Source: a virus (taxonomy: Duplodnaviria > Heunggongvirae > Uroviricota > Caudoviricetes). From it: 9,037 bases of DNA. The stretch spans positions 1 through 9,037 of the IMG/VR virus record IMGVR_UViG_2778261463_000001. The stretch is one strand, 5' to 3'. The notes beneath the pieces are model-generated. The model had not been told where the DNA came from, did not search any database, and saw nothing but the letters and a program-made list of their open reading frames with translations. Within the stretch, counting starts at the first letter, position 1. Each line of letters begins with the position of its first letter. Positions 1-9,037 of the stretch are shown here, one piece after another. A program made the position numbers and the translations under genes.

Positions 1-154
1 TCGAAACGTACTCTCAACAGTTCGCTTAGGCATGGAAGTTTTGCGGCATTCTGGCTACACAATAACAAGGGAAGACTTACTCGTGGCTGCAACCCTACTA
101 GCTCAAAATTTATTCACACATGGTTACGCTTTGGGGAAATTATGAGGGGATCTC

Positions 155-394
155 TCAGCACTCAGCTCGCCCTTCTTCCCGTCTTTTGTCAATATATTCC
201 GCAAGATCCTGAATGTTGATGCAGCGTTTTGCTTTTTGTGATGTACCGATGCGATATGTAGGTACAGGCAACTTACAAGCGTTTGCTTTTGCTTCTGCTG
301 TGGCTGGACTCATACCAAAGTATTTTTGACTAACTGCTGAGAGTTCAATGTTTAGGGTATTGAATTCAGCCATCAGTAAAAACAAGGTGTTCAT
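155..394 (-). CDS. Excisionase-like small DNA-binding protein (Xis/AlpA-like); start uncertain (alternatives 421, 406, 373)
   Basis: Six-frame ORF 155..421. ATG at 394 has GGAG 6 nt upstream. Small basic protein (motifs KLPVPTYRIG, DLAEYIDKRR) as last gene of the leftward operon, the usual xis position. Family assignment from memory only. Confidence 0.5.
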   Translation of the reverse strand: MNTLFLLMAEFNTLNIELSAVSQKYFGMSPATAEAKANACKLPVPTYRIGTSQKAKRCINIQDLAEYIDKRREEGRAEC

Positions 395-430
395 AATTTT
401 CTCCATCAAAACCGGCTGCACCCGGGAAAA

Positions 431-1006
431 TCATAATTCTGTGCTGGTGGCAGGAATTAATTTCTGCCAGATAGCGGAAACATATTTTGCCTGATGACGA
501 GCATCAGCCAGGGCGTTGTGCCGTTCGCCATCGAAAGGCATGTCCATTTTGGGGTCGAATCCGATGGAACGCCCAAGCGTAACGATCGTGCGTACATCGT
601 GGTCATTCCAGTATGCCCACGGGCAGATTTGTCCTGCTCGCTCATAAGCTCCACGTAAAATTACGTTGTCGAAGGTGGCCCCGTTACCCCAGACTTTTAA
701 ATATTTCGTATTGGCTGCGTGCCGGTTAATGAAATGATTTAGTTCTGAGAGAGCATCGCTGATCGACAAAGTATCATCAATACAGATTGCAGCTCGTGCT
801 TCAGGGCTTTGTTTCAACCACCACAGGATGGTATCGCCGTCAGGTGTAGCTCCTTGCCCCATAGCACTTTCCAGGCTAACAACCGTATAGAATTCTTGTC
901 CGATGTCTCCGGTTTCTGGAGTGAAGAACACCGCGCCAATGGAAACGATCGGTGCATCCTTATTTTTCCCCATCGTCTCAAGGTCGATCATTAAGTTGTT
1001 CATCAC
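431..1006 (-). CDS. DnaQ-like (DEDD) 3'-5' exonuclease, prophage exodeoxyribonuclease-VIII-like
   Basis: 191-aa ORF with N-terminal MIDLETMG (Exo I D-x-E motif) and C-terminal H-x4-D (HNALADA). Start overlaps the upstream stop in ATGA (1003-1006). Confidence 0.7.
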   Translation of the reverse strand: MMNNLMIDLETMGKNKDAPIVSIGAVFFTPETGDIGQEFYTVVSLESAMGQGATPDGDTILWWLKQSPEARAAICIDDTLSISDALSELNHFINRHAANTKYLKVWGNGATFDNVILRGAYERAGQICPWAYWNDHDVRTIVTLGRSIGFDPKMDMPFDGERHNALADARHQAKYVSAIWQKLIPATSTEL

Positions 1007-1569
1007 TTCACCTCCTGCGGCGGTTCCGGTAGCGGCATCCAGTGAGTTGCTTGCTCAATACCATTACCCGGCTTAATCGTTGCATCTCCGCGCCGAAAGG
1101 TGCTTCCGGTATAGCGTGCGGAGCATATTAGCGGTTCAACCAGAGAGCTATCGAAATTCACCGAAATAAGCACGTTCTGGCCCTTTTCAGGCATTTGATC
1201 ACTACAGCTTATCCAACTATCCGGAGTTCCCGGAGAGTTGCCATTTACATCGAAGTTAGGCTCTGCGTCCTGAACTAGGAGGATGTAACCATTCTTGGCT
1301 GTATCAAGTTCTAACGCCTCGGTGACGGTGCCGAAATAGCGATTACCTAAATCAGCATCACAAGTGCTTACATCAATGGAAACTTCCATGCCTTCGATTA
1401 ATTCTGGCAAGTTGTAAGTTTGGCTTACAGGCTCGACTTCCAGTGAGGCTAACGCAATCCGTGCCAGTTCTTCCGCTTCTTCTGCTGGCAGTACAACGTT
1501 GCTACCAGGTCCGTATGTTTCGCGCCACTGCTTGATTGTCAGCAGTCGCTCTTTGGTAATAGTGGTCAT
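1003..1569 (-). CDS. DUF551-family prophage protein
   Basis: 188-aa ORF ending in THWMPLPEPP, the typical DUF551 C-terminal signature. AGGA 7 nt upstream of the ATG. ATGA overlap with the upstream gene at 1566-1569. Confidence 0.7.
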   Translation of the reverse strand: MTTITKERLLTIKQWRETYGPGSNVVLPAEEAEELARIALASLEVEPVSQTYNLPELIEGMEVSIDVSTCDADLGNRYFGTVTEALELDTAKNGYILLVQDAEPNFDVNGNSPGTPDSWISCSDQMPEKGQNVLISVNFDSSLVEPLICSARYTGSTFRRGDATIKPGNGIEQATHWMPLPEPPQEVK

Positions 1570-1775
1570 TTGTTAATCCTCAAAACTTTATGCCCGGGCG
1601 CAAAAGCACGCGTTTTGTCTTTGCTTATTCGCCAGCCATCCTTGCGCGCCTCTTTTGCACAGCCAGCCCATGACGTACCTATATACTCACCGAAGTCTGG
1701 CGACTTATATTTGCCATCTGTACACTGGAGGCAATCACAATAGAGATGCATGGTGTAACTTGCAGCGATAGCCAT
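1566..1775 (-). CDS. Small Cys-rich (putative zinc-binding) phage protein, 69 aa
   Basis: Internal ATG at 1775 of ORF 1566..1937, preceded by AGGAGA. The longer form would overlap the Ea22-like gene out of frame. Contains C-x-C-x2-C ... C cluster (HLYCDCLQC...GC). Confidence 0.55.
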   Translation of the reverse strand: MAIAASYTMHLYCDCLQCTDGKYKSPDFGEYIGTSWAGCAKEARKDGWRISKDKTRAFAPGHKVLRINK

Positions 1776-1776
1776 A

Positions 1777-2328
1777 TCACTCTCCTTTGATGCGAATGCC
1801 AGCGGCGCGCTCAGCTTCATTTTGTTCCCAAAACCACTTGTGAAGCGCCATAAGCTTTTCGTCAATCGGTGCATATTTGCGATTAAAGTAGGCCTGAGCA
1901 TCTTTCTCAGATTCGTCCGGCAATTCGCCTGGGCCAAACAGTGTGTTATAAATCCATGCCAGTCCGCTTTTAGCGTCGCCAGTCGATTGCCATTCGATAA
2001 TGGCAGCCTGCATGACCAGAATGTTTTTCCCGATTAATAGGTCCAGTTCTTTGTACCGGTTGCGGATGTATGCATTCTCGCTTTGTAATTCAGCGTTTCG
2101 CTTCTCTGCTGCTTCCAGCTCATCCAGCAGCGCCAAGACGGTGGCAGGATTGGCGGCGGCTATGAATCGTTTATTGGCGCGATTATCTGGTCCTGAGCAT
2201 GATGCTATGTAGTAATTGGCGTTCAGTCCGGCATCGGCAATTACTCCATGGTAGTCATCAGCACACCATTCGCCTGGTGTTGCATTTTCTGCCGCCAGTC
2301 GCAGAGCCTGATAGTTAATCTCGCTCAC
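1777..2328 (-). CDS. Ead/Ea22-like family protein
   Basis: 183-aa ORF with GTG start at 2328 preceded by AGGAGG (6-nt spacer). GTGA overlap with the upstream stop. Coiled-coil-like acidic protein typical of lambdoid ea22-like early genes (from memory). Confidence 0.6.
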   Translation of the reverse strand: MSEINYQALRLAAENATPGEWCADDYHGVIADAGLNANYYIASCSGPDNRANKRFIAAANPATVLALLDELEAAEKRNAELQSENAYIRNRYKELDLLIGKNILVMQAAIIEWQSTGDAKSGLAWIYNTLFGPGELPDESEKDAQAYFNRKYAPIDEKLMALHKWFWEQNEAERAAGIRIKGE

Positions 2329-2564
2329 TGGTTGCCTCCTTTACGGATCTGCGCTGCGATGCGCGAAAAAAAAGACTCCCGCGTATGACTGTTAAGAGCT
2401 GGCGAGAACGCTGCGTTAAGAACGGCAGCATCACAGCCGTCATCGATATAGAGCGCAATTTTTTTCTCCAGGCGCGCTTTGGCTTCCTGCAACTGCATAC
2501 CCCGGCACGCACGCGGGATATACTCAGCAATTTGAGCGATAGATTTTTCGTTCTGTTTAAACAT
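2325..2564 (-). CDS. Hypothetical small phage protein (79 aa)
   Basis: ORF with GAGGTG 4 nt upstream of the ATG at 2564. Packed in the operon with an 8-nt overlap to the upstream gene. No recognisable domain. Confidence 0.5.
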   Translation of the reverse strand: MFKQNEKSIAQIAEYIPRACRGMQLQEAKARLEKKIALYIDDGCDAAVLNAAFSPALNSHTRESFFSRIAAQIRKGGNQ

Positions 2565-2760
2565 GCTTCACCTCGATAGGCTTGATGCTGTCGATCAGCA
2601 GTCGGCGGCGCGTATTTTCTGCAAAGTGGCGGCGTCCGGTTTCTTTGTGGTAAAACTCGTTTTTTCCGACGACCCACATCCGCTTTGTCTGGTGCAGTTT
2701 TTTTACCTGCGGACCGTCTCGGGTGATAACAATTCCTGTATGAGTTTTTATCACGCTCAT
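2557..2760 (-). CDS. Hypothetical small basic phage protein (67 aa)
   Basis: ORF with GGAG 8 nt upstream of the ATG at 2760. ATGA overlap with the stop of the upstream gene (2757-2760). Confidence 0.5.
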   Translation of the reverse strand: MSVIKTHTGIVITRDGPQVKKLHQTKRMWVVGKNEFYHKETGRRHFAENTRRRLLIDSIKPIEVKHV

Positions 2761-3119
2761 TTCTTATTCTCCGGTGCTTTCGGCATTACTGCCCAGTGAG
2801 TGATATTGACGTTTTCAAGGTCCCCGACCTGAAATGTCCACTGCCATTCTCCGGTTTCTTTTTGTCCCCAGGTGTACCAGAGAGAACGCCAGCCAATTAG
2901 CCAGCCTTCTCCGTTAGCATCAAATAACAGAACACTTTCATTTGCTGGTGGCAGTTCAGCTGACACTGGTATTATTTTGTTTTCCAGTGCCGTACATTTA
3001 GCTTCAAGCGCATCGAATTTACGTACCAGGTACTCAGCATTTGTTTCGTTCACTTTCAGATCTCGCGGTATACATTTCCCGCGAAGAAACCCTTCCATTT
3101 CGAAAACATTCATGCGCAT
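2757..3119 (-). CDS. yfdS: YfdS-like prophage protein (120 aa) with DUF551-like C-terminus
   Basis: 120-aa ORF directly downstream of the yfdR-like gene. Length matches E. coli K-12 YfdS as I recall it. C-terminus ITHWAVMPKAPE resembles the DUF551 signature. Confidence 0.55.
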   Translation of the reverse strand: MRMNVFEMEGFLRGKCIPRDLKVNETNAEYLVRKFDALEAKCTALENKIIPVSAELPPANESVLLFDANGEGWLIGWRSLWYTWGQKETGEWQWTFQVGDLENVNITHWAVMPKAPENKK

Positions 3120-3646
3120 TTGCGTAACTCCGATAAATCGTTAAAACGTTCCATAAACATCCCGTAGGCATGACCCGGTGCCAGTGGAATCACGTTGAAC
3201 ATCTCTGTTGCCGGGATGCCTTCCAGTACAGGCCAGAAAGAGCCATCATCAAGCCCGAGATCGCGGCGTTCGGTTGCCAGCATGATGAGATCGGCATATT
3301 TCACGGGTGTACTCATAACTGGGGGTAACCCGTATTTCTCACGGATTACGGCGTCTATTTTTTCTTCCATCCGTTTATAGTCAGGAAGAAGGCGTTTCAG
3401 TGGTGCGGGAATGTCCTGGCAATACGCTTCTGTTGCATCATGCATTAACGCTTCAAAAGCAAATTCCTGCGGCACCAGCTGGCTGCAAAGAACCGCATGT
3501 TGGGCGACGCTGTAGAAGTGCGAAAGATGACCGGCAAAGCGACAGATATTTGAAAGGGAAACCGCGATATCGTTAATATCGATGTCGTCTTTATTTATCT
3601 TGTCATAATAAAAATGCTTCCCGGAAAAAGTTTTAATAAATGACAT
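3110..3646 (-). CDS. yfdR: HD-domain phosphohydrolase, YfdR-like (178 aa)
   Basis: ORF 3110..3673; ATG at 3646 preceded by GGAGAA gives 178 aa. Metal-binding motifs H-x..-HD-x..-D visible (HAVLCSQ...LMHDATEAYCQDIP). Length and context match K-12 YfdR. Confidence 0.7.
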   Translation of the reverse strand: MSFIKTFSGKHFYYDKINKDDIDINDIAVSLSNICRFAGHLSHFYSVAQHAVLCSQLVPQEFAFEALMHDATEAYCQDIPAPLKRLLPDYKRMEEKIDAVIREKYGLPPVMSTPVKYADLIMLATERRDLGLDDGSFWPVLEGIPATEMFNVIPLAPGHAYGMFMERFNDLSELRKCA

Positions 3647-3739
3647 TTTGTTCTCCACGTATATGCACTGCACCGCGCTGAATTCTGGTAAAAGGAAGCC
3701 CTCACCATCCGGTGATTATTGAGTTAATTACGTTTCCAT

Positions 3740-3761
3740 AAATGCCCCCGCAGGGGCATTT
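3740..3761 (-). promoter_or_regulatory. Intergenic GC-rich hairpin between the yfdQ-like and yfdR-like genes (9-bp perfect stem, 4-nt loop)
   Basis: AAATGCCCC-cgca-GGGGCATTT. Only 3 T/U follow the stem on either strand, so at most a weak terminator; could be an RNA stability or processing element. Confidence 0.35.
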
Positions 3762-3773
3762 GCAGTAATGAAA

Positions 3774-4598
3774 TCAGGCGGTGAAAGTACCAATAAAGGT
3801 TTCTACTTTGCTGTCTTTGAATTTCTCAACAAGCAGATCACGAAATTCGTTAGCCATTTCTTCCTGCACCGCTTCCAGCTGAATAATGCGCAGAACCAGT
3901 ACAGGACGATCGCCAGTGATAATGCTGAGGCGTAATTTAAACGGACGTTCTTTCAGACCTTCAAACGGAACGCATTTAAATTCAAATGCCACTGGCATAA
4001 TGTCTTTGGTCTTCGCTTCGACAGACTCCATCAGGGAGCGTTTGCCGCTGAAGTCATTATCTTCAAAATCAGCGGTCTGGTTTGCTTCAATCGTGATTTT
4101 ACGGACTGCCGCAGCCGCTTTTGTTGCTTGAATGGCGTCACCATTAGCATCAAAGCCCACAAGGTAGTCGGCCCAGTCTTCGATCCATTCTGCCAGTGAC
4201 TTCTGGGAGTTACGCTCGCCGTTAACAGACAACAGAGCAGAGAACGGTGCTGTCTTTTTCAGTTTGAGAGTGGCAGTGTTATCTGCGTGACCTGGCTCAT
4301 CAATAGTACCCAGGTTAAGCACACTGACGGCACGCATATTATCGGCATCGATAAAGCAGCGGGTGCCTTCATCTGCAAGATCTTTAGAATAACGGGTAAA
4401 ATCATCGATGCTGGCAGTGGAAAGTGCACCACGGAAACGGAAGCGATTTAAATTAAATTTTTCCAGATCATGAATGCGGAAATTCTCAGGCAATGCCACA
4501 GCATCGGCACCAATCTTACTGATAATTTCATTAACACCCTGAGCAGAAATAAGGGCATGGATTTGATTAATTGCGGTTGCGTCTAAGTTCTGAGACAT
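3774..4598 (-). CDS. yfdQ: YfdQ-like protein (DUF2303 family), 274 aa
   Basis: 274-aa ORF between the yfdP-like and yfdR-like genes. Length and gene order match the K-12 CPS-53 yfdP-yfdQ-yfdR-yfdS block (from memory). Confidence 0.65.
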
Positions 4599-4663
4599 AA
4601 TAAGTCCTCACTATATAAAGATATTCAGTGATGAGATAAATAATCAGTTTATTACGAACGATA

Positions 4664-5026
4664 TTAACGACCTGCTGCGCGGAGTTTTCCGTCAGGTTCA
4701 CCGGCAAGAGTCAGTAATTGTCCCTGGTCTTCCTGCAGAATAGTCAGGCGACCACCGCGATTGACATACATCGGCGTTTCGGTGGTGTCTTCTTCGGAAA
4801 TTTTCCCGCGGTTAGTCGGGCGAATATAAGAGAGTTTGTGTTTGATTTTCACACGGTTCTCATCAAATGGTTCGATTTCCAGGTTGAGTGAGACCTTACC
4901 TTTGGTTTTCGTGTTCATCACACCGGAAGCGACTTCACTGAGAACAGCGCCGATTTTGGTTTCAAATACGCCGCCGTCCAGCTCCCCGATAAATGCCTGC
5001 ACATCAGTACTGCGTTCGCTAGCCAT
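4664..5026 (-). CDS. yfdP: YfdP-like protein (120 aa), first gene of the pL operon
   Basis: ATG at 5026 preceded by GAGGAG (7-nt spacer) gives 120 aa (MASERSTDVQ...). The six-frame extension to a TTG at 5212 runs through a 15-bp perfect inverted repeat and lacks an RBS, so is judged non-coding. Confidence 0.6.
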   Translation of the reverse strand: MASERSTDVQAFIGELDGGVFETKIGAVLSEVASGVMNTKTKGKVSLNLEIEPFDENRVKIKHKLSYIRPTNRGKISEEDTTETPMYVNRGGRLTILQEDQGQLLTLAGEPDGKLRAAGR

Positions 5027-5074
5027 TTTGCTGCTCCTCATCATATCGACCCTGTAAGGTCGGTTGGTTTCTCC

Positions 5075-5163
5075 ACAAAACAGAGAAGAACACCTGCGGT
5101 GGCAGCCGCCCGGATGGATTGGGTTATGAGCCCGTCGTCCGGTGATGCTCTTCTCTGTTTTGT
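5075..5163 (-). repeat. 15-bp perfect inverted repeat (ACAAAACAGAGAAGA / TCTTCTCTGTTTTGT) enclosing 59 bp, in the 5' leader of the yfdP-like gene
   Basis: Arms at 5075-5089 and 5149-5163 are exact reverse complements. Expected number of such repeats by chance in 9 kb is about 0.001. Function (RNA stem, processing site or protein site) is inferred, not shown. Confidence 0.6.
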
Positions 5164-5209
5164 AAAAAGAGCGGTACCAGCCGGAAGCAAGTGTACAAAC
5201 TGGTACCGC
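5164..5209 (-). terminator. Terminator-like hairpin on the pL transcript: 10-bp perfect stem, 19-nt loop, then UCUUUUU
   Basis: GCGGTACCAG (5171-5180) and CTGGTACCGC (5200-5209) are exact reverse complements. On the minus strand the stem is followed immediately by a T-rich tract (plus 5164-5170). The loop is long for a classical intrinsic terminator. Confidence 0.35.
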
Positions 5210-5367
5210 CAAAGCAGTGGCTGTTGTGGTGACCGGTGCTGATCTCCGGCTTGCGGTTATTTCAGACTCTCACGGGCGTTTAATTGCCCCGCCGAACAGC
5301 TCTTTTCCGCAATAGCTGCAATGTCTTTCGCGCATCAGCCTGCGCATTCACCACAACTCTAAAAACA

Positions 5368-5420
5368 AATGTAGGATATCCAACATGTGAGTGTCAAGAG
5401 TTTATGTTGGTTATCCTACA
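5368..5420 (-). promoter_or_regulatory. OL/pL: leftward promoter (-35 TTGACA at 5397-5392, -10 TACATT at 5373-5368, 18-bp spacer) with two 16-bp dyad operators
   Basis: Operators TGTAGGATATCCAACA (5370-5385) and TGTTGGTTATCCTACA (5405-5420). The first is identical to OR1 in reverse complement. Promoter hexamers read on the minus strand. Confidence 0.6.
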
Positions 5421-5437
5421 TAAAAAGATAGGCTCAT

Positions 5438-5463
5438 AAAAAAACCGGGGATACCCCGGTTTT
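5438..5463 (-). terminator. Intrinsic terminator downstream of cI (bidirectional architecture)
   Basis: A7-CCGGGG-ATA-CCCCGG-T4 starting 20 nt past the cI stop. On the minus strand the 6-bp GC stem is followed by 7 U. Confidence 0.7.
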
Positions 5464-5483
5464 GCGATAGTGAGGAAGATGTG

Positions 5484-6137
5484 TCAAAAATCCATTATTA
5501 CTTGTTTGACAAGACCAACTATTCTGCAGTTCTCACCGCATTCAATAGTTTTATAGTTAGGATTTAGTGGGACGAGATACCTGTTCGGCCAGTCCTCAAC
5601 AAATTTTTTGAGTGTCGCTTCTTGCCCACCATTGATATGGGCAACAACGATTTTTCCGTTAATACACTCTGTATCAATAATATCTGGCTCTACGATAACG
5701 ATAGAACCTTCTGGTATCGATGGTGAGCCGAGGGGATTGGTCATTGAATCACCACGGACCCGTAGTGCAAATGCCATTTCTGATACAAGGGCGGTAGTAT
5801 AAACCCACTCTTCAGCATCTTCTTTCCTGACACCAGGCTCCGTCATTGTCCATGAACCCGCCTGAACCCACGAGATGAGGGGGACTTTTTTAACTGCGAA
5901 TATTTCAGGTTTTAGATTTATCTTTGGTTCAGGCGAGCCTTTTCCGCTAACAAGCCACAGAGGATCGCATTTAAGTGCGTTGGCTAGGGCTTGAAGGTTG
6001 GCTCCATTTGGTTGGTAGTCGTCCTTTTCCCATCCAGTAACCGTGACACGGTTCACACCAGTCAAATCAGCCAGTGCTTGTTGTGTCAGGTTCAGTTCTT
6101 TTCGCCTTTGGCGAATACGATCACTCATGTTCATCAT
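5484..6137 (-). CDS. cI: CI-type prophage repressor: N-terminal HTH (XRE family) plus C-terminal S24 LexA-like autopeptidase
   Basis: 217-aa ORF. HTH region LTQQALADLTGVNRVTVTGWE. Probable Ala-Gly cleavage site (VQAGSW). Catalytic Ser in RGDSM and downstream Lys (TLKKF). Divergent from cro across an operator region. Confidence 0.85.
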   Translation of the reverse strand: MMNMSDRIRQRRKELNLTQQALADLTGVNRVTVTGWEKDDYQPNGANLQALANALKCDPLWLVSGKGSPEPKINLKPEIFAVKKVPLISWVQAGSWTMTEPGVRKEDAEEWVYTTALVSEMAFALRVRGDSMTNPLGSPSIPEGSIVIVEPDIIDTECINGKIVVAHINGGQEATLKKFVEDWPNRYLVPLNPNYKTIECGENCRIVGLVKQVIMDF

Positions 6138-6201
6138 GTAGGCAATCCTACCACATGCCCATGTAGGATTCTTGACATTGGCATGTTGGATATCCTACAT
6201 T
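6137..6201. promoter_or_regulatory. OR/pR/pRM: three operators plus rightward promoter pR (-35 TTGACA 6172-6177, -10 TACATT 6196-6201, 18-bp spacer)
   Basis: OR1 TGTTGGATATCCTACA (6184-6199) lies between -35 and -10. OR2-like TGTAGGATTCTTGACA (6162-6177) overlaps the -35. OR3-like TGTAGGCAATCCTACC (6137-6152) abuts the cI start codon. Centre-to-centre spacing is 22-25 bp. Confidence 0.65.
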
Positions 6202-6232
6202 TCTGCTTAACGTAATTTAACGGGAGACAGAA

Positions 6233-6430
6233 ATGCGGAAATCCGACGTGATTAATTATTTCGGCGGAGTTTGTAAAACCGCCGAAGCCCTAGGTATTAA
6301 GCATCCGTCTGTTTCAGAGTGGCCTGAGATTATTCCTGAAGGCCGAGCGTACCAGTTAGAAAAAATTACTAACGGGAAACTGAAAGTTGACGTGTCTTTA
6401 TATCAAAAGACTAACAGTGCTGCGGCATAA
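6233..6430 (+). CDS. cro: Cro-like small HTH regulator (YdaS-type)
   Basis: 65-aa ORF with GGGAGA 5 nt upstream of the ATG, directly downstream of pR. HTH-like segment CKTAEALGIKHPSVSEW. Confidence 0.75.
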   Translation: MRKSDVINYFGGVCKTAEALGIKHPSVSEWPEIIPEGRAYQLEKITNGKLKVDVSLYQKTNSAAA

Positions 6431-6457
6431 AAACACCACAGAAATGAGGAATTAACC

Positions 6458-7036
6458 GTGGGTAAAGAACCTGAATGGAAAGTTGATAAACAACCAGCAT
6501 GGCTGGTGGCAGCAATACGAAGAACGATTGCTGATTTACCTCATGGCTATGAGGAAGCAGCAGAAATTCTTGGTTTGTATAAATCTGATGATATCACCCC
6601 AGCAAAAGATCAATTGCATAACAGACTGCGTAGCGGTGGGGATCAAATTTTTCCACTTGAGTGGGCCATGGTTTTACAGGATGCCAGTGGTACCAGGCAT
6701 GTAACAGATGCAATAGCCCGTCGTAGTAATGGGGTGTTTGTGCCGCTGGTGGTCATTGATGACATTGACAATGGTGACATTAATCAGCGGCTGATGGAGT
6801 CAATAGAATGGATTGGCAAGCATTCCCAGTACTTACGCAAGGCAACTGCTGATGGAGTTATTGACCTGGCTGAGCGTGAGCAAATCGAAGAGAACAGCTA
6901 CCAAGTAATGGCGAAGTGGCAGGAGCATTTAACACTGTTATTTCGTGTTTTTTGTGCGCCGGAAAAGAGTGACGCCCGCGAGTGTGCAGCTCCGGGCGTC
7001 GTGGCGTTTTGTGTCTGTGGAGAAACTAACGCATGA
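6458..7036 (+). CDS. CII-like regulator (YdaT-type), 192 aa
   Basis: GTG start at 6458 with GAGGA 8 nt upstream. Sits immediately after cro, as in the cI/YdaS/YdaT modules of Rac-like prophages. Family assignment from memory. Confidence 0.6.
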   Translation: MGKEPEWKVDKQPAWLVAAIRRTIADLPHGYEEAAEILGLYKSDDITPAKDQLHNRLRSGGDQIFPLEWAMVLQDASGTRHVTDAIARRSNGVFVPLVVIDDIDNGDINQRLMESIEWIGKHSQYLRKATADGVIDLAEREQIEENSYQVMAKWQEHLTLLFRVFCAPEKSDARECAAPGVVAFCVCGETNA

Positions 7037-8103
7037 ACAGTTTAACGGCAAATAACCGTTGGTCGCAACAGCTGGTGGTCCGCGTGGCTGAACACCTGTT
7101 GTTACGGCATGAATGCAGATTACCAAATCACCTGGCTGTAAGTAACCACAGAGAACTTTACCTGACTGTGGGGGGCGAGTTGTGCAGGAACTTAACCGCT
7201 GGTTTCGTGACGGAAGAGGGCTTTATGTTCATGTTATTCGTTGGGAACCAGAAACACAGCGCGTTATCTATCTTCGCAAAGACTACCCGCATGAGTGCTT
7301 TAGTCCTTTGTGGAAATTCAGGCGTGATTTTGTTGAGTGTGAAGGACCACCAGCACATTGATTCTGCCATTCCGGGACGTTACACTGTTCAGGCACCTTA
7401 TAAAGCGGGTGCCGGGATTGGCGTCCTGAAATTGATTACTGAGCATAACCGCGCTCATGCGGTTTTTTCGTGTCATGAGCATTGCTACGCCCAAATTATG
7501 GTGGGGCGTACAGGGCCGACTTCGGTCGGGCCGGGTTCGGTAGTCTCCGGTAACGCCAACCCTGTACGTCTCACCACCTCTGTGATTGGCGTCCCATGTG
7601 GTGAGTTTTCTAAAAAACTGACTACCGGGGCTGTCACCATGACTACTCTCCCAACCCTCTCTCAACCTGAAATTGCCATCGTTGATGGTCAGGCTGTTAC
7701 ATCTTCTTTGGCTGTTGCTGACTTCTTCTCTAAACGTCATGACGATGTTCTGAAAAAGATCCGCATTTTGGATTGTTCTCCAGAGTTTTGTGCCCGCAAT
7801 TTTGCGGAGACATCAATTTTGGTACGCCAGCCCAACGGCGGTACTCGCAAACTTCCTTGCTACCAAATCACACGCGACGGTTTTGCGTTTCTTGCTATGG
7901 GTTTCACGGGTAAACGTGCTGCCCAGTTCAAAGAGGCATATATCAATGCCTTTAACCAGATGGAGAAACAGCTTTCAAAGCCCGCTGTACCGAGCGACGT
8001 TGCACATAACGCCAGCGTTCTCTGTTCCTACATTTCATCAATTCATCAGGTCTGGCTGCAGCAGCTTTATCCCGAAAGGGAAGGTCGAGATCACTATCAG
8101 TAA
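7033..8103 (+). CDS. Rha-family phage regulatory protein (long form): ~200 N-terminal residues of unknown function fused in frame to a C-terminal pRha domain
   Basis: 356-codon open frame whose ATG overlaps the cII-like stop (ATGA at 7033-7036). Residues from about 7639 match the Rha core (KRHDDVLKKIR, ITRDGFAFLAMGFTGKRAAQFKEAYINAFNQME). Alternative starts at 7498 or 7639 would give 201 or 154 aa. Confidence 0.5.
   Translation: MNSLTANNRWSQQLVVRVAEHLLLRHECRLPNHLAVSNHRELYLTVGGELCRNLTAGFVTEEGFMFMLFVGNQKHSALSIFAKTTRMSALVLCGNSGVILLSVKDHQHIDSAIPGRYTVQAPYKAGAGIGVLKLITEHNRAHAVFSCHEHCYAQIMVGRTGPTSVGPGSVVSGNANPVRLTTSVIGVPCGEFSKKLTTGAVTMTTLPTLSQPEIAIVDGQAVTSSLAVADFFSKRHDDVLKKIRILDCSPEFCARNFAETSILVRQPNGGTRKLPCYQITRDGFAFLAMGFTGKRAAQFKEAYINAFNQMEKQLSKPAVPSDVAHNASVLCSYISSIHQVWLQQLYPEREGRDHYQ
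7447..7468 (+). terminator. Terminator-like hairpin (AACCGC-gctcat-GCGGTT followed by a T-run) inside the long ORF
   Basis: 6-bp stem with 6-nt loop; six consecutive T at 7463-7468. Weak stem, and it lies inside an open reading frame, so it may be fortuitous. Confidence 0.25.
7499..7576 (+). other. Strand-specific RNA stem-loop element: 17-bp closing stem with two G-U pairs enclosing a CCGAC-UUCG-GUCGG tetraloop hairpin
   Basis: 7499-7515 pairs with 7560-7576 (15 Watson-Crick plus 2 G-T pairs, so it folds only as plus-strand RNA). Inner hairpin 7516-7529. Tandem imperfect 15-nt repeat GGGCCGACTTCGGTC / GGGCCGGGTTCGGTA. Confidence 0.4.
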
Positions 8104-8153
8104 GTATGAGAAACCGGCGGGTGCAGCCGCCTGATTAAGAGGAGAAACGAAGT

Positions 8154-8963
8154 ATGAATAATCTGATAGTTATTGATGGTATTGAAGTTCGTCGTGATGC
8201 TTATGGGCGTTACAGCCTGAACGATCTGCACAGGGCAGCCGGGGGAGAACAAAAAAACCGCCCGAAATACTGGCTCTCCAATAAGCAAACCTGTGAATTG
8301 ATTGAACAACTTTTCACCGAGGGTGAAATTCCGCCTCTGGAACAAAATCAACCAGTTAGCGTCATTAATGGCGGAAATAACCAGGGGACGTATGTCTGCA
8401 AAGAACTGGTGTATGCCTATGCAATGTGGATCAGCCCGTCATTCCATCTGAAGGTGATCCGTACTTTCGATATGGTAACCAGCGCACCGGAAAAATTATC
8501 CGGGCAGGCTGCTGACAAGATGCAGGCTGGTGTGATTCTGCTGGACTTTATGCGCCGGGAGTTAAACCTGTCTAACTCTTCAGTGCTTGGTGCCTGTCAG
8601 AAACTCCAGGAGGCTGTTGGCTTACCGAATCTGGCACCGCGCTATGCCATTGATGCTCCTGCTGACGCGCCTGATGGCTCAAGTCGCCCTACGCTGTCGC
8701 TGAGTGCACTGCTGAAACAGTATGGTATCCGCCTTACGGCTAATCAGGCATATCACCAGATGGCGAAGCTGGGGATCGTTGAACAACGCGAACGATACAG
8801 CCGTACCACGATTAACAACATCAAAAAATTCTGGTCGCTGACAGCGAAAGGTTGCATGTTCGGCAAGAACATCACCAGTCCCGCAAATCCGCGCGAGACG
8901 CAGCCGCATTTCTTCGAATCCCGATTCCCTGAGCTGTTAAAGTTGCTCGATACCGTTCATTGA
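8154..8963 (+). CDS. KilA-N domain protein (putative antirepressor or host-interference protein), 269 aa
   Basis: AGGAG 9 nt upstream of the ATG. N-terminal KilA-N hallmarks: VIDGIEVRRDAYGRYSLNDLHRAAGGE...NRPKYWL and ELVYAYAMWISPSFHLKVIRTFD. Confidence 0.75.
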   Translation: MNNLIVIDGIEVRRDAYGRYSLNDLHRAAGGEQKNRPKYWLSNKQTCELIEQLFTEGEIPPLEQNQPVSVINGGNNQGTYVCKELVYAYAMWISPSFHLKVIRTFDMVTSAPEKLSGQAADKMQAGVILLDFMRRELNLSNSSVLGACQKLQEAVGLPNLAPRYAIDAPADAPDGSSRPTLSLSALLKQYGIRLTANQAYHQMAKLGIVEQRERYSRTTINNIKKFWSLTAKGCMFGKNITSPANPRETQPHFFESRFPELLKLLDTVH

Positions 8964-8970
8964 GGTGACC

Positions 8971-9037
8971 GTGAGAGCACTACTGACCCCTGAAATTGCC
9001 CCGCGTATGGGGATCGTATTGTTCAGGCCAGGTTCAG
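8971..9037 (+). CDS. 5' end of a further rightward gene (partial, runs off the window)
   Basis: GTG at 8971 preceded by GAGGTGA; open to the window edge (VRALLTPEIAPRMGIVLFRPGS...). Too short to assign a product. Confidence 0.3.
   Translation, partial: MRALLTPEIAPRMGIVLFRPGS

Follow-up and report, generated by a model that had tools for sequence, protein, structure and literature searches.

A yfdP-yfdQ-yfdR-yfdS block heads the early-left operon

We analyzed a stretch of 9,037 nucleotides (the window) comprising positions 1 to 9,037 of the IMG/VR virus record IMGVR_UViG_2778261463_000001. Its minus strand carries yfdP, yfdQ, yfdR, and yfdS, which encode proteins of 120, 274, 178, and 120 aa in the order P-Q-R-S. 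An initial annotation had likened this block to the one in CPS-53 (KpLE1) of E. coli K-12 and named BLASTP against the four K-12 proteins as the check. Using K-12 MG1655 proteins translated from NC_000913 as the reference set, we found significant matches for all four, with identities between 97.5% and 99.4% (97.5, 99.3, 99.4, and 98.3% for YfdP, YfdQ, YfdR, and YfdS, respectively), and the lengths and order agree as well. The DNA itself is 97.8% identical to that of MG1655 over 2,277 bp (window 2769-5045). Sequence agreement of this extent excludes chance as the source of the match. The gene boundaries needed one correction: of the four genes originally assigned to 3110-5026, yfdP, yfdQ, and yfdR do lie there, but yfdS lies outside, at 2757-3119.

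The first gene after the promoter pL is yfdP (4664-5026, minus strand; E 9e-88 to K-12 YfdP), with the Shine-Dalgarno sequence GAGGAG ~9 nt upstream of its ATG. YfdP belongs to PHROG 204, a family of unknown function, and has no match in our local copy of Pfam; its homologs in databases carry PF27127. An AlphaFold2 (AF2) model (pLDDT 80) has a long helix and a three-strand meander, and a search for structural neighbors returned none that was convincing. The product of yfdQ (3774-4598, minus strand; E 0) is a DUF2303 protein, matching PF10065 at E 2e-92 with 309.7 bits (cut-off 26.6) over profile positions 2-269 of 269. Its AF2 model (pLDDT 76.5) gave no informative structural neighbors; a solved relative, PDB 9o7m ('YfdQ protein'), has 36 chains. 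The very first early genes occupy a place typical of anti-host functions, and neither YfdP nor YfdQ has a known fold or family of function. The pair might therefore serve host takeover or counter-defense unrelated to replication, with YfdP and YfdQ, the latter as a large homo-oligomer, neutralizing a function of the host or of a competing prophage and any replication phenotype being incidental. The 36-chain assembly fits such a role, as does the report that YfdQ production in K-12 with phage SW1 triggered plaques (bioRxiv 10.1101/413146). However, the case is argued purely from position, no PADLOC model matched YfdP, YfdQ, YfdR, or YfdS, and we found no anti-defense literature for YfdQ or DUF2303. 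We consider this explanation improbable.

In the 127-bp gap between yfdQ and yfdR, a stem-loop read from the sequence, AAAUGCCCC-UGCG-GGGGCAUUU (3740-3761, minus strand; inverted repeat I7), is a possible partial terminator or stabilizer. The gene that follows, yfdR (3110-3646, minus strand; E 3e-137), differs from its K-12 counterpart by a single substitution, V23D, and encodes an HD-domain protein of the 5'-deoxynucleotidase family with a relative of known structure, PDB 2gz4 (E 4e-14). It matches PHROG 318 (E 5e-110), which like PHROG 8467 is labeled 'deoxyribonucleoside 5' monophosphate phosphatase'; the Pfam YfbR-like and HD_3 profiles also match, with the HD motif region aligned, and PGAP names it a 5'-deoxynucleotidase. 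YfdR nonetheless misses the YfbR-like cut-offs (24.3 bits against 25.9 for Pfam PF12917, and 19.9 against 122 for the NCBIfam YfbR equivalog), and by sequence it is a more distant HD-domain relative than the YfbR-like 5'-deoxynucleotidases proper.

These matches raise the alternative that the block acts on the nucleotide pool: YfdR would dephosphorylate dNMPs early, YfdP and YfdQ would be accessory, and the binding of YfdR to DnaA (see below) would be a by-product of overexpression. Phage T5 makes a dNMP phosphatase as a pre-early function, and yfdR is the most constant partner of the leader RNA described below, even where yfdP and yfdQ are missing. Set against this, YfdR falls under the family cut-offs, its nucleotide affinities are much below those of YfbR, and the DnaA binding of the purified protein is specific for Phe46 (PMC4776307). 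We therefore rate the nucleotide-pool alternative as unlikely, if the most serious of those we weighed.

The last gene of the block, yfdS (2757-3119, minus strand; E 3e-88 over 117 aa), overlaps yfdR by 10 bp and matches DUF551 (PF04448) marginally, at 22.2 bits against a cut-off of 22 over residues 50-117. Behind it, yfdT is absent from the window; the rest of the early-left operon (155-2760, minus strand) runs with overlapping stops and starts through ORFs of 67 and 79 aa, an Ea22-like gene (1777-2328; Pfam Ead_Ea22), a small ORF, and further genes to xis. The latter, all on the minus strand, encode a 188-aa DUF551-type protein (1003-1569, from the ORF list), a DnaQ-like 3'-5' exonuclease (431-1006; PHROG exonuclease), and a PrtN-type excisionase (155-421; PHROG excisionase). 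Annotations of prophage L002 and phage mEp460 show the same left-arm gene order.

ORFs, Pfam, and PHROG together revealed no N, kil, gam, bet, or exo in the window. Given this and the early-left position, the block could be a recombination module, so far unrecognized, that replaces Red/Gam where phages have no Rec module. A 2025 Genome Research paper judged that role unlikely, as some phages that carry the cluster, such as ArgO145, have a full and separate Rec module, and some Rec-less phages do without the cluster; we regard it as extremely improbable.

An intact immunity region places the block under predicted repressor control

Upstream of the block, profile matches bore out the earlier reading of an intact immunity region. 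A cI-type repressor of 217 aa (5484-6137, minus strand) combines a helix-turn-helix (HTH) domain (HTH_3, E 1e-15) with an S24 peptidase (Peptidase_S24, E 4e-25); its counterpart in near-identical prophages is annotated as 'LexA family protein'. Divergently transcribed from it are a P22-type cro (6233-6430, plus strand; P22_Cro E 8e-22) and a YmfL/CII-like regulator gene (6458-7036, plus strand; Phage_CP76 E 7e-6, NCBIfam phage_reg_YmfL E 6.5e-53). The cI gene is followed by an intrinsic terminator (5441-5463, minus strand), a perfect 10-bp inverted repeat (I16) of AAAACCGGGG-AUA-CCCCGGUUUU before a U-run.

Past this terminator lies pL with its predicted operators (5368-5421, minus strand), with a -35 TTGACA at 5397-5392, a -10 TACATT at 5373-5368, and a promoter-scan score of 10 of 12 matches. 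When ≤3 mismatches are allowed, the window contains the 18-bp operator palindrome ATGTaGGATATCCtACAT three times (5369-5386, 5404-5421, and 6183-6200), where chance would give 0.00. Predicted OL1 (5369-5386) and OL2 (5404-5421) have the same operator sequence as the predicted operators at pR (6135-6201, plus strand; -35 at 6172-6177, -10 at 6196-6201), which are placed at 6183-6200 and 6135-6151 with a weaker site between. At both promoters the predicted operators overlap the -10 and -35 hexamers, and pL and pR form a 40-nt inverted repeat that is 85% identical. The window thus has the divergent CI-type repressor and Cro, and probably the paired operators, of a lambda-type immunity region. It departs from lambda in having no N as the first pL gene: between pL and yfdP no ORF matched a family, and the frames there are short and unconserved. 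The claim that coding sequence behind pL begins with the block held up, and we are close to certain, from the sequence, of the order pL, leader, yfdPQRS.

Because the predicted CI operators overlap pL, the block should be off in a lysogen, together with pR. This bears on the possibility that these are lysogen-benefit genes, expressed in the lysogen and aiding host stress tolerance. Phenotypes of K-12 ΔyfdQ and ΔyfdS strains (H2O2, acid, and MMS; cited in PMC4776307) speak for such a role, as does retention of the block in K-12 after the remaining prophage decayed. However, in the intact element pL is covered by operators and a terminator ends the cI transcript ahead of the block, and since K-12 is without exactly that control region, expression there need not reflect the native pattern. 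We hold lysogen benefit to be very improbable.

As the initial annotation had stated, the K-12 copy sits in a degraded prophage without cI or cro: yfdM<yfdN<yfdO< abuts >yfdP directly, a junction that, on sequence, is consistent with deletion of the immunity region, and homology with the window ends 19 bp upstream of the yfdP ATG. The K-12 genes yfdP-yfdQ-yfdR-yfdS-yfdT are orthologous to those of the window where both have them, with identical lengths, order, gaps, and overlaps, but yfdT occupies the place of the window's two other small ORFs, and cI, cro, pL, the operators, and the entire leader RNA, all present in the window, are missing. We are close to certain that yfdP-yfdQ-yfdR(-yfdS) is the ortholog of the CPS-53 remnant at its native site in an N-less lambdoid prophage.

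The pL leader contains a conserved three-way-junction RNA

Upstream of yfdP, the pL leader is ~335 nt long and structured. Its start (~140 nt; 5222-5357, minus strand) is a separately mobile segment, 98.5% identical to one beside the tRNA genes and plp of the P1-like phage RCS47 and also found in 271 plasmids; SfV-type leaders lack it, sharing only 5027-5211. We ruled out these first 140 nt as a regulator, as they are mosaic with P1-like phage-plasmids and missing from many yfdP leaders.

Next comes hairpin A (GGCGGUACCAG...CUGGUACCGC and then a U-tract; 5164-5209, minus strand), which folds at -21 kcal/mol and, judged by sequence, resembles an intrinsic terminator inside the leader. A GC-rich hairpin followed by U5-7 occurs in ~15 of 24 homologous leaders, with differing stem sequences; the remainder have a Shine-Dalgarno and ATG region there. 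With such a hairpin between pL and the block, expression may need a read-through mechanism. Nearest the gene, just upstream of the yfdP ribosome-binding site, the fold places hairpin C (5045-5064, minus strand), whose stem is CGACC/GGUCG here and GGCGG/CCGCC in most other loci, with the pairing preserved.

Between hairpins A and C lies an RNA that we call element B (5063-5173, minus strand), a three-way junction of P1 (~23 bp), P2 with the invariant cap hairpin GGGCUCAUAACCC, and P3 of variable length. A 27-nt loop motif of element B is found exactly in 20 species genomes of Enterobacterales. RNAalifold gave 37 pairs, nine with compensatory changes; 98% of cells in the alignment are paired, compared with 40-56% in slid controls, and none of 500 shuffles reached the covariation score. 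A covariance model scored 114 bits on the sense strand versus 32 on the antisense, with a single copy per prophage. When the stretch covering hairpins A-C and element B was used as a 176-nt query (window 5040-5215), it matched 2,492 of 5,426 E. coli genomes, where it is unannotated. Rfam returned no family for the leader at E up to 10, ARAGORN found no tRNA in it, and no description of an sRNA or leader here turned up in our literature search. We also considered whether a small conserved protein accounts for the conservation and rejected this: the frame across element B is open in some loci only, five of 24 loci lack a start codon, stop positions vary, and often the conserved 3' arm lies outside the translated part. 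On sequence grounds we conclude that element B is a new part of the locus, conserved across Enterobacterales and without annotation.

Element B can be compared with two known leader elements. The lambda N leader carries an RNase III site, a long duplex that the pL leader forms shortly before the first gene; element B is also a long duplex ahead of the first gene, but its sequence is unrelated. With put of HK022 it shares a structured, stem-based make-up and a place in the pL leader of a lambdoid phage that lacks N, and the paper on phage LLS reported related phages without N and suggested a put-like mechanism for this phage type. However, put is ~70 nt with two stems and begins at +1, whereas element B is a ~110-nt three-way junction 188 nt from the pL start, stands downstream of a terminator-like hairpin, and is single, with no counterpart after pR. 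Scanned with the covariance model, the HK022 immunity region had no match, and a 43-kb prophage had only one. A put-like reading was not borne out: neither visual inspection nor the covariance model showed resemblance to the HK022 pL leader, and there is no second copy after pR.

Element B occurs in early-left leaders of N-less phages even where yfdP and yfdQ have been replaced. We tentatively propose, although we think it more likely wrong than right, that it represents a new type of regulator acting in cis on the early operons of N-less lambdoid phages from Enterobacterales. On this proposal it would be a processive antiterminator with no relation to put, carrying pL transcription past terminator-like hairpins to yfdPQR and the rest of the left arm. 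Its invariant apical hairpin would copy the initiator-tRNA anticodon arm and present a surface recognized by RNA polymerase or by a host factor.

The leader and yfdPQR are widespread in N-less lambdoid phages

Of 5,426 complete E. coli genomes, 3,172 carry the yfd block, as do 148 phage records, under the annotation yfdP/Q/R, and according to the 2025 Genome Research paper lambdoid phages commonly have the cluster in their early-left operons. The window in its entirety occurs in none of the complete E. coli genomes, of which the best covers 87%. Prophage L002, at dusA, has the layout cII< cro< >cI - leader - yfdP-Q-R ... xis-int. The same order from cI to int, without N, recurs in mEp460, ST64B, LLS, SfV, and the Stx2a_WGPS2 and Stx2c phages, which differ from the window in immunity specificity and in the genes after yfdR (as in ST64B and LLS); in SfV, one additional ORF and terminators separate cI from the block. 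The immunity-leader-yfdPQR layout extends to species genomes from a dozen genera, which carry several unrelated repressor types. Across genera, synteny covers P-Q-R only, with S and T replaced, and YfdS had no matches outside Escherichia/Shigella loci. It is yfdR that accompanies the leader RNA most constantly, even without P and Q (loci L011, L018, and L020).

The yfdPQRS block is thus ordinary and already known, both its early-left position and the idea of replication interference being in print. By itself it adds little, as one of the commonest E. coli prophage modules, named by standard annotation.

A possible role in damping host replication

The initial annotation had pointed to published work in which YfdR binds DnaA and the yfdQ-yfdR-yfdS-yfdT cluster, when overexpressed, inhibits initiation; both results exist and were summarized accurately (PMC4776307). 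In K-12, initiation inhibition needs multicopy yfdQ and yfdR together with yfdS or yfdT, yfdP being dispensable, and is seen in wild-type, hda-185, dnaAcos, and seqA strains. Purified K-12 YfdR binds DnaA in a Phe46-dependent manner and moderately inhibits DiaA-DnaA and DnaB-DnaA binding, and extracts inhibit oriC replication in vitro. Deletion of the genes gives no replication-initiation phenotype, and the authors themselves allowed for an overexpression artifact (PMC4776307). Noguchi & Katayama (2016) also raised the idea of replication interference and proposed a role in phage growth, pointing to SfV orf29-31 (PMC4776307).

Lambda offers two parallels. The exo-xis region of lambda affects the host cell cycle, and resembles the block as a phage inhibitor of host replication initiation, with no sequence relationship to YfdR. 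Lambda P, a comparison made in PMC4776307, is likewise an early phage product acting on DnaA/oriC initiation, but P binds DnaA domain III whereas YfdR binds domain I (Phe46), and the two sequences are unrelated.

On the K-12 data for YfdR, YfdQ, and the DUF551 proteins, the block would serve to take over the host early, by damping its replication. In a lysogen, CI on the pL operators would shut it off along with pR, and the cI transcript would stop before reaching pL, at its own terminator. After induction, or in an infection, the pL transcript would cross the leader, meeting the terminator-like hairpin and then the three-way-junction RNA, and would next read yfdP, yfdQ, yfdR, yfdS, and the remaining left arm to xis. 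If the window's proteins, 97.5-99.4% identical to those of K-12, behave as theirs do, YfdR would bind DnaA domain I at Phe46 and compete with DiaA and DnaB, and YfdR, YfdQ, and a DUF551-type partner would lower oriC initiation. All five block-bearing phages whose right arm we inspected have an annotated O-like replication protein and no helicase or loader, and the LLS paper describes replication of LLS-type phages as not understood. More speculatively, keeping DnaB off DnaA could free the helicase for a phage origin served only by the O-like protein, and a weak dNMP phosphatase activity of YfdR could act on the nucleotide pool in parallel.

Several points count against a replication role. The effect needs multicopy genes, deletion is silent, and the inhibition is moderate; yfdP is conserved and first, yet dispensable for the effect; yfdS or yfdT is required in K-12 but not conserved with P-Q-R across genera; and the structure predictions for YfdP and YfdQ gave no functional clue. 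We put the chances at about even that a repressor-controlled early module damping host replication is the best explanation as a whole, and a replication role in the phage life cycle is a minority-to-even bet. Because pL and the leader are lost from the K-12 remnant, that remnant cannot reveal the role of YfdR in a phage; the intact context is a natural repressor-controlled expression system for asking whether YfdR-DnaA binding matters to one.

In these phages, early antitermination and replication, the latter served by O only, have been described as not understood, and element B matters more here than the yfdPQRS block. Roughly one in two complete E. coli genomes has this unannotated RNA, which is more conserved than the proteins encoded downstream.

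The yfdPQRS block opens a predicted repressor-controlled pL operon

The ORF list of the window contains an unbroken run of minus-strand genes from about 5026 to 155, which begins with yfdP (4664-5026, 120 aa), yfdQ (3774-4598, 274 aa), yfdR (3110-3646, 178 aa) and yfdS (2757-3119, 120 aa). For yfdP, we chose an ATG with a GAGGAG Shine-Dalgarno sequence over an upstream TTG. When compared with the translated CPS-53 region of E. coli K-12 MG1655, the predicted proteins were 97.5% (YfdP), 99.3% (YfdQ) and 99.4% (YfdR, a single change, V23D) identical to their counterparts, and YfdS was 98.3% identical across 117 residues; at the DNA level, 2769-5045 is 97.8% identical to K-12. This direct comparison confirms beyond chance the orthology proposed in the initial annotation, whose interval for the block, 3110-5026, includes yfdP, yfdQ and yfdR and leaves yfdS just outside. 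There is no yfdT in the window; yfdS is followed instead by a 67-aa ORF, a 79-aa ORF and an Ea22-like gene. A minus-strand stem-loop with a 9-bp GC-rich stem (AAAUGCCCC/GGGGCAUUU) lies at 3740-3761, within the 127-bp gap between yfdQ and yfdR, and K-12 has it as well; a possible effect is attenuation or stabilization of the transcript between the two genes.

The immunity region had been described as intact, and genes for a 217-aa repressor (5484-6137, minus; HTH_3 and Peptidase_S24 domains), a P22-type Cro (6233-6430, plus) and a YmfL/CII-like regulator (6458-7036, plus) are indeed all present, as identified by profile matches. Directly past the cI stop codon is a putative terminator (5441-5463), in which a perfect 10-bp hairpin leads into a U-run, and just beyond it a predicted pL promoter (5397-5368, minus; TTGACA, 18 nt, TACATT) that has its mirror image in the predicted cro promoter, pR (6172-6201, plus). 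Both promoters fall within a 40-nt inverted repeat (85% identical) and are overlapped by predicted operators, 18-bp palindromes with the consensus ATGTAGGATATCCTACAT; the left-hand sites are 5369-5386 and 5404-5421, the right-hand ones 6183-6200 and 6135-6151. With up to three mismatches, the palindrome occurs 3 times in the window, compared to 0.00 expected. Judged from sequence, this is a classical divergent pL/pR region under one repressor. The promoter, shared operators and inverted repeat thus lend good support to placing the block first in a pL operon under repressor control, and from them we infer repressor binding and transcription.

The left arm runs from yfdP, yfdQ, yfdR and yfdS through two small ORFs, an Ea22-like gene, another small ORF and genes for a DUF551 protein, a DnaQ-like exonuclease and a PrtN-type excisionase, with stop/start overlaps between most genes and no N, kil, gam, bet or exo. 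In the Ea22-like protein (1777-2328, minus), the N-terminus is Pfam Ead_Ea22 and residues 72-172 match the PADLOC model 'DpdH' (E 1e-36).

In K-12, the block adjoins the inverted remnants yfdO, yfdN and yfdM, whose counterparts in intact relatives are genes of the right-arm replication region, and homology with the window ends 19 bp 5' of the yfdP start. These observations bear out the earlier statement that the K-12 copy sits in a prophage without cI and cro. Because right-arm genes now abut the block, the K-12 arrangement is consistent with simple deletion of cI, cro and everything between.

The pL leader contains a conserved three-way-junction RNA

About 335 nt separate the predicted pL start (~5361) from the yfdP ATG. 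This leader has no conserved ORF, and its RNA is folded much more stably than shuffled sequences (z = -6.25). It is a mosaic consisting, in order, of a segment at 5222-5357, hairpin A, element B, hairpin C and the yfdP ribosome-binding site. The first segment, roughly the initial 140 nt of the pL transcript, is separately mobile: it is 98.5% identical to a segment of the P1-like phage RCS47, where it adjoins tRNA-Asn/tRNA-Thr genes and plp, and is found in 271 plasmids, mostly non-mobilizable phage-plasmids. The segment marks a point of recombination between lambdoid and P1-like elements.

Hairpin A (5171-5209, minus; 5164-5209 with its U-tract) is a GC-rich hairpin that runs into a U-tract, and in sequence it resembles an intrinsic terminator located ahead of the block. 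Similar hairpins with different stem sequences occur in ~15 of 24 homologous leaders, and the remaining leaders have in its place the SD and ATG of a short, non-conserved ORF. The U-tract doubles as the 5' strand at the base of the P1 helix of element B.

Element B (5063-5173, minus), a three-way junction between hairpins A and C, is the most conserved part of the region. A 27-nt stretch, GACGGGCTCATNACCCAATCCANCCGG, is found exactly in 20 species genomes across Enterobacterales in which the adjacent proteins are down to 52-69% identical. The three-way junction comprises 37 base pairs supported by an alignment of the 24 leaders; 9 of these pairs have compensatory changes, and many are G-U. In this alignment, 98% of cells are paired, compared to 40-56% when the partners are slid, and the covariation score was reached by 0 of 500 shuffles. 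P3 varies from a few to ~40 nt, as expected for a peripheral stem. Scored with a covariance model, the pL-sense strand gave 114 bits and the opposite strand 32, and the structure therefore belongs to the pL transcript. We also considered a small protein as the source of the conservation and rejected it: although some loci keep the frame open, stops are scattered and five loci have no start codon.

Element B has no Rfam match and is missing from the K-12 remnant. A 176-nt query spanning hairpins A to C (5040-5215) matched 2,492 of 5,426 E. coli genomes, and the matching regions carry no annotation. Downstream genes vary: element B is followed by an rdgC-like gene and yfdR at one related locus (L020), by another ORF and yfdR at a second (L018) and by yfdR alone at a third (L011), and at a fourth (L023) it precedes an early-left operon without any yfd gene. 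Because the first genes of these operons differ, element B behaves as a leader of the operon and is not specific to yfdP. We conclude that it is a well-supported conserved structure that appears undescribed.

Four roles for element B are equally allowed. One is a processive antiterminator, which would answer the remark in the publication on phage LLS that N-less phages of this type 'may have a put RNA'; however, element B has no similarity to HK022 put, is present in a single copy with no partner after pR, and lies downstream of hairpin A. It could equally be an RNase III site, given its 23-bp P1, a protein-binding operator, or a mimic of a tRNA arm. The P2 hairpin, CGGGCUCAUAACCC, and the anticodon arm of the initiator tRNA (E. 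coli metZ) are identical over 14 nt, although element B as a whole is not tRNA-like.

The block is a common prophage module

A 3-kb query of block and leader matched 3,172 of 5,426 complete E. coli genomes, with at least 80% of the query covered in 1,564, and PGAP already names yfdP, yfdQ, yfdR and yfdS in the matching genomes. The block is also present in 148 phage records, including mEp460, SfV, SfII, SfIV, ST64B, LLS, cdtI, many Stx2c phages and some Stx2a phages. The gene order cII< cro< >cI - leader - yfdP - yfdQ - yfdR ... xis - int was seen in all five phages examined (mEp460, ST64B, LLS, SfV and Stx2a_WGPS2) and in the dusA prophage of ETEC4069. Genomes of Citrobacter, Enterobacter, Kosakonia, Mixta, Leclercia, Erwinia and others share this layout; their block proteins reach just 52-69% identity, and their repressors fall into several unrelated types. 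The placement noticed in the initial annotation is real but textbook-level for this phage group, and the block is a very widespread module of modest interest that has been annotated and discussed before.

The window as a whole (1-9037) is a mosaic that occurs in one piece in no complete E. coli genome of the collection; at best, 87% of it is matched, at 95.5% identity and in six pieces, and its left arm and right arm (isrK/C4/Rha/KilA) occur in other combinations elsewhere. Plus-strand Rfam matches above gathering score to isrK (7393-7469, 59 bits) and C4 antisense RNA (7494-7581, 82 bits) precede genes of the Rha family and the KilA-N antirepressor type. This right-arm unit (7393-7581) is an antirepressor control like P1/P7 immI or Gifsy-1 isrK-anrP. 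The first ~200 codons of the 356-aa ORF covering both RNA genes (7033-8103, plus) are probably an artefact, with the true start of the Rha-family protein most likely near 7640 (MTTLPTLSQPEIAIVDGQ...).

Functional evidence and the DnaA hypothesis

YfdR is an HD-domain protein that matches, at E 5e-110, a family of phage proteins annotated as dNMP phosphatases. It scores just below the Pfam YfbR-like cut-off and far below that of the NCBIfam YfbR equivalog and is not to be classed as YfbR. YfdQ (DUF2303) matches PDB 9o7m ('YfdQ protein', 274 aa; E 1e-44), for which we found no publication; its 36 chains imply a large homo-oligomer for this YfdQ relative. Searches of fold libraries lacking 9o7m with the AlphaFold models of YfdQ and YfdP gave no informative structural neighbors, and a defence-model search found no match in the block. 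A 2025 Genome Research paper describes the cluster as common in the early-left operons of lambdoid phages, lists the functions of YfdQ and YfdP as unknown and judges a hidden recombination module unlikely for the cluster. In a preprint (bioRxiv 10.1101/413146), YfdQ production in K-12 carrying phage SW1 led to plaque formation, an observation that fits a pro-lytic role without giving a mechanism.

The DnaA work mentioned in the initial annotation exists and has the content attributed to it (Noguchi & Katayama 2016, PMC4776307). Multicopy yfdQ and yfdR with either yfdS or yfdT suppressed over-initiation in hda-185, dnaAcos and seqA mutants and inhibited initiation in wild type as well; yfdP was not needed, and extracts inhibited oriC replication in vitro. 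Purified YfdR bound DnaA through a Phe46-dependent contact and had a moderate inhibitory effect on DiaA-DnaA and DnaB-DnaA binding. Gene deletion left initiation unaffected, and the authors noted that the overexpression effect might be an artefact; they also proposed a role in phage growth and drew attention to orf29-31 of phage SfV. The window proteins differ from those of K-12 by 0-3 residues, and the published biochemical properties therefore transfer directly. The proposed interference with host replication is thus a published speculation restated, now with an intact control region attached. Across genera, only P-Q-R is syntenic and S/T are replaced, a poor fit with the requirement for S or T in the multicopy effect. 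Caution is also warranted because YfdP is conserved and first in the operon, yet plays no part in the replication phenotype.

In all five right arms inspected (the dusA prophage L002 and the related phages L004, L007, L008 and L030), an O-like replication protein is annotated and no helicase or helicase loader is; according to the LLS publication, replication of such phages is not understood. These O-like-only right arms fit the interference hypothesis and may be connected with competition between YfdR and DnaB for DnaA. That YfdR, by keeping DnaB off DnaA, could serve an O-only phage is an idea, not a result. What the block mainly offers is an intact copy under repressor control, with which the YfdR-DnaA question could be put to the test in a phage.

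Follow-up and report, generated by a model that had tools for sequence, protein, structure and literature searches.

The 9,037-nt stretch of phage DNA analysed here, called the window below, corresponds to the immunity and early region of an SfV/CPS-53-type lambdoid prophage, and its genes and elements are collected in Table 1. The leftward operon runs from a yfdP-like gene through yfdQ, an intergenic gap, yfdR and a yfdS-like gene (DUF551) on to Ead/Ea22, and RefSeq labels the gene downstream of the gap yfdR in identical E. coli loci. The hairpin that is the subject of this work, H1, lies in this gap, about 1.6 kb downstream of the PL-like promoter. An identical H1 is found in the CPS-53 prophage of E. 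coli K-12 (2474867-2474888). The 701 bases around the gap are present in 3001 of 5426 complete E. coli genomes and in 71 phage records, including SfV, SfIV, Stx2c phages and the cdtI phage. YfdR binds DnaA, and overexpression of yfdQRST inhibits the initiation of chromosomal replication (PMC4776307). The papers that mention yfdQ, yfdR or DUF2303 say nothing of the yfdQ-yfdR intergenic region, and the Pas sRNA preprint is concerned with sRNAs of the late region.

Table 1. Genes, signals and RNA elements of the window (positions in nucleotides of the window)
Feature	Position	Strand	Description and basis
KKGCAG hairpin	412-425	-	CCGG-GUGCAG-CCGG, then UUUUGAUGGAGAAAAUUAUG; motif scan
YfdR-like HD-domain 5'-deoxynucleotidase	3110-3646	-	178 aa; downstream cistron; phrog_318, E = 5e-110
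yfdR-like Shine-Dalgarno and start codon	3644..3656	-	GGAGAA 3656-3651, ATG 3646-3644; GGAGAA conserved in alignment
yfdQ/yfdR intergenic gap	3647-3773	-	127 nt
H3, start-associated hairpin	3663..3678	-	GCGCG-GUGCAG-UGCAU; alignment
H2	3699..3715	-	UCACC-GGAU-GGUGA 3702-3715, then invariant GGG; alignment
AU-rich single-stranded linker	3716..3725	-	AACUCAAUAA, consensus UUAAUUAU; between the long hairpin and H2; alignment
Extended irregular hairpin	3726..3776	-	Lower stem plus H1, about 50 nt; inverted repeat, 22-nt arms 73% complementary
H1 core	3740..3761	-	5' arm AAAUGCCCC 3761-3753, loop UGCG 3752-3749, 3' arm GGGGCAUUU 3748-3740
yfdQ-like stop codon	3776-3774	-	UGA; sequence
YfdQ-like DUF2303 protein	3774-4598	-	274 aa; upstream cistron; Pfam PF10065, E = 2e-92; phrog_210
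yfdP-like gene	4664-5026	-	Leftward operon
PL-like promoter	5397-5368	-	TTGACA, 18 nt, TACATT; left of cI, with operator-like inverted repeats
cI-like repressor	5484-6137	-	Profile match
P22-Cro-like gene	6233-6430	+	Profile match
CII-like gene	6458-7036	+	Profile match
Ash/Rha gene	7033-8103	+	Profile match
KKGCAG hairpin	8116-8131	+	GGCGG-GUGCAG-CCGCC, then UGAUUAAGAGGAGAAACGAAGUAUG; just ahead of KilA-N gene; motif scan
KilA-N gene	8154-8963	+	Profile match

Other structured elements accompany these genes. Straight after PL, a possible 25-codon ORF (5270-5347, minus strand) would encode MRRLMRERHCSYCGKELFGGAIKRP, an arginine-rich peptide with a CxxC motif; its ribosome-binding site is weak and the ORF is putative only. 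Further into the leader, about 150-190 nt past the promoter and ahead of the operon's first recognised gene, the minus strand carries a terminator-like hairpin (5164-5209) consisting of GCGGUACCAG, 19 nt, CUGGUACCGC and then UCUUUUU. In the 65-nt gap between yfdP and yfdQ (4599-4663, minus strand), UCACU can pair with AGUGA across 14 nt. This pairing overlaps the yfdQ ribosome-binding site GUGAGGA and may, to judge from the bases involved, be a translational control structure. On the plus strand, Rfam models score above their gathering thresholds for isrK (7393-7469, 59 bits) and C4 antisense RNA (7494-7581, 82 bits), and an a1/b1 target is weakly matched at 7380-7432. All three matches fall within ORF 7033-8103, a long frame that is Ash/Rha-like in its C-terminal part. 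Positions 7380-7581 constitute a c4/ant immunity module of the P1 type, and in its 5' part the ORF as called is probably no genuine gene. The gap RNA was considered as a target of the C4/IsrK RNAs (7393-7581) and rejected, its duplex energies with them being no better than those of shuffled sequences.

A perfect hairpin downstream of yfdQ

Read on the plus strand, H1 is composed of AAATGCCCC (3740-3748), a CGCA loop (3749-3752) and GGGGCATTT (3753-3761). Its stem holds nine perfect pairs, five of them G-C, and on the minus strand it begins 12 nt past the yfdQ-like stop codon. The sequence-only reading, made from the letters of the window without database searches, had described exactly this hairpin in a 127-bp gap, and both the sequence and the length of the gap, which is flanked by two minus-strand genes, are as it claimed. 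It had further remarked on the want of a proper U-tract, in agreement with the tail directly 3' of H1 on the transcribed minus strand, AUGGAAAC. The computed free energy of H1 alone is -15.0 kcal/mol, and in the ensemble of a 161-nt context its pairs have probabilities of 0.5-1.0, the G-C core reaching 1.0.

The window contains two perfect hairpins with stems of 9 bp or more and loops of 3-8 nt, namely H1 and the terminator that follows cI (5441-5463), and H1 is the sole strong hairpin within the leftward operon. Dinucleotide shuffles of the 9-kb window yield 0.20 such hairpins per shuffle and at least one in 16% of shuffles. That frequency is what speaks for a chance palindrome devoid of function, but the expectation for the 127-nt gap itself is roughly 0.003. 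Sequence alone is only suggestive here; H1 is not a product of chance because it is conserved in homologues.

Conservation and covariation of the stem

Homologous loci were anchored on YfdQ and taken from IMG/VR and from one genome per species. The alignment covers the 140 nt after the stop codon in 51 distinct regions with YfdQ identities of 55-100%, and RNAalifold applied to it recovers H1. Each of the nine core pairs is a standard pair in all 51 sequences, without a single broken cell. Compensatory changes are present at four of the pairs (A-U/U-A in 13 sequences, G-C/C-G in six, C-G/G-C in six and U-A/A-U in two), and about 25 G·U or U·G cells are spread over five pair positions. None of 500 shuffles matched the observed pairing and covariation values, so that the chance palindrome is in practice refuted and we regard it as scarcely credible. 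The sequence-only reading had proposed conservation in homologous prophages as a check and an unconserved stem as part of a refutation; the stem is in fact kept, with compensatory changes, across Enterobacterales prophages, and on this point the refutation clearly fails.

The same alignment identifies the strand. The A·C cells expected had the opposite strand been selected are entirely absent from the 51 sequences, and because the G·U cells can pair only on the minus strand, H1 is an RNA structure of the sense transcript. With a covariance model derived from these sequences, the minus strand scores 124 bits and the plus strand 29 bits. A function of the antisense strand is ruled out by the G·U pattern, by these model scores and by a negative antisense terminator score.

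Among 82 E. coli-type copies, H1 is identical in 78; its G-C core shows three changes, each of them from C to U and each keeping a wobble pair. The loop varies in both sequence and length (3-8 nt), and a generic stable hairpin is therefore more likely than a loop-specific protein site. More distant relatives carry unrelated stems at the same place: UCGGUGCUUAG in Hafnia, with GCACCGA/UCGGUGC in Hafnia phage yong2, GUGGCAUUUGU with AUGCCAC/GUGGCAU in Proteus, GCGUCG/CGGCGC in Xenorhabdus, and GCGGCAUUUUUAU in Morganella, where UGCCGC/GCGGCA is followed by UUUUUAU, a canonical U-tract. A G-C core followed by U-rich bases is encountered at this place in every enterobacterial lineage. Outside this group, at four Pseudomonas/Marinobacter loci (L156, L165-L167), a G-C hairpin likewise comes after a distant DUF2303 gene (about 43% identity). 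These hairpins have no U-tail, share CCUACCAC or CUUACCAC in or beside the loop, and may be an unrelated conserved element.

A role at the DNA level, in which the palindrome would be a protein-binding site, a cruciform or a recombination hotspot marking a module junction, draws on the position of mosaic joints. In SfII (locus L005, about 1840-1875, minus strand) another module takes the place of the upstream one as far as the loop, the joint falling inside the hairpin, and in an IMG/VR contig (L071, about 2335-2360) the downstream module is replaced directly past the 3' arm of H1. Joints at conserved intergenic sequence are, however, to be expected whatever the RNA does. Against such a role also stand the tolerance of G·U on one strand only with zero A·C cells, the free change of stem sequence between lineages with pairing kept, and the variable loop. 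We hold it to be very improbable. Two IS1 insertions, in NZ_OZ547117.1 (L007) and NZ_CP097198.1, split yfdQ and leave the hairpin intact; both lie within the gene and are ruled out as events at the hairpin.

A longer irregular stem below H1

H1 forms the upper part of a longer irregular hairpin, which the sequence-only reading missed while describing the core correctly. The 5' strand of the lower stem includes the yfdQ stop codon, and its 3' strand is made up of AUGGAAACGUAAUU, a conserved segment with the consensus AGUGAAGCGUAAUU. In the 51 sequences this stem is 82% paired, versus about 45% in slid controls, and eight of its 11 pairs show double-sided changes. In relatives the extended hairpin reaches -19 to -26 kcal/mol. 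In the fold of the window the lower stem adds about -2.5 kcal/mol, for a total of -17.5, and the structure is one among a number of co-optimal folds. In cassettes that lack yfdQ another lower stem, CGUUU/AAACG, flanks the equivalent hairpin.

The lower stem draws on sequence 3' of any point at which transcription could terminate; it can therefore have an effect only where polymerase has read through, a hint of a function in processing or regulation. In H1, the A-U to U-A exchange at alignment columns 21/42, in 13 sequences, costs the tail a U, and it is accordingly the pairing and not U-richness that is selected. Both observations tell against a simple terminator.

These properties invite comparison with an RNase III-type signal, a hairpin of about 50 nt (roughly 17-20 bp with mismatches) that would be cut in read-through RNA and so separate the yfdQ and yfdR messages and set their stabilities. 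The degree of pairing and two-sided change in the lower stem, its replacement by a different stem in yfdQ-less cassettes, the selection on pairing over U content and the stability of the extended stems in relatives all agree with it. Sites of this enzyme span some two turns of helix, around 20 bp of RNA that is largely double-stranded, whereas the helix here is short and interrupted next to a classical substrate and its extension in the window is marginal, with several folds co-optimal. In relatives whose gap is very short the lower stem is reduced or absent, and among the RNase III sites listed for K-12 (Gordon 2017) none falls in the gap (2474857-2474983), a low-count site being located at 2475058 inside yfdR. 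We consider an RNase III-type signal unlikely.

A terminator-like element inside the early operon

H1 has the stem of an intrinsic terminator, G-C-rich and located on the sense strand downstream of yfdQ. Intrinsic terminators typically have at least five U in the 8 nt just 3' of the stem, and the tail after the G-C core, AUUUAUGG, has four. A consensus terminator scan of the window did not call the H1 site. With a d'Aubenton-Carafa-type score, H1 obtains a marginal +7.8 at best in the sense direction and -8.4 in the antisense direction, far short of the +39 reached by this phage's own cI terminator. This post-cI hairpin (5441-5463, minus strand) is a perfect 10-bp stem, AAAACCGGGG-UAU-CCCCGGUUUU, followed by UUUAUG, and the SfII record marks a putative rho-independent terminator at the same place. 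The record of phage Ayreon carries a 'terminator' feature at exactly the H1 spot.

Whatever termination H1 brings about cannot be complete. A scan of the minus strand of the gap (3647-3773) for sigma-70 promoters, with -35/-10 hexamers 16-18 nt apart, found none, and on manual inspection -35/-10 spacers in the conserved AU-rich segment come to no more than 11-14 nt. The next gene in the Proteus and Xenorhabdus relatives begins a mere 25 nt or so past the hairpin. Given a gap without promoter and downstream genes that follow so closely, H1 is not a full stop and must be leaky or overridden, the downstream genes depending on read-through. The K-12 Term-seq tables (Adams 2021, TERMITe) hold no entry for a 3' end at yfdQ/yfdR, and CPS-53 is nearly silent there; because the prophage is barely transcribed in K-12, the missing 3' end is weak evidence, and the lack of a listed RNase III site in the gap likewise says little.

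H1 is an intercistronic terminator-like stem-loop of a phage early operon, of an ordinary kind. The reading that we favour, with a probability only a little short of even, is that it acts as a leaky terminator and/or as a 3'-protective stem-loop, lowering distal relative to proximal expression. H1 would fold in the polycistronic PL transcript once RNA polymerase has passed the yfdQ stop codon, and a fraction of polymerases would stop at the weak U-rich tail AUUUAU, as at a leaky intrinsic terminator. In transcripts that end at H1, whether by termination or by cleavage in the AU-rich linker, the G-C core would block 3' exonucleases. The linker itself might conceivably be an RNase E-type cleavage site. 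Read-through RNA would continue via H2 and H3 as the 5' leader of the next cistron, and the outcome would be an excess of yfdP/yfdQ mRNA over that of yfdR, yfdS and the distal genes as far as xis and int. From the structure and its surroundings we infer termination, stabilisation and an effect of H1 on the expression ratio. Protection could not be at stake everywhere: in the PL-leader cassettes described below, which have no upstream gene, there is no upstream message to protect.

The sequence-only reading had proposed a partial terminator or RNA processing element setting the yfdP/Q to yfdR/S expression ratio. What stands of this proposal is a conserved structure of the sense RNA that fits an element able to set such a ratio. 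As far as the bases can tell, a partial terminator would fit the marginal score, the Ayreon annotation and the promoterless downstream genes, and a processing element would fit the covarying lower stem. In either form H1 is a routine operon feature that probably sets the share of the early leftward transcript reaching yfdR and beyond. The module being present in more than half of complete E. coli genomes, this would make it a very common prophage control point.

A mobile cassette of three hairpins

H1 is followed in the gap by two further hairpins, H2 and H3. Together the three form a cassette that, like its occurrence without yfdQ and without yfdR, had escaped the sequence-only reading. H2 is 93% paired in the alignment, where two of its pairs covary (C-G/U-A and G-C/A-U) and G·U cells occur; in the window's own ensemble it is weak (p about 0.16). 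All six stem pairs of H3 covary, in variants such as GCGCG/CGCGC, CGCAG/CUGCG, GCGCU/AGCGC and GCGCCA/UGGCGC, around a nearly invariant hexaloop GUGCAG, and the hairpin ends 4-14 nt ahead of the Shine-Dalgarno sequence GGAGAA. The window itself has a degraded H3 stem, in which U 3667 and A 3664 produce UGCAU in place of CGCGY, and the pair probability is about 0; K-12 and most relatives have GCGC on this 3' side.

H1, H2 and H3 move together, independently of the flanking genes. Many loci have YfdQ upstream of the cassette and an unrelated gene downstream. In SfII the upstream gene is unrelated and similarity to the window starts in the H1 loop. When IMG/VR was scanned for the H2 core, at least 120 contigs came up. 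In roughly 45-50 of these the cassette has no YfdQ upstream and resides in a long non-coding PL leader, as in L170, 470-620 nt past the promoter and ahead of an unknown gene and a ParB-like gene. The covariance model scores 52-91 bits in such other contexts. ST64B and the window contain one cassette each, and a second copy, as in a nutL/nutR-like arrangement, was found in neither. Proteus, Xenorhabdus and Hafnia relatives keep H1 without H2 and H3, from which it follows that H1 can stand alone.

The Rfam 15 covariance models give only chance-level matches in the gap (10-15 bits, E up to 10) and in the second cassette context, L170; a weak 'uup' match on H3 was discarded, as the flanks alone produce it. 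The intergenic regions of these early operons hold conserved, clearly covarying RNA structures that are absent from Rfam. Two additional pairings were considered within the cassette. CGUAAUU with GGGAUUCG, which would form a switch, is 80% paired with almost no covariation, and a GGG/CCC mini-helix after H2 comes down to two invariant G-C pairs.

The distribution of the cassette raises the question of whether H1 serves yfdQ at all. It could instead be the terminator-like arm of an H1-H2-H3 cis-regulatory leader RNA for the downstream cistron, read by a phage or host factor, for instance an antiterminator or a translational regulator binding the conserved loops. We think this as unlikely as the RNase III-type signal. 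The module is shared by unrelated contexts (after yfdQ, before yfdR but after an unrelated gene in SfII, and in yfdQ-less PL leaders), the model still scores 52-91 bits there, the GGG after H2 is invariant and the H3 loop nearly so, KKGCAG hairpins recur ahead of many ribosome-binding sites, and boxA-like UGCUCUUUU stands beside such a hairpin in some PL leaders. Yet a single cassette per phage makes no nutL/nutR-like pair, no N-like gene was recognised, and the switch-type alternative pairings have little covariation; in addition, H2 and H3 are absent from the three lineages that keep H1, and H3 is degraded in the window itself.

A wider claim can be framed around the gap as a whole, as one copy of an undescribed mobile structured RNA cassette whose hairpins are read by a factor, H1 being its regulated terminator or processing arm. 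The cassette would then control translation, processing or antitermination of early genes, and H3 would belong to a widespread class. Taken jointly, this is possible but doubtful in our estimation. If true, a factor reading the cassette or the hexaloop hairpins would add a new layer of early-gene control in lambdoid phages. The cassette and the KKGCAG start-associated hairpins are in any case more unusual than H1.

Start-associated KKGCAG hairpins

H3 exemplifies a motif made of a G-C-rich stem of 4-8 bp and variable sequence, a KKGCAG hexaloop (mostly GUGCAG or UUGCAG), a spacing of 2-9 nt, GGAGA(A) and a start codon. The window has three strict matches versus 0.30 expected, all on the sense strand at intercistronic junctions, and ST64B has one such hairpin ahead of xis (L168, 22453-22470, minus strand). 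A census of 203 loci (1.47 Mb) with 40 permuted-loop controls counted 241 distinct contexts versus a control mean of 31 (maximum 68). Hairpins followed by a Shine-Dalgarno sequence and a start codon numbered 130, versus a control mean of 1.1 (maximum 14). The hairpins precede many unrelated early genes, and the motif is absent from Rfam. Sequence reading also finds the boxA-like UGCUCUUUU adjoining a KKGCAG hairpin in some PL leaders.

Further relatives of the motif are present in the window. Ahead of the yfdP-like gene (5047-5062, minus strand) is a copy with a mutated loop, UUACAG. In the PL leader (5096-5109), GCGG-UGGCAG-CCGC is found on the plus strand, antisense to the PL transcript, the sense loop being CUGCCA. 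Relatives, among them L264, L094 and L105, have the same GCGG/CCGC stem with UUGCAG on the sense strand, followed by boxA-like AGGUGCUCUUUUG, and by its sequence the hairpin at 5096-5109 looks inverted.

Comparison with known systems

The boxB elements of λ and P22 nut sites consist of a small stem with a GNRNA pentaloop, two per phage. H3-type hairpins resemble them in their five-bp G-C stem and small purine-rich loop, and the stem variant GCGCU/AGCGC is the same as what we take to be the stem of P22 boxB. They differ in having a hexaloop instead of a pentaloop, with a first loop base that varies, and in occurring in many copies per operon ahead of ribosome-binding sites, no N protein having been found. 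The organisation of a nut system, with a site in each early operon, boxA upstream of boxB and an N gene, is not seen in the window or ST64B, and profile searches recognised no N-like family among the operon genes.

The closest described analogue of the H3-type hairpins known to us is found in Cluster K mycobacteriophages, whose start-associated sequences (SAS) and extended SAS inverted repeats are positioned just upstream of translation starts with a presumed role in initiation (PMC3203893). In both cases a short conserved motif, partly in the form of inverted repeats, precedes the starts of numerous unrelated genes within one phage group. The two differ in hosts, sequences and architecture and have no sequence relation: the motif described here has a variable stem of 4-8 bp and a KKGCAG hexaloop placed 2-9 nt ahead of GGAGA(A).

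For H1 itself, three known kinds of element offer a comparison. RNase III processing hairpins are exemplified by the intercistronic sites of phage T7 (R1.1 and others) and by λ sib. Like them, the extended H1 lies between cistrons of a polycistronic phage mRNA and is irregular, about 50 nt long, with a perfect upper stem, internal mismatches and a lower stem, and a stable hairpin would stay at the 3' end of the upstream message. Its helix is, however, shorter and less regular, and the lower part is thermodynamically marginal in the window.

Internal terminators of the λ PL operon, of the tL1 type, are read through after antitermination. Compared with these, the U-tract of H1 is much weaker, and neither an N-like antiterminator nor a pair of nut sites was identified in this phage type. 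The two nevertheless have in common a G-C-rich sense stem-loop inside a lambdoid early leftward operon, which divides promoter-proximal from distal genes, the latter having no promoter of their own.

Intercistronic stabilisers include the REP elements in malE-malF and the hairpins of the puf operon. H1 is no dispersed repeat as REP is, its sequence being specific to the yfdQ junction. It does share with these stabilisers a stable hairpin directly after a cistron, which would protect the upstream message from 3' exonucleases irrespective of loop sequence and would give higher upstream than downstream expression.

Follow-up and report, generated by a model that had tools for sequence, protein, structure and literature searches.

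A pL leader of an N-less lambdoid prophage contains sRNA-17, a member of a widespread phage RNA family with a covariation-supported, tRNA-like fold

The window analysed here, a stretch of 9,037 nucleotides of DNA from a virus of the Caudoviricetes, reads from its sequence as the immunity region of a lambdoid prophage. On the minus strand a cI-type repressor gene (5484-6137), whose product carries HTH_3 and Peptidase_S24 domains, is followed by an intrinsic terminator read from the sequence (5438-5463; AAAACCGGGG-UAU-CCCCGGUUUUUUU) and then by the pL promoter with its operators (5368-5421). A promoter scan places pL at 5397-5368 of the minus strand as TTGACA-N18-TACATT (-35 at 5397-5392, -10 at 5373-5368; score 10 of 12), and two 18-bp palindromic operators, OL1 (5369-5386) and OL2 (5404-5421), overlap it (ATGTAGGATATCCAACAT). 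Identical hexamers and the same operator (6183-6200) recur at the divergent pR promoter (6172-6201), and we therefore take pL to be a real, repressor-controlled promoter. The start near 5361 on the minus strand that a sequence-only reading of this DNA had proposed is consistent with these hexamers and operators, which predict initiation at about 5360/5359. Downstream lies an early-left operon in the order yfdP, yfdQ, yfdR, yfdS, Ead/Ea22, DUF551, a 3'-5' exonuclease and xis (155-421). The first of these genes begins with an ATG at 5026-5024, preceded by the Shine-Dalgarno sequence GAGGAG (5039-5034) and a small predicted hairpin (5062-5047), all on the minus strand; the leader of about 335 nt assumed earlier is correct. 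The yfdP gene of E. coli K-12 starts at the same codon, and its homology to the window extends no more than about 20 nt 5' of that ATG.

PHROG and Pfam searches of the left operon, from yfdP to xis, revealed nothing N-like, in agreement with the sequence-only reading, and the relatives SfII, SfIV and SfV have been reported without N (PMC3851460). The leader was also rightly judged to be structured: folded as a whole, its 335 nt are more stable than shuffled sequence (z = -5.8), and its terminator and 25-bp hairpins lie well beyond shuffles. The stems described at the time are present, but nothing had been said of the segment ahead of the terminator (5357-5223), which exceeds every other part of the leader in structure and in breadth of conservation. 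Similarly, no protein gene occupies the leader, as stated, but a named small RNA gene inside it had been missed. This gene is sRNA-17 (5165-5357, minus strand), a structured body followed by a Rho-independent terminator. The original publication describes it as a virulence sRNA under ArcA control in a single meningitis strain, E. coli K1 RS218, where 5' and 3' RACE and Northern blotting delimited a 193-nt RNA with the 5' end GUUGUGG and a 3' end in the U-tract, located in an mEp460-type prophage immediately upstream of yfdP (PMC7719688). Eight of the published oligonucleotides match exactly within 5165-5357, namely five RACE primers, the Northern probe (5247-5296) and the two full-length primers (5165-5196 and 5326-5357), whose outer ends give 5357-5165, or 193 nt. 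The identification primer maps to 5028-5048, adjoining the yfdP ATG, and the sole oligonucleotide mismatches fall in the flank on the 5' side of 5357, in which RS218 has a different sequence. The leader of mEp460 and that of the window are 99.4% identical. The minus strand of the window at 5357-5165 is sRNA-17, and the entity is accordingly not new. Its published description gives an Mfold structure with no family, covariation or cis role, found no Rfam match, and lists yfdP and yfdR among the genes that sRNA-17 regulates (PMC7719688). What appears new here is the fold, the breadth of the family, the fusion to pL, the mimic of initiator tRNA and a likely cis explanation for yfdP and yfdR. A full-text literature search with the motif sequences matched no paper. 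The anti-sRNAs AgvB and AsxR were rejected as identities, being different RNAs of 51-60 nt, and a preprint on the Pas sRNA held no sequence that ties to the window.

The two prophages differ in what precedes the RNA. In RS218 the upstream flank is TAAGTGCTCTCAGC, of P0 type, and not pL, whereas in the window sRNA-17 is fused directly to pL, its first stem beginning 3-4 nt after the predicted start and its terminator lying 150 nt downstream. The same pL junction occurs in E. coli EC12 (NZ_CP070229), whose sequence agrees with the window at 100% over 4900-5500. Transcript ends in the window are thus predicted from pL and the terminator, the RACE and Northern data being those of RS218; because sRNA-17 is not preceded by pL in that strain, we infer its expression from pL here from the DNA sequence.

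The terminator occupies 5163-5210 of the minus strand and consists of a stem (GGCGGUACCAG/CUGGUACCGC; 5210-5198 paired with 5182-5170) followed by UCUUUUU (5169-5163). The stem, earlier read as 10 perfect base pairs, comprises 13 bp. It folds with -21.2 kcal/mol (z = -4.3), and 0 of 200 shuffles were as stable; a simple terminator scanner missed the hairpin because its loop exceeds 8 nt. The position is kept with an altered stem (GUCGGCGUC, UGCCCAUCG, GGGCGGUAUCAG) in ST64B, LLS, phiNP and the homologue L140, always with CUUUUUAC thereafter, and the published 3' end of sRNA-17 maps to 5210-5163. Stability, conserved position and the RS218 3' end together confirm the earlier proposal that this stem and UCUUUUU form a terminator. 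RNA-seq of wild-type RS218 found sRNA-17 expressed, with yfdP at 0.49 normalised reads and yfdR at 0, and in an sRNA-17 mutant carrying a cat cassette yfdP reached 47, a rise of about 95-fold, and yfdR 8.5 (PMC7719688). From the RACE 3' end and the silence of yfdP it follows that transcription in RS218 stops at the terminator in vivo. Therefore, sRNA-17 does not carry polymerase through its terminator, which is the opposite of the behaviour of the put RNAs of phage HK022. The arms of the RS218 deletion map to 5333-5357 and 5176-5214 and leave the terminator intact. From the pKD3 design we presume that cat points toward yfdP in the mutant, and, if so, read-through from the cassette would be the simplest explanation for the rise in yfdP. 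Since the reported targets yfdP and yfdR are the genes downstream of the sRNA-17 terminator, an explanation in cis is likely.

sRNA-17 is made up of a conserved domain that we call module A (5223-5357, minus strand), a linker, the terminator hairpin and most of the U-tract. Module A is closed by stem P1 (5357-5349 / 5231-5223), within which follow, on the minus strand, an AAU linker (5348-5346), hairpin 1 (5345-5330, loop GGCUGA), a variable insert (5329-5251) and hairpin 2 (5250-5232, loop AGAUCAGCA). The core, G-AAU-GCGCA-GGCUGA-UGCGC ... GCCGG-AGAUCAGCA-CCGGC, is near-invariant. The sequence of P1 varies freely with its pairing kept, for example GGGAUUGGAUG/CAUCCAAUC, CACAGAAGCGG/CCGCUUCUGUG and GGGGAGCGGUCUG/CAGACCGCUCCCC, and its length ranges from 9 to 24 bp across the family. 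Among 68 scaffold sequences, a set pre-filtered for at least 7 of the 9 P1 pairs, compensatory changes affect every pair of P1 (9/9) and of hairpin 1 (5/5); 96% of the cells in this test were paired, 0 of 500 shuffles reached the observed value, and slid registers fell far lower. The loops of the two hairpins are complementary in the window (GGCUGA with UCAGC), forming a 5-bp kissing-loop interaction. A scan aimed at loop variants revealed that these loop pairs covary (GGUCGA/UCGAC, GUGCGA/UCGCA, GGUUGA/UCAAC), the GGUCGA/UCGAC pair appearing in three contexts, in two of them together with a changed hairpin-2 stem. A further pair is GGCGA/UCGC, and both loops have changed in five independent variants. 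The insert is hypervariable, 9-163 nt long and not alignable between subtypes. The covariance model R2, built from 22 members of other subtypes with the window subtype excluded, matches the window at 5219-5361 (minus strand; 70 bits, E = 2e-19) and nowhere else in it; applied to other phages, it finds four units in phage P1 and gives the SfV and ST64B subtype 22-24 bits. The body of sRNA-17 is therefore a covariation-proven fold of a closing stem, two kissing hairpins and a hypervariable insert. Its topology is tRNA-like: P1 is stacked directly on the last hairpin and connected to hairpin 1 by a 3-nt linker, and the loops meet in an 'elbow', while the place of the anticodon arm is taken by the 9-163 nt insert. 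A hammerhead reading of CUGAUG was rejected, since the core is incomplete and GAAA is not conserved.

Beyond the terminator the leader enters a long hairpin (5070-5168, minus strand) with a 25-bp stem (5168-5144 / 5094-5070) and a branched tip. The 15-bp perfect inverted repeat noticed earlier (5163-5149 / 5089-5075) proves to be the core of this stem, and the hairpin folds with -51.2 kcal/mol (z = -7.4). In a comparison of 8 homologues, five pairs of this stem have changed in a compensatory way. Such changes, which the sequence-only reading had suggested looking for in homologues, are thus present in P1, in hairpin 1 and in the long hairpin. The long-hairpin module precedes unrelated first genes in other prophages, and its 25-bp stem, being long enough for RNase III, is a plausible candidate for a processing site. 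At the tip (5121-5134, minus strand) lies CGGGCUCAUAACCC, all 14 nt of which agree with the anticodon stem-loop of the E. coli initiator tRNA (tRNA-fMet); the reference is the tRNA-Met that every one of the 5426 genomes carries in four copies, and the chance expectation of a match, with one mismatch allowed, is 0.01 per window. Folding predicts the tip as a 3-bp GGG/CCC stem with a 7-nt loop. Tip variants elsewhere keep CAU and the GGG/CCC stem (GGGCCCAUAACCC, GGGGUCAUAUCCC, GGGUUCAUAUCCC), and their flanking stems covary. The arms of the long hairpin are the repeat strands a' (CACAAC-GGUAAGAGCAU) and a (GUGCUCUUUCC-GUUGUGG), which in other phages form the outer stem around each module A unit. 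With the outer-stem repeats serving as hairpin arms, units alternate with mimic-tipped hairpins in arrays. For example, some 900 nt between trnT and tciA of phage P1 are occupied by four module A units, and the spacer hairpins are tipped with a copy of the T arm (GGGUUCGAAUCCC) or of a CAU anticodon arm.

Two exact-seed scans of viral contigs, with one seed per module A end and the other end left free, returned more than 140 distinct members, and module A RNA is common to hundreds of phage contigs. Of the 5426 complete E. coli genomes, 845 have the exact type-1 element, which is never annotated. A phage P1 isolate carries module A at 98.5% identity just after trnA-trnT, P1-type plasmids contain it as well, and in the virulent T1-like Klebsiella phage IME207 it sits beside two tRNA genes. 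Relatives occur in Pseudomonas, Xanthomonas, Thauera and Pelagibacterium prophages, and true genomic members so far come from Gamma-, Beta- and Alphaproteobacteria; the matches of a genome-wide 18-mer scan were mostly chance or coding ones in high-GC genomes, with about 7 true members in 120. Most family members follow cI (37 loci) or precede lysis genes. A terminator follows within 170 nt in 34 of 135 members as compared to 8 of 135 control positions, and strong promoters directly upstream show no enrichment (3/135 versus 4/135 controls); most copies are therefore embedded in longer transcripts, which leaves room for a cis-acting role. Rfam 15 gave no leader match at E <= 1 and no tRNA when the whole window was scanned, and a permissive scan of 5030-5400 produced at best 16 bits, with only a weak rydB hairpin. 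Module A therefore appears to be a new and large RNA family absent from Rfam. Elsewhere in the window (7494-7581) the Rfam scan identified a C4 RNA.

The leader is modular, and a megablast comparison with the 5426 complete E. coli genomes revealed sharp boundaries between pieces that recombine independently. Module B (about 5211-5050), which comprises the terminator and the long hairpin, follows a different subtype of module A in SfV, SfII, cdtI and many prophages, and is about 85% identical in ST64B, phiNP and LLS. One contig, L059, has a type 1 module A inside a flank typical of type 2, which points to cassette exchange at shared ends.

The reading that we favour, and regard as reasonably probable, is that the leader is a pL-driven sRNA gene whose terminator doubles as an attenuator ahead of yfdPQRS. 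When the repressor leaves OL, transcription would begin at about 5360 and polymerase would enter sRNA-17 within four nucleotides of the start, so that pL would serve as the promoter of sRNA-17 in this prophage. The body would fold closed in its tRNA-like form, with the end stem on hairpin 2 and the hairpin loops paired. Most polymerases would then stop at 5210-5163, releasing an RNA of 193-200 nt as the main product of pL. A read-through minority would transcribe the 25-bp hairpin with its anticodon-arm copy and continue through yfdPQRS to xis; in this way the terminator would set the expression of the early-left operon and keep it low. The proposal builds on the demonstrated identity, fold and terminator of sRNA-17 and on termination demonstrated in vivo in RS218, to which it adds a presumed partial read-through of the terminator and a putative role of the 25-bp stem in processing or stability, for example through RNase III. 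Several points count against this reading: sRNA-17 follows a flank other than pL in RS218, few family members (3 of 135) have a strong promoter directly upstream, a terminator as tight as RS218 suggests is at odds with the need of pL transcripts to reach xis (155-421), and the yfdP rise in the mutant may be read-through from the cat cassette. In addition, complementarity of module A to the window's own transcripts was near chance, and no trans target was found in the window.

An alternative role for the released RNA is suggested by the tRNA-arm copies and the frequent tRNA neighbours, which together led us to the more speculative reading that sRNA-17-type RNAs and the arm mimics are released early as tRNA-mimic decoys and titrate host tRNA-directed enzymes, e.g. 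tRNA-cutting defence nucleases. We consider this unlikely. The tRNA topology of module A, in which P1 sits on hairpin 2, hairpin 1 follows a 3-nt linker and the two loops form the elbow, would suit such a function, as would the perfect copy of the initiator-tRNA anticodon arm on the long hairpin, the GGGUUCGAAUCCC and CAU anticodon-type loops of the phage P1 spacers, and the position of elements next to tRNA genes in phage P1, IME207 and many contigs. However, the case is one of structural resemblance; stem P1 measures 9-24 bp as against the 7 bp of a tRNA acceptor stem, and ARAGORN and the Rfam tRNA model called no tRNA over module A or the anticodon-arm mimic in the scanned loci. Stated at its broadest, and likewise improbable in our estimation, sRNA-17 would be the first named member of a widespread group of phage 'scaffolded' RNAs that are cut out and act as decoys for, or competitors of, host tRNA-directed enzymes, tRNA-cleaving defence nucleases among them. 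These RNAs may combine a tRNA-shaped kissing-loop scaffold with a hypervariable cargo and with hairpins tipped by anticodon-arm or T-arm copies, and may be transcribed at the head of early or late operons, or else inside tRNA clusters. If this were true, the system would here be wired to pL and fire at induction.

The arrangement of closing stem, conserved junction, kissing loops and adjoining terminator also resembles an aptamer with its expression platform, and module A could in principle be a conditional attenuator that senses a ligand, RNA or protein and, like a riboswitch, alters the adjacent terminator. That type 1 and type 2 module A both precede the same terminator and hairpin is in keeping with this idea. 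Yet no alternative pairing of the P1 3' strand with the terminator was seen in the sequence, the insert revealed no ligand-type conservation, and many members have no adjacent terminator and lie beside tRNA genes or in arrays, all of which makes a sensor of this kind very unlikely.

The put RNAs promote read-through of terminators in a manner dependent on the beta-prime zinc-binding domain. The sequence-only reading had raised a put-like antiterminator, in which a 5' RNA would bind polymerase and carry it through 5210-5163 and later terminators in place of N. Several features fit: the RNA begins no more than 4 nt from the pL start and, like putL, has a terminator directly after it, the left operon has no N-like gene, the family clusters at both positions of lambdoid antitermination leaders (after cI, 37 loci, and before lysis genes), and the LLS paper speculates on a put-type mechanism for N-less yfdP phages. 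The comparison with put nonetheless went against it. Aligned with putL and putR by Smith-Waterman, the leader scored 14 and 15, below the shuffle means of 15.9 and 15.7, while the positive control, putL against putR, scored 35 against a shuffle value of 13.4 +/- 2.3. Searched with the R2 family model, the put regions of HK022 likewise gave no match; Rfam has no put model and matched nothing there, and so offers no test of this reading. In addition, the RS218 RNA ends at its own terminator with yfdP silent, as many as four units of the family stand in tandem in phage P1, members lie beside tRNA genes in virulent T1-like phages, and the hypervariable insert of 9-163 nt fits a released product better than a polymerase-bound element. 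We therefore think a put-like function highly improbable, and this part of the sequence-only reading was not supported. Nor is there a lambda-type nut site in the leader, which showed no conserved boxA, no boxB and no N protein. A boxA-like CGCUCUUUUUACAA (5173-5160) was rejected as the 3' arm of the terminator plus its U-tract, replaced in relatives by CGUCCUUUUU, CGACCUUUUU or GCACCUUUUUU, and a boxA reading of UGCUCUUU upstream of other members was rejected as one strand of the outer stem. A separate conserved RNA, element X, is found at pL +1 in SfV, ST64B and phiNP, as in most N-less relatives, behind at least 6 operator types and with a clearly covarying hairpin. Its CGAAC and GGAUGA are shared with put, but a put-like assignment was rejected, as its covariance model gives no hit in HK022 put or in the window. 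The window has no element X, and there sRNA-17 holds the promoter-proximal position instead.

Finally, we discount almost entirely the notion that the leader encodes protein, either a YfdP extended from the TTG at 5212, to which the yfdP frame is indeed open in the window (the frame is open upstream in ST64B too), or the frameshifted 'hypothetical protein' that PGAP calls over the homologous region in two RefSeq genomes: an in-frame stop precedes the yfdP start by 3-15 nt in LLS, phiNP and L140 (three of five homologues), a 25-nt indel falls in the long-hairpin tip among homologues, the same module precedes unrelated genes, K-12 homology sets in only 20 nt before the ATG, the stems carry compensatory changes, and the small module A ORF (MRRLMRERHCSYCGKELFGGAIKRP), rejected for lack of conservation, runs into a stop just past hairpin 1 in other members. 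No conserved ORF is present, an extended YfdP would be interrupted in those three homologues, and the original judgement that no protein gene occupies the leader is thus upheld.

With the leader read as a pL-driven sRNA gene, a false lead is removed, as this N-less lambdoid leader does not present itself as a second put system. What looked like a 'missing gene' is a published sRNA, for which annotation pipelines still give either nothing or, wrongly, a frameshifted protein. sRNA-17 itself is recast from the virulence sRNA of one strain to a widespread RNA with a covariation-supported, tRNA-like fold. The same data raise the question of how N-less phages of this group transcribe an early-left operon of 5 kb when a strong terminator stands 150 nt after pL.

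Among known RNAs, RydB (RF00118) contains a hairpin, GCCGGAGAUAAGCGCCGG, that equals hairpin 2 at 16 of 18 positions. The match amounts to only 13-14 bits (E = 3, E = 0.095) and to one hairpin, RydB having no hairpin 1 and another topology, and we regard the resemblance as a lead rather than a relationship. The C4 RNAs of P1/P7 and the CI RNA of P4 (Rfam clan CL00128) are likewise leader-excised phage RNAs with a long stalk and two internal hairpins. Their Rfam models miss the leader, however, and C4 loops pair with mRNA targets whereas the loops of module A pair with each other. The lambda nutL-N leader occupies the same genome position, and the duplex between terminator and first gene in the window may, as there, be an RNase III substrate, but the window has no conserved boxA, boxB or N gene. 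HK022 putL and putR are also non-coding structured RNAs at the start of a pL transcript in an N-less lambdoid phage, with terminators after them. They consist of two adjacent stem-loops, unlike the closing stem, two kissing hairpins and variable insert seen here, and the window-type RNA stops in vivo at the next terminator, as determined in RS218. The tRNA fold and the kissing-loop three-way junction of purine riboswitches share the placement of the end stem on the last hairpin, the short linker and the loop-loop closure. Module A departs from both, and goes undetected by their models, in its five Watson-Crick loop pairs, its stalk of 9-24 bp, its insert and its lack of a CCA end. The closest counterpart is sRNA-17 of RS218, which is the same RNA of 193 nt, in an mEp460-type prophage and immediately 5' of yfdP; there it follows a P0-type flank with a reportedly ArcA-regulated promoter, whereas in the window it follows the repressor-controlled pL.

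Fold units of the type seen in sRNA-17, the published RNA between pL and yfdP, are also arrayed in phage P1. Four such units, of the fold that has a closing stem, two kissing hairpins and a variable insert, occupy positions 4997-5139, 5154-5258, 5426-5535 and 5687-5819 of P1 isolate OP279344, within the trnT-tciA interval (4920-5820), for which the annotation offers only a single hypothetical CDS (5161-5334). The spacers between these units are long hairpins, whose tips carry either a copy of a T-arm (GGGUUCGAAUCCC) or copies of a CAU anticodon arm.

The 5′ flanks of family members contribute an outer-stem strand, AGUGCUCUUUCC, that includes UGCUCUUU, the rrn boxA core (for example in loci L029, L033 and L095, and at 4985-4996 of the P1 isolate). 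This strand pairs with a downstream GGUAAGAGCAUU, and the pairing covaries in P1, where it reads GUACCCUUACC/GGUAAGGGCA. It can form a stem that encloses its own unit or, alternatively, pair with the unit next to it. Many family members also have, on their 3′ side, a conserved stretch of roughly 85 nt with a terminator at its end (ACCAAACCCACUACCUGGGACCCUUCGGCCAGAGAGCCGACAUUGCCUUACCCUCAUCUUCCCGGCCUGUCGCCGGGUUUUUU), as in the 3′ flanks of units in L007, L046, L055, L093, L099 and L102. This stretch is a possible further prophage sRNA and might already carry a name in the Pas/STnc literature.

At two loci the type-2 unit, the other subtype of this fold, lies together with its terminator and long hairpin under a RefSeq PGAP pseudogene annotated as a frameshifted hypothetical protein (L002, 3861-4180; L003, 2862-3172), which is probably a misannotated non-coding RNA. 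In one viral contig (L059) a type-1 unit, the window's own subtype, sits behind the upstream flank that is usual for type-2 units, which indicates cassette exchange through recombination at the shared ends GUUGUGGUGAAUGCG and CACCACAAC. Among core-genome sRNAs, RydB of K-12 (L127, 2714-2781) contains GCCGGAGAUAAGCGCCGG, which matches hairpin 2 of the sRNA-17 fold at 16 of 18 positions and forms a hairpin whose loop is complementary to CUUAUC in the RydB 5′ tail. Any relationship of RydB to the family is unproven, because the scores reach only 13-14 bits.

In the window's pR operon, Rfam models identified two RNAs with scores above the gathering threshold, isrK at 59 bits (7393-7469, plus strand) and the antisense RNA C4 at 82 bits (7494-7581, plus strand). 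A mechanically called ORF with Pfam Ash and Rha domains (7033-8103) spans both RNAs, and this long call is probably spurious in part. The isrK, C4 and Ash/Rha region is an antirepressor control module of the P1-ImmI type.

Many N-less lambdoids carry, 8-12 nt downstream of the pL -10, the start of a conserved RNA of about 65 nt, here called element X, in which AGCGAACAGGCAGGACGCCCACGAAGUAGCCGCC is followed by a hairpin and then GGAUGAUUCGCU. It was found at 39 loci in total, for example in SfV (L227, 690-760), ST64B (L224, 940-1010), phiNP (L226, 830-900) and L002 (2945-3015), and is absent from the window. At least six different operator types accompany it, and its hairpin covaries (CCUGG/CCAGG, CCGGU/ACCGG and CCCGA/UCGGG, among others). 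Element X shows no detectable relationship to put, the RNA antiterminators of N-less phage HK022; as a candidate RNA antiterminator of the N-less lambdoid group, it ranks ahead of sRNA-17.

Follow-up and report, generated by a model that had tools for sequence, protein, structure and literature searches.

An isrK/C4-type antisense RNA cassette lies beneath the long open frame upstream of a Rha-family gene in a lambdoid prophage region

Results

Organization of the locus

The window, by which we mean the whole stretch of viral DNA analysed here (9,037 nucleotides, positions 1 to 9,037 of IMG/VR record IMGVR_UViG_2778261463_000001), carries a series of early-operon features, and the features described from ymfL to the KilA-N gene all lie on its + strand. 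A ymfL/CII-like regulator gene (6458..7036; NCBIfam NF041471, 178 bits; PHROG 101, "CII-like"; Pfam CP76) ends in a TGA that overlaps the ATG of the next frame as ATGA (7033-7036), an arrangement that predicts translational coupling from this 192-aa ORF and that is kept in every ymfL locus according to the ORF maps of relatives. From ATG 7033 a single frame of 356 codons remains open to a stop at 8101-8103 (7033..8103), running from a ymfM-like leader across a span that holds a DUF4222 gene, an isrK-type RNA and a C4-type RNA, and finally into a Rha-family gene; we will argue that it is an eta-like read-through frame. Downstream, a KilA-N domain gene (8154..8963; Pfam PF04383, E 6.7e-27) is probably part of one transcription unit with Rha. 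The initial annotation had described the long frame and its ATGA overlap, and ORF analysis bears it out. Its estimate of about 1e-4 for the chance of such an opening was likewise right: G+C over the 606 nt of 7033-7638 is 51%, and since the per-codon stop probability is 0.046, the naive analytic probability of 202 stop-free codons is 7e-5, with 8-16 stops in each of the other five frames over the same interval. The DUF4222 gene in an alternative frame, the two RNA genes and a Phage_ASH match at aa 117-212 were absent from that annotation.

In most relatives, namely E. coli prophages and phages mEp460, ST64B, SfV and 1720a-02 (ST64B being ~80% identical to the window in nucleotide sequence), the long frame is likewise free of stops and is annotated as a single "Rha family" protein of 384-388 aa; the region is complete in ~470 E. 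coli genomes. Its upstream part is a mosaic, exchanged among relatives. A stop between the two parts in homologues, which the initial annotation had named as evidence against a fused protein, is found in a subset of them: in L015, L016, L018 and L074 the ymfM part closes with a stop, just downstream of which an in-frame ATG allows restart, and the frame is broken in close relatives by frameshifts (L008, L029) or a 1-nt deletion (L055).

The Rha core occupies aa 223-312 of the long frame (Pfam PF09669, E 4e-27) and exceeds the cut-offs of two models (PF09669, 95.1 bits vs 29.9; TIGR02681, 93.5 vs 45.95). Read from ATG 7639, the gene (7639..8103) encodes 154 aa, and the HMM match begins at residue 12 of this product. 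At this point 30/30 modules have ATG(G/A)CTAC, preceded at a spacing of 8 nt by a Shine-Dalgarno of the form GGAGG, GAGG or GGGG, and the same pattern recurs in P4 kil and in SfV orf37, whose C-terminus is not of the Rha type. To judge by this conserved signal, ATG 7639 is the predicted true start of Rha. The C-terminus is altered by a ~146-nt deletion relative to L002, and an antirepressor role is putative, drawn from the family names given by PHROG ("anti-repressor", "transcriptional regulator"). A further ATG at the 5' end of the C4 RNA opens an orf45-equivalent leader of 47 codons in frame with Rha (7498..7638); this ATG is invariant, its start ATGGTGGGGCGT is identical to that of Gifsy-1 orf45, and it has no recognisable Shine-Dalgarno. 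Both of the starts that had been proposed from the window alone are thus meaningful, 7639 as the conserved, Shine-Dalgarno-preceded start and 7498 as homologous to the AUG with which orf45 begins.

The ymfM-like leader and the DUF4222 gene

The beginning of the long frame (7033..7371) occupies the position of e14 ymfM and matches PHROG 1170 (E 4e-8). Relatives have in its place an ATGA-coupled "MNSLT..." ORF of 108-115 codons, the stop of which is missing in the window, and codon periodicity in this part is weak and confined to the first 20 codons. A DUF4222 gene of 59 codons (7182..7361; Pfam PF13973, 51.1 bits vs a cut-off of 27, E 9.5e-14; PHROG 1343, E 1e-36) is read in a different frame from a GTG start preceded by a GGGGGG Shine-Dalgarno at 7170-7175, and its Shine-Dalgarno and start (ATG, GTG or TTG) are present in 33/33 loci from all lineages. 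Substitution entropy across 7182-7361 is 0.52, 0.44 and 1.00 at DUF4222 codon positions 1, 2 and 3, the third being about twice the others, and the most variable positions of this interval fall at codon position 2 of the long frame. The DUF4222 frame is the one under protein-level selection here. On a single mRNA, ATG 7033 would compete with the DUF4222 start, an observation that counts against the read-through reading that we discuss below. A programmed frameshift from the ymfM start into DUF4222 was considered, as phage 118970_sal3 has the two fused, and was not adopted, since a Shine-Dalgarno and start belonging to DUF4222 itself are conserved everywhere.

Two RNAs and their pairing sites

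An isrK/seqA/a1b1-type sRNA (7393..7469; Rfam RF01394, 59.3 bits vs a gathering score of 50) bears the sites b1 (7418-7424, TTGGCGT) and a1 (7434-7441, GATTACTG), and a terminator scan places an intrinsic terminator at its end, with a stem at 7447-7464 and a T run; the c4-a1b1 model RF03163 scores only 21.6 bits vs a gathering score of 46.7. Upstream lies a candidate promoter for the RNA module (7358..7386), consisting of a -35 TTGATT (7358-7363), a 17-nt spacer and a -10 TACACT (7381-7386), with a start at ~7393. It matches 8/12 consensus positions, is conserved in the module alignment and is the positional homologue of Gifsy-1 PisrK (TTGACA-17-TATATT) and of P4 PLE. Its assignment is one of positional homology only, because a promoter scan of 6950-7700 gave no site at threshold, the candidate included; on that footing we infer that a σ70-like promoter near 7358-7386 drives the isrK-type RNA. 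A tRNA scan of the window found none, and a weak Rfam match to "Termite-leu" at 5396-5478 (E 0.5) was discounted, being a terminator-like hairpin that follows the repressor gene.

The second RNA is a C4/CI-type antisense RNA (7494..7581), matched over the full length of Rfam RF01695 (1-87) at 82.3 bits vs a gathering score of 45. RNAs of this class are cut as mature molecules from a longer transcript by RNase P and repress in trans. The copy in the window has a long closing stem and two internal hairpins, and in a set of 14 sequences including P4 all 378 of 378 cells of its 27 pairs are paired, with 11 pairs changed on both sides; 0/500 shuffles reach the observed value, and slid controls are at most 48% paired. 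Its site a' (7538-7545, CGGTAGTC) lies in the loop of hairpin 2 and its site b' in the tail, at 7553-7559 (ACGCCAA). The target and leader region that follows (7586..7638) carries b2 (7586-7592, TTGGCGT), a2 (7620-7627, GACTACCG) and the Shine-Dalgarno GGGG (7627-7630), which a2 overlaps or abuts 8 nt before the conserved ATG 7639. Complementarity is complete within the window, a' matching a1 and a2 at 8/8 positions and b' matching b1 and b2 at 7/7. There are ten a-types and two b-types, and from one type to the next the C4 loop alters in step with its partner site in isrK and with the one 5' of the Shine-Dalgarno, a three-way co-variation in which cognate combinations form 7.84 of 8 pairs vs 4.23 of 8 for non-cognate ones. 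The two RNAs are present at fixed spacing in every related locus with the Rha/"ash" gene, and in 0/6 loci without that gene.

The segment upstream of Rha as protein

The 606 nt that precede the Rha core are a regulatory cassette and not a protein domain. The initial annotation had raised the prospect of an undescribed N-terminal domain, which fails on several counts: residues 1-202 lie over two Rfam RNAs and, out of frame, over the DUF4222 gene, and they form a mosaic swapped between relatives. Apart from the weak signal in its first 20 codons, the long frame has no codon periodicity upstream of 7639, and entropy over 7368-7638 is flat across its codon positions (0.54, 0.56, 0.58). AlphaFold2 gives a pLDDT of 30 throughout aa 1-202, a low confidence that is weak evidence only because the prediction was run without an alignment. 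The single Pfam match of the long frame upstream of Rha, Phage_ASH (PF10554, aa 117-212, 43.3 bits vs a gathering score of 26), corresponds to nt 7381-7668, that is, to isrK, C4 and the leader, and the same family also matches the obsolete "cI protein" ORF of P4 exactly over the CI RNA. Phage_ASH does not behave as a protein under amino-acid-level selection: periodicity is absent, and 25 of 39 C4 copies elsewhere have stops. This family and several PHROGs seem to have been built on the translation of an RNA module. The other possibility that had been raised, mis-joined genes, comes nearer the truth, with the amendment that the joining looks functional and not accidental.

Selection on the open frame

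The long frame contains no stop in 29 of 30 unique modules, against 0-7 stops per module in the other two frames; in some types a second frame also crosses the RNA module without a stop, for 106-135 codons. The lengths of the 29 stop-free modules are 271, 268 or 265 nt, differing by multiples of 3, and three different recombinant junctions connect the module, in frame, with a start that is translated. A specificity 8-mer of random sequence would keep the frame open with P=0.58, which gives P=0.0044 for openness in 10/10 a-types; the frame is also open across a ProQ/FinO gene inserted in L053 (P=0.014), across an antisense SWIM gene inserted in L074 (P=0.045) and across DUF4222 in 13/13 lineages (P=0.2-0.36 each), these values being approximate because the tested lineages share ancestry. 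Three independent tests and the flat entropy show a frame that is maintained by selection without a conserved amino-acid sequence, and the a-site and inserted-gene results lend support to the initial annotation's view that the region is probably translated. For the wider C4 family, a genome-wide pattern scan gave many chance matches in unrelated phyla, and a covariance-model filter left 39 copies. Translation through C4 is not a general requirement, since in 25 of these 39 copies, which were sampled from other genera, this frame meets a stop within C4 or shortly past it.

Discussion

We suggest that the region between ymfL and Rha is an antisense RNA immunity switch that acts on a Rha gene starting at 7639, and that the long frame serves to carry ribosomes through it. 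We are highly confident of the switch and the 7639 start taken jointly. The read-through role, which we propose by analogy with P4 eta and which is supported by the selection against stops, we consider slightly more likely than not. The combination of switch, start and read-through frame is the explanation that we prefer, at a probability of roughly two in three.

The switch would operate as follows. A promoter near 7358-7386 would produce a short isrK-type RNA (7393-7469) that bears a1 and b1 and ends at its own terminator, and transcripts that read past this terminator would contain the C4 RNA (7494-7581). In a lysogen, C4 would pair with a2 and b2 and block ribosome entry at 7639, and it may also provoke termination; the isrK RNA could in turn titrate C4. 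These steps are modelled on P1 c4, P4 CI and Gifsy-1 IsrK. On transcripts from the early promoter, as P4 eta and kil would lead one to expect, ribosomes handed on from ymfL at the ATGA overlap would continue across DUF4222, the terminator of isrK and the C4 sequence, and this translation through the long frame would render Rha and the downstream genes insensitive to RNA immunity. The N-terminal extension would then be a by-product without conserved sequence. More tentatively, the entire frame from the ymfL stop to Rha may be a selected "ribosome conduit", the sole function of which is to be translated and so to override RNA immunity; ribosomes would in that case be carried over DUF4222, two sRNA genes, a terminator and even the inserted ProQ/FinO and antisense SWIM cargo.

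It is unlikely, in our judgement, that the frame upstream of 7639 is never translated and is a pure artefact, open only on account of the constrained sequence beneath it, an out-of-frame gene and structured, G+C-rich RNAs, and spread by annotators. The RNA genes and DUF4222 do account for all of the nucleotide conservation, and such a reading accommodates the missing codon periodicity of the long frame, the second frame open for 106-135 codons over some module types, the stops in 25/39 C4 copies of other genera and the frameshifts in some relatives. However, it does not account for a frame that is stop-free exactly where positions vary freely, in all ten a-site types (P=0.0044), and that continues unbroken through insertions of two unrelated genes (P=0.014 and 0.045), for module lengths that differ by multiples of 3, or for an ATGA coupling in every ymfL locus, and homologous frames have been shown to be translated in P4 (eta) and Gifsy-1 (orf45).

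Another reading, which we hold to be quite improbable, is that only a short leader from ATG 7498 is translated, as in orf45, either opening structure and delivering ribosomes to Rha or adding 47 residues to it, and that the openness of 7033-7497 is incidental. ATG 7498 is invariant, the first AUG of the homologous orf45 is used and is required for anrP translation, and in the Vibrio copies L135 and L142 the frame runs without a stop from the ATG of C4 on into the gene that follows, but is not open further upstream. Against this, a1, a site upstream of 7498, is stop-free in 10/10 types (0.68 per type, ~0.02 overall), the L053 and L074 insertions and the DUF4222 span, all upstream of 7498, stay open, ATG 7498 has no recognisable Shine-Dalgarno, and the functional frame of P4 is the long eta, coupled to an upstream gene. 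That residues 1-202 are a genuine, undescribed N-terminal domain of a 356-aa Rha regulator is very improbable indeed: the frame is long and conserved open, and database families (Pfam Phage_ASH and PHROG 821) have been built on it, but variability in 7182-7361 peaks at codon position 2 of this frame, 7368-7638 lacks periodicity, the segment is a mosaic of exchangeable modules with a pLDDT of 30 across all 202 residues, the Ash profile falls on RNAs whose structure is proven, and a conserved Shine-Dalgarno and ATG stand at 7639.

The preferred reading, an RNA switch crossed by a read-through frame, bears on annotation well beyond the window. Thousands of E. coli, Shigella and Salmonella prophage records contain a 380-aa "Rha family" or "ash family" protein, the first 200 residues of which are a translated RNA switch together with an out-of-frame small gene; the isrK-type RNA, the C4-type RNA, DUF4222 and a Rha read from its internal Met usually go unannotated there. 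It also indicates that the RNA immunity cassette of the P4/P1 type is a portable module, found here directly after the cII-like gene of lambdoid prophages, with at least 10 specificity alleles and control over antirepressor-type genes. To our knowledge, the bypass of RNA immunity by early-operon translation is known so far for P4 only, and a frame that is preserved while its protein is not makes this bypass a testable idea. If the whole frame does exist only to be translated, e14 ymfM, annotated as a cell-division inhibitor, would be this same conduit, and the true SfiC/YmfM effector might be the DUF4222 protein that overlaps it.

Comparison with known systems

The e14 ymfM gene of K-12 ("cell division inhibitor YmfM") resembles the start of the long frame in its position, in its ATGA coupling to ymfL, in its "MNSLT" start and in its overlapping, out-of-frame DUF4222 ORF. 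In contrast to the window, the e14 frame stops after 112 codons, just before a replication gene, and the isrK/C4/Rha cassette is absent.

The regulated ORFs of P1 begin with icd, whose start lies downstream of c4, and we know of no long ORF described as passing through c4. The RNA family RF01695 is common to the window and P1/P7, the P1 side being taken from description. Shared features are two short C4 loops that bind duplicated target pairs, the placing of the downstream pair at an antirepressor operon's ribosome-binding site, and a loop that sets immunity specificity. In the part of PMC7313666 that relays Citron and Schuster (1990), the c4 antisense RNA of P1/P7 immI controls icd-ant through a1/b1 and a2/b2.

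The isrK - orf45/STnc1160 - anrP region of Gifsy-1 has the same series of elements as the window, with a promoter, an IsrK RNA and its terminator, a C4-like RNA beneath the ATGGTGGGGCGT ORF and a regulator of the Bro/antirepressor network, and its IsrK sites are complementary to the C4 loop. In Gifsy-1 the first AUG of orf45 is used, orf45 is translated and is needed for translation of anrP, and the coupling has been shown experimentally (Hershko-Shalev et al., 2016, PMC4825925). The two differ in that orf45 is a separate ORF of 45 codons that ends as AUGA over the anrP start, whereas its equivalent in the window continues in frame into Rha; an ORF6N domain is found in AnrP where the window has Rha; and the Gifsy-1 cassette follows antQ in the late region, while that of the window follows a cII-like gene.

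In P4 the coupled long frame, the two RNAs and the in-frame start are arranged identically. Its immunity region, in the portion of PMC10111431 that relays Forti (1999), consists of seqA, the CI RNA and seqC with nested eta and kil, and eta translation suppresses immunity-dependent termination. The cassette of the window differs from it in lying in a lambdoid early right operon (e14/SfV/ST64B-like), after cro and the cII-like ymfL, in regulating a Rha-family gene where P4 regulates kil, and in a long frame of 356 codons that also crosses an overlapping DUF4222 gene. The Rfam isrK and C4 models nevertheless match seqA and CI of P4; a long ORF runs through both RNAs from an ATGA-type overlap, which in P4 is ATGATGATG over the stop of the alpA-like ORF88; an internal in-frame start lies 55-57 nt after C4, P4 kil comprising the 65 codons from there to the end of the ORF; and the GGAGGCTGCCATC-ATGGCTAC start region is homologous in the two, together with the first ~10 codons.

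Genomic context of the open frame

The window is a segment of an E. coli lambdoid prophage of the e14/SfV/ST64B type and shares 98% identity with both E. coli O111:H8 and phage 1720a-02. An S24 repressor gene (5484-6137, minus strand) is followed by cro (6233-6430), ymfL (6458-7036), which encodes a YmfL/CII-like regulator, the long frame and a KilA-N gene (8154-8963). As the initial annotation had described, one frame leads from the cII-like stop to the Rha stop: its ATG at 7033 overlaps the upstream TGA in ATGA, and it continues for 356 codons to 8101-8103, with the Rha core at residues 223-312. Chance is readily dismissed, as had also been argued, since 202 codons without a stop have a probability of 7e-5 at the 51% G+C of 7033-7638 and the remaining five frames hold 8-16 stops there.

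Three further features of the window deserve mention. The strong hairpin directly 3' of the repressor gene end (AAAACCGGGG-ata-CCCCGGTTTT, 5396-5478), with a sub-threshold Rfam 'Termite-leu' match, is probably a bidirectional terminator. An inverted repeat just inside the long-frame start (AACGG-caaata-ACCGTT, 7044-7060), surrounded by a pattern kept across clades at the nucleotide level ('AGTTTAAC...ACCG...CGCA'), may bind a protein or serve as a coupling hairpin. Near the Rha 3' end (8060-8103), some 146 nt present in the close relative L002 (2650-2850) have been deleted between two TATCC(C/T) repeats; the resulting frameshift makes Rha end in ...YPEREGRDHYQ at 8103 instead of ...KYEKTAGAAA at 8134 and leaves its core unaffected.

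A modular RNA cassette precedes Rha

The 606 nt before Rha contain, on the plus strand, an isrK-type RNA (7393-7469; Rfam 59.3 bits, gathering score 50) and a C4 antisense RNA (7494-7581; 82.3 bits, gathering score 45), both above the curated Rfam thresholds. An intrinsic terminator (stem 7447-7464, then a T run) closes the isrK RNA. A 59-codon DUF4222 protein (7182-7361; Pfam E 9.5e-14) is encoded in a frame other than the long one, whose first ~113 codons are the positional counterpart of e14 ymfM, likewise ATGA-coupled to ymfL and beginning 'MNSLT'.

We compared 80 IMG/VR loci retrieved with YmfL, a query neutral as to the long frame, together with nine annotated phage or prophage loci, K-12 e14, P4 and Gifsy-1. 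Both the DUF4222 gene and the ATGA-coupled 'MNSLT' frame are present at every ymfL locus, the isrK-C4-regulator cassette at only some; neither isrK nor C4 occurs without the other, their spacing is fixed, and both are missing where the cassette is missing. The gene that follows varies: it is Rha in most loci, kil in P4 and an ORF6N protein gene in Gifsy-1, and in SfV orf37, which carries the annotation 'immunity region', the C-terminus is unrelated. The region before Rha is thus modular. One locus, L016, holds two tandem isrK-C4-Rha cassettes (3484-3669 and 4347-4535) with differing a-site specificities (ATGTGCGA versus CGTTGACG). In another, L053, a gene for an RNA chaperone of the ProQ/FinO family (Pfam E 1e-13) lies directly 5' of the cassette, ~414-806 nt past the ymfL stop, a suggestive neighbour for an antisense-RNA switch.

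In a comparison of 14 sequences that includes P4, the 27 pairs of the C4 structure are paired in 100% of 378 cells, both partners have changed in 11 of these pairs, and no slid control exceeds 48%. In an alignment of 30 unique cassettes, a' (7538-7545, CGGTAGTC), which is the 8-nt loop of C4 hairpin 2, co-varies in ten specificity types with a site of the isrK RNA (a1, 7434-7441) and with a site (a2, 7620-7627) that adjoins the downstream gene's Shine-Dalgarno sequence; 7.84 of 8 pairs form in cognate and 4.23 of 8 in non-cognate combinations. A second element (b', 7553-7559) co-varies in two types with its partners b1 (7418-7424) and b2 (7586-7592). Directly 3' of a2 follow a Shine-Dalgarno sequence (GGAGG in most types, GGGG in the window), an 8-nt spacer and ATG(G/A)CTAC, an arrangement kept in all cassettes, SfV and P4 included. 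Since, in addition, Rha HMM matches start no more than 12 residues from the methionine at 7639, ATG 7639 is the regulated start of Rha. We put the probability of the switch and this start, taken jointly, at about 0.9.

The long frame does not encode an N-terminal domain

The initial annotation had raised the possibility of an undescribed domain of ~200 codons fused to Rha. The long frame is open and coupled to ymfL, and a weak coding-like pattern is confined to its first 20 codons; the remainder argues against a domain. Between 7093 and 7181 there is no periodicity, and the sequence is barely alignable between clades. Over 7182-7361, column entropy at DUF4222 codon positions 1, 2 and 3 is 0.52, 0.44 and 1.00, so that the most variable sites are second positions of the long frame, and in 33/33 loci DUF4222 begins at a start codon with a Shine-Dalgarno sequence of its own. 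Over 7368-7638 entropy is flat (0.54, 0.56, 0.58). A single-sequence AlphaFold2 run, a check that had been proposed at the outset, gives a pLDDT of 30 with no residue above 50.

The only Pfam match in the long frame besides Rha, Phage_ASH (residues 117-212, nt 7381-7668), coincides exactly with the RNA region; it also matches an obsolete P4 'cI gene product' ORF exactly over the CI RNA (P4 locus, 931-1122), and a stop closes the frame within C4 or shortly beyond it in 25 of 39 C4 copies sampled from other genera. We conclude that Phage_ASH is largely a translation of the RNA module. The NCBI name 'ash family protein', like PF10554 (Phage_ASH), appears to be built on such isrK/C4 translations, and PHROGs 821, 3960, 995 and 6928 contain the same stretch. 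The main practical value of this work lies in correcting widespread annotation.

A related question concerns K-12 e14, where ymfM (L091 3323-3661; window counterpart 7033-7371) is annotated as 'cell division inhibitor YmfM'. The DUF4222 ORF lies wholly within it in another frame, with its own Shine-Dalgarno sequence and start, and substitution periodicity favours DUF4222 over the ymfM frame. According to the ymfM preprint the whole ORF was cloned, and a term search of its text yielded nothing on DUF4222, start codons or western blots; filamentation may therefore be caused by either frame.

Proposed translation through the cassette

Homologues go part of the way towards the mis-joined genes that the initial annotation had named as the alternative: the Rha start is conserved at 7639 behind its Shine-Dalgarno sequence, and in L015, L016, L018 and L074 a stop separates the ymfM-like part from the RNA/Rha part, with an in-frame ATG just beyond it at which translation can restart. 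Yet the frame is kept open: in 29 of the 30 unique cassettes the ATG 7639 frame is free of stops over the 265-271 nt upstream, with 0-7 stops per cassette in the other two frames, and cassette lengths differ by multiples of three. When all 65,536 possible specificity 8-mers were enumerated in the window context, a random a-type kept the long frame open with P=0.58, giving P=0.0044 for ten open types out of ten; the a1 site alone, which lies 5' of ATG 7498, gives P ~0.02. The frame is also open across two genes inserted between DUF4222 and isrK, the ProQ/FinO gene in another frame (L053; P=0.014) and a SWIM gene on the opposite strand (L074; P=0.045), as judged by synonymous randomisation given the inserted proteins' sequences, and across DUF4222 in 13/13 lineages (P=0.2-0.36 each). 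Three different recombination junctions each put the cassette in frame with a start codon that has a Shine-Dalgarno sequence of its own and belongs to a replication gene (L015, L016, L018), a small gene (second cassette of L016) or, elsewhere, the ymfM frame. The exceptions are L008 and L029, which are frameshifted, and L055, which has lost 1 nt. Judged from sequence, this is the signature of a frame in which translation itself would matter and the product would not. In a P4-like satellite of the Salmonella enterica chromosome (L168, 2312-2935), a 207-codon 'ash' frame through isrK and C4 overlaps, in another frame, a real 76-aa gene preceded by a2 and a Shine-Dalgarno sequence; the long frame and the regulated gene thus do not always share one phase.

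What the sequences show, namely complementary parts, a conserved start and a frame that is maintained, can be assembled into a mechanism. By homology, the early promoter would be off in the lysogen, and a candidate promoter at ~7358-7386, which matches 8/12 consensus positions and is the positional homologue of PisrK, would yield a short isrK RNA and some read-through transcript, from which C4 would be processed to block the Rha start at a2/b2. After induction, as P4 and the stop-avoidance statistics suggest, ribosomes ending ymfL may start again at 7033 and go on translating across the cassette. The terminator and C4 structures could then not form, and both Rha and the KilA-N gene that follows it would be expressed irrespective of C4. 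We lean slightly towards this read-through role for the long frame.

Comparison with known systems

In P4, a frame of 197-199 codons, whose start at ATGATGATG overlaps the stop of the alpA-like ORF88, traverses seqA (Rfam isrK) and CI (Rfam C4), with the kil start in frame 65 codons before its end. According to PMC10111431, which cites Forti et al. 1999, the eta frame contains a constitutive promoter, Kil is its truncated form, and translation of eta from the upstream promoter prevents immunity-dependent termination. In Gifsy-1, isrK and C4 precede anrP, and orf45 begins with the same ATGGTGGGGCGT at the 5' end of C4. There orf45 is translated and required for anrP translation, is conserved as nucleotides and not as amino acids, and IsrK acts in trans (Hershko-Shalev et al., PMC4825925). 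Gifsy-1 orf45 stops in AUGA over the anrP start, whereas its equivalent in the window (7498-7638) is fused in frame to Rha.

Each element described here is a member of a known family, and there are direct experimental precedents for the architecture. What is new is the placement of the cassette after the cII-like gene of lambdoid prophages with Rha as effector, the number of specificity alleles, and the statistical evidence of a frame preserved across an overlapping gene and inserted cargo. The design itself, in which an antisense RNA occludes a ribosome-binding site and a duplicate, acting as decoy or target, lies upstream, is shared with P1 c4 and P4 CI.

Follow-up and report, generated by a model that had tools for sequence, protein, structure and literature searches.

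A run of six guanines as a probable ribosome-binding site inside a conserved overlapping ymfM/DUF4222 gene pair of enterobacterial prophages

A run of six G residues in the DNA of a Caudoviricetes virus quite probably acts as a ribosome-binding site for a small DUF4222 gene. This gene shares its DNA with a different and presumably older reading frame, a counterpart of the prophage gene ymfM, and no frameshift is needed to account for this arrangement. The run lies in a stretch of 9,037 nucleotides (IMG/VR record IMGVR_UViG_2778261463_000001, positions 1 to 9,037), called the window in what follows. A sequence-only reading of this DNA had pointed out the G6 homopolymer at 7170-7175 and the ATGA-coupled ATG at 7033, both of which are present, and had suggested that one additional G or a -1 ribosomal slip would join the frame from 7033 to a protein-like frame downstream. 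Our verdict is that the run is an ordinary ribosome-binding site inside a previously undescribed, conserved overlapping gene pair. Judged by the alignments, the two-frame ymfM/DUF4222 layout is conserved across enterobacterial prophages.

All features discussed here lie on the plus strand. The upstream gene (6458..7036) encodes a ymfL-family (CII-like) regulator, which matches NCBIfam NF041471 phage_reg_YmfL (E 6.5e-53), phrog_101 (E 2e-61) and Pfam Phage_CP76, and whose counterpart at homologous E. coli loci is labelled ymfL or YmfL family by PGAP. Its TGA stop at 7034-7036 overlaps the ATG at 7033, giving ATGA at 7033-7036, and a GGAG Shine-Dalgarno (SD) motif precedes this ATG. Read mechanically, the frame that starts here (frame 1) is an ORF of 356 codons (7033..8103), extending from the ATGA start over DUF4222 and the RNA genes isrK and C4 into a Rha domain. 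Its non-overlapping 5' part of 49 codons (7033..7181) is homologous, by position and sequence, to the N-terminal part of ymfM (b1148) of E. coli K-12 e14. The next part (7183..7362) overlaps, out of frame and free of stops, the DUF4222 gene (7182..7361), which is in frame 3 and starts with GTG. The closest cross-species relative is from C. braakii (L130).

The frame of DUF4222 is open from 7146, has its first start codon at GTG 7182 and ends at 7361. The product of 59 residues agrees letter for letter with the peptide that had been quoted as globular-looking, and it is indeed a real small phage protein. Pfam DUF4222 (PF13973) is matched with 51.1 bits against a cut-off of 27 (E 9.5e-14), residues 3-52 corresponding to profile positions 4-51 of 53, and phrog_1343 is matched over the whole length (1-59/59, E 1e-36). 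The family is small, with 75 representatives among 1.84 billion proteins, mostly of 52-86 residues and with the domain beginning at residues 1-8. The largest clusters of DUF4222-containing proteins have 59 residues, as do most of the 16-17 aligned relatives, which have a common start column. An AlphaFold model predicts, with confidence (pLDDT 84.7), a small beta-barrel fold.

DUF4222 is a stand-alone protein under strong purifying selection. The pN/pS of its frame is 0.13 for alleles of the window class, 0.23 for window-type loci and 0.17 when genera are compared, against 1.1-2.5 in the other frames (1.15-1.7 for frame 1 in the overlap). For the window class, the value of 1.47 in frame 1 against 0.13 in the DUF4222 frame is in keeping with the earlier view of the main-frame translation as unlike a real protein over the overlap, and in all classes the amino-acid sequence of this overlapping tail of frame 1 is unconstrained. 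The start of DUF4222 stands at one aligned position behind an SD-like motif in 34 of 34 diverged loci, the start codon being ATG in 29 cases and GTG or TTG in 7 (repeats of e14 counted). With an SD and a start codon of its own in each homologue, the ORF at 7182-7361 is called independently started here. PGAP annotates the same 180-nt coding sequence, also in alleles with seven G residues (G7).

The G6 at 7170-7175 is the sole run of six or more G or C residues in the window, where 1.26 are expected by chance, and by itself it is therefore unremarkable. Its predicted function is that of the SD element of GTG 7182. The calculated duplex with the 3' end of 16S rRNA amounts to -9.3 kcal/mol at a spacing of 5 nt to this codon and is the strongest among the SDs tested in the window, and in the alignment the place of the run is taken by AAGGAGA in e14 and by motifs of the GGAGG type in 32 other species. 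It also falls within the frame-1 codons V46-G47-G48 (7168-7176), and V46 and G47 are the best conserved residues of the ymfM-like N-terminus. Taken together, the G-run is most likely the ribosome-binding site of DUF4222. Ribosomes would bind to it by anti-Shine-Dalgarno pairing 5-6 nt upstream of GTG 7182 and initiate DUF4222 independently, and the same bases would double as the Val46-Gly47-Gly48 codons of the ORF from ATG 7033, which would be translationally coupled to ymfL through the ATGA.

One of the explanations offered by the sequence-only reading was programmed -1 frameshifting, in which a slip on G_GGG_GGC would join the 7033 ORF to DUF4222 and yield a fusion of 109 residues besides the separate products, with the junction peptide TVGGRVVQELNR. 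Sites of this kind are known from dnaX, IS3/IS911 orfAB and the phage tail chaperones G/GT, and the window resembles them in the -1 offset of the frames, in the homopolymeric heptamer at the junction and in a plausible fusion size. Formally, the run fits X_XXY_YYZ in the zero frame, the open frame upstream of GTG 7182 means that a slip would yield a fusion, the relative frame is identical in all homologues, and genomic G7 alleles show that fusion is tolerated. Unlike in the known systems, however, a conserved SD and start codon belong to the downstream frame itself in all 34 loci, and the heptamer is non-conserved, of a seemingly poor type and without a stimulator. The zero frame, moreover, remains open under selection for over 50 codons more, something that frameshifting does not call for. 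In place of the slippery run, e14 has GTGGGT and then an in-frame TGA, the C. braakii locus has G5 and, shortly before its DUF4222 start, a TGA in frame, and members of the largest allele class have either GGGGGT or GGGTGT. Folding of 7160-7260 revealed no significant stimulatory structure downstream (-29.5 kcal/mol, z -0.91; 30 of 200 shuffles equal or better). G_GGG_GGC would be a poor slippery site; G_GG.G_GG.N motifs are neither among the efficient E. coli motifs nor on the list of candidate patterns, and G_GG.G_GG.U gave 0.018% without a stimulator (PMC4066793). In view of the start signals in every homologue, the absence of the slippery run from other classes and the unexceptional fold (z -0.9), we consider programmed frameshifting very unlikely.

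The other explanations concerned the length of the run, which turns out to be stable. Among ~990 records of complete E. coli genomes ~99% have G6, with 6 exact matches to G7 (~0.6%) and none to G5, and among IMG/VR viral loci 118 of 120 have it, with G7 in 1 of the 120; over both sets, tract-length variation among close relatives is such that about 99% are G6. An extra G does lead, as had been stated, to a product of 109 residues ending at 7361, and natural G7 alleles encode such a protein. One of these fusions (P0001) shares 97% identity with the query from end to end, and G7 was confirmed in loci L007-L009.

A sequencing or assembly indel, or a recent frameshift in an ancestral gene for 109 residues, would make G6 the damaged and G7 the intact form. 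This could appeal to the clean 109-residue ORF of the G7 alleles and to further sporadic fusions in the databases (P0002-4, P0044, P0045 and P0060), but the latter are joined at differing indel positions, as would be expected from scattered indels. A search with the hypothetical 109-residue fusion, in which this was considered as the true gene, likewise found fused ORFs, but they were rare and joined at differing indels. Against damage stand also the ~99% of independent complete genomes, together with the viral contigs, that have G6, and the -1 offset common to 34 of 34 diverged loci, K-12 e14 included, whose spacer sequences differ. The two parts are separate genes in distant relatives, where an inserted gene can even lie between them, and PGAP calls the 59-residue coding sequence even in G7 genomes. 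G6 together with the -1 offset is the standard state, and we give practically no credence to damage; on this comparison of alleles, the run does not mark an old frameshift.

Slipped-strand phase variation, with G6 (separate products) and G7 (fusion) as the two states of a switch, would find a homopolymer at the frame junction, and codon 2, CAG in one case and CGG in another, points to at least two origins of G7. A tract of six bases is short for a contingency locus, however, and the small G7 fraction given above, with no exact G5 match, speaks against a switch. Since 5 of the 6 G7 E. coli genomes carry one common linked SNP, G7 appears to be inherited clonally, and we regard a switch as extremely improbable. 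The sequence-only reading had also named an outcome that would speak against its proposal, namely G6 in all homologues with the main-frame protein alone conserved; the run is indeed consistently G6, but the conserved protein is the one in the alternative frame.

Given the ribosome-binding site as the preferred reading of the run, the question becomes what the enclosing frame is. By position and sequence, the frame that begins at 7033 corresponds to ymfM of e14. It has the layout of that family, being ATGA-coupled to ymfL and overlapping DUF4222 in the +1 frame; the ATGA start is present in all 34 loci, and the MNSLT... start is conserved in most of them. A peptide that frame 1 would give is, for example, NLTAGFVTEEGF..., and in an alignment of ymfM-like N-termini (A5) M1, Q12 and V46 are invariant and G47 nearly so. 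Both the MNSLT... start and the V-G motif are found in e14 ymfM, which likewise is ATGA-coupled to ymfL and contains a 59-residue DUF4222 gene in the -1 frame. A deletion of 9 codons in the window, relative to e14, puts the V-G codons beside the DUF4222 start. phrog_1170 covers both proteins, but it matches e14 YmfM over 1-112/112 and the window ORF over residues 47-98 only (E 8e-9), that is, only in the overlapping part. The e14 gene stops at +157, giving 112 residues and ending 9 nt before the replication gene, whereas the window ORF lacks this stop and has 356 codons; it shows no full-length match to the ymfM profile (108-113 residues, ending 9 nt before the next gene). Pfam and NCBIfam hold no family models for ymfM-like proteins.

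In three other allele classes, purifying selection acts on the N-terminal part of ymfM, with pN/pS of 0.34-0.48 in frame 1 and about 0.9-1.4 in the other frames. In the window-type lineage, on the other hand, the N-terminal 47 codons have a pN/pS of 0.76 in all frames, and since this shows no frame-specific constraint, the frame-1 product may be degenerate here. Among close alleles of the window type, the N-terminal part has 0.49 in frame 1 versus 0.75-0.88 in the other frames. The C-terminus of ymfL was uninformative as a pN/pS control owing to indels.

Evidence on frame 1 also comes from its stops. The +1 frame is stop-free over nt 1-156 in 35 of 35 unique DUF4222 genes, whereas the +2 frame has 1-7 stops. 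Codons for L, V and I that would create a stop are used in 0 of 144 cases where frame 1 would close versus 50 of 143 elsewhere in the same genes (Fisher p = 4e-18, a statistic that treats related sequences as independent). The usual ymfM stop at +157 is built from the rare codons ATA, TTA and CTA and lies 9 nt before the ATG of the next gene. Most homologues outside the window class have it at the position of window codon 7339-7341; it is missing in the C. braakii locus and in the window, where this codon is GTG. As a control, distant relatives in which the two genes are separate have stops in the +1 frame of DUF4222 at +1, +52 and +139, and in them the N-terminal part of ymfM is a 61-residue gene ending on the DUF4222 start. 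Judged by this choice of codons, it is shown that selection keeps the ymfM frame stop-free over DUF4222 in the enterobacterial lineage.

These observations have to be weighed against the possibility that DUF4222 alone is real, and that frame 1 over it, as well as the whole 356-codon ORF, is an untranslated or functionless by-product. Such a by-product would explain the lack of amino-acid constraint on frame 1 in the overlap, in the window-type N-terminus and in the isrK-C4 segment, and at least two lineages retain G7 alleles, in which frame 1 is broken, so that continuity of this frame is not indispensable. It would not, however, account for the conserved ATGA-coupled start, for a stop avoidance that is strong and context-specific, for the conserved, rare-codon-built stop position, or for the purifying selection on the N-terminal part in the three other classes, and the control lineage with two separate genes is without these features. 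Expression of e14 ymfM DNA, moreover, leads to filamentation, though the frames were not separated in that work. We judge DUF4222 alone to be distinctly unlikely; ymfM as a spurious ORF was rejected for the family as a whole on the grounds of stop avoidance and pN/pS, the window lineage being excepted.

The likely picture of the two overlapping genes is then as follows. Where distant relatives have the 61-residue gene ending on the DUF4222 start, the ymfM frame of the enterobacterial lineage continues, shifted by one base, across all of DUF4222, selection keeping it free of stops up to its normal end 9 nt before the next gene's ATG. In the window lineage the ymfM stop is missing and an isrK-C4-Rha module has been inserted, so that the frame continues into Rha. 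Frame 1 is presumably translated in the window, and it may have to stay open either for a functional tail or for ribosomes on their way to the next gene.

Phage genes that are nested out of frame and have a start of their own are known from lambda Rz/Rz1 and from the overprinted genes of phiX174. As there, an ORF encloses, in another frame, a small gene that brings along an SD and a start codon, and both frames are maintained. Unlike in those cases, the embedded gene here is the strongly conserved one, the enclosing tail is kept open with its sequence unconstrained, and distant relatives show the pair as two adjacent genes. The family is also a clean natural example of a frame held open by selection while the encoded sequence is unconstrained, with a related lineage as the control.

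Downstream of DUF4222, an isrK-type sRNA gene with its terminator (7393..7469; Rfam RF01394, 59.3 bits versus a gathering score of 50) and a C4-type antisense RNA gene (7494..7581; RF01695, 82.3 bits versus 45) precede the coding region of a Rha-family, antirepressor-like regulator (7639..8103; Pfam Phage_pRha E 1.4e-27; TIGR02681), as expected of a riboregulator module. The P1/P7 immI region c4-icd-ant is a comparable module. A terminator-like hairpin of isrK lies at 7447-7464 and is followed by a T run. A promoter scan of 6900-7700 gave no match at the tool's threshold, and the proposed isrK promoter is a manual, sub-threshold reading. The start Met of Rha is conserved in all alleles, and ATG 7498, inside the C4 gene, is an orf45-type leader start in frame with Rha. 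The isrK-C4 segment is open in 11 of 11 allele groups, and the 356-codon-type ORF in nearly all of ~110 window-class loci, but the segment carries no codon-position signature (pN/pS 0.91 in all frames). 'Ash' as a protein domain was also considered and rejected, as isrK and C4 occupy the place of the Pfam Phage_ASH match and the substitutions there are without codon periodicity.

This part of the window is similar to isrK-orf45-anrP of Gifsy-1, which also has isrK and C4 RNAs, a leader ORF from the C4 region and an antirepressor-like gene (PMC4825925). There, orf45 is described as a translated ORF that is coupled to the antirepressor and whose conservation is at the nucleotide, not the amino-acid, level (PMC4825925); the window leader is alike in that its nucleotides are conserved and its amino acids are not. 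Unlike in Gifsy-1, no stop separates the window leader from Rha, with which it is in frame, as was noted for S. dysenteriae (PMC4825925), and it is continuous with the upstream ymfM-like frame.

The overlap also bears on e14 itself, in which ymfM has been proposed as SfiC, an SOS-induced prophage division inhibitor (bioRxiv 10.1101/2020.11.19.390815). The filamentation work used the cloned ymfM ORF, and the searched text of that report contains no frame-specific mutant; in the same text, FtsZ-ring inhibition is reported solely for e14 DNA with both frames (bioRxiv 10.1101/2020.11.19.390815). Of DUF4222, the far better conserved gene, the cloned ORF also includes the SD and 53 codons out of 59, and the blocker of FtsZ rings may thus be the product of either frame. 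We can go one step further and suggest that the dual-coding frame is kept open mainly for ymfL-coupled ribosomes crossing to the next gene (here over isrK and C4 to Rha, so that the riboregulator would be bypassed), and that the SfiC block perhaps comes from the DUF4222 beta-barrel, but this is speculative and we hold it to be rather unlikely.

Finally, pipelines call the same DNA in three incompatible ways: as DUF4222 plus an 'ash' protein, as one 380-residue 'Rha' protein, or, in K-12, as ymfM alone. In some genomes, PGAP annotates the equivalent of 7033..8103 as a Rha-family protein of about 382-387 residues. For annotation, DUF4222 is the constrained product, and the long ORF is kept open but, where it overlaps DUF4222 and the RNA genes, shows no signature at the amino-acid level.

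The DNA belongs to a lambdoid enterobacterial prophage, of which the window spans the early-right part. A LexA-family repressor gene (5484-6137, minus strand) is followed by a cro-like gene (6233-6430), a ymfL/CII-like gene (6458-7036), the G6 run (7170-7175), a 59-codon ORF with a GTG start (7182-7361), the RNA genes isrK (7393-7469) and C4 (7494-7581), a Rha-domain ORF ending at 8103 and then a KilA-N gene. The junction is laid out as the sequence-only reading had described it, with ATG 7033 placed on the ymfL stop codon as ATGA and the 59-codon ORF one base behind the frame of this ATG (frame 1). A lone G6 in 9 kb is close to chance level (1.26 expected), so the run in itself is ordinary, and the interest lies in where it sits.

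The 59-codon ORF, which had been noticed as a globular-looking peptide, is a genuine gene. Its product scores 51 bits against Pfam DUF4222 (cut-off 27) and aligns with phrog_1343 from end to end (1-59/59), and the same 180-nt CDS is annotated by PGAP in E. coli genomes. Aligned relatives from Escherichia, Salmonella, Citrobacter, Kosakonia and others share the first residue and are mostly 59 aa long; among 1.84 billion cluster representatives there are only 75 relatives, mostly of 52-86 aa with the domain N-terminal. In the DUF4222 frame, pN/pS is 0.13 when members of the window class are compared, 0.17 between genera and 0.23 for window-type loci, while the two remaining frames give 1.1-2.5; the values are simple pairwise Nei-Gojobori proportions, not corrected for phylogeny, and loci of one class are related. 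The substitution pattern over 7182-7361 fits the DUF4222 frame only, which shows purifying selection. On the minus strand, a 70-codon ORF (7158-7370) mirrors DUF4222 and has a 90-codon counterpart in e14; it is probably a shadow ORF.

In 32 species-level loci and e14, the DUF4222 start occupies one shared codon position in the alignment (ATG in 29, GTG or TTG in 7, counting three e14 repeats), preceded at 5-10 nt by a purine-rich Shine-Dalgarno (SD) sequence (GGAGG, AAGGAG or GGGGGAG) and at 0-117 nt by an in-frame stop. The AAGGAGA of e14 and the G-run of the window align. The latter is predicted to pair with the 16S 3' end at -9.3 kcal/mol with a spacing of 5 nt, more strongly than the SDs of the window's other genes; G5 and G7 would give -8.4 and -10.5 kcal/mol, respectively. 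From these comparisons we infer that the G-run is the SD of DUF4222.

It had also been suggested that one added G, or a -1 ribosomal slip, would join the 7033 start to DUF4222. The former occurs in nature, since G7 alleles encode exactly the predicted 109-aa fusion, which is found on more than 40 short-read contigs (P0001). The length of the run is nevertheless stable. Of the 120 IMG/VR loci captured by a pattern in which the run could be any 3-10 bases, G6 is found in 118, G7 in one and GGGTGG in one. About 990 complete E. coli genome records with the segment contain six exact G7 and no exact G5, counts that are lower bounds for alleles with variant flanks; five of the six G7 genomes have a linked CAG-to-CGG change in common, and in G7 genomes, too, PGAP annotates the 59-aa CDS. 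The remaining fused database ORFs have junctions at differing positions, as would be expected from scattered indels. Programmed -1 frameshifting on G_GGG_GGC, a heptamer that does conform to the formal slippery pattern, is very improbable. G_GG.G_GG.N is neither among the motifs efficient in E. coli nor on the list of candidate patterns in PMC4066793, where G_GG.G_GG.U without a stimulator gave 0.018%, and in folding of the sequence downstream of the run no structure stands out (z -0.9). Moreover, homologues do not conserve the run: in e14 its place is taken by GTGGGT, after which comes a TGA in the DUF4222 frame, members of the best-sampled class have either GGGGGT or GGGTGT, and the closest cross-species relative, from C. 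braakii (L130), has GGGGGATGAGTC GTG, where a slip would terminate at once.

The main frame, which had appeared odd, is not junk. The 112-aa ymfM of K-12 e14 is exactly the same ATGA-coupled ORF, and the DUF4222 gene that it overlaps, which starts with TTG, is offset from it as in the window; in the K-12 e14 locus (L005, 1577-1935), ymfM and the 59-aa PGAP DUF4222 (TTG, AAGGAG SD) share one DNA in different frames. A ymfM-like ORF is present in 34/34 diverged loci. It starts 149-179 nt 5' of DUF4222 in 32 of them (the first ATG is later in two) and ends at +157 to +165, counted relative to the DUF4222 gene, in all but the window and L130. Three allele classes show the part outside the overlap to be coding, with pN/pS of 0.34, 0.48 and 0.46 in the ymfM frame and 0.9-1.4 in the others. 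These classes are homologous, and their top conserved motif, Val46-Gly47, is encoded by the GTG GGG of the run. In PHROGs, each of the two frames has a family of its own (1170 and 1343).

Over DUF4222, the oddness stands in one respect: the frame-1 amino acids are free, yet the frame is kept open. No +1 stop occurs in nt 1-156 of 35/35 unique DUF4222 genes (1-7 in the +2 frame); given E. coli codon usage, the frame of a single sequence would be open with a chance of ca 0.05. At sites where a Leu, Val or Ile codon in TA or TG would close the +1 frame, such codons occur 0/144 times, compared with 50/143 in the remainder of these genes (Fisher p = 4e-18, in which independence is overstated as the sequences are related). 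The stop at +157 results from the use of a rare codon (ATA, TTA or CTA) and lies 9 nt 5' of the next gene's ATG, within its SD and in its frame. Three distant relatives (L173-L175) are a natural control for this openness. Their clear homologue of the ymfM N-terminus is a separate 61-aa gene. In L173 and L175 (both genes within 1319-1680) its end overlaps the DUF4222 start as ATGA, and in L174 an inserted 184-aa gene parts it (772-957) from DUF4222 (1501-1680); the DUF4222 genes of these relatives have +1-frame stops at +1, +52 and +139. Because the two parts are separate genes there, the overlap is suggested to have arisen through stop-codon loss.

The best-supported reading, which we consider probable, is that DUF4222 has its own initiation, with the G-run as SD, and that ymfL-coupled ribosomes would also read this DNA, shifted by one base. 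The run would then be under a double constraint, as SD and as V-G-G codons. Frame 1 may be open owing to a loosely constrained tail or to ribosome delivery to the next gene. The arrangement belongs to the known type of nested out-of-frame phage gene pairs; full-text literature searches found no description of this overlap. The closest known item is e14 ymfM, the proposed SfiC. The filamentation attributed to ymfM (bioRxiv 10.1101/2020.11.19.390815) came from expression of its cloned ORF, which also bears the DUF4222 SD and 53/59 codons; in the searched text there is no frame-specific test.

We now consider the window lineage, where a 9-codon deletion puts the V-G codons beside the DUF4222 start and an isrK-C4-Rha module occupies the place of the replication gene. 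As the +157 stop is also missing (7339-7341 is GTG), frame 1 continues for 356 codons; in ca 110 related loci it has 278-389. The isrK-C4 segment has no coding signature (pN/pS 0.91 in every frame, variable columns by codon position 57/57/55). Over 7362-7638, frame 1 has zero stops in 11/11 allele groups, with ungapped identity to the window down to ca 51% (most 66-83%), and the other five frames have 0-7. Gifsy-1 orf45, which begins in a C4-like region, is translated, is conserved in nucleotides but not amino acids, and has to be translated for antirepressor synthesis (PMC4825925). Its start corresponds to ATG 7498, inside the 5' end of C4 and in frame with the Rha ATG 7639. The orf45 findings account for part of the openness, namely that 3' of the orf45-type ATG. 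The window-type N-terminus has pN/pS of 0.76 in all frames, with no frame-specific constraint, and the frame-1 product may be degenerate in this lineage although the frame is open.

Some further observations concern this region. No stop separates the orf45-like leader from Rha (7498-7641), so that Rha could be 201 or 154 aa; the IsrK paper (PMC4825925) describes this for S. dysenteriae, too. A match to the Pfam Ash protein family (PF10554) at 7381-7668 on frame 1 coincides with isrK and C4, where substitutions lack codon periodicity (pN/pS 0.91 in all frames). In this setting, the "ash family protein" looks like translated RNA genes plus the orf45-type leader. A candidate isrK promoter, read manually at 7358-7393 (TTGATT-17 nt-TACACT, start near 7393), has a -35 element overlapping the DUF4222 stop codon and falls under the promoter-scan threshold. 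The long ORF (7033-8103) is shorter than the 381-389 codons of most relatives (compared with L001, L003 and L004) and is followed by a 50-nt gap and the KilA-N gene, not by an ATGA-coupled small gene; the Rha C-terminus thus differs in the window. In three other loci (L168-L170, 1501-1737), 78-aa ORFs, ATGA-coupled at either end, consist of a ymfM-like N-terminus fused in frame with the final ca 29 residues of phrog_821 Rha proteins, and look like in-frame deletions of DUF4222-isrK-C4-Rha. Finally, in one locus (L164, 1484-2317) DUF4222 follows a Rha-like gene, not ymfL, and the +1 frame starts just 17 nt 5' of it, yet extends over 277 codons, across the Ash region and into Rha.

Follow-up and report, generated by a model that had tools for sequence, protein, structure and literature searches.

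Positions 7358-7641 of the window (the whole 9,037-nucleotide stretch of DNA that was analysed) are an RNA switch of the immI type, located in a lambdoid prophage of E. coli between a DUF4222 gene and rha. The module, which is recognisable in its sequence, its secondary structure, the covariation of its homologues, its complementarities and the gene model around it, contains a C4-type antisense RNA and, upstream of it, an IsrK-type small RNA (Table 1), and we consider it very probable that it regulates rha from the ATG at 7639. We judge this stem-loop module to be real and functional, but it is an already known phage regulatory device.

Table 1. Positions of the RNA module, its parts and the adjoining genes in the window
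Feature	Position	Strand	Basis
Separate DUF4222 gene, 59 aa	7182-7361	+	Pfam DUF4222, 51.1 bits (gathering 27)
Probable sigma-70 promoter	-35 TTGATT 7358-7363, 17-nt spacer, -10 TACACT 7381-7386	+	
IsrK-type small RNA	7393-7469	+	Rfam isrK RF01394, 59.3 bits, E 5e-11
a1 site, TTGGCGT, inside the IsrK-type RNA	7418-7424	+	Complement of C4 a' 7553-7559
b1 site, GATTACTGAGC	7434-7444	+	Complement of the b' loop, including G-U pairs
Intrinsic terminator of the IsrK-type RNA, 7-bp stem, 4-nt loop and T6	7447-7470	+	Terminator scan
C4-type antisense RNA gene	7494-7581	+	Rfam C4 RF01695, 82.3 bits, E 1.8e-15
Outer 17-bp stem, enclosing both hairpins	7499-7515 with 7560-7576	+	Base-by-base check
Hairpin 1, CCGAC-UUCG-GUCGG, inside the outer stem	7516-7529	+	Base-by-base check
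Hairpin 2, 5-bp stem GCCGG/CCGGU and 12-nt loop	7530-7551	+	Rfam structure line
b' loop of hairpin 2, GUUCGGUAGUCU	7535-7546	+	
a' unpaired 8-nt segment, AACGCCAA	7552-7559	+	
a2 target, TTGGCGT, in the rha leader	7586-7592	+	7-nt Watson-Crick complement of a'
b2 target, GACTACCGGG	7620-7629 (feature 7620-7630)	+	10-nt complement of the b' loop
rha, Rha-family regulatory protein, 154 aa, proposed regulated gene	7639-8103	+	Pfam Phage_pRha, TIGR02681

Two structured RNAs ahead of rha

The original prediction had drawn attention to a 17-bp stem containing two G-U pairs, to a CCGAC-UUCG-GUCGG hairpin inside it and to a hairpin followed by T6 further upstream, and had read the ensemble as a plus-strand signal acting at the level of the mRNA. 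The stem and its inner hairpin proved to be present exactly as described, the former with 17 consecutive pairs, of which 15 are Watson-Crick and two are G-U (G7504-U7571 and G7506-U7569), and a terminator scan recovered the upstream hairpin. The notion of a generic mRNA-level signal, however, was not supported: the stem is the scaffold of a discrete C4-family antisense RNA gene. The C4 antisense RNA family (RF01695) is that of the c4 RNAs of P1 and P7 and of the CI RNA of P4, and its covariance model matched the window over its entire length (model positions 1-87 of 87), well above the gathering threshold of 45 bits. The functional parts of C4, both of which had previously been overlooked, are hairpin 2, whose stem contributes a third strand-specific G-U pair (G7530-U7551), and the unpaired segment behind it. 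Neither of the two RNA families had been named in the original prediction, nor had the pairing of loops with targets that accounts for the function.

That the element is a plus-strand RNA, as had been proposed, follows from the G-U pairs, the covariance models (neither the C4 model nor the isrK model RF01394 matched the minus strand), the terminator, the promoter and the target sites. Folding energy was rejected as strand evidence because both strands fold well (z of -2.6 for the plus strand and -5.0 for the minus strand). Any likeness to tRNA or tmRNA goes no further than a helix resembling an acceptor stem and a 3' ACC, ARAGORN having returned zero genes in the window, and the preceding stretch, 7037-7181, gave no sign of a further RNA, with a fold that is not unusual (z of -0.14) and no Rfam match.

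The ends of the mature C4 RNA can be predicted by alignment with P1, in which C4 is annotated as a 77-nt RNA from G4344 to ACC4420 (locus L125). The counterpart in the window extends from G7500 to ACC7578, corresponding to a predicted mature RNA of 79 nt. The annotated P1 termini line up with the A-U/G-G at 7497-7500 and with the CACCACC whose last base is 7578, and P1 and the window have the same U/G at the mature 5' end and the same ACC at the 3' end.

Upstream of C4, the isrK model was also matched over its full length (model positions 1-77 of 77; gathering threshold 50 bits). The predicted fold of this RNA has three hairpins, and its layout comprises a hairpin at 7393-7412, a hairpin with a1 in its loop, a single-stranded b1 and the terminator; it is the equivalent of the a1/b1 leader of P1 and of seqA of P4. 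The terminator stem at 7447-7464, AACCGCGCTCATGCGGTT, is followed by TTTTTT and represents the third hairpin of the isrK model. A terminator is found at the same place in the homologues, in P1 and in P4; in P1, as in the window, the terminator-like hairpin stands between b1 and C4. The c4-a1b1 model (RF03163) gave only a weak match at 7380-7432 (21.6 bits, under its gathering threshold of 46.7), in a stretch that the isrK model covers.

A probable promoter of the module lies at 7358-7386, and transcription from it would start at about 7393. A consensus promoter scan of 7000-7700 called no promoter, as the proposed boxes match the consensus at eight of 12 positions and the threshold of the scan is nine. 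The assignment is therefore based on a column-for-column alignment with the annotated P1 promoter P1c4 (formerly P51b; TTGACC/TATAGT) and on positional conservation, a TTGnnn / TAnnnT pair being present at a constant distance from a1 in 81 sequence-diverse loci. When the layout of the IsrK family was examined, the predicted promoter was positionally conserved, with C4 and then rha downstream.

Covariation of the stems and of the loops with their targets

The original prediction had pointed to homologues for the pairing potential of the stem, and there it is conserved. In a covariance-model alignment of 67 homologues, including P1 and P4, which is fitted to the structure and hence biased towards pairing, 99.7% of 1807 cells remained paired. 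Double-sided changes were found in 20 of the 27 pairs, with 359 compensatory cells in total, a level that none of 500 shuffles reached, and slid controls were 32-50% paired. Within this alignment, 15 of the 17 outer-stem pairs show double-sided changes, and compensatory changes affect four of the five pairs of hairpin 1 (24-36 of the 67 sequences). An outer stem of 14-19 bp folds in 59 of 60 distinct homologues, which present 45 different stem sequences.

Because the pattern with which the homologues were collected fixed CTTCGG, GCCGG, TTC and CCGGT, the invariance of the UUCG loop and of the other pattern bases is circular. An alignment of 60 homologues by MAFFT, evaluated with RNAalifold, recovered only 19 pairs, since length differences of 1 nt shifted the register of part of the 3' strand, and per-sequence folding and the covariance-model alignment were used in its place. 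The C4 element is conserved from the Enterobacteriaceae to Pseudomonas and Ralstonia, and the 1.3-kb region is matched in 3083 of 5426 complete E. coli genomes. A blastn search against phages did not reach P1 and P4, both of which were compared by accession.

The loop and the unpaired segment of C4 have complements on both sides of the RNA. Between a1 and a', the match comprises 7 nt, all Watson-Crick (-10.5 kcal/mol), and a2 is positioned just after C4, like the annotated a2 of P1. The b' loop can pair with b1 over 11 nt (-15.7 kcal/mol) and, through 7536-7545, with b2 over 10 nt (-15.3 kcal/mol); these are its two longest complements within 7000-7800, b1 being the longest. The b2 site overlaps the Shine-Dalgarno sequence GGGG (7627-7630) upstream of the rha ATG.

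Among the homologues, a1 co-varies with a', and the C4 loops co-vary with their targets. We compared 100 distinct loci, which between them carry 34 b' loop sequences and 28 a' sequences, and found a complement of at least 7 nt to the locus's own a' in both flanks of all 100, as against 14% with a non-self a'; for the b' loop, the downstream complement averaged 10.6 nt with the own loop and 6.7 nt with non-self loops. Locus L003, which lies outside this analysis, is recognised as C4 at 67 bits by model R1. For 40 of the 47 distinct loop combinations, the strongest match for b2 starts 30-44 nt after C4 and reaches into an AGG, GAG or GGG located 5-10 nt before the ATG. The b' loop itself is hypervariable (1.09 bits per position, with 34 distinct loops among the homologues), and a' is the most variable position class in the C4 RNA (1.45 bits).

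These data also bear on the simplest view of the structures, namely that they are a chance inverted repeat, or a plain terminator or attenuator of the pR operon that involves no trans-acting RNA. A hairpin with a T-run is indeed a generic terminator, and shuffled sequences contain about 0.6 terminator-like sites per 700 nt by chance. Nevertheless, we assign this view virtually no probability in the face of covariance-model E-values of the order of 1e-15 and 5e-11, of the covariation in most of the pairs, of the loop-target co-variation across the 100 loci, and of the conservation from Enterobacteriaceae to Pseudomonas and Ralstonia.

Coding frames and the Ash family

The original prediction had placed the structure in the linker of a Rha-type open reading frame, and had suggested alternatively that the region is a non-coding leader with Rha starting at 7639. 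Only the second suggestion was borne out. The 356-aa ORF at 7033-8103 is an open frame that lies over the DUF4222 gene (which is in another frame), the two RNA genes and rha; since DUF4222 is a separate gene in a different frame, the ORF is not one gene. Consistent with this, variation within 7183-7302 falls on the third positions of the DUF4222 frame, and not on those of the long ORF, in 24 close homologues. Third-codon-position variation in the rha frame begins just after 7639, and 7423-7662 displays no third-position pattern of variation.

The ORF at 7639-8103 by itself scores 96.5 bits with Phage_pRha and 93.5 bits with TIGR02681, and is followed by a KilA-N gene; by homology, the Rha protein may act as an anti-repressor. 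In other lineages, the first ORF after C4 encodes Rha, a P4-epsilon-like protein (PF25738), DUF3077 or DUF6124.

Several observations could nonetheless be taken to mean that 7033-8103 encodes one 356-aa Rha/Ash protein, and that the RNA structure is incidental or an mRNA pausing or stability signal. The frame contains no stop, PF10554 (Phage_ASH) matches residues 117-212 at 43 bits (cut-off 26), PGAP and several phage records annotate 'Rha' proteins of 322-387 aa across the region, and 'Rha/Ash domain' proteins have been described in Stx phages (PMC8951638). The Ash match, however, spans nucleotides 7381-7668 (46.7 bits when this stretch is translated), which is exactly isrK, C4 and a2/b2, and in P4 the same Pfam model falls on an obsolete 137-aa 'cI' CDS over the CI RNA. 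CI of P4 is an RNA, and its reading as a protein is obsolete; the true epsilon of P4 falls into PF25738, a different family.

Neither does the region evolve as a protein-coding sequence. C4 lacks codon periodicity (0.78/0.79/0.78 bits by codon position), as does 7423-7662; loop lengths in C4 vary by single nucleotides among homologues; the C4 AUG stands in all three phases relative to the downstream ATG, in 29, 25 and 5 loci; a stop is present no more than 39 nt upstream of the regulated ATG, in its frame, in 26 of 65 related loci; and the C4 frame is broken by stops in five of 22 lineages. Together with the coding of 7182-7361 in the DUF4222 frame, this leaves the single long protein with very little probability. 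The Phage_ASH region does not evolve as protein by codon bias, indels or stops, despite an HMM score above the cut-off, and what Pfam models as 'Ash' looks like C4 and isrK RNA genes read as protein.

Known switches and the proposed working of the module

The immI region of P1 and P7 (c4 - icd - ant1/ant2) carries a C4 RNA of the same Rfam family, which scores 68.8 bits in P1 compared with 82.3 bits in the window. The order of the elements is identical: promoter P1c4, a1, b1, C4, a2, b2 and the first ORF, followed in P1 by the anti-repressor gene and kilA, and in both cases a KilA-N gene stands after the regulated gene. Spacing is also alike, with 32 nt from the -10 box to a1 in both and 10-11 nt from the end of b2 to the ATG. 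In P1, C4 represses the synthesis of Ant (PMC8546580). Unlike P1, in which icd lies between b2 and ant, the window has b2 directly before the Rha-family gene, with neither an icd-like ORF nor an Ant1/Ant2 pair, and the coupling logic may therefore differ. The a' and b' sequences differ as well, and hence so does specificity. Furthermore, no C1-type operator is evident in the window, and its module forms part of the rightward early operon of a lambdoid prophage that is integrated and has a cI/cro/ymfL region, whereas P1 is a plasmid prophage. The cI-like repressor of the window is at 5484-6137.

The isrK-orf45(STnc1160)-anrP region of Gifsy-1, whose RNA family is the one matched full-length and above threshold in the window, has the same succession of parts: first a small RNA that has a promoter of its own and a terminator that leaks, then a processed RNA that is stable, and finally an anti-repressor-like gene. 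In Gifsy-1, IsrK turns on anrP, and the compensatory mutants G28/C162 and G31/C159 prove IsrK pairing (Hershko-Shalev et al. 2016, PMC4825925). G28 and G31 would correspond to a1 of the window, a mapping by position only, since the homologue in Salmonella phage 118970_sal3 aligns throughout but differs in a/b specificity. The published Gifsy-1 model is one of activation, by leader refolding and 'orf45' translation, whereas the classic P1 model is one of antisense repression; Hfq binding by IsrK and trans activation of the translation of the downstream gene are known only for Gifsy-1 (PMC4825925). In Gifsy-1, the C4-like stretch was taken to be an ORF of 45 codons that terminates at a stop of its own close to where anrP begins, while the corresponding frame in the window runs into rha, and Gifsy-1 belongs to Salmonella, whereas the window has an E. 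coli host and no AntQ-type gene.

In P4 (seqA - CI RNA (seqB) - seqC), the C4 model scores 74.9 bits on the cI region and the isrK model 60.8 bits on the seqA region, and, as in the window, one RNA has complementary sites on both its sides. The CI RNA of P4 is reported to end transcription of the replication operon prematurely, and the genes that come first after it are kil/eta and epsilon in place of rha.

By homology with these systems, we propose that the window's module involves RNA processing, translational repression and a decoy role for the IsrK-type RNA. Transcription would start near 7393, and many transcripts would end at the 7447-7470 terminator, giving an RNA of about 77 nt that displays a1 and b1, while C4 would be carried by read-through transcripts and by transcripts from pR. 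The C4 precursor of P1 is reported to be a substrate of RNase P (Hartmann et al. 1995, listed in PMC11143913); if P1 is a guide, this enzyme would free C4 between U7499 and G7500, the mature 3' end being ACC7578. The 17-bp stem and the UUCG hairpin may form a rigid scaffold that presents the b' loop and a' for pairing with b2 and a2 on the rha leader. Because b2 overlaps the rha ribosome-binding site, C4 is proposed to block rha translation, and it would probably also bring about Rho-dependent polarity on the downstream sequence. Since a1 and b1 are copies of the C4 targets, the IsrK-type RNA might titrate C4 or remodel the leader and thereby turn rha on.

We lean towards the block of translation as the primary output of C4. 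It could instead act mainly as in P4, by terminating transcription at 7447-7470 or, Rho-dependently, further downstream, and not chiefly at the ribosome-binding site. Both Rfam models, C4 and isrK, also match in P4, whose CI RNA is reported (summary in PMC4825925) to terminate transcription prematurely by way of seqA and seqC; moreover, an intrinsic terminator directly follows b1 both in the window and in the homologues. The position of b2 over the Shine-Dalgarno sequence in 40 of the 47 loop combinations is, on the other hand, the arrangement of P1, whose annotation puts translational repression first, and we judge a mainly transcriptional output to be the less probable of the two, though one with a tangible chance. 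The two are not exclusive, as loss of translation in P1 leads to polarity on ant.

A smaller chance attaches to the possibility that the unprocessed leader is also translated, from an AUG at 7498 equivalent to that of orf45 and in frame with rha, to give a Rha of 201 aa or to let ribosomes open the rha start. The RNase P cut at U7499/G7500 would destroy this AUG, so that processing and translation would compete. In Gifsy-1, mutation of the orf45 AUGs or an early stop reduces the IsrK-dependent activation of anrP from 114-fold to 8-39-fold (PMC4825925), and the first AUG of orf45 coincides in position with the conserved one at the 5' end of C4. Of 68 loci, 62 keep this AUG. Its frame reaches the downstream ATG without meeting a stop in 57 of 66 loci, and in 17 of the 22 lineage representatives, whereas the two other frames do so in 21 and 6 loci; in the window, AUG 7498 shares its frame with ATG 7639, and no stop intervenes. 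The conserved A-U/G-G is, however, equally explained by the RNase P site, the annotated mature C4 of P1 starting at that very G, and AUG 7498 is preceded by no Shine-Dalgarno sequence and sits within the 17-bp stem. In addition, stops interrupt the frame in the five lineages mentioned above, the leader frame is not conserved relative to the downstream gene, C4 bears no codon-position signature, and the open frame may merely reflect G/C-rich, constrained stems. On balance we think such translation unlikely. It is less likely again that AUG 7498 is a genuine start codon and that the RNA is either cut by RNase P into a repressor or translated, as a rha-opening leader or as an 'Ash'-extended Rha of 201 aa. 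Were this so, RNase P and the ribosome would be in kinetic competition, which would serve as the input to the lysis-lysogeny decision, and the long Rha isoform would parallel the Ant1/Ant2 pair of P1.

Returning to C4 as an RNA regulator of rha, the module belongs with the phage immunity devices of textbook type (P1 c4, P4 CI RNA, Gifsy-1 IsrK), so that a further copy adds little, and its practical value is one of annotation. C4 and isrK RNA genes are unannotated in E. coli genomes and in many phage records, where over-long 'Rha' or 'anti-repressor' CDSs absorb both of them, and the RNA genes feed the Pfam 'Ash' family, which has served as a protein marker. The over-long CDS has, at least in the genome NZ_CP039298, pushed the neighbouring DUF4222 gene into pseudogene status. 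The hypervariability of the loop/target pairs, together with the presence of several copies per genome, suggests a specificity code by which prophages that share a host, Stx phages among them, would engage in cross-talk or stay insulated from one another; the sequence itself would be enough to read such a code.

RNA families upstream of rha and conservation of their structure

The window comes from a lambdoid E. coli prophage, of which it is the immunity and early-right region; it shares 98% identity with phage 1720a-02 and with an O111:H8 prophage. Scanning it with Rfam 15 at curated thresholds, we obtained full-length matches to the C4 antisense RNA (RF01695; 82.3 bits against a gathering threshold of 45, E 1.8e-15) and to isrK (RF01394; 59.3 bits against 50, E 5e-11). 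A c4-a1b1 match (RF03163, 7380–7432) was sub-threshold, and ARAGORN found no tRNA or tmRNA in the window. Because both full-length matches exceed their thresholds, we identify the 17-bp stem of the original prediction as the outer helix of a C4-type RNA, and the terminator at 7447–7470 as that of an IsrK-type small RNA. The element is therefore already known, since both families are curated and their prototypes have been studied experimentally.

Features of the immunity and early-right region (window positions)
Feature	Position	Strand	Remarks
cI-like LexA/S24 repressor	5484–6137	-	
P22-Cro-like gene	6233–6430	+	
YmfL	6458–7036	+	
DUF4222 ORF	7182–7361	+	
IsrK-type RNA	7393–7469	+	RF01394
a1 (TTGGCGT)	7418–7424		pairs with a', -10.5 kcal/mol
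b1	7434–7444		11 nt with b' loop, with G-U, -15.7 kcal/mol
Terminator stem	7447–7464		7 bp, then T6
C4-type RNA	7494–7581	+	RF01695
Outer stem	7499–7515 with 7560–7576		17 bp
First inner hairpin	7516–7529		CCGAC-UUCG-GUCGG
Second inner hairpin	7530–7551		
Unpaired segment	7552–7559		8 nt
a' (ACGCCAA)	7553–7559		
a2 (TTGGCGT)	7586–7592		pairs with a', -10.5 kcal/mol
b2	7620–7629		10 nt with b' loop, -15.3 kcal/mol
Rha domain, 3' of ATG 7639	7639–8103	+	
KilA-N protein	8154–8963	+	

A pair-by-pair check found the outer stem exactly as originally described, with 17 consecutive pairs, 15 Watson-Crick and two G-U (G7504-U7571 and G7506-U7569). The UUCG-tetraloop hairpin claimed within it and the upstream hairpin followed by T6 are likewise present, the latter also being reported by a terminator scan. 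The rest of the interior, absent from the original prediction, comprises a second hairpin (GCCGG, a 12-nt loop and CCGGU, closed by a further G-U pair) and, directly 3' of it, the unpaired segment AACGCCAA. Minimum free energy (plus strand, z = -2.6; minus strand, z = -5.0) did not indicate the functional strand.

With a degenerate pattern based on both inner hairpins, we collected 120 loci from IMG/VR and 120 from genomes; the pattern fixes CTTCGG, GCCGG, TTC and CCGGT, the invariance of which is by construction. When 60 distinct C4 sequences were folded individually, 59 formed an outer stem of 14–19 bp, with 45 different stem sequences. Using a covariance model built from 45 of these sequences, we aligned 67 sequences, P1 and P4 included; in this alignment, which is itself fitted to the structure, standard pairs make up 99.7% of 1807 alignment cells, and both-sided changes affect 20 of 27 pairs (359 cells), a level reached by none of 500 shuffles. 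Sliding the partners by 1–3 columns lowered pairing to 32–50%. The predicted pairing is thus clearly conserved in homologues, and the window contains a C4-family RNA gene with a conserved scaffold.

Target sites and relation to P1, P4 and Gifsy-1

The two unpaired segments of C4, a' and b', each have complements on both sides of the gene: a1 and b1 lie within the IsrK-type RNA, a2 and b2 in the rha leader. The b1 and b2 sites are the two longest b' complements within 7000–7800, and b2 extends into GGGG 7627–7630, 8 nt before ATG 7639. We compared loops and targets in 100 distinct loci, among which the b' loop occurs in 34 versions and the a' segment in 28. At least 7 nt complementary to a locus's own a' were present on both flanks in 100% of loci, versus 14% for a' from other loci, and own b' loops found a mean of 10.6 complementary nt downstream, versus 6.7 for non-self loops. 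The best b2 match begins 30–44 nt after C4 and ends in AGG, GAG or GGG 5–10 nt before an ATG in 40 of 47 distinct loop combinations; ATG 7639 is therefore the regulated start. The specificity loops and two target pairs vary together. One pair covers the ribosome-binding site of rha; the other is carried by the upstream small-RNA unit with its terminator. In 81 diverse loci this unit keeps a TTGnnn/TAnnnT pair at a fixed distance upstream of a1, a hairpin with a1 in its loop, single-stranded b1 and the terminator.

The order recorded for P1 in GenBank is promoter P1c4 (former P51b), a1, b1, the 77-nt C4 RNA, a2, b2, icd, ant1/ant2 and kilA, and P1 is matched by the same Rfam models as the window. 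TTGATT 7358–7363 and TACACT 7381–7386 align on the P1 -35 and -10 elements, while G7500, after A-U, aligns with the mature 5' end of P1 C4 and ACC7578 with its mature 3' end. Spacing is nearly identical (32 nt from -10 to a1 in both; 10–11 nt from b2 to ATG). P4 is likewise matched by both models, by C4 at the CI RNA and by isrK in the seqA region. In P1, Ant synthesis is repressed by c4 RNA (PMC8546580), and the C4 precursor is processed by RNase P (Hartmann et al. 1995, as cited in PMC11143913).

In Gifsy-1, the isrK promoter gives rise to a short IsrK RNA and to a translationally silent read-through isrK-orf45-anrP mRNA; IsrK activates anrP more than 100-fold in trans, C162 and C159 of "orf45" are the pairing partners of IsrK G28 and G31, the orf45 region yields STnc1160, a stable RNA produced by processing, and AnrP expression induces the prophage (Hershko-Shalev et al., PMC4825925). 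These authors themselves pointed out the likeness to P4 seqA and CI (PMC4825925). Mapping by position rather than on the exact Gifsy-1 sequence, we infer that G28 and G31 may correspond to G7420 and G7423 in a1, with their partners in a', and the first orf45 AUG to the AUG that is conserved where C4 begins.

By homology, transcription would start near 7393, adding to transcripts from pR, and partial termination at 7447–7470 would yield the IsrK-type RNA. RNase P would cut read-through RNA between U7499 and G7500, releasing C4, which would pair with a2 and b2, block translation of rha and probably exert polarity on the genes that follow. With its a1 and b1 sites, the IsrK-type RNA would sequester C4 or remodel the leader to turn on rha, the product of which would be an anti-repressor or inducer. 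The dominant output here may be a block of translation, as in P1, early termination of transcription, as in P4, or refolding of the leader together with translation of a leader ORF, as in Gifsy-1.

Gene model and annotation of the rha region

The useful outputs of the analysis are a corrected gene model and a side observation on the Pfam Ash family and on systematic mis-annotation. The 356-aa ORF 7033–8103(+) is uninterrupted, and PGAP and several submitters label it, or 288–387-aa versions, as one "Rha" protein or "anti-repressor". Judged by sequence comparison, this annotation is wrong, because of codon-position variation, the entropy pattern of C4, and the phases, stops and loop lengths found among homologues. 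Among 24 distinct close homologues, variation from about 7663 on is concentrated in the third positions of rha codons (e.g., 0.50/0.05/0.06 bits); at 7183–7302 it follows the third codon positions of DUF4222 rather than those of the long ORF; and at 7423–7662, where the 1.1 kb varies most, it has no codon periodicity. In 47 homologues of identical geometry, C4 entropy by codon position is 0.78/0.79/0.78 bits; what separates positions is instead their structural role in the RNA (1.45 in a', 1.09 in the b' loop and 0.85–0.97 in the stems).

From the AUG at the C4 5' end to the regulated ATG, the phase is 0, 2 or 1 in 29, 25 and 5 cases, respectively, and 26 loci have an in-frame stop no more than 39 nt upstream of that ATG (59–65 distinct loci); C4 loops of homologues also differ in length by single nucleotides. 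The original placement of the stem inside a protein-coding Rha linker is not supported, as codon periodicity is lacking in 7423–7662 and in C4 and the frame relation is not kept. The second alternative of the original prediction, in which the stretch does not code for Rha and 7639 is the start of rha, is borne out by the variation pattern, the phases and the b2–SD–ATG geometry. Conceivably, the leader is translated from the AUG at the C4 5' end and, in this phage, fused in frame to Rha: that frame is open through C4 in 57 of 66 loci, versus 21 and 6 for the other two frames, although it contains stops in 5 of 22 lineages. In the corrected model, rha starts at ATG 7639.

The specificity-bearing stretch 7423–7662, which contains b1, the C4 loops, a2 and b2 and varies more than the rest of the region, lies between flanking genes that are nearly identical in close relatives, a pattern that looks like diversifying, heteroimmunity-type specificity. 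The KilA-N gene after rha mirrors the P1 order c4-icd-ant-kilA. An unassigned 145-nt stretch at 7033–7181 is highly conserved. ATG 7033 shares bases with the stop codon of ymfL (ATGA), an arrangement suggestive of translational coupling, but the frame of this ATG has no stop before 8103. The RNA fold of this stretch is unremarkable (z -0.14), and it has no Rfam match. Just 3' of the cI-like gene, a strong GC hairpin with an A-run and a T-run at its sides (about 5440–5466) forms the center of a sub-threshold "Termite-leu" match (5396–5478; 21.7 bits against a gathering threshold of 51); this is most simply a bidirectional terminator and not a member of that RNA family.

Pfam PF10554 ("Phage_ASH / Ash protein family") covers exactly isrK, C4 and a2/b2 (window 7381–7668, 43–47 bits). 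In P4 (locus L124, 8330–8521(-)) it falls on the obsolete 137-aa "cI" CDS overlying the CI RNA, and P4 epsilon proper belongs to PF25738. PF10554 seems to have been built on translations of RNA genes. It has been taken as a P4 epsilon marker in published work (PMC8628076), and "Rha/Ash domain" proteins have been described in Stx phages (PMC8951638).

Under both automated and manual annotation, "Rha" CDSs of 322–387 aa span the DUF4222 gene and both RNA genes in the window (7033–8103) and in three other loci (L001 7134–8297, L126 1733–2747, L127 1141–2292). In NZ_CP039298, PGAP marks DUF4222 as an incomplete pseudogene because an over-long Rha CDS is called across it. In Salmonella phage 118970_sal3 (L128, 346–669), one extra nucleotide compared with the E. 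coli sequences disrupts DUF4222 and creates a 108-aa chimeric ORF, annotated "putative antirepressor".

Distribution and tandem copies

Of 5426 complete E. coli genomes, 3083 contain matches to the 1.3-kb region, with a median of 2 and a maximum of 8 sites in each. Matches to the RNA module occur in 180 phage records, among them many Stx phages, SfV, P88 and mEp460; among the matches listed, none carries an RNA annotation of the module. The covariance model recognizes 63 of 80 genome loci as true C4, mainly in Pseudomonas, with others in Erwinia, Serratia, Kosakonia, Ralstonia, Zoogloea, Achromobacter and Xanthomonadales genera. The first regulated ORF varies by lineage (Rha, P4-epsilon-like derepression proteins, DUF3077, DUF6124, or unknown small proteins).

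Some loci contain two or three tandem C4 genes, 120–1570 nt apart (L093 1194–2051, L152 7366–7851, L049 7051 and 7920; also L119, L071, L129, L153, L155 and L204). The a' and b' loops differ between copies in the three-copy arrays and also in L071 and L049, and the two copies of L119 differ by a single base, in a'. L049 contains two complete isrK-C4-rha modules, the first C4 being identical to that of the window. Such tandem copies may represent stacked specificities.
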